A DNA stretch of 36,051 nt, taken from contig JBHIAT010000013.1 of assembly GCA_046758705.1 (NCBI GenBank), positions 1-36,051 on the forward strand, written 5' to 3'. A program made the position numbers and the translations under genes. The notes below the pieces were generated by a model. The model did not search any database and was not told where the DNA came from. It saw only the letters and a list, made by a program, of their open reading frames with translations. The stretch's first letter is position 1. Every line of letters starts with the position of its first letter. Positions 1-36,051 of the stretch are shown here, piece after piece. The stretch is from Candidatus Bipolaricaulia bacterium (GTDB taxonomy: Bacteria > Bipolaricaulota > Bipolaricaulia > JBHIAT01).

Positions 1-118
1 AGAGACGTACCTAAATTAAGGTAACGCGCTCTGTGCCTATTCTACAGTAAGGCGCACTTTTGGGGAAATTGTGGGAGCTAAAAACACCCTCAAATCACGT
101 TCCCATGGGAAAAACTCA

Positions 119-166
119 AGCTCAGTGGGAGAGCGCTTGCTTGACGTGCAAGAGGTCGTCGGTTCG
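119..166 (+). pseudogene. Internal fragment of tRNA-Val(GAC): D arm, anticodon arm, variable loop and 5' half of T arm
   Basis: AGCTCAGTGGGAGAGC (D arm), G, CTTGC-TTGACGT-GCAAG (anticodon stem-loop, GAC at 143-145), AGGTC, GTCGG-TTCG. Neither acceptor strand nor the 3' T-stem strand (CCGAC) is adjacent. Confidence 0.85.
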
Positions 167-211
167 TTGTGATCAGCCTGCTCTCTCCCTCTCGGAGGGG
201 TTGCATAGGGT

Positions 212-237
212 GACCCACCTGGGGTCGTCTTTTCTTA
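212..237 (+). terminator. Possible intrinsic terminator
   Basis: GACCC-ACCTG-GGGTC stem-loop followed by GTCTTTTCTTA; stem is short. Confidence 0.3.
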
Positions 238-335
238 TATCGAACGATAGAGACAACGGCCCTGATGAGATGAAAACCCCCTCCGTCTACATATGGAGAT
301 GGAGGGGATGGTAATGACCATCCACATCCGCAAGC

Positions 336-431
336 TTCCCTTATGAACTTTAAGAATTAAATTGGGTAACGAAATACCCGACCGGTGTGCCTTCTTGTTA
401 CCCGATTGTTTTCTTAATCTCCATTAGGGAA
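336..431. mobile_element. 96-bp element with 35-bp imperfect terminal inverted repeats (MITE- or IS-end-like)
   Basis: 336-370 TTCCCTTATGAACTTTAAGAATTAAATTGGGTAAC versus reverse complement of 397-431 TTCCCTAATGGAGATTAAGAAAACAATCGGGTAAC: 27/35 identical by hand alignment. Confidence 0.55.
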
Positions 432-461
432 TGCCCTCGGTTGAGTTGAACGTTGAAACGG

Positions 462-722
462 TCACTCGACATCTAAGGGGATGTCATGCTCCTGGGCGAA
501 CTCTCGCAGGCTTCGGGTCCGCCCTTCGTGATACTCCTTCTCCGCATGGAGAGCCAAGGCGTCAAACGGGTTCTCCGGCCTCGCGTAGCACAAAACTTTC
601 CCCTCTCGCTGGAGAAAGAACGTGTCCCCCAGCTTGATGTCTAGGTCCTCCCGGATCATCTTGGGGATCATCAAGCGCCCCTTCTGGTCTACCCGCACAG
701 ACACGATCTGGCTTCGGCTCAT
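462..722 (-). CDS. AbrB/MazE/SpoVT-family DNA-binding protein (probable antitoxin), 86 aa
   Basis: MSRSQIVSVRVDQKGRLMIPKMIREDLDIKLGDTFFL matches the swapped-hairpin signature (VDxKGRxxIPxxIRxxLxIxxGD). The 5' extension in the ORF track (to 974) is antisense to the TnpB fragment. Confidence 0.8.
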   Translation of the reverse strand: MSRSQIVSVRVDQKGRLMIPKMIREDLDIKLGDTFFLQREGKVLCYARPENPFDALALHAEKEYHEGRTRSLREFAQEHDIPLDVE

Positions 723-917
723 TTGCCGGCCATCAAGCGCGACCTGGTCGAAGCCAACGATGTGATTGCGTTTGAAGCGTTGCATATCAACGGCATGGTC
801 CGCAATCGGTATTTGGCCGAGAGTATCTGCGATGCAGGCTGGGGGAAGTTTCTGCAGATGCTGGTTTACAAAGCGGAGGAGGCTGGTAGACTGGCCGTTG
901 CAGTAAAGCCCCGCGGC
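723..917 (+). pseudogene. tnpB: Fragment of IS200/IS605-family TnpB (RuvC-II region)
   Basis: [56 protein letters not shown] is the typical TnpB pattern (ExL-I-GM-N-LA-SI-DAGW-F-L-YKA-AG). The N-terminus, TS motif, zinc finger and RuvC-III are missing. Confidence 0.85.
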
Positions 918-939
918 CCGAAATATCCTCCAGTGGGGC

Positions 940-1107
940 ATCGCCGAGTTCGCGTTCACGTACACCCGCAACACGAGGCGTCACAAGGTCACCGCCGTCC
1001 ACAAGGCGAACATCATGAAGCGGAGTGACGGCCTGTTCCTCGACTGTACTCGCCAAGTCGCCGACCGGTATCGGGAGATCGCTTATGAGGAACTGATCAT
1101 CGACAAC
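940..1107 (+). pseudogene. Internal fragment of an isocitrate/isopropylmalate dehydrogenase-family gene
   Basis: In-frame translation [56 protein letters not shown] contains the family motif [16 protein letters not shown] and IIDN. There is no flanking coding sequence of the same family. Confidence 0.88.
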
Positions 1108-1161
1108 GAGGATTTGGGTTATCGACTTCCCTCTCCCTGCTTCGCAAAGACAACCGCCCGT

Positions 1162-2457
1162 TCAGTTCGGGAACCTGACTCGGGTCGAGATGCCGATGCT
1201 CGCTACCAGGAAGAGCGAAGCCAAGAGGAAGGTAGCCAGGTAACTGAATTCGGCAAGATATCCACCAATCAACGCACCCAAGATCCCGCCGATCCCGGCA
1301 AGCGCGTTGTACGTTCCGATCGCTTGACCGCGCAGCCCCTCTCCGGAAAGCTTCGAGACGATCGCCACCCCACTCACCCCGATGAACGCCCAACTCGCGC
1401 CGCTGACGGCGAACAAGACGGCGATGAACGCCAGGACGAGGAGATGATGGTCGGTCAGGGCCAACGAGAGGAACGCAAGCGGGAAGATGGTGACACGGAC
1501 CCAGAGGGTAGTACGCTGGAGCCTGCGGTTTCCAAATCGCTCCGCCAGTTTGCCAGCCCACCTATAGAGGGACGCTTTCGCTCCGGCATTGATGATGTAA
1601 AGCAGGTAGATCTCCGAGTTGCTCAACCCCAAGACCTGCTTCAGAAAGATCGGGAACGGGACGAGGAAGATCATGAACCCGGTAAAGAACAGGACGGCGG
1701 TTTGGTAGTAGGTCGTCAGTTCCTTGCCAAACCTCCTGGGGTGGATCACCTCGAGCAATCGCCTCGGTCTGGCCAGGTGATACATGCGCAGTGGCGCATA
1801 CTTGAGCCCTTCCACAATCGCATTCCCCCCGGTGATCGACAGGCTGCGGAACCGACGTCTCTTGACGTGTTGCCGGCTTTCCGGAACCCAGACCTTGGCC
1901 AATAGAGCACTTACCAATGTCATGAAGGCGATCAGATAGAAAAGCGCACGCATCATCGTCGCAGTCGAATCCCCATCTTCAGCAAGTTGCATCCACAAAA
2001 CCCCCAGGGCCAGCCCGGCCACCCAGCCGCTTCCGCCATAGGTACTGAACCTTCCGATGCGCAATTCCCAGCGGCTTTGATCAAACCTCTCGATAACCAA
2101 CAGCGTCGAAACCGATGCGCTCGCCATCCAGGCGAAGTTCATCAGCGCGCTGAGCAGGACGAACTGGAGAAGGTTTGCCGAAAATCCCATCAACAGAAAG
2201 GCGATCGCCACACCGGTAAATCCAACGATCATGAAGATCTTACGGCGTTTGAGTCGATCGGAGAGCCGACCCCACAGGATGCCGGCCGGCACACCTGCCA
2301 GACTCGCAGCGCTCGAGATCAGGCCGACCTGCCCCACCGACGCACTCAAGACGACCGCCGCATAGAGGGGGATGAGCAGTGACGCCGTCCCGAAGGTCGC
2401 GTTGGCGAGTGCAAATGCATGAAACCATCTTTCGCGTCGATCGGTTAATAATCGCAT
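1162..2457 (-). CDS. MFS transporter
   Basis: About 12 hydrophobic segments; motif A-like [11 protein letters not shown] and [19 protein letters not shown] upstream. Confidence 0.92.
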
Positions 2458-2497
2458 GTAAAGCTGTCTCCTGATGATGACATCATGACTCTAGGCG

Positions 2498-2545
2498 AAT
2501 ATTTGAGTATGCACATATATTGATATCCAATTATACACATATTAT
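2498..2545. promoter_or_regulatory. Putative ArsR/SmtB-type operator region between the divergent MFS and arsR genes
   Basis: AT-rich imperfect dyad ATATTTGAGT-ATGCACATAT with tandem half-sites TATGCACATAT and TATACACATAT. Confidence 0.45.
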
Positions 2546-2625
2546 AATTGAGAGTGCATCGGTTTTCAAGTGGTTGACGGAGAGATCTTTCGCCCTTATG
2601 ATCATGATGGTGAAAGGAAGTCAGC

Positions 2626-2910
2626 ATGGATGAGATTTATACCTACTTCTTCAAGAGTCTTGCCCATCGTTCCCGACTGAAGCTGCTCAAACTGCTTGCT
2701 GACAATGAGGAGATGTCGGTCACCGATCTCACCCAGCTGATGGACATCGAGCAATCCTCGGTATCGAGGCATTTGAATATATTGAGGCGACAGGGGATTG
2801 TTAAGGTACGTGTAGACGGCCAAATGAGATATTATTCTCTTAATCTGGATAAAATAAGAGAAATCCTCGATAAATTTATCAAATCTCTAAAAACTGCTTG
2901 GCAAAGGTGA
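2626..2910 (+). CDS. ArsR/SmtB-family transcriptional regulator
   Basis: FKSLAHRSRLKLL...MSVTDL...QSSVSRHLNILRRQGIV...GQMRYYSL winged-HTH signature. Confidence 0.93.
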   Translation: MDEIYTYFFKSLAHRSRLKLLKLLADNEEMSVTDLTQLMDIEQSSVSRHLNILRRQGIVKVRVDGQMRYYSLNLDKIREILDKFIKSLKTAWQR

Positions 2911-3079
2911 TCGACAGTTCACTCCGGGAACCTGATCGAGATCCCGACCCTTCCGAGTGAAGTAAAGTGATAGGATATGTGAAGCTGACACGGCAAGAAA
3001 CACGACAAAGCTGTAGCTGTTGATCTGGGTTTACGGTGTTGGCATTCTTGGAGCCCGCGAAGCAGGCCGGGGCTCAGGC

Positions 3080-3946
3080 TTAGGGGGTCACCTCCACGAA
3101 ATGGATCTGCCAGCCCGCCTCCCGGAGCGATGCGTACACAATCTCTAGACTGACCCCAAACTGACCCTCAACCAAGATCCAGCTTGGGTGGGTGTCCCGG
3201 AACCGGTCGTTGGTGACCTGCCTCACCTCTCCGGTCTCCACGCTGACCCGATAGATATCCGACTGCCCATTGCGGATCGATTCGAACGCGATCCATTGGC
3301 CGTTCGGACCCCACTGGGGATACCAGTCGATCCCTACGTTGTTGGTCAGCTGTTTGACCACATCCCCGGCAACGTTCGTCACAAAGATCTCCCAACTGTG
3401 GGTCGCGTCAGAATGGGCGGCATAGGCGATCCACTGGCCATCTGGGGACCAGCTGGGGTGGAGCTTGCGGCGTCGGTCGAAGGTCAGCTGGGTGATCTCT
3501 TCGCTCTCCACGTCGACGACGAACAGCCCCGGTCCCCTAGATCGGAATGACTCGAAGACAATCCGCCGGCCATCTGGACTCCAGCTTGGATGCCAGTCGA
3601 TCACCCTGTTGCGGGTGAGCCGTCGCACGCCTGTGCCGTCGGCGTTCATGACGTAGATCTCGAAGTTGCCATCCCGGGCGGAGTAGAAGGCGACCTGGCT
3701 GCCATCGGGGCTCCGGGCGGGTTCCATATCGGTGGTCGTGTTATCGGTGAGCTTGGCGAGGAGGTTGCCGGAGAGATCCATGATATAGATCTCTGAGTCA
3801 TTGTCGCGGTTGGAGACGAACACGATCTGGTTCGCAAAGAAGTTCCAGTTCGGGTGCCAGTCGGTCGGCACCTGGGCGAAGCCGAAGCTCGTTGCTCCAA
3901 TAACCAACGACAAAACAATCGCCAACACCATTAGAACACGATTCAT
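3080..3946 (-). CDS. Secreted TolB-like beta-propeller protein (PD40 repeats)
   Basis: Signal peptide ending GFA-Q; repeated P-W/R-SPDG--I-F-S-R-G--EIY motifs; AAGGAGGAG RBS. Confidence 0.9.
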   Translation of the reverse strand: MNRVLMVLAIVLSLVIGATSFGFAQVPTDWHPNWNFFANQIVFVSNRDNDSEIYIMDLSGNLLAKLTDNTTTDMEPARSPDGSQVAFYSARDGNFEIYVMNADGTGVRRLTRNRVIDWHPSWSPDGRRIVFESFRSRGPGLFVVDVESEEITQLTFDRRRKLHPSWSPDGQWIAYAAHSDATHSWEIFVTNVAGDVVKQLTNNVGIDWYPQWGPNGQWIAFESIRNGQSDIYRVSVETGEVRQVTNDRFRDTHPSWILVEGQFGVSLEIVYASLREAGWQIHFVEVTP

Positions 3947-3977
3947 TAGACTCCTCCTTTAAAAATTTTTCGGTTGT

Positions 3978-4006
3978 ATTATAACGCTCCAATCCGACCT
4001 TGGCAA
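3978..4006 (-). promoter_or_regulatory. sigma70-type promoter for the TolB-like gene
   Basis: TTGCCA-17 bp-TATAAT on the minus strand. Confidence 0.75.
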
Positions 4007-4116
4007 ATCATCCGATCGCGGTGAAACAAATGGCGTTGCGTCGCTCACCCATTGAAAGACGATCATGATCCAACATCCTATCCTGTCCTGAACCGCTGGA
4101 CCTAACCGGCCCCCCA

Positions 4117-4145
4117 TTGACAATCCCACCCCGTTCTGATAAAAT
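4117..4145 (+). promoter_or_regulatory. sigma70-type promoter for the nucleotidyltransferase operon
   Basis: TTGACA (4117-4122), 17 bp, TAAAAT (4140-4145), with an extended -10 TG. Confidence 0.75.
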
Positions 4146-4275
4146 GATGAGGAAAAAACCTCTATATTGTTTTTGCCCCCATTTTTAGTTTTTAGACCCG
4201 GTAGGGGACACTTACCCGCATAAGCTTCGCTGTTTTTAACGTAGCCATGGGAAAGAGAAGGGGAGGTGAGCAAGG

Positions 4276-4983
4276 ATGGACTTCGTGATCCTAGCCGCGG
4301 GGGACGGGACGAGGATGCACGGGAAGTCACCTAAGCCGTTAATCAAGCTGTCAGGCCAGCCGATCTTGAAGCACGTCATCGACAGGCTGACTGAGGCGAA
4401 CCCGGATCGACTCATCGTCGTGACCGGATACCGACGCCAGCAGATCGACGCGTTCCTGTCTCAACAGCGAGGAGCGTACCCATTCGAGATCATCACGGTG
4501 ATCAACCGGGAGGTCGATCGGGAGAACGGTTACTCCCTCCTCCTAGTGGAATCGCTCATCCAGGACCGATTCCTGCTCGCCATGGCCGATCACCTGGTCG
4601 ACCCGAAGCTGTACTTAAAAGCCCGAGATCACCACGGTCTGGGCTTGTGTATCGATAGATCTCCAACCCTAACCCTGACCCCCGCTCAGATAGACGATGC
4701 AACCAAGGTCAGGGTTGAAGGGGAGCAGATCAAGGCGATCGGAAAGGCGCTGGAGTGTTGGAACGGGATTGACACCGGTGTTTTTTCCATGACACCGCAG
4801 GTGTTTGAGGCGTTAAACGCGTTGAAACACCAGCGGAAGATCGCGATCACAGATGCCGTCTCCACCTTGATTCGATGGGGGGAACCGTTCTGGGGTATCG
4901 ACGTATCGGGAACCTTCTGGGGAGATATCGATACCCCTGAAGATCTGGAATGGATCGAGAAGCAATACCCATCGCTGGAATGA
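4276..4983 (+). CDS. NTP transferase, inositol-1-phosphate/phosphocholine cytidylyltransferase (IPCT/LicC)-like
   Basis: ILAAGDGTRM...PKPL, ENGYSL, MADH, DATKV, DTGVF and WGDIDTPED motifs; GGAGGT RBS. Confidence 0.88.
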   Translation: MDFVILAAGDGTRMHGKSPKPLIKLSGQPILKHVIDRLTEANPDRLIVVTGYRRQQIDAFLSQQRGAYPFEIITVINREVDRENGYSLLLVESLIQDRFLLAMADHLVDPKLYLKARDHHGLGLCIDRSPTLTLTPAQIDDATKVRVEGEQIKAIGKALECWNGIDTGVFSMTPQVFEALNALKHQRKIAITDAVSTLIRWGEPFWGIDVSGTFWGDIDTPEDLEWIEKQYPSLE

Positions 4984-6230
4984 AGGTCGTCATCATTCAA
5001 TCCTCCTGGGAACGGATCTGCGGTGTCCCTCTGCTTGAACGCACGTTGAGGAGCCTGAAACAGATCGGGATCACCGCAGTGTTCCTCATGGGCTCTCAGC
5101 CCCTCCCCATCGAGAAGCTTGAGGGTTTAAGGGTCGAATATTTGAGTGCTCTGGACCCGGACGAAGATGGCCATTTTATCCTGATCAAAGGCGACCATCT
5201 CTTCGATCCCCGGATCATCGAGGCGATCTCTGAACAAACGAGACCCACGCTGCTTGTGGATGAAAGCTCAGGGCGGAGCCGGGTAGCCGTCGACGGAGAC
5301 CGGGTCATCGCGATCGGCAATCACACACAGCAAGCGGGGAGATATACCTGGATTGGGGTCGCCCTCCTGGATTGGGAGGCGTTCCATCCGCTTGTGGATG
5401 AGGACCCTCAAGATATCGAAGCGGCGTTAAACAGGTTGCTGAACCGCTCTGAGATCTACTGGAAATCCATCTCCGATCTCGACAGCTATATCCCCAAGTT
5501 GCGTCGGGATATCAAACCCTACTGGTTCGAGATCGCGACGAGCCGGGACCGACGGGAGGCAGAGTACCGGATCATCGATAGCGGGCAGAAGGATCCTTCG
5601 GACCTGCTGGCCCGTTATGTTCACAACCCGATAGAGAACTGGGTCGTCGCCCGACTGTCAAACTACCCGGTCACCCCGAACCAGGTAACGTTGGTGGTCA
5701 ACCTGATCGCCTATGCCGTCACCGGCCTGTTCGCGGCCGGGCAGTTGCTGATCGGCTCCGTGTTGACGTTTGTCGTCGGGCTGATGGACGGGTTCGATGG
5801 GAAGCTCGCCCGGGTCAAGGGGATGACGACCCGGGTCGGCGCAATGGAGCACGCCTTCGACCTGCTGTTCGAGTTCTCCTGGATCATCGCATTCGCCTAT
5901 TACCTCTCCCGGACCCGAGGCAGCACGCCGCTGATCCTGGCGTCGATCACCATCATCCTGATCGCCTTCTACCGGAACGTCTACGACCGATTCGGGCAGA
6001 GTGCAGGAAAGAGCCTGGATATGTATGGAAAGTTTGAAACGGTCTTCAGGAGAGTCGCTGGGAGAAGAAACCTCTACAACCTGCACATTCTCCTATTCGT
6101 CCTGCTTGACCTTCCTTTCTACGCGATCGTCTCGATATTCGTTCATGCGCTGGTGACGGCTCTGATCTATGCATATCGGGCTCTCGTTCATCTGCATCGG
6201 CTCGATCGGGGATCGGTGGACAGACAATAG
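4980..6230 (+). CDS. Fusion of a degenerate NTP-transferase domain and a CDP-alcohol phosphotransferase (DIPPS-like)
   Basis: ATGA overlap with the previous stop; TPNQVT and DGFDGKLAR...G..E...D CDP-alcohol motif with TM helices. The N-terminal domain (CGVPLLERTL, GDHLFDP) lacks the GxGxR loop. Confidence 0.85.
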   Translation: MKVVIIQSSWERICGVPLLERTLRSLKQIGITAVFLMGSQPLPIEKLEGLRVEYLSALDPDEDGHFILIKGDHLFDPRIIEAISEQTRPTLLVDESSGRSRVAVDGDRVIAIGNHTQQAGRYTWIGVALLDWEAFHPLVDEDPQDIEAALNRLLNRSEIYWKSISDLDSYIPKLRRDIKPYWFEIATSRDRREAEYRIIDSGQKDPSDLLARYVHNPIENWVVARLSNYPVTPNQVTLVVNLIAYAVTGLFAAGQLLIGSVLTFVVGLMDGFDGKLARVKGMTTRVGAMEHAFDLLFEFSWIIAFAYYLSRTRGSTPLILASITIILIAFYRNVYDRFGQSAGKSLDMYGKFETVFRRVAGRRNLYNLHILLFVLLDLPFYAIVSIFVHALVTALIYAYRALVHLHRLDRGSVDRQ

Positions 6231-6483
6231 TGGCTAAAAAATCCGGTCTTTGGGTATAATTCTTAAAGAATAGGAATTGGGTGTTATCCCTGAAAACGGG
6301 CACCCCATGAAGCCACCAAACAGACTGGTCAGCAGCTACAGGAGTCCCAGCCCTCAGAAATCAGCCTCTATGACCTGCACTTTTACTCCATCTTTTGCTC
6401 TGTCTTTTACTTCGTTTTTGTACTTTCGCTTACAGATATATCCCTTTGATTTCCGCGATGATACAAGTAGGAGGTGAGCCATC

Positions 6484-7425
6484 GTGGCAACAGCGTGGCC
6501 AGTGAATCGGATCGGCATCAATCTGCATGACAGACTGATCTCTGATCCGCGGCAGCTCAGTGATCTGCTCCATCGGCTCGCCCAGATTGGCTTCGATGTG
6601 GTCGAGCCCTCACCGCGCGCCCTCGGTGTCATTCGAGACGCGGACGGCGACCTCGATATCAAGGCGCTGCGCCGCATCTCCAAAGTGTTGGCACGCTACG
6701 ACCTCACTTACACCGTCCACGCCCCGTCCGCGCTCATCAATATCACCGATCCCGACGATGAACGCTCCAAGAACGCGCTGCGCAGCACGATCGACTTCTG
6801 TGAGATCGTCAATGCGGAAATCCTGGTTCTGCACACCGGTCGGGCCAAAGACCCTAACTCCGACTGCGTCAAACACCAGATCATTCGGGTACTGAGCGAT
6901 TTCGTCTATTACGCCTCCCGTCGAGGTATCCGCATCGGCCTGGAGAACGGTTGGAACTCCGATGAGCCACTGATCCACCTTGACGATCTCGCCGGGCTGG
7001 TGGCGCGGTTTAACTCCCCGCATCTGGGGATCACCCTCGATCTGGGTCATGCATTCCTGGCAGCTAATCGGCTCGGCTTCGACCTGCTTGCGGCGGTCAA
7101 TCGGATCCTGCCGTGGGTGATCCACCTCCATCTCGGTGACCACTACGGAATCCTCGACGAGGACGATCCCCGGTTCGGCGATCTCGGTCTTCCTCCGGGC
7201 CGCGGTGTGCTCCCGTATCGGCAAATCCTCAACCTCAACAGGATCGCAGGTAGGTATCAAGGGATCTACCTACTGGATATCAAGCCGGAGTGGTTCTCGG
7301 TTCTCGAACTTCGGTCCGCCTACCAGAACCTGATGGAGATGCTGCTTCACCAGAAGCGTGTCAACGTGGTGCTCGCCAGATACCTGGAAAGGTGGCTCAC
7401 CCGGCCGGTGCGACGAGGTCGATGA
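6484..7425 (+). CDS. Sugar phosphate isomerase/epimerase (xylose-isomerase-like TIM barrel, AP endonuclease 2 family)
   Basis: TVHAP, VLHTG, IGLEN, LDLGH, HLHLGD and LPPGRG motifs; GTG start after AGGAGGTG. Confidence 0.85.
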   Translation: MATAWPVNRIGINLHDRLISDPRQLSDLLHRLAQIGFDVVEPSPRALGVIRDADGDLDIKALRRISKVLARYDLTYTVHAPSALINITDPDDERSKNALRSTIDFCEIVNAEILVLHTGRAKDPNSDCVKHQIIRVLSDFVYYASRRGIRIGLENGWNSDEPLIHLDDLAGLVARFNSPHLGITLDLGHAFLAANRLGFDLLAAVNRILPWVIHLHLGDHYGILDEDDPRFGDLGLPPGRGVLPYRQILNLNRIAGRYQGIYLLDIKPEWFSVLELRSAYQNLMEMLLHQKRVNVVLARYLERWLTRPVRRGR

Positions 7426-7628
7426 CGGCCCCCATCCTATAGACCTATAGGTAGTCTTTATGACTTCCTCTTCTCCTGTGTGAGATCCTTCAAATACTCC
7501 TGTCTTGTTTCAGAACTTTTCATAGCGGATTCCCCTTTTGAGTTGTATACAGAAGTATCTCATTATCGGGTAGCGTAAAGACTGACTTTTTATCTTTGGA
7601 AGCCACCCGAGTCAGGAGCCATAGGAAC

Positions 7629-8265
7629 CTATAAGGTCTTAAGGAATTGCTTAATGTCATCAAATATTGGATTCTCCCACGCCCAGTAACCTGCATGTGA
7701 CGCTTGCCCTAACAGCAAACCGGGGGTAGGTCTGGATGCCAGAAATGCATGAACTTTCGCTTTCGGTAAGTTACCAGGCGAATCGCCAGTCTGATTCTGT
7801 ACACATTGAAAGTATTGGTCTATGCATGACATGATCGGATCGTTGCTGATAGTTTGCAAACACAGCGTTTCAAGCATTCCAGAATTGGAACAATCTGGTA
7901 GGATAAAGACAGAAACTTTAGGATTGCTACCGGCTACAACCATAGGTTGTTTTGGCACACTTAACCTTGCTCGGCCCAGGCTACCACACACAGACCGGAA
8001 AGCGGTGGTTGCGTCCTCTTCTGCATCTCGGACGATGCCGAGTGAAGTAACGTCATCAAATCCGGACGTGATGATCAGGGTTTCTAAGTAAGGCGCCAAA
8101 TCCCCCACACTACCGAAGTTTCGTATTTTCGATCTCAGTCAATAAATCCAGGTGGCGAAGCAAGGCCTTGAAGAATTCGAAGGCACTGCGCCCTTCAACA
8201 AGAAGCACTTTCGGATAGGTGATAGGAGATTTCGACTGTGGATATTGAAGATCGTCGGGAAGCAT
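7629..8265 (-). pseudogene. DUF3226-like (TOPRIM-related) protein with a frameshift
   Basis: MLPDD...KVLLVEGRSAFEFFKALL...TEIE, then one extra A in the run at 8126-8129; removing it gives IRNFGSVGDLAPYL...SLGIVRDAE...FILPD...GMLETLCL...KAKVHAFLA. Confidence 0.75.
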
Positions 8266-8399
8266 CAACGTGCCTCAAGATCTGTCGATATCACAATGGC
8301 AAGCTTTTTCTGGTCATAAGTTACAGCCCGGATATCGCCATTGATACGATCTAAGCGATGCAGACAGAAGTCATACTGCTCACTGGCTTCGAATGCCTG
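8265..8399 (-). pseudogene. C-terminal remnant of an AAA_21/AAA_15-type ATPase coupled to the DUF3226 gene
   Basis: QAFEASEQYDFCLHRLDRINGDIRAVTYDQKKLAIVISTDLEAR*, with TGATG overlap into DUF3226. Resembles the C-terminal tail of ATPases that precede DUF3226 genes; Walker motifs absent. Confidence 0.65.
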
Positions 8400-8457
8400 A
8401 TTATAGCAAAATGTTGTGATGTTTTCTCTTTTGAAGATAGTCGTCCATGAACGGAGA

Positions 8458-8486
8458 TTGACAGAAGATTTCTTCGACAGTATACT
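8458..8486 (+). promoter_or_regulatory. sigma70 promoter of the valS leader transcript
   Basis: TTGACA (8458-8463), 17 bp, TATACT (8481-8486). Confidence 0.85.
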
Positions 8487-8505
8487 AAGCTGTTAGGAGG
8501 ATTTC

Positions 8506-8604
8506 ATGGATCAGTCCCTTGCACCTGTTGAACGAGTCGGTGGGCAGGTCGTAGGTGTAGTATCCGTATCCCTACGTCACCGACCCATTGCGTTCGGGTG
8601 CTAA
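8506..8604 (+). CDS. Val-rich leader peptide, 32 aa (MDQSLAPVERVGGQVVGVVSVSLRHRPIAFGC)
   Basis: AGGAGG RBS at 8495-8500; 7 Val codons, 5 of them in GTC GTA GGT GTA GTA TCC GTA (8548-8568); lies directly upstream of the attenuator and valS. Confidence 0.82.
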   Translation: MDQSLAPVERVGGQVVGVVSVSLRHRPIAFGC

Positions 8605-8674
8605 GGGCTCGTACCTAGCATAGATCGGATGGGCGGGTGACGGAGACCTGCCCGTGTTTATTTTCGCCACGGGC
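8516..8674 (+). promoter_or_regulatory. Alternative attenuator hairpins of the valS leader
   Basis: GTCGGTG(8536-8542):CACCGAC(8578-8584); CGTCACCGACCCAT(8575-8588):ATGGGCGGGTGACG(8629-8642); ATGGGCGGGT(8629-8638):ACCTGCCCGT(8646-8655); GCCCGTG(8650-8656):CACGGGC(8668-8674). Confidence 0.78.
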
Positions 8675-8704
8675 GAACGGAACTGCTCGTGGCGTTTTCA
8701 TTTT
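8665..8704 (+). terminator. Intrinsic terminator (attenuator) immediately before the valS RBS
   Basis: CGCCACGGGC (8665-8674) / GCTCGTGGCG (8685-8694) 10-bp stem followed by TTTTCATTTT. Confidence 0.85.
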
Positions 8705-8714
8705 GGAGGTTGAG

Positions 8715-11123
8715 ATGAGTCAGTTAACCAAGCGATATGACTTCAGGAGCGTCGAGAAGCGATGGCGCGATCTCTGGAACGAGCGAGGGATCTACCGATT
8801 CGATCCCGACGGCGACCGACCGATCTACGCGATCGACACCCCGCCGCCAACCGTCTCCGGGAACCTGCACATCGGCCACGTCTTCTCCTACACCCATGCC
8901 GACATCATCGCCCGGTTCCGGCGGATGCGAGGCGATCGGGTCTTTTACCCGTTCGGGTTTGACGACAACGGGCTGGCGAGCGAGCGGTTCGTCGAGCAAG
9001 AACACGGCGTCAGCGTCCGAGAGCTAGACCGGCCGACCTTCGAAAAGCTCTGTCTGGAAACGACCCGCAACATGGAAAAACGGTTCGAAGCGCTATGGAA
9101 TAGCGTGGGTCTGAGCGTCGACTGGAACTTCCGCTACCGGACGATTGAGCCCCTGGCGCAACGGATCTCTCAACGGTCGTTCATCGAGCTGTACCGAAAC
9201 GGGCGAGCCTATCGCAAGGACGCTCCGTCGCTGTGGTGCCCGGAGTGTCAGACGGCGATCGCCCAAGCGGAACTTGAGGATCGGGAACGAAAGGCCACCT
9301 GGGTCGAACTGCGGTTCGAAGTCGATGGAGGTGAGCCGATCACCATCGGAACGACCCGACCCGAGTTGCTCCCCGCCTGTGCCGCCATCTTCGTCCATCC
9401 CCAGGATGGGCGTTATATCCACTTGATTGGCAAGCAGGCCAGAACCCCGCTCTTCGACGAAGCCATCCCGACCCTCGCCGACGAACGGGCCGACCCGGAG
9501 CTGGGGACCGGGATCGTGATGTGCTGCACCTTCGGCGATGTGACCGACATCGAGTGGTGGAACGCGCACGATCTGCCGCTCAAGTTAGCCATCGACCGAA
9601 ATGGCCAGATGAGCGAGCCGGCCGGGCGATATGCTGGTCTCCCACTGACCGAGGCCCGAACGCGGATCCTGGAGGATCTGAAGCAGAATGGCACGCTGCT
9701 CGGGGAACGGGCCATCACACACACGGTGAACGTTCACGAGCGCTGCGGAACGGAGGTCGAGTTCCTGGTGACCCGGCAATGGTTCATCCGGGTTCTGGAC
9801 CTGAAGGAGCAACTGCTCGACGCGGGAGCGCAGATCGAATGGACTCCGCCGTTCATGAGAAAACACTACGAGCACTGGGTCCGAAACCTGCGCTGGGACT
9901 GGTGCATCTCCCGACAGCGACCGTTCGGCGTGCCGTTTCCGGTCTGGTTCTGCCGGAACTGCGACGAGATCCTGGTGGCAGACGAGCACGATCTTCCTGT
10001 CGATCCGACCCAAAAGTCACCGGATCGACCCTGCGGATGCGGAAGCGAGGCGTTTGAGCCGGAACAGGATGTGATGGACACCTGGGCGACCTCGGCACTG
10101 ACCCCGCAGATCACCGCCCGTTGGGGCGAGCCGGACGACCTCTCGGATCGGGTCATCCCCATGGACCTTCGTCCCCAGGCCCACGACATCATCCGCACCT
10201 GGGCGTTTTACACGATCGTCAAGTCGCTGTTGCATACTGGGGAGATCCCGTGGCGGTGGGTTTTGATATCGGGACATGCGCTCAAGCGGAACCAGAAGAT
10301 CAGCAAGTCAAAGGGGGTCTCGACCGATCCGTTATCGTTGATCGAGGCCCGGTCGGCCGACGCGATACGCTACTGGGCGTGCGAGACCCGACCCGGGCGG
10401 GACACCGCTTACAGCGAGGACGTCGTCGCTCAGGGACAACGGACGATGATCAAACTGTGGAACGCGTCTCGGTTTGCGCTCATACACCTGGAGGACTATG
10501 ACGAATCCGAAGATAGACCTGCACTCCGGATCATCGACTGCTGGTTGCTGTCAAGACTCTCCAAGACGATCGAGACGGCGTCCCGCCACCTCGAGTCGCA
10601 CGATTACACCTCGGCTAAGGAGATGGTCGAACGCTTCTTCTGGCGGGATCTCTGCGACAACTATCTGGAGTTCGTCAAGCGCCGGCTTTACCATCCTAAG
10701 AAGCAGGCCGAGCGGCAGGCGGTCCAGTATACCTTGCACCATAGCCTCCTAACGGTGTTAAAGCTGTTCGCTCCGATCCTTCCCTACATCACCGAAGAGA
10801 TCTACCATCACGGTTTCGCCGAACGAGAGGGATGCGAGTTGATCCATCTCAGCTCGTGGCCCGAGGCGCATCCGGATTGGACCGATCCGGAAGCAGATAC
10901 CATCGGCGAGCTGGCGATCTCGGTCGTCGAGGCAGTTCGCAAGGAAAAGAGCCTCAGAAAGCTGTCTATGGCGAAGCCGGTCCGGGAGCTGGTGATCCGT
11001 TGCGACGCTGAGACAAACCACCGGCTGGAGCCGGTGCTCCAGGATATCCAGGATCTGACCTATGCTGAAGCGGTCAGCTCCGTCTTGGACGACGTCCCGC
11101 TGGAGGTGATGGTGCGCTTTTGA
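8715..11123 (+). CDS. valS: Valyl-tRNA synthetase, archaeal-like type 2, 802 aa
   Basis: DTPPPTVSGNLHIGH, GFDDNGL, WDWCISRQR, DVMDTWATS, RPQAHDIIRTWAFYT, KISKS; no C-terminal coiled coil. GGAGGT RBS supports the ATG at 8715 rather than 8637. Confidence 0.96.
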   Translation: MSQLTKRYDFRSVEKRWRDLWNERGIYRFDPDGDRPIYAIDTPPPTVSGNLHIGHVFSYTHADIIARFRRMRGDRVFYPFGFDDNGLASERFVEQEHGVSVRELDRPTFEKLCLETTRNMEKRFEALWNSVGLSVDWNFRYRTIEPLAQRISQRSFIELYRNGRAYRKDAPSLWCPECQTAIAQAELEDRERKATWVELRFEVDGGEPITIGTTRPELLPACAAIFVHPQDGRYIHLIGKQARTPLFDEAIPTLADERADPELGTGIVMCCTFGDVTDIEWWNAHDLPLKLAIDRNGQMSEPAGRYAGLPLTEARTRILEDLKQNGTLLGERAITHTVNVHERCGTEVEFLVTRQWFIRVLDLKEQLLDAGAQIEWTPPFMRKHYEHWVRNLRWDWCISRQRPFGVPFPVWFCRNCDEILVADEHDLPVDPTQKSPDRPCGCGSEAFEPEQDVMDTWATSALTPQITARWGEPDDLSDRVIPMDLRPQAHDIIRTWAFYTIVKSLLHTGEIPWRWVLISGHALKRNQKISKSKGVSTDPLSLIEARSADAIRYWACETRPGRDTAYSEDVVAQGQRTMIKLWNASRFALIHLEDYDESEDRPALRIIDCWLLSRLSKTIETASRHLESHDYTSAKEMVERFFWRDLCDNYLEFVKRRLYHPKKQAERQAVQYTLHHSLLTVLKLFAPILPYITEEIYHHGFAEREGCELIHLSSWPEAHPDWTDPEADTIGELAISVVEAVRKEKSLRKLSMAKPVRELVIRCDAETNHRLEPVLQDIQDLTYAEAVSSVLDDVPLEVMVRF

Positions 11124-11136
11124 AGCACGTGAAGTA

Positions 11137-11176
11137 TGACAACCGATTGCTTCGGCCGTCCGGATTGTGCTAAACT
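11137..11176 (+). promoter_or_regulatory. Putative promoter with overlapping LacI-type operator for the sugar cluster
   Basis: TGACAACCGATTGC (11137-11150) overlaps TTGCTT; extended -10 TGcTAAACT at 11168-11176. Confidence 0.4.
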
Positions 11177-11196
11177 ACGGTTGAGGTGTTCTTCCA

Positions 11197-12030
11197 ATGA
11201 GCGTCACTCCAAGACTCAACCGACTTCTGGCCGCTGACGGCAAATGCTTCGATGTGGCCATCGATCACGGCTTTTTCAACGAAGTTGCCTTTCTATCCGG
11301 CATCGAGAATATGCACCGGGCGATCACCGCTATCGTCGAGGCGGCACCCGACGCGATTCAGCTCACCGTCGGACAGGCCCGGATTCTGCAGCAGATACCG
11401 GGCAAAGAGAAGCCCTCGCTGGTGCTGCGCACCGACGCGGCGAACGTCTACGGCAAGGACCTGCCTCACTTCCTGTTCAACCAACTCATCGATAACCCGG
11501 TGGAACAGGCCCTGGCTCTCGACACGACCTCCGTGGTCACCAATCTGTTGTTGTTGCCCGATCAGCCCGAGCTCCACCATCAGTGCATCGAGAACATCTG
11601 CCGCCTGAAACCCGACTGTGAGTACTATGGCATGCCACTGATGATTGAGCCCCTGGTCATGAAACCCAACCAGGAACGGGGCGGTTACCAGGTTGACGGC
11701 GACCTGAACAAGATTCTGGGGTTGGTTCGTCAGGCGGTGGAGCTCGGGGCCGATGTCATCAAAGCCGACCCCTGCGACAACGTGCAAGATTACTACCAGG
11801 TCGTTGAGATCGCCGGCGATGTGCCGATCCTGGTCCGGGGCGGTGGGAAGGTCTCCGACGAGGAGATCCTGAAGCGCACCGCCGAACTGATAGAGCAGGG
11901 CGCTGCCGGCATCGTCTACGGCCGCAACGTCATTCACCATGAAAATCCGGTTAAGATGACCCAGGCACTCATGGCAGTGGTGCACGACGGTGCCAGTCCG
12001 GAGGAAGCGCTGAGTATCTTGAGATCTTGA
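11197..12030 (+). CDS. Class I aldolase, DhnA/FbaB/LsrF family
   Basis: AIDHG, PLMIEP, ELGADVIKA (Schiff-base Lys), VRGGG, GIVYGRNV. Confidence 0.9.
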   Translation: MSVTPRLNRLLAADGKCFDVAIDHGFFNEVAFLSGIENMHRAITAIVEAAPDAIQLTVGQARILQQIPGKEKPSLVLRTDAANVYGKDLPHFLFNQLIDNPVEQALALDTTSVVTNLLLLPDQPELHHQCIENICRLKPDCEYYGMPLMIEPLVMKPNQERGGYQVDGDLNKILGLVRQAVELGADVIKADPCDNVQDYYQVVEIAGDVPILVRGGGKVSDEEILKRTAELIEQGAAGIVYGRNVIHHENPVKMTQALMAVVHDGASPEEALSILRS

Positions 12031-12038
12031 GATCAGCG

Positions 12039-13178
12039 ATGGCCAAACGAGAGATCGGAATCGGCATCATCGGATGTGGTCTGATGGGTCGAGAGATCGC
12101 CAGCGCCAGTGCGCGATGGTGCGACCTGTTAAACCTTGATTTTGCACCCAAGATCGTCGGCATCTGCGATACCAATCCTGCTACCTTCAATTGGTTCCAA
12201 ACCCATTTCGACTTGATCACGCTTGCGACCCGCGATTACCAAGAACTTCTTGGACATCCTGGGATCGAGGTGATTTACTGCGCCGTCCCGCACCATCTGC
12301 ACGAGCGCTTCTACATCGACATCATCAGTGTGGGCAAACACCTGCTGGGCGAAAAGCCGTTCGGCATAGACCGCGCCGCCAACGCGCGCATCATGGATGC
12401 CATTCGCGCCAACCCTGACGTGCTCGTCCGCTGCTCCTCGGAGTTCCCGTTCTTCCCCGGCGCCCAGAAGATCGTGGGATATATCCGTGACGGGCGTTTC
12501 GGTCAAATTCTGGAGGTAGAAGCCGGATTTCATCACAGCAGCGACCTGAATCCGAACAAACCGATCAACTGGAAACGCCAGGCCCAATTCAACGGCGAAT
12601 CCGGATCTATGAGCGATCTAGGCATACACATGATGCACATCCCGCTGCGCTTCGGCTGGCTTCCCCACAACCTGCGCGCGCTGCTCTCCAACGTGGTCCC
12701 AGAGCGACCGGATCGAGACGGCAATTTGGTGCCGTGTGACACCTGGGATAACGCCACGCTCGCCTGTGAGGTCAAAACGGGCGATCAGAGCTTCCCTATG
12801 CTCTTGTCGACCAAACGCATCGCCCCCGGCGAAACGAACACCTGGTATATCAAAGTGCTCGGCACCCGATTCTCAGCCGAGTTTACCACCAAGTATCCCA
12901 GAACGTTGAGGACCCTGAGTTATGAGCCCGGCGGTGAACAGGCGTGGCAGACGGTCGACCTGGGATACGACACCGTTTACCCTTCCATCACCGGGGGGAT
13001 CTTCGAGTTCGGTTTTCCCGATGCCGTTCTACAGATGCTTGCGGCCTTCTGCGATGAGCTGGTCCACGGCCCGCAGGTGCCGTTTTCTTGCGCCACTCCT
13101 GAAGAAACCGAGCTCAGCCATCGCATCATCGACGCAGCGTTGGAATCGCAGCGCTCGGGGCAGGTGGTGACACTCTAA
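12039..13178 (+). CDS. Gfo/Idh/MocA-family NAD(P)-dependent oxidoreductase
   Basis: IGIIGCGLMG, CAVPHHLH, GKHLLGEKP, DLGIH. Confidence 0.92.
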   Translation: MAKREIGIGIIGCGLMGREIASASARWCDLLNLDFAPKIVGICDTNPATFNWFQTHFDLITLATRDYQELLGHPGIEVIYCAVPHHLHERFYIDIISVGKHLLGEKPFGIDRAANARIMDAIRANPDVLVRCSSEFPFFPGAQKIVGYIRDGRFGQILEVEAGFHHSSDLNPNKPINWKRQAQFNGESGSMSDLGIHMMHIPLRFGWLPHNLRALLSNVVPERPDRDGNLVPCDTWDNATLACEVKTGDQSFPMLLSTKRIAPGETNTWYIKVLGTRFSAEFTTKYPRTLRTLSYEPGGEQAWQTVDLGYDTVYPSITGGIFEFGFPDAVLQMLAAFCDELVHGPQVPFSCATPEETELSHRIIDAALESQRSGQVVTL

Positions 13179-13179
13179 A

Positions 13180-14355
13180 GTGTCCGTTGATGCCATCGTG
13201 GCCGGCCACATCTGCCTGGACGTCATTCCAACCCTGAATAGCGGTCAGGCCAATCTGGAGCAGATGATGATTCCCGGGCGTCTGTCGGAGGTCGGTTCGG
13301 CCGTTTTGTCGCCCGGAGGACCGGTCTCCAACACCGGGTTGGCCCTGCACCGATTGGGCATTAAGACTCGGCTGATGGGCAAAGTGGGAAATGATGTCTT
13401 CGGACAGGCGATCTTGGAGGCCATCGAATCGGAAGGTCAAGGGCTGACTGAGGGGATGGCCGTGATGGACAGTGAAGCCAGCTCCTACACCGTCATCCTC
13501 AGCCCACCCGACGTCGACCGCATCTTCTTACACCATCCCGGCTGCAACGACACCTTCGCCGCCGACGATCTGCGCTACGACATGTTGGAGAAGGCGCGTC
13601 TGTTTCACTTCGGTTACCCGCCCATCATGAAGCGCATGTACCAGGAGGACGGCGCGGAGCTGGTCGAGATCTTTCGCCGCGCCCGACGGACGGGGGTGAC
13701 CACCTCCCTCGACATGGCGATGCCTGATCCGAACGCGCCTTCCGGGCAGGCCGACTGGAAAAAGATCCTGAAAGTTACGCTGCCCCACGTCGATCTGTTT
13801 CTGCCCAGCGTCGAGGAGATGCTGTTCATGCTGCAGCGTGACGTCTTTGACGCGCTGTCCCAAGGTGAGAAGATCCCTGCTGAACTGGTGTCGAAACTTG
13901 GACAAGAACTGATCGACATGGGGGTGACGGTCGTCGGCCTGAAGGCGGGTGAACTTGGCCTGTACCTGCGCACCGCTGACGAACCATCGCTGGCCGATAT
14001 GGGTCGCGCTCGCCCCTCCGACTTCGCCACCTGGGCCGATCGCGAGCTGTGGTCCCCGTGTTTTGAGACGGCTGTGGCTGGCACCACCGGTGCCGGTGAT
14101 GCCACCATCGCCGGCTTCCTCAGCGGTCTGCTGCGCGATATGAGCCCCGAACAGACGCTGACGGCTGCCTGTGCGGTGGGGGCGTGCAACGTGGAGGCCG
14201 CTGATTCGTTGAGCGGCATCCGTAGCTGGTCCGAAACCCTGGCGCGCATCGCTGACGGCTGGCCCCGTCGACACCTGTTCCTAAACGCGCCCGGCTGGCG
14301 CTTCGACCCGGATCGTCAGCTGTGGATCGGCCCGGCAGATGCGCAGGGTATATAA
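13180..14355 (+). CDS. PfkB-family carbohydrate kinase
   Basis: GGPVSNTGLAL-RLG, GKVGNDVFG, GTTGAGDATIAGFL. Confidence 0.92.
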   Translation: MSVDAIVAGHICLDVIPTLNSGQANLEQMMIPGRLSEVGSAVLSPGGPVSNTGLALHRLGIKTRLMGKVGNDVFGQAILEAIESEGQGLTEGMAVMDSEASSYTVILSPPDVDRIFLHHPGCNDTFAADDLRYDMLEKARLFHFGYPPIMKRMYQEDGAELVEIFRRARRTGVTTSLDMAMPDPNAPSGQADWKKILKVTLPHVDLFLPSVEEMLFMLQRDVFDALSQGEKIPAELVSKLGQELIDMGVTVVGLKAGELGLYLRTADEPSLADMGRARPSDFATWADRELWSPCFETAVAGTTGAGDATIAGFLSGLLRDMSPEQTLTAACAVGACNVEAADSLSGIRSWSETLARIADGWPRRHLFLNAPGWRFDPDRQLWIGPADAQGI

Positions 14356-14356
14356 G

Positions 14357-15835
14357 ATGGATTATCTGTTGGGCATCGATTTAGGCACCACCAATTTGAA
14401 GGCGCTGTTGATCGACCGGGAAGGGAAGGTCGTCGCCCAAGCTAGTGCCGCTTATCCCACCCAAACGCCTCAACCGGGATGGTCGGAACAGGATCCCAAG
14501 GTATGGTGGAAACGGCTCTGTGAACTTCTGCCTTCGGTCATCGGCAAGGTTCGACCGACCGATATCTCCGCCGTGGGACTCTCCGGGCAGATGCACGGCG
14601 CGGTATTCGTCGACGGTCAAGGAGAGCTGCTTCGCCCGTGCATCATCTGGGTTGATCAGCGGGCGATCCAGGAGGCCGAGGAGATCGAGGATCGAATCGG
14701 CTGGGACGTGCTGAGAACGACGGTGGGGAACCGGTCTTTGCCCGATTTCACACTGCCTAAGATCCTCTGGATCCAAAAGAACGAACCGGAACTCTTTCGC
14801 AGAACGGAAAAAATCCTGCTGCCCAAGGGCTATATACGGTTCCGCCTGACCGGAAAATTTTACATGGAGGTCGCCGATGGTTCGTCGGCACTGCTCGTTG
14901 ACATCTACAAACGGACCTGGGCTGAAGAGATCCTGACCGAACTCCAGGTGCCACTATCGAAACTTCCACCGCTCTGTGAGTCGACCGCCATCGTCGGAAA
15001 GATCACCCCAACGGCCGCGAAACAGACCGGGCTAGCCGAAGGAACGCCGGTCATCGCCGGGGCAGGGGATCAGCAGGCCGGAGCATTGGGCAGTGGTGTT
15101 ATTAAGCCGGGTGTCGTTTCGGCGACCATCGGAACCGGAGGACAAGTCTACACCACAGCAGAATCTCCGGTCGTGGAGCCGGAGGGCCGAGTCCATACCT
15201 TCTGTCAATGCCTGCCGGACAAGTGGCACATTATGGGGGCCATGAAGACGGCTGGCCTGGCCCTAAGCTGGTTCCATCGAAACGTTCTGGCTGATCAAAT
15301 CACCTACGAGAAAATAGATGAGTGGGCAGAACAGGCTGAGCCCGGAAGCAACGGGTTGATCTTTCTTCCCTACTTGACCGGGGAACGGACCCCTCATCTC
15401 AATCCCGATGCCAAAGGCGTGTTCTTCGGTCTCACGCTTGAGCATAACCTGGCTTACTTGGCTCGGGCGCTGATGGAAGGGGTCGCTTTCGGAATGCGCG
15501 ATAGCTTGGAGCTGCTCAAGGAGATGGATCTCCCCATCGAAGAGATCCGATTGGCCGGCGGTGGAGCCAAAAGCCGGCGGTGGAGTCAGATCCAGGCTGA
15601 TATCTATGGAATGCGCGTCTACAAAGCACCTGTAAAGGATCAATCGGCTTACGGCGCCGCATTGCTGGCCGGGCTTGGGGTTGGATTTTATCCTGAGTTA
15701 GATCGTTTACCTCAACGTCTCTTTGAAGCCGAAAAGAGGATCGATCCTATAGAGAGGAATGTCCAAGCATACAACCAGCTACATAAACGATACAAAAGCC
15801 TTTATCGTGCTCTTGAGGATTTGTTTACGATGTGA
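14357..15835 (+). CDS. xylB: Xylulokinase-like FGGY carbohydrate kinase
   Basis: LGIDLGTT, SGQMHG, GAGDQ, FLPYLTGERTPH, RALMEGVAF, GGGAKS. Exact substrate uncertain. Confidence 0.85.
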   Translation: MDYLLGIDLGTTNLKALLIDREGKVVAQASAAYPTQTPQPGWSEQDPKVWWKRLCELLPSVIGKVRPTDISAVGLSGQMHGAVFVDGQGELLRPCIIWVDQRAIQEAEEIEDRIGWDVLRTTVGNRSLPDFTLPKILWIQKNEPELFRRTEKILLPKGYIRFRLTGKFYMEVADGSSALLVDIYKRTWAEEILTELQVPLSKLPPLCESTAIVGKITPTAAKQTGLAEGTPVIAGAGDQQAGALGSGVIKPGVVSATIGTGGQVYTTAESPVVEPEGRVHTFCQCLPDKWHIMGAMKTAGLALSWFHRNVLADQITYEKIDEWAEQAEPGSNGLIFLPYLTGERTPHLNPDAKGVFFGLTLEHNLAYLARALMEGVAFGMRDSLELLKEMDLPIEEIRLAGGGAKSRRWSQIQADIYGMRVYKAPVKDQSAYGAALLAGLGVGFYPELDRLPQRLFEAEKRIDPIERNVQAYNQLHKRYKSLYRALEDLFTM

Positions 15836-15877
15836 ATTGACCTTAAACTAAAAGCGGATGCTACTCCTGTTTGCTTT

Positions 15878-15930
15878 TTGACTTCTCTGGAATGATATGC
15901 TACAGTGAATCTTACAGGTCAACGATTGCC
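15878..15930 (+). promoter_or_regulatory. Internal promoter and operator-like site for the ABC importer
   Basis: TTGACT-17 bp-TACAGT (15878-15906) with extended TG; GGTCAACGATTGCC at 15917-15930. Confidence 0.55.
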
Positions 15931-16024
15931 TTTAATGAAAAATGAAAGGGGGGATGTCATCTCATCTAAACCGGTCCAAGTGTTTTACAGGCCGATGCCA
16001 ATAAATTCAAAGGGAGGGAACATC

Positions 16025-17005
16025 ATGTTCAAAAGACTCTTCGTACTTGCGTTGGTTGTGCTATTGATAGCACCGCTGGGGATAGCGCCATTAGCAACGG
16101 CGCAGAGGACCATCAAGATCGGGTTCTTGCCGGGCGTTGTTGACCCCTTCTATCAGGTCATGGAACTTGGCGTCCGTCAGGCAGCCAGAGATCTAGGCAT
16201 AGACCTTGTAGTACAGGTCCCACCCTCATGGGGTCCCACGATCCAAACGCCGTTCCTTGATGCGATGGTGGCTCGTGGGGATCTGGATTACCTCATCATT
16301 GCCCCGACGGACAAGGAGCAGATGATCGCGCCGCTGGAAGCAGCGCGGGACGCCGGGATCGGAATCATCACCGTGGATACCTTCTTAGGCAACGGTGATT
16401 ATGTCAATGGCCCGGTGAAGTTCCCGATTTCCTATATCGGTACCGACAACGTCAAGATGGGACGTATCGCCGGTCAAGCCCTGGCTGAGGCGCTCGGTGG
16501 TCGAGGCAAGGTTTACATCCAGAACACCAACGCTGGCGTCAGCACCGTCGATCAGCGCTCACAGGGGTTCAAGGAAGGGATCGCAGAATTTCCGGGTATA
16601 GAACTCATCGGTGAAGACTTCAATCTCGATGACGCCAATCGCGCAGCCCAGCAGACGGCGGCGGTGCTGCAGCGTGAGCCCGACTTGGTTGGTATCTTCG
16701 GTGTCAACGTGTTTAGCGCATTAGGCGGCGGTCAAGCTGTTTTGAACGCGGGACTGGGCGGGGGCATCGAGGTGGTGGCCATCGACGCGACCGAATTTGC
16801 CATCGAACAACTGCAGGATGGGGTCTTCACCCTGGTCGTTGCCCAAATCCCCTTCGATATGGGCTATATGGCCGTGCAGTTCGCATTAGCAGACGCACGT
16901 GGCGTCCTCAGCCTGCCTAAGAGGGTCGAAACGGGACAGGCTGTCTTCAACCAAGCCAATGTGAACAGTCCTGAGATGCAACGCTTCATTTATAGCGTGC
17001 CGTAA
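16025..17005 (+). CDS. Sugar ABC transporter substrate-binding protein (RbsB-like, CUT2)
   Basis: Signal peptide ending ATA-Q; DPFY, IIAPTD, IITVD, IGTDN, QRSQGF, QIPFDMGY; AGGGAGG RBS before the ATG at 16025. Confidence 0.93.
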   Translation: MFKRLFVLALVVLLIAPLGIAPLATAQRTIKIGFLPGVVDPFYQVMELGVRQAARDLGIDLVVQVPPSWGPTIQTPFLDAMVARGDLDYLIIAPTDKEQMIAPLEAARDAGIGIITVDTFLGNGDYVNGPVKFPISYIGTDNVKMGRIAGQALAEALGGRGKVYIQNTNAGVSTVDQRSQGFKEGIAEFPGIELIGEDFNLDDANRAAQQTAAVLQREPDLVGIFGVNVFSALGGGQAVLNAGLGGGIEVVAIDATEFAIEQLQDGVFTLVVAQIPFDMGYMAVQFALADARGVLSLPKRVETGQAVFNQANVNSPEMQRFIYSVP

Positions 17006-17038
17006 AACTTGGCATATGCGTGTCAGTTTGTAAAGCGC

Positions 17039-17085
17039 TTGTCAGTAAGGCCGGTCCACTGGAACTGGATCGGCCTTACTGACAA
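17039..17085. repeat. 20-bp stem intercistronic hairpin after the substrate-binding protein gene
   Basis: TTGTCAGTAAGGCCGGTCCA-CTGGAAC-TGGATCGGCCTTACTGACAA, one G:U pair. Confidence 0.85.
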
Positions 17086-17156
17086 TTTAAGATGGATTTA
17101 TATTAATTAAGCTTGGCTTCACGCTGCTCGTATCAAAGCGAGGGACCTGAGCATTG

Positions 17157-18275
17157 ATGCGGATGCGGAAACAGCTGCTCATCCTGACTAAGGTTTGGTC
17201 CTGGGTATTCCTGGGTGCAATGCTCATCTTTTTTTCTATAACCGGGACCGGCTTTTTCTCACTGCGCAATTCACAGAACATCCTGGTTGCGATCACGCCC
17301 GTTCTGCTAATGGGGCTGGGTCAGACGTTTGTCATTATTGCAGGCGGTATTGACCTGTCAGTGGGTTGGGTGATGGGCTTGGCGTCGGTGACATCCGCGT
17401 TGGTGATTCGAGGCCTGGCCGATGGGGGTACCTCGGTGGTCGTTGCCATTCTGGTTGGGTTTCTGGCTGGAATTGCGTTTGCTGCTTTCTTCGGCCTCGT
17501 TAATGGGGTGATTATCGCCAAGCTACGCGCTCCGCCGTTCATCGTGACGCTGGGTCTGTCGTTTGTCGCCCGTGGAACCGCCCTGTTGCTCTCGGGGGGC
17601 AACGTCGTTGGCAGGCTGCCGAAGAAGGTACGGGACTTCGGTAACGAGTCGCTCCTCTATTACCTACGGGGTGAAGGTCTGTTTTTTAACAAGCCCGACG
17701 TCACCGGCGTACAACTGCGCGGGCTCGACCGTATCTTACCGTGGCCGGTGATGGTGACCATTGTCCTGGTAGCGATCGCCATTTTTGTTTTGAGGAAAAC
17801 GCAATTTGGGCGGCACACCTATGCCATTGGTGGAAGCCGTGAGGCAGCGCTCCGCGCCGGTATCCCGATAGATCGCCACACGATCTTGCTCTATATCATG
17901 TCTGGCCTTACCGTAGGTGTTGCCGGAGTTTTGCATACCGCGCGATTCTCCGGCGGTTCCTCTATTGCAGGTGACCCGCTCCTTTTGCCGTCTATTGCGG
18001 CGGTGATCATCGGCGGCGTCAGCTTGTTTGGTGGTAAAGGTACGGTCGCGGGAACGGTTGTCGGCGCGCTCATCATCGCCGTGCTTCAAACCGGCCTGAT
18101 CATGCTGAATGTTCGGCCGTTCTGGCAGTTTGTGGTGGTCGGCATCGTTGTCATCATGGCGGTGTTGACGGATCAAGCTCGCGATCTGATCTTAGGTCAA
18201 GTGAGCATGTCCAACGGACGTACTGAATCCCTTTTCAAAAGAGCGATTGCTCGATCCACATTATGGAAACGTTGA
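17157..18275 (+). CDS. Sugar ABC transporter permease (RbsC-like)
   Basis: GQTFVIIAGGIDLSVG, PPFIVTLG, TQFGRHTYAIGG, IAAVIIGGVSLFGGKG. Confidence 0.94.
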   Translation: MRMRKQLLILTKVWSWVFLGAMLIFFSITGTGFFSLRNSQNILVAITPVLLMGLGQTFVIIAGGIDLSVGWVMGLASVTSALVIRGLADGGTSVVVAILVGFLAGIAFAAFFGLVNGVIIAKLRAPPFIVTLGLSFVARGTALLLSGGNVVGRLPKKVRDFGNESLLYYLRGEGLFFNKPDVTGVQLRGLDRILPWPVMVTIVLVAIAIFVLRKTQFGRHTYAIGGSREAALRAGIPIDRHTILLYIMSGLTVGVAGVLHTARFSGGSSIAGDPLLLPSIAAVIIGGVSLFGGKGTVAGTVVGALIIAVLQTGLIMLNVRPFWQFVVVGIVVIMAVLTDQARDLILGQVSMSNGRTESLFKRAIARSTLWKR

Positions 18276-18303
18276 GCTTTGATCAGTGAGCGGAGGGATC
18301 TTT

Positions 18304-19086
18304 ATGGAATCAGTCGTGCCAGTGGTGGCTGTAAAAGACATTGTCAAGCGTTTTGGCGGGTTGACCGCTGTGAATCGGGTCAGCCTGGAAATCTATCCAG
18401 GTGAAGTCGTTGGTCTGGTGGGTGACAATGGCGCGGGCAAGTCAACCCTCATCAAGATGATCGCCGGTGTGCACCAGCCTAATGAAGGGGAGATCTACTT
18501 TCAAGGCAACCGGGTGCAAATCTCCAAACCCTCAGATGCACGAGATATGGGTATCGAAACCATTTATCAGGATTTAGCGCTGGCAGGGAACCTGGATCTA
18601 AGCGCGAATATCTTCCTTGGCCGGGAAGCGAAAAAGCGTTATATTGGCGGTCTGATTAAAGTTCTCGATGAAAATCGCATGTTCGAAGAGTCTAAGCATG
18701 CGTTAAGCGCACTAGATATCGATATCCCGTCCTTCACCGCGGAAATTGACAAGCTATCCGGTGGACAGAGACAGGCAGTGGCCATCGCTCGTGCCCACCA
18801 CTGGAATGCCAAGTTGATGATCATGGACGAACCCACCAACAATTTGGGCGTTATTGAACAAAACAAGGTGCTGAATATCGTCCGTACATTACGCGACGAG
18901 GGAGTTCCAGTTATCTTTATCAGCCATACCCTGCCTGAGATATTTGCCGTCACGAATCGCATCGTGGTGTTACACAGAGGACGCAAAGTCACAGATAAAC
19001 GGACCGATGAGACCGATAGTCAGGAAATCGTCCAATATATGACGGGTGCACTCGACGATACACGGACCAACCGGGAAGATTCCTAG
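18304..19086 (+). CDS. Sugar ABC transporter ATP-binding protein (single domain)
   Basis: GDNGAGKST, IYQDLAL, LSGGQRQ, IMDEPT, ISH. Confidence 0.95.
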   Translation: MESVVPVVAVKDIVKRFGGLTAVNRVSLEIYPGEVVGLVGDNGAGKSTLIKMIAGVHQPNEGEIYFQGNRVQISKPSDARDMGIETIYQDLALAGNLDLSANIFLGREAKKRYIGGLIKVLDENRMFEESKHALSALDIDIPSFTAEIDKLSGGQRQAVAIARAHHWNAKLMIMDEPTNNLGVIEQNKVLNIVRTLRDEGVPVIFISHTLPEIFAVTNRIVVLHRGRKVTDKRTDETDSQEIVQYMTGALDDTRTNREDS

Positions 19087-19091
19087 AAATA

Positions 19092-20012
19092 ATGGTCAGA
19101 GCACTCGCAATGGGCGATATGCTCGTCGAAATCATGAGGGAGGAGGTGGGGCAAGATCTGAAAAGTCCAGGGATCTTTATGGGCCCTTACCCCAGCGGTG
19201 CACCCGTGATCTTCGCTGGAGCTCTGTCAAAACTCGGTGTGAACACCTCTTTCATCGGCAGCGTGGGAAACGATGCGTTTGGGAAGGTCATTCTAACCAA
19301 GCTCAAAGAAGATGGTGTAAAGACGGTAAAGACAAAAGTTTGGGCTGAAGAAACGACAGGCGTTGCCTTTGTTGCTTATTTTGAAGATGGGAGTCGAAAG
19401 TTTATCTATCACGTGAGCCAAGCCGCCGCTGGGAAAATCGGCGAGGAACAGATAGAAGCGCGTTATTTACAGAGGTTCAATCACCTTCATGTGATGGGAA
19501 CCGCCCTATCCATCAATGAGGATTGGCAGAGAGCTGTATATAAAGCGGCTCAGGTGATCAAAAACGCCGGAGGTAAGATCAGCTTCGATCCTAACCTACG
19601 GCCTGAGATGTTGGAGATTGAAAGTGTCAAAGAAATATGTTTTTCAATCCTGGATTTAACCGATATCTTCCTTCCGGGTGAGCAAGAGATCAGCGTATTT
19701 GGCGATGAAGATGAACTGTTGGAGAAGGGAATTGAAGTGATCGCTATTAAGAGAGGATCGCGGGGCTCTACGATCGTCACAGAAAAGGAAACCATCGATA
19801 TCCCTCCGTTCGAGATTCAAGAAGTGGACCCCACCGGTGCGGGAGACTGCTACGATGCTGGATTTATCAAGGGCTATTACGAAGGATGGGATTGGAAAGA
19901 GATGGGCAGATTCGCCAATGCTGTAGGCGCGCTTGCCGTGACCCAAAGAGGCCCCATGGAAGGCGCTCCGACCTTCCAAGAAACGATCGAATTTATAGGA
20001 GAGAGGTTGTGA
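19092..20012 (+). CDS. PfkB-family sugar kinase, tagatose-kinase-like
   Basis: GDMLVEIM...GPYPSGAP N-terminus, SFDPNLR, VDPTGAGDCYDAGF. Confidence 0.88.
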   Translation: MVRALAMGDMLVEIMREEVGQDLKSPGIFMGPYPSGAPVIFAGALSKLGVNTSFIGSVGNDAFGKVILTKLKEDGVKTVKTKVWAEETTGVAFVAYFEDGSRKFIYHVSQAAAGKIGEEQIEARYLQRFNHLHVMGTALSINEDWQRAVYKAAQVIKNAGGKISFDPNLRPEMLEIESVKEICFSILDLTDIFLPGEQEISVFGDEDELLEKGIEVIAIKRGSRGSTIVTEKETIDIPPFEIQEVDPTGAGDCYDAGFIKGYYEGWDWKEMGRFANAVGALAVTQRGPMEGAPTFQETIEFIGERL

Positions 20013-20016
20013 AGGG

Positions 20017-21177
20017 ATGAACCGTGTGGTCCTGTTCATAGGCGTCATCCTGCTGGTGATGATGCTCCTCCCGTGGAGCGGGTATGCGACCCACAACGAG
20101 ATCGCCACCGAGGCGGAGATCGCCACCACCCAGCGTGGGACCAAGTACCTCACGAATCTGAAGCTCGATCAGTTGCTCCTGGGGTTGCTCCCTTTGGATG
20201 CCATCCCGCCGATCGACGCTCCTGAATTCACACCGGCCATTGAGGCAGATACGTGGCTGACTTCGGACGACTTCGTTATGGGGGTCCGCTACAGAGGGAT
20301 CACGAAGGCCTACCCGATTCGGATTCTCAACCGACACGAGATCGTCAACGACGATTTCTTCGGGGAGGCGATCGTGGTCACCTACTGTCCGCTGTGCAAC
20401 TCTGGACTGGCCTTCTTGGCACCGGAGATCGACGGCCAGATCGTGCGGTTCGGGAACTCGGGAGGCCTGTACCAATCGGACTTGTTGATGTATGATCGGG
20501 TAACGCGCTCGCTGTGGTCTCAGATCACCGGCGAGGCGATCGTCGGCCGGGCCGTGGGCGAGGTCGGGGAGCTACACCGAATCCCGGTCGACATCGTCCC
20601 GTGGGGGTTGTGGCGGGATGAACATCCAGACACCTTGGTGCTCACCCGCCCTAAGACGGTGTTCACACCTCAGGGCCTGGTGCAGATTCCGCCTGAGATC
20701 TACGATGACAACTCGTCTGAGGAGGCTTACCGGTCGCAGGATATCCCGGTCGGGACTCGTCTGCCCTCCGGGGTCCTGTTCAACGACGGCCGGCTCCGGG
20801 CGATGGACGATGTGATCGGAGTCATCGTCGACGGCAGCGCGAAGGCCTACGCTAAAGCGGCATTCGATGAACAGCTGTTGTTGAACGACTGGATCAGTGA
20901 GACCTCGATTCTGGCCGTCAAGACCCCGGCCGGCGAACTGAAGTTCTTCGACCGTCAGCTCAACCAGCACGGCCGTACCCTGGAGTTCGAACTCGTCAAC
21001 GGCCGACTCATCGATATACAGACGCAATCCGTCTGGAGCTTCCACGGAGAGGCGCTGTCTGGAGAGCTTGTGGGAGCCCAATTAGAGGAGATCGTCGGGA
21101 TCCCGTCGTTCTGGTTCGCCTGGACTGCATTCCATCCTGAGACCGAACTGTTCAAAGGCACAGAACCAGAGTCATAG
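20017..21177 (+). CDS. Exported DUF3179-domain protein
   Basis: N-terminal signal; DAIPPID, KAYP--IL--HEIVND, TYCPLCNSG, SGGLYQSDLLMYDR-T-SLWSQ, FWFAW-AFHPET. Confidence 0.88.
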   Translation: MNRVVLFIGVILLVMMLLPWSGYATHNEIATEAEIATTQRGTKYLTNLKLDQLLLGLLPLDAIPPIDAPEFTPAIEADTWLTSDDFVMGVRYRGITKAYPIRILNRHEIVNDDFFGEAIVVTYCPLCNSGLAFLAPEIDGQIVRFGNSGGLYQSDLLMYDRVTRSLWSQITGEAIVGRAVGEVGELHRIPVDIVPWGLWRDEHPDTLVLTRPKTVFTPQGLVQIPPEIYDDNSSEEAYRSQDIPVGTRLPSGVLFNDGRLRAMDDVIGVIVDGSAKAYAKAAFDEQLLLNDWISETSILAVKTPAGELKFFDRQLNQHGRTLEFELVNGRLIDIQTQSVWSFHGEALSGELVGAQLEEIVGIPSFWFAWTAFHPETELFKGTEPES

Positions 21178-21231
21178 AAGAACAGGGCCGCTGAAAGTTG
21201 CTTATCTAACACGACTGTAAGGAAGTTCATC

Positions 21232-22227
21232 ATGGGCAAGCAATTGACCGTCGGGAAATATCTAGGATTGAAGCAGATCGCCAATGAGCACGGACTGATC
21301 ACCATCACCGCCATGGATCACCGCGGCTCGTTGAAACGGGCCCTCAACCCGGACGACCCCAAGTCGGTTCCCTACGAACAGATCGTGGCGATGAAGCGGA
21401 AACTGGCCTCCCATCTGGGCCCTCATTCCAGCGCGCTCCTGATGGACCCCGTCTACGCCGCCGCCCAGTTGATCGCCGAGAAGATCGTCCCACGCAACTG
21501 TGGCATCCTGGTCGCCCTCGAGACGACTGGCTATACCGGATCCGCCACCGCCCGCCTCACCACCATCCTGGACGGGTGGAGCGTGGAGAAGATCAAGCGT
21601 ATGGGAGCCAACGCGGTCAAGTTGCTCCTCTACTACCACCCGGATGCGGGAGATGTGGCTCCCAAGCAGGAGGATCTGGTGCAGTTCGTGGCCGAGGAGT
21701 GCAACAAGTACGACATTGCCTTCTTGCTGGAACCCCTTTCCTACTCGCTCGACCCGGACATCGATGCCAAGGGACCCGAGTTTGCCAGGATGAAACCAGA
21801 CCTGGTCATCCGCACGGCTGATCGGCTTACCGGCTTGGGCATCGACATCCTCAAGGCGGAGTACCCCACCAACCCTACGTACACCATCGACGAGAAGGAG
21901 CAGTACGAGCGGTGTAAGGAATTGGACCAAGCGTCCAAGGTGCCCTGGACGCTGCTGAGCGCCGGTGTGGACTACGATACCTTCTTCCATCAGGTGCGCA
22001 TCGCCAGCCAGGCCGGGGCCAGTGGTTTTCTGGCCGGGCGTGCCATCTGGCAAGAGGTCTCCAAGCTGGCACCGGACGAGCAGGAGCCGTTTCTGGCGAC
22101 CACCTCGGTCATGCGGCTGAAGAACATCACCAACGCGGCCAACGCTTACGGCCGGCCCTGGTTCAAGCATTCCTCCTTCGACACGCCCATCTGTCCGGTT
22201 GAGGCAGGGTGGTACCAGGCGTATTGA
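21232..22227 (+). CDS. lacD: Tagatose-1,6-bisphosphate aldolase, LacD/YihT family
   Basis: AMDHRGSL, SALLMDP, ETTGY, AVKLLLYYHPD, FLLEP, DILKAEYP, LSAGV, GFLAGRAIW. Confidence 0.85.
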   Translation: MGKQLTVGKYLGLKQIANEHGLITITAMDHRGSLKRALNPDDPKSVPYEQIVAMKRKLASHLGPHSSALLMDPVYAAAQLIAEKIVPRNCGILVALETTGYTGSATARLTTILDGWSVEKIKRMGANAVKLLLYYHPDAGDVAPKQEDLVQFVAEECNKYDIAFLLEPLSYSLDPDIDAKGPEFARMKPDLVIRTADRLTGLGIDILKAEYPTNPTYTIDEKEQYERCKELDQASKVPWTLLSAGVDYDTFFHQVRIASQAGASGFLAGRAIWQEVSKLAPDEQEPFLATTSVMRLKNITNAANAYGRPWFKHSSFDTPICPVEAGWYQAY

Positions 22228-22251
22228 GACGCGATTTTAAAAGGAGGCTGT

Positions 22252-23178
22252 TTGGAGCCGATCATCGAGGTACACGATCTGACAAAACACTACGGAGATT
22301 TCGTCGCCGTCGACGGGATCGACTTCGCCATCCATTCTCAGGAGGTCTTCGGCTTCCTCGGACCGAATGGTGCTGGGAAGACGACGACGATGCGAATGAT
22401 CTATGGGTTTTCTCCGGTGACCTCCGGGCGTCTCGAGGTGCTCGGCATGGATGTCAACCACCGGATCCGGGAGATCAAAGCCCAAATCGGCGTCGTGCCT
22501 CAGGAGGACAACCTCGATCCCGACCTCAGAGTTTTGCAAAACCTGCTCGTTTATGCCCGCTACTTTGAGATTCCCCGAAAGATCGCCCAACAGCGAGCCC
22601 TGGAGCTGCTGGAACTGTTTCAACTTTCGGAACGATGTGACAGTCGTATTCAGGAGCTTTCCGGCGGGATGAAGCGCCGGTTGACCATCGCCCGGGCGCT
22701 CATCAACGAGCCCCAGATCCTGATCCTCGACGAGCCGACCACCGGTCTGGATCCACAGGCACGGCACCTCGTCTGGACGAAGCTGCGCTACCTCAAAGGC
22801 CAGGGGGTGACGATGATCATCACCACCCATTACATGGAGGAGGCGGCCCAGCTCTGCGATCGACTGGTGATCATGGATCAAGGGAAGATCCTGGCCGAGG
22901 GCGCTCCCCAACAGCTGGTGGCCAAGCACGTCGGGCGGGAGGTTGTGGAGTTGCGTCTGAGCGAGGAGGCGAAACGGCGGGTGTTCGACCGGGTGGCCGA
23001 CCTCGACGTGGACGTGACGGTCGAGGATGTCGGTGACACCTTATATATCTTCTCCCGGGATGGAGAGTTGATGCATCAACTGGATGTCGACGACCTGGAA
23101 GTAGAGGGCCTGATCCATCGTCACGCAACGCTTGAAGATGTCTTCTTGCGGTTGACCGGACGAGCGCTGAAAGAGTGA
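22252..23178 (+). CDS. ABC exporter ATP-binding protein (NodI/DrrA-like)
   Basis: GPNGAGKTT, GVVPQEDNLDPDL, LSGGMKRR, LDEPTTGLDPQARHLVW, TTHYMEEA; TTG start after AGGAGG. Confidence 0.93.
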   Translation: MEPIIEVHDLTKHYGDFVAVDGIDFAIHSQEVFGFLGPNGAGKTTTMRMIYGFSPVTSGRLEVLGMDVNHRIREIKAQIGVVPQEDNLDPDLRVLQNLLVYARYFEIPRKIAQQRALELLELFQLSERCDSRIQELSGGMKRRLTIARALINEPQILILDEPTTGLDPQARHLVWTKLRYLKGQGVTMIITTHYMEEAAQLCDRLVIMDQGKILAEGAPQQLVAKHVGREVVELRLSEEAKRRVFDRVADLDVDVTVEDVGDTLYIFSRDGELMHQLDVDDLEVEGLIHRHATLEDVFLRLTGRALKE

Positions 23179-24017
23179 GGGGACGGGTTCGAGCCATGGC
23201 CCAACAGATTCGAATGCGGAGCAGGAAGACCAAGAGCGCGTTTCGACTGCCGATTCAGGCGGTCAGCTACCGAACGTTCTTTGTTTGGCGGCGCGACTTT
23301 GACACATTCCTCAGGCTGTGGAAGACGATGTCCTGGCCGATGTTCGTCGAGCCGGTTCTGTTCATCGTCGCGATGGGGTTCGGATTGGGAAGATTCGTCA
23401 CCGACATCGACGGGCTGTCGTTCCTGCAGTTCATCGCGCCGGGGTTCATCGCCACCTCGATCATGTTTACCACCTCTTATGAGTGCACATTCGGATCTTT
23501 CGTGCGCATGGAGTTCCAGCGAACGTTCGATGCGATCATCGCTACCCCGGTGAACATCGAGGAGGTGATCGCCGGGGATATGCTGTGGGGGGCGACCCGC
23601 GGCCTGTTCGCCGCCGTCGGCGTGACGACCGTCATCTCCGCGTTCGGACTGGTTCAGTCCCCCTGGGCGATCCTCATCCCGATTGTGGCCGTGCTGCAGG
23701 GGCTGATGTTCGCGTCGATCGCCATGGTCACCACCGCGCTCGTGCCCGCGATCGATGCGTTCACCTACTACTTCACGTTGGGGATCACGCCGATGTTCCT
23801 GTTCTCCGGAGTTTTCTTCCCCATCGATCGCCTTCCCGAGACGGTGCAGTGGCTGGCATGGATCTTCCCACTCACCCACGCCGTCAACCTCCATCGCGGT
23901 CTGGCGCTCGGGAACGTCTCCTGGGGGTTGCTCGGGGATTTCATCTGGATCGTTGTCGCCATCCTGATTGCGTTCAACGTCGCCTTGGCGCTGATGCGCC
24001 GCCGGTTGATCAAGTAG
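23175..24017 (+). CDS. ABC-2 type permease (NodJ-like)
   Basis: EP-LF--AMGFGLG, FIAPG, ECTFGSF-RM--QRTFDAI, TPMFLFSGVFFP, PLTHAV. Alternative start at 23196. Confidence 0.92.
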   Translation: MRGRVRAMAQQIRMRSRKTKSAFRLPIQAVSYRTFFVWRRDFDTFLRLWKTMSWPMFVEPVLFIVAMGFGLGRFVTDIDGLSFLQFIAPGFIATSIMFTTSYECTFGSFVRMEFQRTFDAIIATPVNIEEVIAGDMLWGATRGLFAAVGVTTVISAFGLVQSPWAILIPIVAVLQGLMFASIAMVTTALVPAIDAFTYYFTLGITPMFLFSGVFFPIDRLPETVQWLAWIFPLTHAVNLHRGLALGNVSWGLLGDFIWIVVAILIAFNVALALMRRRLIK

Positions 24018-24069
24018 CGCCGAGGATCGAACTCCAACAGGTCAGCGTTGGCAACAAGGAGGTCAAAGG

Positions 24070-24312
24070 ATGAAGATCATCGAAAAGCGGTGGCCGGACG
24101 ACATCCGATTGCAGGTGAACGTCGATGAGCTCATGCTGATCGGTGCCGCGTTGGTGTGGCGGGGCGGACTGCTTCGCGGGGAGCGGTTTGCACCGACCGA
24201 GGAGCAGCGGGCCGAGGAACCGGCGAACAGCACCTTGGAGGAAGAGATCGCTGCGTACCTGAAGACGAAGGGACAGATGCTCAAACCGTCGAAGTTTCTG
24301 GAGATAAATTAG
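24070..24312 (+). CDS. Hypothetical protein, 80 aa
   Basis: AAGGAGGT RBS; fills the gap co-directionally; no recognisable motif. Confidence 0.6.
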   Translation: MKIIEKRWPDDIRLQVNVDELMLIGAALVWRGGLLRGERFAPTEEQRAEEPANSTLEEEIAAYLKTKGQMLKPSKFLEIN

Positions 24313-24359
24313 GAGACGTTGTAGCAAAATCTCTATATTGTCGAAGCAAAGGAGGCTCC

Positions 24360-24623
24360 ATGAACCGTAACCCGATAACCTGGCTTTCCACCCCGATCAT
24401 CGTAGCATTGCTGATCTCGATCCCGTTCCGATCAGGGTTCCCTTTGAGGGTCGTGGATCACCCCGGGGAGACGGAGCCAAACGTCACTGAGGTCACCCAG
24501 GTCGAACAGGTCGACCTCGATCCGAGCATTTTCGAACTTCCAGAGGGATATGCGCAGGTCATGCTCATCGCGTGGATGGGGATGGAAGAGGAGTTGGAGG
24601 AACTGGAACAGGAAGAGGAATGA
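24360..24623 (+). CDS. Hypothetical membrane-anchored protein with acidic tail, 87 aa
   Basis: AAGGAGG RBS before the ATG at 24360; N-terminal hydrophobic helix; ATGA overlap with the next gene. Confidence 0.6.
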   Translation: MNRNPITWLSTPIIVALLISIPFRSGFPLRVVDHPGETEPNVTEVTQVEQVDLDPSIFELPEGYAQVMLIAWMGMEEELEELEQEEE

Positions 24624-25627
24624 GGAGTAGGAAAAGCTGGAATACCATGGTTCAAGATCCTCATGAGCTCATTCGGTCGATGAGGTACCGAGAGGTGTTG
24701 CTGACCGGGAGCGCACTCAAACTGGGAATCTTCGAGGCTTTTCAGGAAGATGAGCTCTCGGCGAACGATGTAGCCAGGCGATTGGACCTCGATCTTCGCG
24801 CCACCGAGATCGTCCTGAAGGCACTCCAGGCGCTTGATTACCTCGCGATGGGGGAGAAGGGCTATCGACTCACCGAGAAAGCGAAGATCCTGACGATCGG
24901 TTACGCACTCCCGGGCTGGATGACCCTGCCGGAGACACTCAAGACGGGACAGCCGTCGCCCTTTAGACCGGCAATGGGGTCCGATCGCTACCGAGAGTAC
25001 TTTATTCGTTCTCAGCGAAAGCGAGGCAAGAAAGAGGCTCCCGACATCGTGCGAATGATCCTGGGGCAGGCACCCGAAGCCAAGACGGTTCTGGATGTGG
25101 GCGGCGGCCCGGGAGCTCACGCCGAGGAGTTTGCGGCGCATGGTCGGCAGGTGACTGTGTTGGACTTGCCCGATGTGATCGAGTTGATGCGTGAGAAACT
25201 GGAAGAGTGGGGAATTGTGATGGTGACCGGTGACTTCAACCAAGGGCTTCCTCCAGGCCCCTTTGATCTGGCTTTCCTTAGCAATATATGCCATGTGTAC
25301 GGACCAAAGCAGAACCGGACTCTTTTCAAGCGAGCCTTCGAGGTGCTGAGTCCAGGCGGATGGATCGTCATCCAAGACATGATTCGAGGCCGGGACGAGC
25401 CCCATGCATCGGTCTTCGCCGTCCACATGCTGCTGATGACCGAGACCGGCAACACCTATACGGAGGCCGAATACCGAGGATGGTTGGCAGAGACAGGCTT
25501 TCAAAATGTAGAGGTCATGGACGTTCCAGACCCCGGTGGACAGTTGATTATGGGAAAGAAAAACGGAAACGTTGGGTCCCGTGGTCGAGCTGGGGATAAG
25601 GTCAGCCGCCTGATCTACAGGGGTTAA
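24620..25627 (+). CDS. SAM-dependent O-methyltransferase (Methyltransf_2 with dimerisation HTH)
   Basis: KLGIFEAF...LSANDVARRL, VLDVGGGPG, VLDLPDV, GDF, LSNICH, LSPGG. Confidence 0.9.
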   Translation: MRSRKSWNTMVQDPHELIRSMRYREVLLTGSALKLGIFEAFQEDELSANDVARRLDLDLRATEIVLKALQALDYLAMGEKGYRLTEKAKILTIGYALPGWMTLPETLKTGQPSPFRPAMGSDRYREYFIRSQRKRGKKEAPDIVRMILGQAPEAKTVLDVGGGPGAHAEEFAAHGRQVTVLDLPDVIELMREKLEEWGIVMVTGDFNQGLPPGPFDLAFLSNICHVYGPKQNRTLFKRAFEVLSPGGWIVIQDMIRGRDEPHASVFAVHMLLMTETGNTYTEAEYRGWLAETGFQNVEVMDVPDPGGQLIMGKKNGNVGSRGRAGDKVSRLIYRG

Positions 25628-25792
25628 AACCCCGTAGTTTGCAGCGGCTTGACTTATATCAACAGCTACGACTTTGAGCATCAGACGATCCGCATCATCA
25701 CCTGGACCGATGAACTGGATGCTGAGCAAGATTTTCAAGAAATGAAACCAAAAATGATATAATGGATAAAACGGAAAAAAGGAGGGCTATCA

Positions 25793-26077
25793 ATGCCAAC
25801 TTACATCATGCTGAGTTCGCTTACCGATGAGGGGGCGCAAACGATCAAGAAGCGCCCGGAACGGATCAAGGAGGTCAATCAGGAGGTCGAGGCGCTTGGG
25901 GCAAAGATTCAGGCCCAGTACGCCGTGCTCGGGCCGTACGACTTCGTCACCATTCTTGAGGCACCCGACAACGAGACGATCGCCCGCATCTCGGTCGAAT
26001 TGGGGTCACGCGGGAGTGTCAAGATCCAAACGTTGGCGACCATCCCGATCGACGACTTTATCGCCAGGATTCAGTGA
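25793..26077 (+). CDS. GYD-domain protein
   Basis: MPTYIML...TDEG...LGPYDFVTILEAPD; AGGAGG RBS; TGnTATAAT upstream. Confidence 0.88.
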   Translation: MPTYIMLSSLTDEGAQTIKKRPERIKEVNQEVEALGAKIQAQYAVLGPYDFVTILEAPDNETIARISVELGSRGSVKIQTLATIPIDDFIARIQ

Positions 26078-26099
26078 GTCTTTTACAGACTGATGCGCG

Positions 26100-26651
26100 A
26101 TGCGTTATCCCGATCATGCTCGCGTAGTCAGCTACCTGCGGCGCTGGTCACAGGGGGCGTTTGAGGGTCTGTTAAACAGCTTAGACGACCTGTCCGACCC
26201 ACAGGCGTGGTGGCGACTGAAGCCAGAGCTGTCCGAAGGGGAGGAGTATCTGCACTCGAGTGGCTCCATCTTGGGCCTTGTGCTTCACGTTGCTTCTTGC
26301 AAGGTGATGTATGCCGAATATGCTTTCCATGACAGCGCGCTCCGCTGGCGGGATATGGCCGATCGGGCCCGGAAAGCTGAGCCTCACCTGAAACAGGCGA
26401 TCGACTGGCTGAATGAGGCTCAAGACCTGTGGATGGGATCGTGGGCAGATCTTTCCGATGCAGACCTTGAGACACCTCGGAGGACAAACTGGGGAGAGAT
26501 GTGGCCGACCGAACGGATCATCACGGCTATGATCCACCACGATATCCACCACACCGGACAGATCTATTACATCCGTGCGCTCCTGCCAGAGGATCTGACC
26601 GATGTATTGCCGGTCAGTGAGGCCGATCTGTGGGACCGTTACCTCAGTTAA
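26100..26651 (+). CDS. DinB-family protein
   Basis: SILGLVLHVA and HDIHHTGQIYYIR His motifs. Confidence 0.85.
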   Translation: MRYPDHARVVSYLRRWSQGAFEGLLNSLDDLSDPQAWWRLKPELSEGEEYLHSSGSILGLVLHVASCKVMYAEYAFHDSALRWRDMADRARKAEPHLKQAIDWLNEAQDLWMGSWADLSDADLETPRRTNWGEMWPTERIITAMIHHDIHHTGQIYYIRALLPEDLTDVLPVSEADLWDRYLS

Positions 26652-27118
26652 GAGGGCGTTCCGAAGCTGAGGATCTTGGGTTGGACCAGCTGTTCGAAAT
26701 CGCTGTAGGCCATCTTGATAGCCTCTTGATGGCTCCCGGCCTCGAAGACGATCTCTACGTCCTCGCTCAGGCTCCGATCCACATAGACCGGCAGACCGTA
26801 CAGGTTACCGAACGGTGGCATCGCCCCTAAATCGCAATCGGGGAACAGTCCCTGAAATTCCTCTTCGATGGCGAGACCAGCCTGCTTCGCTCCCAATGCC
26901 TGAGCCAAGGTTCTCAGGTCGACCCGGTAGTGGGCCGGAAGCACCACCATGATGTAGTTGTCGTCCGCCTTGACGATGACCACTTTGGCGAGCTCTTTTC
27001 CAGGCACGTGGAGTGCCGCTGCGATCTCCTGGGCGGTGTAGGTCTCATGGTGCTTCAGCACGTGGTACCTTACCTGGTGCTCATCCAGGAAGCTCTGCAG
27101 CTTCGCGGCGATCGTCAT
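26648..27118 (-). CDS. YbaK/EbsC (aminoacyl-tRNA editing domain) family protein
   Basis: TAQEIA...LAKVVIV...FPDCDLGAMPPFG...FEAGSH. Confidence 0.9.
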   Translation of the reverse strand: MTIAAKLQSFLDEHQVRYHVLKHHETYTAQEIAAALHVPGKELAKVVIVKADDNYIMVVLPAHYRVDLRTLAQALGAKQAGLAIEEEFQGLFPDCDLGAMPPFGNLYGLPVYVDRSLSEDVEIVFEAGSHQEAIKMAYSDFEQLVQPKILSFGTPS

Positions 27119-27169
27119 CCAGATCACCCCTTTTGGTTAAAGTAGCATGAAATGCCACGATGGTGCAAC

Positions 27170-27198
27170 ACCGATCAGTTGCCAAAGGACGACTGAGC
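27170..27198 (+). repeat. Direct repeat, copy 1, flanking the TA cassette
   Basis: ACCGATCAGTTGCCAAAGGACGACTGAGC, 27/29 identical to 28048-28076. Confidence 0.9.
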
Positions 27199-27273
27199 AT
27201 GTTATGAGTAGGGGTGAAGGAGATGGACGATGGGCATGCGAGTTCGAATCGGTTCGGTGACCACCCAAGCCTT

Positions 27274-27747
27274 TTATGGAGTGAGAAGCTTAAGCTTTGG
27301 AAAATAACTCCGGTAATACCCGAGATCCCGAGTGAGCAGGCAATCCGCTTGCACGAGCGCATGAGCCCCCACGAGAAAATCACTTAGAATATGCTGCCGC
27401 ACCCTGATCGCCTCCCCACAGTGAGAGCAAGTGATCTGCTGCTTGGTCCCGCATTGGGGACACTGAAGCTCCTCCCCCCGTTTTCTCAAGTACACCTCCC
27501 AGGCCTGGGCTGCCTGTTGAAGGGCTTCGGGCTTAGAGGGTTCCAGACGGATCTTGGTCTCGATCAAGAACCGGTCTAACTCCTCCGGAGTGGGAAACTG
27601 AACAGCCAGTTCGGCATAGACCACCTCTCCGATCACCAGTGCCCCCTGAGCCAGTGCCTCATCGAGTCGTTGCTTAGAGGCTGCTGCATATTGAACATTG
27701 GGGATGAGAATATCAAGCAGGATGTTGGTATCGAGGGCGGTTATCAC
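27274..27747 (-). CDS. vapC: PIN-domain (VapC-like) toxin with a zinc-ribbon insertion
   Basis: ALDTNILLD, VYAEL, DFLVGAHA, LLTRD; internal CPQC...CSHC; GTGA overlap with the antitoxin. Confidence 0.9.
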   Translation of the reverse strand: MITALDTNILLDILIPNVQYAAASKQRLDEALAQGALVIGEVVYAELAVQFPTPEELDRFLIETKIRLEPSKPEALQQAAQAWEVYLRKRGEELQCPQCGTKQQITCSHCGEAIRVRQHILSDFLVGAHALVQADCLLTRDLGYYRSYFPKLKLLTP

Positions 27748-27974
27748 GGATGACCTCTCAGTTTCTTGACGATCTCATCGGGATCTTGCCCTTCCAGTCG
27801 CTTGAGATACCCCAGGTAGTGGTCGAAGGGAGAATGGCGGATGCGTCGACGGATATGAAATTCACCGTCCTTCTCGATGAACTCGAGCTCGTCACCGGGG
27901 GAAAGTCCCAGCTTCTGCCGTACTTCTTTGGGTACAGTGATCTGTCCTTTGCTGGTTACTTTGGCTGTTGGCAT
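27744..27974 (-). CDS. AbrB/MazE/SpoVT-family antitoxin
   Basis: AKVTSKGQITVPKEVRQKLGLSPGDELEF; AAGGAGG RBS. Confidence 0.93.
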   Translation of the reverse strand: MPTAKVTSKGQITVPKEVRQKLGLSPGDELEFIEKDGEFHIRRRIRHSPFDHYLGYLKRLEGQDPDEIVKKLRGHP

Positions 27975-27982
27975 ATGATTCC

Positions 27983-28038
27983 TCCTTACGTAAGGAAAAG
28001 ATTACTTACATTATAGGGTTGCCATCCGAAATGATCAA
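27983..28038 (-). promoter_or_regulatory. TA promoter with palindromic autorepression operator
   Basis: TTGATC-17 bp-TATAAT on the minus strand (28038-28010); perfect palindrome TCCTTACGTAAGGA at 27983-27996. Confidence 0.75.
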
Positions 28039-28047
28039 ACAAACTAT

Positions 28048-28076
28048 ACCGGTCAGTTGCCAAAGGATGACTGAGC
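28048..28076 (+). repeat. Direct repeat, copy 2 (contains the probable -35 of the udg promoter)
   Basis: ACCGGTCAGTTGCCAAAGGATGACTGAGC; TTGCCA-17 bp-TAGCAT. Confidence 0.9.
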
Positions 28077-28118
28077 CTATAGCATGTGGTACGTGAAAGT
28101 AGAGGAGGTCGACGGTCG

Positions 28119-28823
28119 GTGACCGAGATAGAGCGTTTGTCGAAACAAGTGATCGCCTGCACTCGCTGCCCACGGTTGGTCGAATACCGAGACGCGGTGG
28201 CCCGGAAGAAGCGGCGGGCGTTCCAGGATGAGGCGTACTGGGGTCGACCGGTGCCGGGCTTCGGGGATCCCGATGCCCGGTTGCTGATCGTCGGCCTCGC
28301 TCCGGCGGCCCATGGGGCCAACCGCACCGGCCGCATGTTCACCGGGGACGGAACCGGCGCCGGAGGGTTCCTGATGGAGGCACTGTACCGCGCCGGGTTC
28401 GCCAACCAGCCGACCTCCGAGCATTGCGACGACGGGCTGGCGCTCAAAGACGCCTACCTGACGGCGGTGGTGCGTTGCGCCCCGCCTAACAACCGTCCGA
28501 CCGCCCAGGAGATCGGAAACTGCATGGGCTACCTGAAGCGCGAGCTGGTTTTGCTCTCGAAGGTGCACGTCGTGCTGGCGTTAGGGCAGATCGCCTTCGT
28601 CAACTATCTTTCACTGCTTAAGCGGCAAGGCGTGTCCGTTCCCCGCCCTCGGCCCCGCTTCACTCATGGGGCCACCTATACGCTGGACTCCAGATGGCCG
28701 TCGCTCATCGCCTCCTACCATCCCAGTCGTCAGAACACCCAGACAGGACGGCTGACCGAGGCGATGTTCGATCGCATCTTCGAGCAGGTGAAGCGGTTGA
28801 TCAACATAGAGGAGGTACTTTGA
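28119..28823 (+). CDS. Uracil-DNA glycosylase, family 5 (UdgB-like, Fe-S)
   Basis: CTRCPRL, GLAPAAHGANRTGRMFTGD, RCAPP, YHPSRQN; GAGGAGG RBS before the GTG at 28119. Confidence 0.93.
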   Translation: MTEIERLSKQVIACTRCPRLVEYRDAVARKKRRAFQDEAYWGRPVPGFGDPDARLLIVGLAPAAHGANRTGRMFTGDGTGAGGFLMEALYRAGFANQPTSEHCDDGLALKDAYLTAVVRCAPPNNRPTAQEIGNCMGYLKRELVLLSKVHVVLALGQIAFVNYLSLLKRQGVSVPRPRPRFTHGATYTLDSRWPSLIASYHPSRQNTQTGRLTEAMFDRIFEQVKRLINIEEVL

Positions 28824-29551
28824 TCAAAGGCGTTATCTTCGACTACGGGAACACGCTCGTCTATCCAAGCCGCAGTTGGGAGGAGATCCGAGAGCAGGGG
28901 TTTTCGGATCTGACCTCGTTTCTGATCGAGCAAAGGGTGGATCTCGATCCTGAGGTGTTCAAAGCGAAGTTTATGGAAGAGCGGCACCGGCTCAGCGAGC
29001 GGGCAGTACAGGAGCTGATCGAATGGACCGTCCATGAGGCGCTGCGCAACACGCTGACGACCCTGGGGTACGGCGGGCTCGATGAGCAGATCGAGGACCG
29101 GGCCGTGGAAACCTTTCTCACCTTTGAGCTGATGTGCAAACGGTCCTATCCCGATGGGGTCGAAACGCTCGACCGGTTGAAGGACCAGGGGTATCGCCTC
29201 GGGATGATCTCGAACACCATCGACGACGGCTCGGTTCAGCGCGGTGTTGATCGGTTCGATTACCGGGCCCGACTGGAATTCGTCATCACCTCCGCGGCGG
29301 TCGGGATCCGAAAGCCTCATCCCAAGATCTTTCAGCAGGCTCTGGCGCGATGGGACTTCCCCCCGTCGCAGGTCGTCATGGTCGGGGACACACTGTCTGC
29401 CGACATCCTCGGGGCGCAGCGGGCCGGCATGCCCAGCATCCTGGTGACCATGGATCAAAACCCGGAGAATGTCGAGTATGTCGGGAGGATCGTCCCCGAC
29501 GCCGAGGTCGAAAGGCTTTCCGATCTTCCGAAGGTCATCGCCCATCTGTAG
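28820..29551 (+). CDS. HAD-superfamily hydrolase
   Basis: IFDYGNTL, ISNT, RKPHP, MVGD...DILGA; TTGA overlap and GGAGGT RBS. Confidence 0.9.
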   Translation: MIKGVIFDYGNTLVYPSRSWEEIREQGFSDLTSFLIEQRVDLDPEVFKAKFMEERHRLSERAVQELIEWTVHEALRNTLTTLGYGGLDEQIEDRAVETFLTFELMCKRSYPDGVETLDRLKDQGYRLGMISNTIDDGSVQRGVDRFDYRARLEFVITSAAVGIRKPHPKIFQQALARWDFPPSQVVMVGDTLSADILGAQRAGMPSILVTMDQNPENVEYVGRIVPDAEVERLSDLPKVIAHL

Positions 29552-29591
29552 ATAGCAAGCGATTGCAATCCGGACGGCAATCAGGGAAAAT

Positions 29592-29948
29592 ATGACCGCG
29601 ATGACCCGGGAGCAGTTTGAGAAGTTGGTCGATCGGGCGGTGGAGGATTTGCCCCCCTTATTCAAGGAGCGGATAGAGAACGTGGCGATCATCGTCCAGG
29701 ATCGACCCGATCCCGAGATTGCACGGGAGTTTCCCGGAGGACTGCTGCTCGGCCTCTACCGGGGGGTGCCGAAACCGAAGCGATCTGTTTGGGGTAACTA
29801 TCCTTACCCCGATATGATCTACATCTATCAGCGCAACATCGAGGCGATCTGCCGCAGCGATGAGGAGATGGTGGAGCAGATCCGCAACACCGTCATTCAC
29901 GAGATCGGCCACCACTTCGGCCTCAGCGATGAGGAGATGGAGGTTTAA
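29592..29948 (+). CDS. Zincin-like metallopeptidase family protein (Zincin_1/DUF1025)
   Basis: LLGLYRGVP, PD-IYIYQ, HEIGHHFG. Confidence 0.9.
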   Translation: MTAMTREQFEKLVDRAVEDLPPLFKERIENVAIIVQDRPDPEIAREFPGGLLLGLYRGVPKPKRSVWGNYPYPDMIYIYQRNIEAICRSDEEMVEQIRNTVIHEIGHHFGLSDEEMEV

Positions 29949-30381
29949 ACTCAAGAAACTTTTTTGCGGTCGACCCTATATTGCTGGGTAAATCATCCAG
30001 ATCAAACCATTGGGCTTCTTCTATTTCAAAGCTTTTGGGACCGAGCTTTTTGTTTGGAACTTCCGCTTTAAAGATCCAGATCCCGACTTGTTTGTATTCA
30101 TCGGTCTTAAGGAAACGTCCAAGCGGAGAGACGTTTTTTAGCTCTATTCCAACCTCCTCTTTCACCTCTCTTTTGGCTGACTCTTCTGAGGTCTCATTTT
30201 TGCGCATGCCTCCTCCAGGCAATGTCCAATATTTTTTACCGTACGAATGCCTCACCAGTAGAATCTCGTTTTTGTGTGTAATCGCAACTTTAACGCCTCT
30301 TCCTCGGGGTCGCAAGAGAAACCAATACAGTCTTATGAGCGGGTAAAGGAACGCAACGAGTTTGGCAACGATTTTTTTCAT
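29923..30381 (-). CDS. NUDIX hydrolase
   Basis: WTLPGGGMRKNETSEESAKREVKEEVGI Nudix box. Start uncertain (30381 or 30393). Confidence 0.88.
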   Translation of the reverse strand: MKKIVAKLVAFLYPLIRLYWFLLRPRGRGVKVAITHKNEILLVRHSYGKKYWTLPGGGMRKNETSEESAKREVKEEVGIELKNVSPLGRFLKTDEYKQVGIWIFKAEVPNKKLGPKSFEIEEAQWFDLDDLPSNIGSTAKKFLEFKPPSPHR

Positions 30382-30414
30382 GTTCTCATGCACATATTGG
30401 AGTTTGTCCCTTGC

Positions 30415-30753
30415 TCATCCACCGGGCAGCTCGGTGCGCACCGGCGTGAACACGTTGTAAGTGACCGTCCCTTCAACCTCTTCAGGCACAAACGCGCCGT
30501 GGGGCTCGTTTGGCGGGATCAGGACCGCCTCTCCTGCCTCCAGGGTGAGTTCTGTTGCCCCCGGCGTGGTGAACGTCAGGCGGCCGCGCACGACGATCGT
30601 CAGTTGCTCGGATGGATGGGTGTGGACGGGAAACCGGGCTCCGCCGCGATAGCGATACTCGATGAACTCCAGTCGTTCGCCACGGACAAGTTTGCGGCTG
30701 ACGTTTGGGTTCAGCATTTCGACAGGCTGCTCGGCTAGGACGATCTTCTTCAT
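30415..30753 (-). CDS. Cupin-domain protein
   Basis: PVHTHPSEQ...IPPNEPHG...FTPVR. Confidence 0.9.
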   Translation of the reverse strand: MKKIVLAEQPVEMLNPNVSRKLVRGERLEFIEYRYRGGARFPVHTHPSEQLTIVVRGRLTFTTPGATELTLEAGEAVLIPPNEPHGAFVPEEVEGTVTYNVFTPVRTELPGG

Positions 30754-30848
30754 GGGTCAACACAACCTTACCATACATCTTTTAGAGAAACTCGGTCAAC
30801 AGGTGTTGCGCTATTGTCTCTGTCTCTGATATAAGTTGAGAGGGTGTC

Positions 30849-31634
30849 ATGAAGCAAGATTGGGTCCATCAGATGTTCATCGAGCACGGCGATCTGTTCA
30901 TCGAATTCCTCGAAGCGCGGATCGATCAGGCGGCTGAGGAGATCCAAGGACTGCTGCCGATCTTCGACGAATTCGACATCGAATCGGGCTCACAGGTTCT
31001 CGATCTCAGCTGCGGTATCGGCAGACATTCGGTCGAGCTGGCCAAACACGGCTATCGGGTGACCGGCGTTGATATCTCACCGCTGTTTATTCACAGGGCA
31101 AACGAGCTGGCTAAGCAACGCAAAGTCCAATCCAGGACAGAGTTCCAGGTGGTGGATGTCCGCAAGCTGAAAGGTTCGCTTTCTGCTGGGACGTTCGATG
31201 CGATCATCAATCTGTTCACCTCGTTCGGATACTACGACGATGAGACCAACCAGGATATCCTGAAAAGCTGCCGCGAACTGGTCCGGGACCGTGGAATCTT
31301 CGTCATGGAGATCATCAACCGTGACTGGCTCGTCCGCAACTTTCAGCCCCGCGGCTTCGACCGTCTCGGCGCTGTGCTCATCCTTCAGGAACGATGGCTT
31401 GACCTGGAGGACTCCCGAATGTACAATACCTGGACGTTTCTTGAGAAACAGGATGACAAAACCTACGGGCAGCGTGCCGAAATCAAGCTGGACCATCAAG
31501 TGCACAGCCTGCATGAGCTCATCGCGATCTTCGAACGCGCCGGCTGGAGATACCAAAGTGCTTACGGAAGCCTAGAACTGGACGAACCGTCCATAGATAC
31601 TCAGCGGCTGGTCGTGGTTGTCCAGGCTGGTTGA
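30849..31634 (+). CDS. Class I SAM-dependent methyltransferase
   Basis: VLDLSCGIGRHS, VTGVDIS, FDAIINLFTSFGY. Confidence 0.92.
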   Translation: MKQDWVHQMFIEHGDLFIEFLEARIDQAAEEIQGLLPIFDEFDIESGSQVLDLSCGIGRHSVELAKHGYRVTGVDISPLFIHRANELAKQRKVQSRTEFQVVDVRKLKGSLSAGTFDAIINLFTSFGYYDDETNQDILKSCRELVRDRGIFVMEIINRDWLVRNFQPRGFDRLGAVLILQERWLDLEDSRMYNTWTFLEKQDDKTYGQRAEIKLDHQVHSLHELIAIFERAGWRYQSAYGSLELDEPSIDTQRLVVVVQAG

Positions 31635-31665
31635 TCCAAAACGCAGATCGGAGAAAGGAGCGAAC

Positions 31666-32478
31666 ATGTCTGTGCTGTCAGCGATCAAAGACCTCTTAGA
31701 TCAGGATGGGATCCAGATCTATGATCTGGGGCAGCCGTACCAGCCGGGCATGCCCCATCATCCCCACCATCCACCATTCGCATTCGTGCTCATCAAAAGA
31801 CACGGGGACTTCATCTACCCGAATGGGGTCAGCACCGCCTCTTGCCTGTTCACCCTGGGCGGACATACCGGGACGCATCTCGATGGCCTCGGCCACGTGT
31901 CGAAGGACGGGCGGATGTATCGGGATGTTGATCCGAATCCATATCAGACCTATGAGGGTGGGCTGACACGTCATGGGATCGAAACGACTCCGCCAATCAT
32001 CCGTCGCGGCGTGCTGCTCGATATTGCCGGACTCAAACGGGTGGATACGTTGTCCGGTGGCTACGAGATCACCGATCAAGACTTGGCACAGGCAGAAGAG
32101 CGCCAGGAGGTTCAGGTGAAGACCGGCGATGTACTGCTGGTCCGGACGGGTTGGATGCGCTACTGGGATGAGCTCAACCGGTACATCGCCTACGGTCAGG
32201 ATGTTCCCGGGGTGGGCGTCGCCGCCGCCGAATGGATGGTCGATCGGGGGATCTCTTATACCGGATCGGACACGGTGGCTTACGAGCGCACCTCGGTGGA
32301 CAGGCCGGGTTTGGCGGTGCACACTCTGTTAATCCGGGACCATGGCATCCAGATCATGGAGATGGTGAACCTCGAAACGCTTGCCCAAGATGGGATCTAT
32401 GAATTTCTGTTTATCGCGATCCCGTTGAAGATTGTCGGGGGGACCGCATCGCCCATCCGACCGATCGCCATCGTCTAG
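31666..32478 (+). CDS. Cyclase-family metal-dependent hydrolase (kynurenine formamidase-like)
   Basis: HTGTHLD, RGVLLD, GDVLLVRTG, GSDT, GGTASPIRPIA; AAGGAG RBS. Confidence 0.9.
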   Translation: MSVLSAIKDLLDQDGIQIYDLGQPYQPGMPHHPHHPPFAFVLIKRHGDFIYPNGVSTASCLFTLGGHTGTHLDGLGHVSKDGRMYRDVDPNPYQTYEGGLTRHGIETTPPIIRRGVLLDIAGLKRVDTLSGGYEITDQDLAQAEERQEVQVKTGDVLLVRTGWMRYWDELNRYIAYGQDVPGVGVAAAEWMVDRGISYTGSDTVAYERTSVDRPGLAVHTLLIRDHGIQIMEMVNLETLAQDGIYEFLFIAIPLKIVGGTASPIRPIAIV

Positions 32479-32555
32479 CCTCAGTACCGCTTGAAGATTC
32501 GGGTCGGTTTGTGGTAACGTGTAATGTTTATTCTCAAACGATTTGGAGGGAAAGG

Positions 32556-33725
32556 ATGAAGCTATCTAACCGGGTGAAGAACATGTCCAGCTCGCCGACA
32601 ATGGCGGTCATGGTGCGGGCAAGCGAGTTGAAGCGTCAGGGGATCGATGTGATCGATCTCGGCCCCGGGGAGCCTGATTTTAACACACCGGATCACATCA
32701 AGGCAGCTGCCTATCAGGCCATCGAGGAGAACTTCACGAAGTATACCCCTGCCTCAGGCATTCCGGAGCTCAAGGCAGCGGTCGCTCGACGGTACGAACA
32801 GGCGTACCATCTCCCCTATACGCCCCAGGAGGTCATCATCACTGTGGGTGGCAAGCAGGCCCTGTTCAACATCGCCCTAGCTCTGTTCGAGTCGGGTGAT
32901 GAGGTGATCCTGCCTTCACCTTACTGGGTCAGTTACCCCGAGCAGATCAAGCTCGCTGGAGCGACCCTGGTCATCCTGGAGATGCATGAGGAGGACGGAT
33001 TTTCGCTTCGGCCAAACGACGTGGAAGTTCTGATCACACCGAAAACGAAGGCAATTATCATCAACTCGCCTTGCAATCCGACCGGCACAGTTATCGAACC
33101 GGAAGCACTGGAAGCGACCGTCGCACTGGCGCGCCGCCATGGTTTCTACGTCATCTACGATGAGTGCTACGAGCGGTTTATCTACGACACAGATCACACC
33201 TCGGTTGCTGAGTTCGGGAAAGAAAATGTGATTGTGGTGAACACCCTCTCCAAGACATACGCGATGACCGGCTGGCGGATCGGGTTTGCCTTGGCCTCGA
33301 AGGAGTTGATCGCCGCCATGGGGCGATTGCAAAGCCAATCGACCTCGAACCCCACCTCGATCTCTCAGTGGGCAGCGCTACACGCTCTGGAGGACGAGCG
33401 CAGTGAAGCGGCGATCGAGGAGATGATCGCTGAGTACCACAAGCGCAGAGACATCATCGTCCAGGCGCTGAACCGAATTCCCGGGGTGAGCTGTCTCAAA
33501 CCGAACGGGGCATTCTATGCGTTCCCCAACGTCTCAAGCTTCTTAGGAAGCGAGATCCAGAGCACTGTCCAACTCGCCGATTATCTGCTCGATAAGGCTC
33601 AGGTGGCCGTCGTCCCAGGTGAGGCATTCGGTCAGTCCGGTTATATTCGCCTCTCCTACGCGACCTCACTGGAACGGATCGAGGAAGCGTTGCGTCGCAT
33701 GGAGCAAGCGCTTTGCTCACTCTGA
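32556..33725 (+). CDS. PLP-dependent aminotransferase class I/II (aspartate aminotransferase-like)
   Basis: GEPDF, GGKQA, PYWVSY, NSPCNPTG, DECY, SKTYAMTGWRIG, GAFY, IRLSYA. Confidence 0.94.
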   Translation: MKLSNRVKNMSSSPTMAVMVRASELKRQGIDVIDLGPGEPDFNTPDHIKAAAYQAIEENFTKYTPASGIPELKAAVARRYEQAYHLPYTPQEVIITVGGKQALFNIALALFESGDEVILPSPYWVSYPEQIKLAGATLVILEMHEEDGFSLRPNDVEVLITPKTKAIIINSPCNPTGTVIEPEALEATVALARRHGFYVIYDECYERFIYDTDHTSVAEFGKENVIVVNTLSKTYAMTGWRIGFALASKELIAAMGRLQSQSTSNPTSISQWAALHALEDERSEAAIEEMIAEYHKRRDIIVQALNRIPGVSCLKPNGAFYAFPNVSSFLGSEIQSTVQLADYLLDKAQVAVVPGEAFGQSGYIRLSYATSLERIEEALRRMEQALCSL

Positions 33726-33747
33726 ATGTGGGGTGAGGTGGTGTGAA

Positions 33748-34377
33748 GTGGACACAGGCGAGGAGTTGGATACGTATCGGACGGTGCGACGCCCGAGGCG
33801 CGCTGAGATCCGTCGTAAGGGGTCTCGATTCATCTCGTTCGCTTTCCCAGTCATGTCGCAGAGTGAGGTGCCACGAGCTCTGGACGGGTTGAGGCGTGAA
33901 TACCATGACGCGACGCATCACTGCTACGCCTACCGACTCCTGACCCGCAGCGCGATCGTCCCTCAATCCAACGATGCCGGCGAGCCAACCGGCTCCGCCG
34001 GAAGATCGATCCTTCAGGTTCTGGAAGGCTGGAAGCTGGTGAACACGTTGGTCGTCGTGGTCCGCTACTTCGGCGGAATCAAGCTGGGGATCGGAGGATT
34101 GAGCCGTGCCTACCGGGATGCGACCGTTGCCGCCCTCGACGGGGCGGAACTCGTCTCCAAGGTGAGCAAGGTTGAGCTTCAGGTTCGCTATGCCCATGAA
34201 CTGACCGGCCGGGTGATGGGGGTTGTCCAACGTCATCGAGGAGAGATCATATGGGTCAATTACACTCCTGATCCGGTCTTGACCGTCCGCCTCCCAGCCT
34301 CTAAGCTAAAGACGTTGAAACGCGAACTGGTAGAGACGACCGGTGGGCAGGTTGAGTTTCTCAGTGCAGGTCGTTAA
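33748..34377 (+). CDS. yigZ: YigZ/IMPACT-family protein
   Basis: KGSRFI, ATHHCYAY, DAGEPTGSAG, VVRYFGGIKLGIGGL-RAY. Confidence 0.9.
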   Translation: MDTGEELDTYRTVRRPRRAEIRRKGSRFISFAFPVMSQSEVPRALDGLRREYHDATHHCYAYRLLTRSAIVPQSNDAGEPTGSAGRSILQVLEGWKLVNTLVVVVRYFGGIKLGIGGLSRAYRDATVAALDGAELVSKVSKVELQVRYAHELTGRVMGVVQRHRGEIIWVNYTPDPVLTVRLPASKLKTLKRELVETTGGQVEFLSAGR

Positions 34378-34386
34378 AATGAGACG

Positions 34387-34992
34387 GTGATGATCGATTA
34401 CATCGAGGGCACGGTCGCCGAGGTGACCGGAGGCTACGTGGTGGTCGAGACGAACGGGATCGGCTATCGGTTGTTCATCTCGCAGGTGACCCTCGTTCAG
34501 CTCGAACGGGGTGCCTTGGTGAAGCTGTTCGCCCATTTAAACATGACTGATGATGGGTTAGTACTGTACGGGTTTAGCACGGTCGAAGAACGAAACCTGT
34601 TTCGGTTGCTCCTTCCCGTTTCTCGGATCGGTCCCAAAGTATCGTTGCAGCTGCTCTCCGCTCTGTCGCCCCGGCGCTTCGTTCACGCGATTCTGAATGG
34701 AGAGCTTGAGCTGCTCCAGTCCATCAAGGGGATCGGACGGAAGACGGCCGAGCGACTGATCCTGGAGCTGAAGGATCGGGTGGGCGAACTCGCTTTCGGT
34801 GGATTGGAAGCAGCACCGATGCTCTCCAGACCCGAGGAGATGGCCCTGCAGGCACTGAGGACGTTGGGTTTCTCCGACCGACAGGCGCGACGAGCGCTCG
34901 AACGGGTCAAGGCGAACGCCCAGGATGAGGAGGAATTCCCGACCGAGGAGTGGATCCGCAAGGCGCTGGAGGTCATCCATCAAGCCCATTGA
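34387..34992 (+). CDS. ruvA: Holliday junction branch migration protein RuvA
   Basis: MIDYIEG...GIGY, LYGF...ER-LF, IGPK, IKGIGRKTAERLILELKD, ALRTLGF. Confidence 0.95.
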   Translation: MMIDYIEGTVAEVTGGYVVVETNGIGYRLFISQVTLVQLERGALVKLFAHLNMTDDGLVLYGFSTVEERNLFRLLLPVSRIGPKVSLQLLSALSPRRFVHAILNGELELLQSIKGIGRKTAERLILELKDRVGELAFGGLEAAPMLSRPEEMALQALRTLGFSDRQARRALERVKANAQDEEEFPTEEWIRKALEVIHQAH

Positions 34993-35000
34993 CGAAGGGG

Positions 35001-36002
35001 ATGATAGTGAAGGTCTGCATCTACCTTGAAGGAGAGGAGTTTCCAAGGACCGGGATCGGAACCGCTTACCGCAATCACAAGCGGGCACTCGAACGGGCCG
35101 GTGTGAATATCACCACCGACCCGAGCGAGGACTACAATCTCCTCCACCTCTGCTGGTACGGTCCCAAATCGTCCTATCACTTCAGCAAAGCGATCCGGGA
35201 AGGGAAGAAGACGGTTGCCCATGTCCTCGGGATCGGTCATAAAGACAGTTACACCTTCTCAAAACTCTTCCCCCCCATCACCAAGCGGCTGGTCAAATAC
35301 TTCTGCATACGCAGCGATCTCGTCGTGGTCCCCACCCCTTACACCAAGGAACTGCTCTCCGACTACGGCATCGATGAGAAGATCCAGGTGATCAGCAATG
35401 GCGTCGACCGGCGCCGCTTCTACTTCTCGGAGAGGAAGCGGCACCAATACCGGAAGCAGTTCGGCCTGAAGCGGACGACGATCTTCTCCGTCGGACAGGT
35501 GATCCCGCGCAAAGGAATCGCCGATTTCCTCAAAGTCGCCGAGGCGTTTCCAGAGTTTAATTTCATTTGGTACGGCCCGCAGTGGGGGAAGCTCCTCTCC
35601 TTCTACCCGGAGATGTACCGCCAGATCAAGGAAAAACCTCCGAACGTCCAGTTCGTCGGGTTCGTCGACGATATCCAGGCCACTTACGCCGCCGGCGATA
35701 TCTTCTTCTTCCCATCCTACGATGAACTCCAGGGGATCGTGTTGTTGGAGAGTGCCTCGGTCGGAGTGCCGATCATCATCCGAGACCTTCCTGCCTATGA
35801 GGGTTGGCTGGAGCATGAGCAGAACTGCCTGAAGGGGGGCAGCCAGGCGGAGTTCATCGCCCATATCGAGCGACTTGCTGGCGATGAAGCGTTGCAGCGC
35901 AGGCTGATCGAGGGTGGGGATCAGCTCGCCGAAGCGCACTCTCTGGAGCGAATCGGCGAACAACTGAAGGAGACCTACGAGGGGCTTCTCAATCAGGATT
36001 GA
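35001..36002 (+). CDS. Glycosyltransferase family 4 (glycolipid glycosyltransferase-like)
   Basis: TGIGTAY...RAL, PTPYTK, ISNGVD, VGQVIPRKG, FFPSYDELQGIVLLES. Confidence 0.9.
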   Translation: MIVKVCIYLEGEEFPRTGIGTAYRNHKRALERAGVNITTDPSEDYNLLHLCWYGPKSSYHFSKAIREGKKTVAHVLGIGHKDSYTFSKLFPPITKRLVKYFCIRSDLVVVPTPYTKELLSDYGIDEKIQVISNGVDRRRFYFSERKRHQYRKQFGLKRTTIFSVGQVIPRKGIADFLKVAEAFPEFNFIWYGPQWGKLLSFYPEMYRQIKEKPPNVQFVGFVDDIQATYAAGDIFFFPSYDELQGIVLLESASVGVPIIIRDLPAYEGWLEHEQNCLKGGSQAEFIAHIERLAGDEALQRRLIEGGDQLAEAHSLERIGEQLKETYEGLLNQD

Positions 36003-36043
36003 GCTCATCAGTCAACCATCACATCCACAAGGAGGTCAATCTA

Positions 36044-36051
36044 ATGTCAGT
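36044..36051 (+). CDS. Start of the next gene, truncated by the window edge
   Basis: AAGGAGGT RBS followed by ATG at 36044. Confidence 0.5.

Follow-up and report, generated by a model that had tools for sequence, protein, structure and literature searches.

The archaeal-type valS gene in the window, the whole 36,051-nt stretch of Candidatus Bipolaricaulia DNA analysed here, is very probably controlled by a transcription attenuator of the ribosome-mediated (leader-peptide) kind, with charged tRNA-Val as the signal it senses. The sequence elements of the leader, their conservation in all four orthologous loci and the alternative pairings found in silico support this. Gene callers overlook ORFs as short as the one in this leader, and a leader of this kind would therefore stay unannotated.

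Organization of the leader and the regulated gene

The gene, its promoter and the elements between them were located as follows.

8458..8486, + strand: sigma-70-type promoter TTGACA-17-TATACT, with 11 of 12 consensus positions (TTGACA at 8458-8463, TATACT at 8481-8486)
8495..8500, + strand: Shine-Dalgarno site AGGAGG of the leader ORF, 5 nt ahead of the ATG at 8506
8506..8604, + strand: leader ORF of 32 codons plus stop, with 7 Val codons; Val-run ORFs occur in 4/4 orthologous leaders
8538..8549, + strand: segment A, pairing with B at 8579-8590; would be hidden by a ribosome that had stalled on the cluster's first Val codons
8548..8568, + strand: Val codon cluster GTC GTA GGT GTA GTA TCC GTA, at the tip of the A:B hairpin
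8575..8590, + strand: segment B (leader codons 24-29), partner of A or C
8628..8642, + strand: segment C, 5' arm of terminator T1, alternatively partner of B
8646..8656, + strand: segment D, 3' arm of T1, alternatively partner of E; followed by a T-run at 8656-8664
8665..8675, + strand: segment E, 5' arm of terminator T2, alternatively partner of D
8684..8704, + strand: segment F (8684-8694, 3' arm of T2) and the T-run TTTTCATTTT (8695-8704), from the pattern scan
8705..8709, + strand: Shine-Dalgarno site GGAGG of valS, outside both terminator hairpins
8715..11123, + strand: archaeal-type auxiliary valS, 802 aa, valine--tRNA ligase (NCBIfam PRK13208, 1048 bits, cut-off 738)

The regulated gene is an auxiliary second copy of valS. 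The canonical copy, which is the housekeeping one, was found on another contig of the same organism (G000:C97:5090-7405), and the two enzymes were 36% identical. The first-pass annotation had named the downstream gene correctly, although it is not the organism's only valS. Val depletion of the window ValRS was considered and rejected: its Val content (5.7%) was nothing special compared with the canonical enzyme (7.0%) and the median of 69 homologues (5.1%). The DNA of the window was also present in hydrothermal-vent metagenome runs.

The promoter, the ribosome binding site, the 32-codon ORF, the seven Val codons and the Val cluster all stand in the sequence as the first-pass annotation had described them. 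The transcript would begin at about 8493, judging from the promoter position; the 2-kb region contained four promoter-like sites, against 1.3 ± 1.1 in shuffled sequences. The leader ORF was translated as MDQSLAPVERVGGQVVGVVSVSLRHRPIAFGC, with its stop at 8602, and its Val codons started at 8527, 8536, 8548, 8551, 8557, 8560, and 8566. Val was enriched in it (7 of 31 codons vs. a genome Val fraction of 0.077; binomial p = 0.008), and four of the seven codons were GTA, the rarest Val codon in the genome (9.0% of Val codons; p = 0.0018). A short translatable ORF between promoter and gene and a conserved cluster of cognate codons (Val, for valS) both belong to the make-up of an attenuator.

The coordinates of the pairing segments are those of minimum-energy folds. 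All six segments claimed earlier were recovered, and only the positions given for A (8536-8542) and B (8575-8588) were a few bases off. The long A:B hairpin spans 8513-8612 (-45.8 kcal/mol). Alternatively, B (8575-8589) pairs with C (8628-8642) in 7 + 6 bp. C:D is the hairpin T1 (8629-8638 with 8646-8655, 10 bp, -18.0 kcal/mol), followed by GTTTATTTTC, and E:F is the hairpin T2 (8665-8675 with 8684-8694, 11 bp, -19.9 kcal/mol), followed by TTTTCATTTT; between them, D (8649-8656) can pair with E (8668-8675) in 8 bp (-13.0 kcal/mol). The region between the ORF and valS thus holds two predicted intrinsic terminators (pattern scan), and B:C excludes T1 as D:E excludes T2, which is the arrangement of an attenuator, with weak covariation among the four sequences. 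The leader (8490-8720) folded at -95.8 kcal/mol, compared with -79 ± 4.65 kcal/mol for 200 shuffled sequences (z = -3.61), none of which was as stable. Segment D resembled F, and C resembled E. The complementarity of D and E could be a by-product of T1 and T2 being one duplicated terminator.

Proposed mechanism

We infer that the ORF is translated, that ribosomes stall in it, that transcription terminates at T1 and T2, and that D:E plays a kinetic role. Transcription would start from the promoter at 8458-8486, and the 32-codon leader would be translated as RNA polymerase advances. When Val-tRNA is plentiful, the ribosome would pass the Val cluster and segment B and reach the stop at 8602; C:D (T1) would then form, and a polymerase that escaped it would meet E:F (T2), leaving little valS mRNA. 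When Val-tRNA is scarce, the ribosome would stall once an early Val codon (8527, 8536, 8548 or 8551) had entered its A site. A would then be covered and B free to pair with C, so that T1 could not form; D, freed by B:C, would pair with E once E is made, and on this kinetic argument T2 would be hindered and polymerase would read through into valS. Where the leader is not translated at all, A:B, T1 and T2 would all form (window and G092), leading to termination.

Conservation and distribution of the leader

Of the 184 genomes of the phylum that were searched, 3 had the window-type valS (E ≤ 1e-150), and there was a degraded copy in genome G007. All four loci (window, G092, G027, and G007) displayed a sigma-70-like promoter and then a short ORF with a Val run, which read GGQVVGVVSV in the window, NVVTGQVVVR in G092, NGYVVVVVR in G027 and NGHVVVVVR in G007. 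The conservation of Val codons in orthologous leaders, which the first-pass annotation had proposed as a check, held in every window-type leader (4/4). The leader peptides were 16-32 residues long, and their sequences diverged outside the Val run. The runs of G027 (GTT GTG GTC GTC GTT) and G007 (GTC GTT GTC GTC GTT) had only third-position, synonymous differences. Among the four loci, G027 and G007 were close to each other.

The chain of complementary segments, with two hairpin-plus-T-run terminators at its end, was present in all four loci. The leaders aligned with 64-70% column identity, and the RNAalifold consensus structure over them consisted of T1 and T2. A single T1 consensus structure for all four loci failed, because the T1 of the window shares only an ATGGGC/GCCCGT core with the others; it was lengthened on the loop side, not at the base, relative to the other three. 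The long A:B hairpin was not conserved, only a short A:B being found in G027 and G007, and no Shine-Dalgarno site was visible before the leader ORFs of these two loci.

The upstream neighbours differed, with polA in G027 and an opposite-strand DUF3226 gene in the window, which indicated that the leader travels with valS. In a variant strain (run X4), an in-frame deletion of 3 nt removed exactly codon 20 (Ser) and all seven Val codons were kept; three further changes fell in the stems of T1 and T2, and the pairs were kept in all of them. The valS following the leader was degraded in G007, and the G027 copy was without residues 191-332. Part of the window-type valS family may be decaying.

The leader appeared to be specific to this gene. 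Neither a Val-run ORF nor a T-box motif was found in any of 24 upstream regions of canonical valS in the phylum. A covariance model built from the four leaders and run on 151 genomes gave four matches at 108-130 bits, all of them training loci and hence matching by construction, and no further full copy of the leader. Six weak matches (24-31 bits) were hairpin-plus-T-run terminators without the conserved two-terminator chain, four of them single hairpins directly after apparent coding regions. Outside the phylum, no such leader was found at homologue loci in genome contigs (80 of 579 confirmed) or metagenome contigs (80 of 575 confirmed), all of which showed 46-55% identity. From a crude genome-wide scan for a run-ORF, terminator and gene came 136 raw candidates, most of which were Ser and Arg runs of the sort that G+C-rich DNA typically gives when read off-frame; by eye only the valS leader was convincing, and no other convincing leader-peptide attenuator was seen in the window's genome.

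Covariation and ribosome-masked folds

Over the four loci, the fraction of paired cells was 88.9% for B:C (33-47% in slid controls), 97.1% for D:E (27-43%) and 90% for E:F (33-49%). Two compensatory pairs were found in B:C and one in E:F, whereas D:E showed no compensatory change. Most paired columns were invariant, and the observed covariation score was reached by 34 of 500 shuffles for B:C and 244 of 500 for E:F. The check for covariation that the first-pass annotation had asked for thus gave high paired fractions for B:C, D:E and E:F, but compensatory changes were few, and with no more than four sequences covariation lends little support.

Partition-function folds were calculated with a 28-nt ribosome mask, for which a footprint from -15 to +12 nt of the A site was assumed. 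In the window, the probability of T1 was 0.72 without a ribosome. It did not exceed 0.14 while the A site was on any of codons 2-17 (V8, V11, V15 and V16 included), ranged over 0.60-0.83 for V18 and all sense codons after it, and fell to 0.32 once the mask reached the stop codon. In G007 it was at most 0.05 at the first three Val codons of the run and 0.70-0.89 from the fourth to the stop, with T2 running parallel; in G092 it was 0.07-0.38 over codons N9 to V15 and did not drop below 0.80 beyond them. G027 was noisy over its five Val codons (0.22, 0.73, 0.10, 0.78, and 0.85). For T1, the codons were placed as in an attenuator; the pattern was clear in the window, in G092 and in G007, but noisy in G027. 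In these models, the first Val codons of each cluster would sit where a stall frees B for C and removes T1.

At equilibrium, T2 persisted for nearly every stall position (probability 0.45-0.98 in the window and at least 0.73 in G092), with R10 in the window as the sole exception (0.06). It was relieved at equilibrium only in G007 and G027, and the free RNA of these two loci already favoured the read-through fold. In the window, folding gave D:E only transiently, before F was made. The first-pass annotation had proposed that a stall leads to B:C and D:E and so to no terminator; the folds agreed with this in the removal of T1, but not in the removal of T2 at equilibrium in the window.

That T2 was not relieved at equilibrium in the window and G092 would suit another explanation, which we consider unlikely: the leader would be a structured RNA whose tandem terminators work constitutively or under the control of a factor, and the short ORF would be there by chance. 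Either ValRS or another protein would bind the long hairpin, as synthetase control through leader binding is exemplified by thrS autoregulation in E. coli, or the tandem terminators would set a low basal level. The great stability of the long A:B hairpin (-45.8 kcal/mol) fits this explanation too, as does the fact that GCCACGGG...CCCGTGGC hairpins with a T-run, resembling T2, are common gene-end terminators in the phylum. However, the long hairpin is the part that was not conserved, being a short A:B in G027 and G007, whereas the Val run was kept in frame in 4/4 leaders despite the divergent remainder of the peptide. The merely synonymous differences between the G027 and G007 runs and the in-frame codon deletion of the variant strain also argue against an incidental ORF.

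It is less probable still that the same attenuator answers to any failure of Val-tRNA charging or elongation, such as would be caused by an inhibitor of the housekeeping ValRS, and that the auxiliary enzyme is a resistant or stress-proof back-up. If it were, it would be switched on whenever the housekeeping ValRS fails. The window gene is indeed a second valS beside the canonical one, with 36% identity, and a review-type text states that synthetases present in duplicate often differ in how they are expressed or in how susceptible they are to antibiotics. However, no sign of resistance was seen in the sequence, and the NCBIfam exception model 'alt_ValS' scored the window ValRS at 805 bits, below its cut-off of 900. 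We know of no natural ValRS inhibitor.

T-box leaders and a proposed sensor swap

The preferred reading, attenuation by a stalled ribosome, also has to be set against a T-box riboswitch binding uncharged tRNA-Val directly, which we regard as scarcely credible: T-boxes do precede homologous valS genes (7 of 40 bacterial loci reached the Rfam gathering score, and the T-box core 12-mer lay upstream in 81 of 152 homologue loci), and in the window's genome one T-box, below threshold at 71.2 bits, stands ahead of another synthetase-like gene, but the leader itself matched RF00230 neither at the gathering score in the window nor at E ≤ 10 in 8350-8800, and no core motif, with up to one mismatch, was found upstream of valS in the window, G027 or G092. 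The T-box reading was rejected for want of both the RF00230 match and the core motif. In addition, the long hairpin of the window was nearly perfect and without internal loops, unlike T-box Stem I, which has them. The motif used was GGTGGNACC[AG]CG, a conserved T-box sequence, and was checked against the Rfam hits. The Rfam T-box scan, which the first-pass annotation had suggested, did not bring the hit that would have refuted its reading; before homologous valS the same model found T-boxes, with 94-141 bits on the seven loci. Nor did the Rfam scan of 8350-8800 (E ≤ 10) find any described leader family (Thr, His, Leu, Trp, Phe, etc.), its two matches being chance-level hits to unrelated families (E = 3.7 and 7.9).

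The nearest bacterial homologues of the window valS were mostly from Chloroflexota and had T-boxes. In the tree, the T-box motif was found in 34 of 36 Chloroflexota homologues, whereas the window's clade has the Val leader. This indicated that the sensor was swapped within one gene family. The T-box leader RF00230 before valS shares with the window the gene family and the signal (uncharged vs. charged tRNA-Val), and differs from it in binding the tRNA directly, where the window leader is proposed to act through ribosome stalling.

Comparison with known systems

A literature search found no published leader-peptide attenuator of valS, in agreement with the first-pass annotation, which knew of no characterized one; the supplementary tables of comparative papers may list further predicted synthetase attenuators. 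If our reading is true, a synthetase gene is under a Val-specific attenuator in a phylum that is poorly known and whose genomes are mostly small, a clear sensor swap took place within one gene family, and there is reason to see the horizontally moving archaeal-type ValRS as an inducible reserve next to the canonical enzyme. A classic bacterial control would then be at work on a gene and in a lineage for which no published example was found.

One small Woesearchaeota-like archaeal clade had a leaderless mini-ORF with a Val run, followed by a hairpin and a T-run. Two adjacent hairpins were seen in the archaeal leaders but no alternative pairing was found, and thus no mechanism is proposed for them. 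We put forward, with considerable doubt, that archaeal-type valS was fitted with different sensors of the same signal: a T-box in Chloroflexota, the six-segment Val leader in the window's phylum and, independently, the Val-run mini-ORF in this clade. Should the archaeal element function, Archaea too would have a synthetase gene controlled by amino-acid sensing that is coupled to the ribosome.

Leader-peptide attenuation is textbook knowledge for biosynthetic operons and for pheST. The enterobacterial his and ilv/leu attenuators have successive complementary segments and one terminator, and they control biosynthetic operons. They share with the window the chain of A:B, C:D and E:F vs. B:C and D:E, and ilv/leu also has runs of branched-chain codons; however, the window leader precedes a synthetase gene and has T-runs after both C:D and E:F. 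In E. coli pheM-pheST, a cognate-rich leader peptide and a choice between terminator and antiterminator precede an aminoacyl-tRNA synthetase gene, as in the window. There, the amino acid is Phe and the terminator is single, whereas the window has Val and two tandem terminators in a six-segment chain, an auxiliary archaeal-type enzyme and an unrelated, little-studied phylum, with no sequence similarity (Rfam, E ≤ 10).

In the literature, pheM-pheST is named as the gamma-proteobacterial example (PMC1262725), and leader-peptide attenuation is predicted for paralogues of trpS, leuS and hisS. The trpS attenuator resembles that of the window in controlling a synthetase gene that is a second, auxiliary copy; the window differs in amino acid, phylum and tandem terminators, and shows no sign of resistance. 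In bacilli, a His leader peptide replaces the T-box before hisS paralogues (PMC2965389). The hisS and valS families would thus be alike in a switch between T-box and leader peptide within one synthetase family, but the hisS swap is paralogue-specific within bacilli, whereas the valS swap lies between lineages, Chloroflexota and the window's clade.

Leader upstream of the auxiliary valS

The ORF at 8715–11123 (802 aa) encoded a valine–tRNA ligase (NCBIfam PRK13208, 1048 bits against a cut-off of 738). A second valS in the same assembly, on contig C97, was 36% identical to it; this gene sat after ndk with a short spacer between, and no leader was visible upstream. The C97 type was present in 40 of 40 sampled relatives, at 31–36% identity to the window's enzyme. 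The element upstream of the window valS is real and conserved, and most likely a leader-peptide attenuator that senses Val-tRNA and controls this auxiliary, archaeal-type gene. It comprised the following parts.

Features of the leader in the window
8458–8486: promoter TTGACA-17-TATACT, 11 of 12 consensus positions
8495–8500: AGGAGG, 5′ of the leader ORF
8506–8604: leader ORF MDQSLAPVERVGGQVVGVVSVSLRHRPIAFGC, ATG at 8506, 32 codons
8513–8612: long hairpin of the RNA fold
8629–8655: hairpin T1 (segments C:D), T-run GTTTATTTTC directly after
8665–8694: hairpin T2 (segments E:F), T-run TTTTCATTTT directly after

The promoter, AGGAGG, 32-codon ORF and seven Val codons of the first-pass annotation were all read in the window sequence. 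Its six pairing segments (A–F) were all present too, but A and B lay a few bases from where it had placed them. Five of the seven Val codons fell inside 8548–8568. Val accounted for 7 of 31 leader codons against a fraction of 0.077 in the genome's long ORFs (p = 0.008), and GTA for 4 of the 7 against 9.0% of genomic Val codons (p = 0.0018). The RNA from 8490 to 8720 folded at −95.8 kcal/mol (z = −3.61), which was equalled by none of 200 shuffles.

The window valS lay between a DUF3226 gene, encoded on the opposite strand, and sugar-metabolism genes, amid which it stood alone. A stretch of ~1 kb (7450–8450) had a G+C content of 0.42–0.51 vs. 0.55–0.65 in the flanking genes, and contained no long ORF save a minus-strand DUF3226 fragment (profile positions 55–206 of 208). 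The low-G+C stretch and the lone valS fit an acquired insert. Among the matches listed, the closest homologues outside the phylum were 46–55% identical and belonged to Chloroflexota, Fermentibacterota, Saccharimonadota, a Halothermothrix and DPANN-type archaea. In the valS tree (FastTree, 84 rows), the window gene formed one group with those of two phylum genomes, G027 and G092 (support 99), nested in a bacterial clade with Chloroflexota, Fermentibacterota and Halothermothrix.

Conservation of the leader

At E ≤ 1e-150, a search of 184 phylum genomes recovered window-type valS from 3 (the window's own assembly G000, G092 and G027). A fourth, G007, had a degraded copy (244-residue frame), and despite this its promoter, Val leader and both terminators were intact (L192, minus strand). 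The auxiliary valS of G027 (L002:937–2931) had lost query residues 191–332 in frame, which presumably takes out part of the CP1 editing domain, going by the class I synthetase layout.

Leaders of window-type valS in other genomes
G027: promoter TTGACA-18-TATAGT; peptide MTLIQFRENANGYVVVVVR
G007: promoter TTGACA-18-TATACT; peptide MEFKNQANGHVVVVVR
G092: promoter TTGCAA-16-TATAAT, then GGAG; peptide MMLGNFLKNVVTGQVVVRWLPGASAF

Each of these three ORFs was followed by two hairpin-plus-T-run terminators. The comparison of orthologous leaders proposed in the first-pass annotation thereby returned a common upstream design, a Val-run ORF with tandem terminators, in four of four loci. The four leaders aligned at 64–70% column identity and on that alignment are homologous; their RNAalifold consensus consisted of T1 and T2. 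The peptides (16–32 residues) diverged save for the Val run and the Gly before it, and this divergence and varying length argue against a functional small protein. Between G027 and G007, the Val run differed at third codon positions only.

Neither a Val-run ORF nor a T-box motif was found in the 24 upstream regions of canonical valS of the phylum, a control that left out four further loci with too little upstream sequence. VVV-containing ORFs occurred upstream in 9 of 153 outside-phylum homologue loci among the matches listed. A search of 151 genomes with R1, a covariance model from the four leaders, gave no full leader copy beyond these four; its six weak matches read as hairpin-plus-T-run terminators that lack the two-terminator chain, and several had the shape GCCACGGG...CCCGTGGC. 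Terminators built as GCCACGGG-loop-CCCGTGGC with a T-run recurred at gene ends in several phylum genomes (L199, L202, L204 and others) and resembled T2.

A related strain in metagenome run X4 differed from the window at 12 positions in 8490–8684 and lacked 3 nt at 8563; this variant was read from low-depth contigs and should be treated with caution. The deletion removed exactly codon 20 (TCC) and left VVGVVV in frame, and all seven Val codons were unchanged. The T1 and T2 stems were changed at 8649, 8665 and 8684, in each case by a G-U/G-C exchange that kept the pair; among the eight changes at positions paired in the termination fold, six kept the pair and two lost it. The strain was <99% alike on most compared pieces (window 8444–8945), co-occurred in a metagenome run from the same study, and had a 6-nt insertion after 8798, within valS.

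Folding of the proposed switch

In the read-through fold, B:C would replace C:D and D:E would replace E:F. Pairing across the four loci was 88.9% for B:C (two compensatory pairs), 97.1% for D:E (none) and 90% for E:F (one), compared with 27–49% in slid controls. Pairing thus exceeded the slid controls, but with four sequences the shuffling controls for covariation were not significant (shuffles reaching the observed score: B:C 34/500, D:E 500/500, E:F 244/500).

Pair probabilities were computed at every codon position under a 28-nt ribosome mask (assumed as −15 to +12 of the A site). Without a ribosome, the window RNA had P(T1) 0.72 and P(T2) 0.98. P(T1) was ≤0.14 with the mask on codons 2–17 (V8, V11, V15 and V16 included), 0.60–0.83 between V18 and the final sense codon, and 0.32 on the stop. 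In G092, P(T1) was 0.86 without a ribosome, 0.07–0.38 at N9–V15 and at least 0.80 from there to the ORF end. G007 had P(T1) 0.01 without a ribosome; T1 was ≤0.05 and T2 ≤0.19 at Val 1–3, and values of 0.70–0.97 were obtained from Val 4 to the stop. G027 gave 0.04 without a ribosome and 0.86 at the stop, and was noisy at its five masked Val codons (0.22, 0.73, 0.10, 0.78 and 0.85). Since the free RNA of G027 and G007 favours the read-through fold, these two leaders would, on the folding model, fail to terminate without translation.

The Val-sensing attenuator predicted in the first-pass annotation was supported by conservation at four of four loci and, in the folds, by the T1 switch: T1 was disfavoured at early Val codons in the window, G092 and G007, and noisily in G027. 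In the window and G092, T2 was not relieved at equilibrium and formed for nearly all stall positions, the sole exception being R10 in the window (P(T2) 0.06). In prefix folds with the ribosome on V15 and the RNA end at 8676–8690, an 8-bp D:E hairpin (−13.0 kcal/mol) was present, and it yielded to T2 (−19.9 kcal/mol) only after F was complete. Relief of T2 by D:E would, on these folds, be kinetic. Kinetic relief is usual for attenuators, and the E. coli trp terminator is likewise more stable than its antiterminator. From the likeness of C to E and of D to F, T1 and T2 look duplicated; the D:E complementarity may follow from this, although it persisted in all four lineages.

T-box elements and other valS leaders

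A T-box was rejected for the window leader. The first-pass annotation had held a T-box match to be incompatible with its reading; Rfam gave no match at the gathering score in the window and nothing relevant at E ≤ 10, and the T-box core 12-mer was not found upstream of the window, G027 or G092 valS. Of 40 bacterial homologue loci, 7 had an upstream match to the Rfam T-box model (94–141 bits), and among the matches listed 81 of 152 homologues had the core 12-mer no more than 400 nt upstream. By tree rows, it was present in 34 of 36 Chloroflexota and 0 of 13 Fermentibacterota; the latter (L043, L046, L047, L051, L058, L061–L064, L068, L072, L073 and L088) lacked both the T-box motif and a Val-run ORF upstream. 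A sub-threshold T-box was detected in the window's own assembly (G000:C5:3048–3349, minus strand, L194; 71.2 bits against a cut-off of 93, E = 2.7e-15). The gene that follows it directly encodes 299 residues and carries the class II synthetase core domain PF00587, and a BioY gene lies on the other side; both sensor types would thus occur within one organism.

Four Woesearchaeota-like, AT-rich archaeal valS loci (L057:22–165, L059:1275–1425, L099:1345–1468 and L071:1360–1500), within one small clade of six tree rows, had mini-ORFs whose peptides end in a Val run (MINVLETVVVVV, MYSLWKTLAVVVVQ, MYSLYKTLDVVVC and MYLVSGIFSVVVA, respectively). A TATA-box-like TTTAWATATAA lay ~25 nt before each mini-ORF, which would be leaderless. 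In three of the four, one hairpin surrounded the Val codons and another long one, with TTTTT at its end, preceded valS; no alternative pairing was found in these four leaders.

Comparison with known systems

The attenuation mechanism is of a known kind, and an auxiliary tryptophanyl-tRNA synthetase gene is reportedly under ribosome-mediated attenuation. As far as searched, four aspects are without precedent: its specificity, the regulated gene, the lineage and the chain of tandem terminators. The first-pass annotation knew of no characterised valS leader-peptide attenuator, and the papers returned by full-text searches on valS and synthetase attenuation described none in their titles or abstracts. 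Classical attenuators were predicted for trpS and leuS in Streptomyces, and pheST of gamma-proteobacteria was named as attenuated (PMC1262725); valS was without mention in the accessible parts of PMC1262725, PMC4833913 and PMC2965389. Judged by its upstream motifs, the valS family shows a sensor swapped between lineages, a situation comparable with that of hisS paralogues in bacilli as described in the accessible part of PMC2965389.
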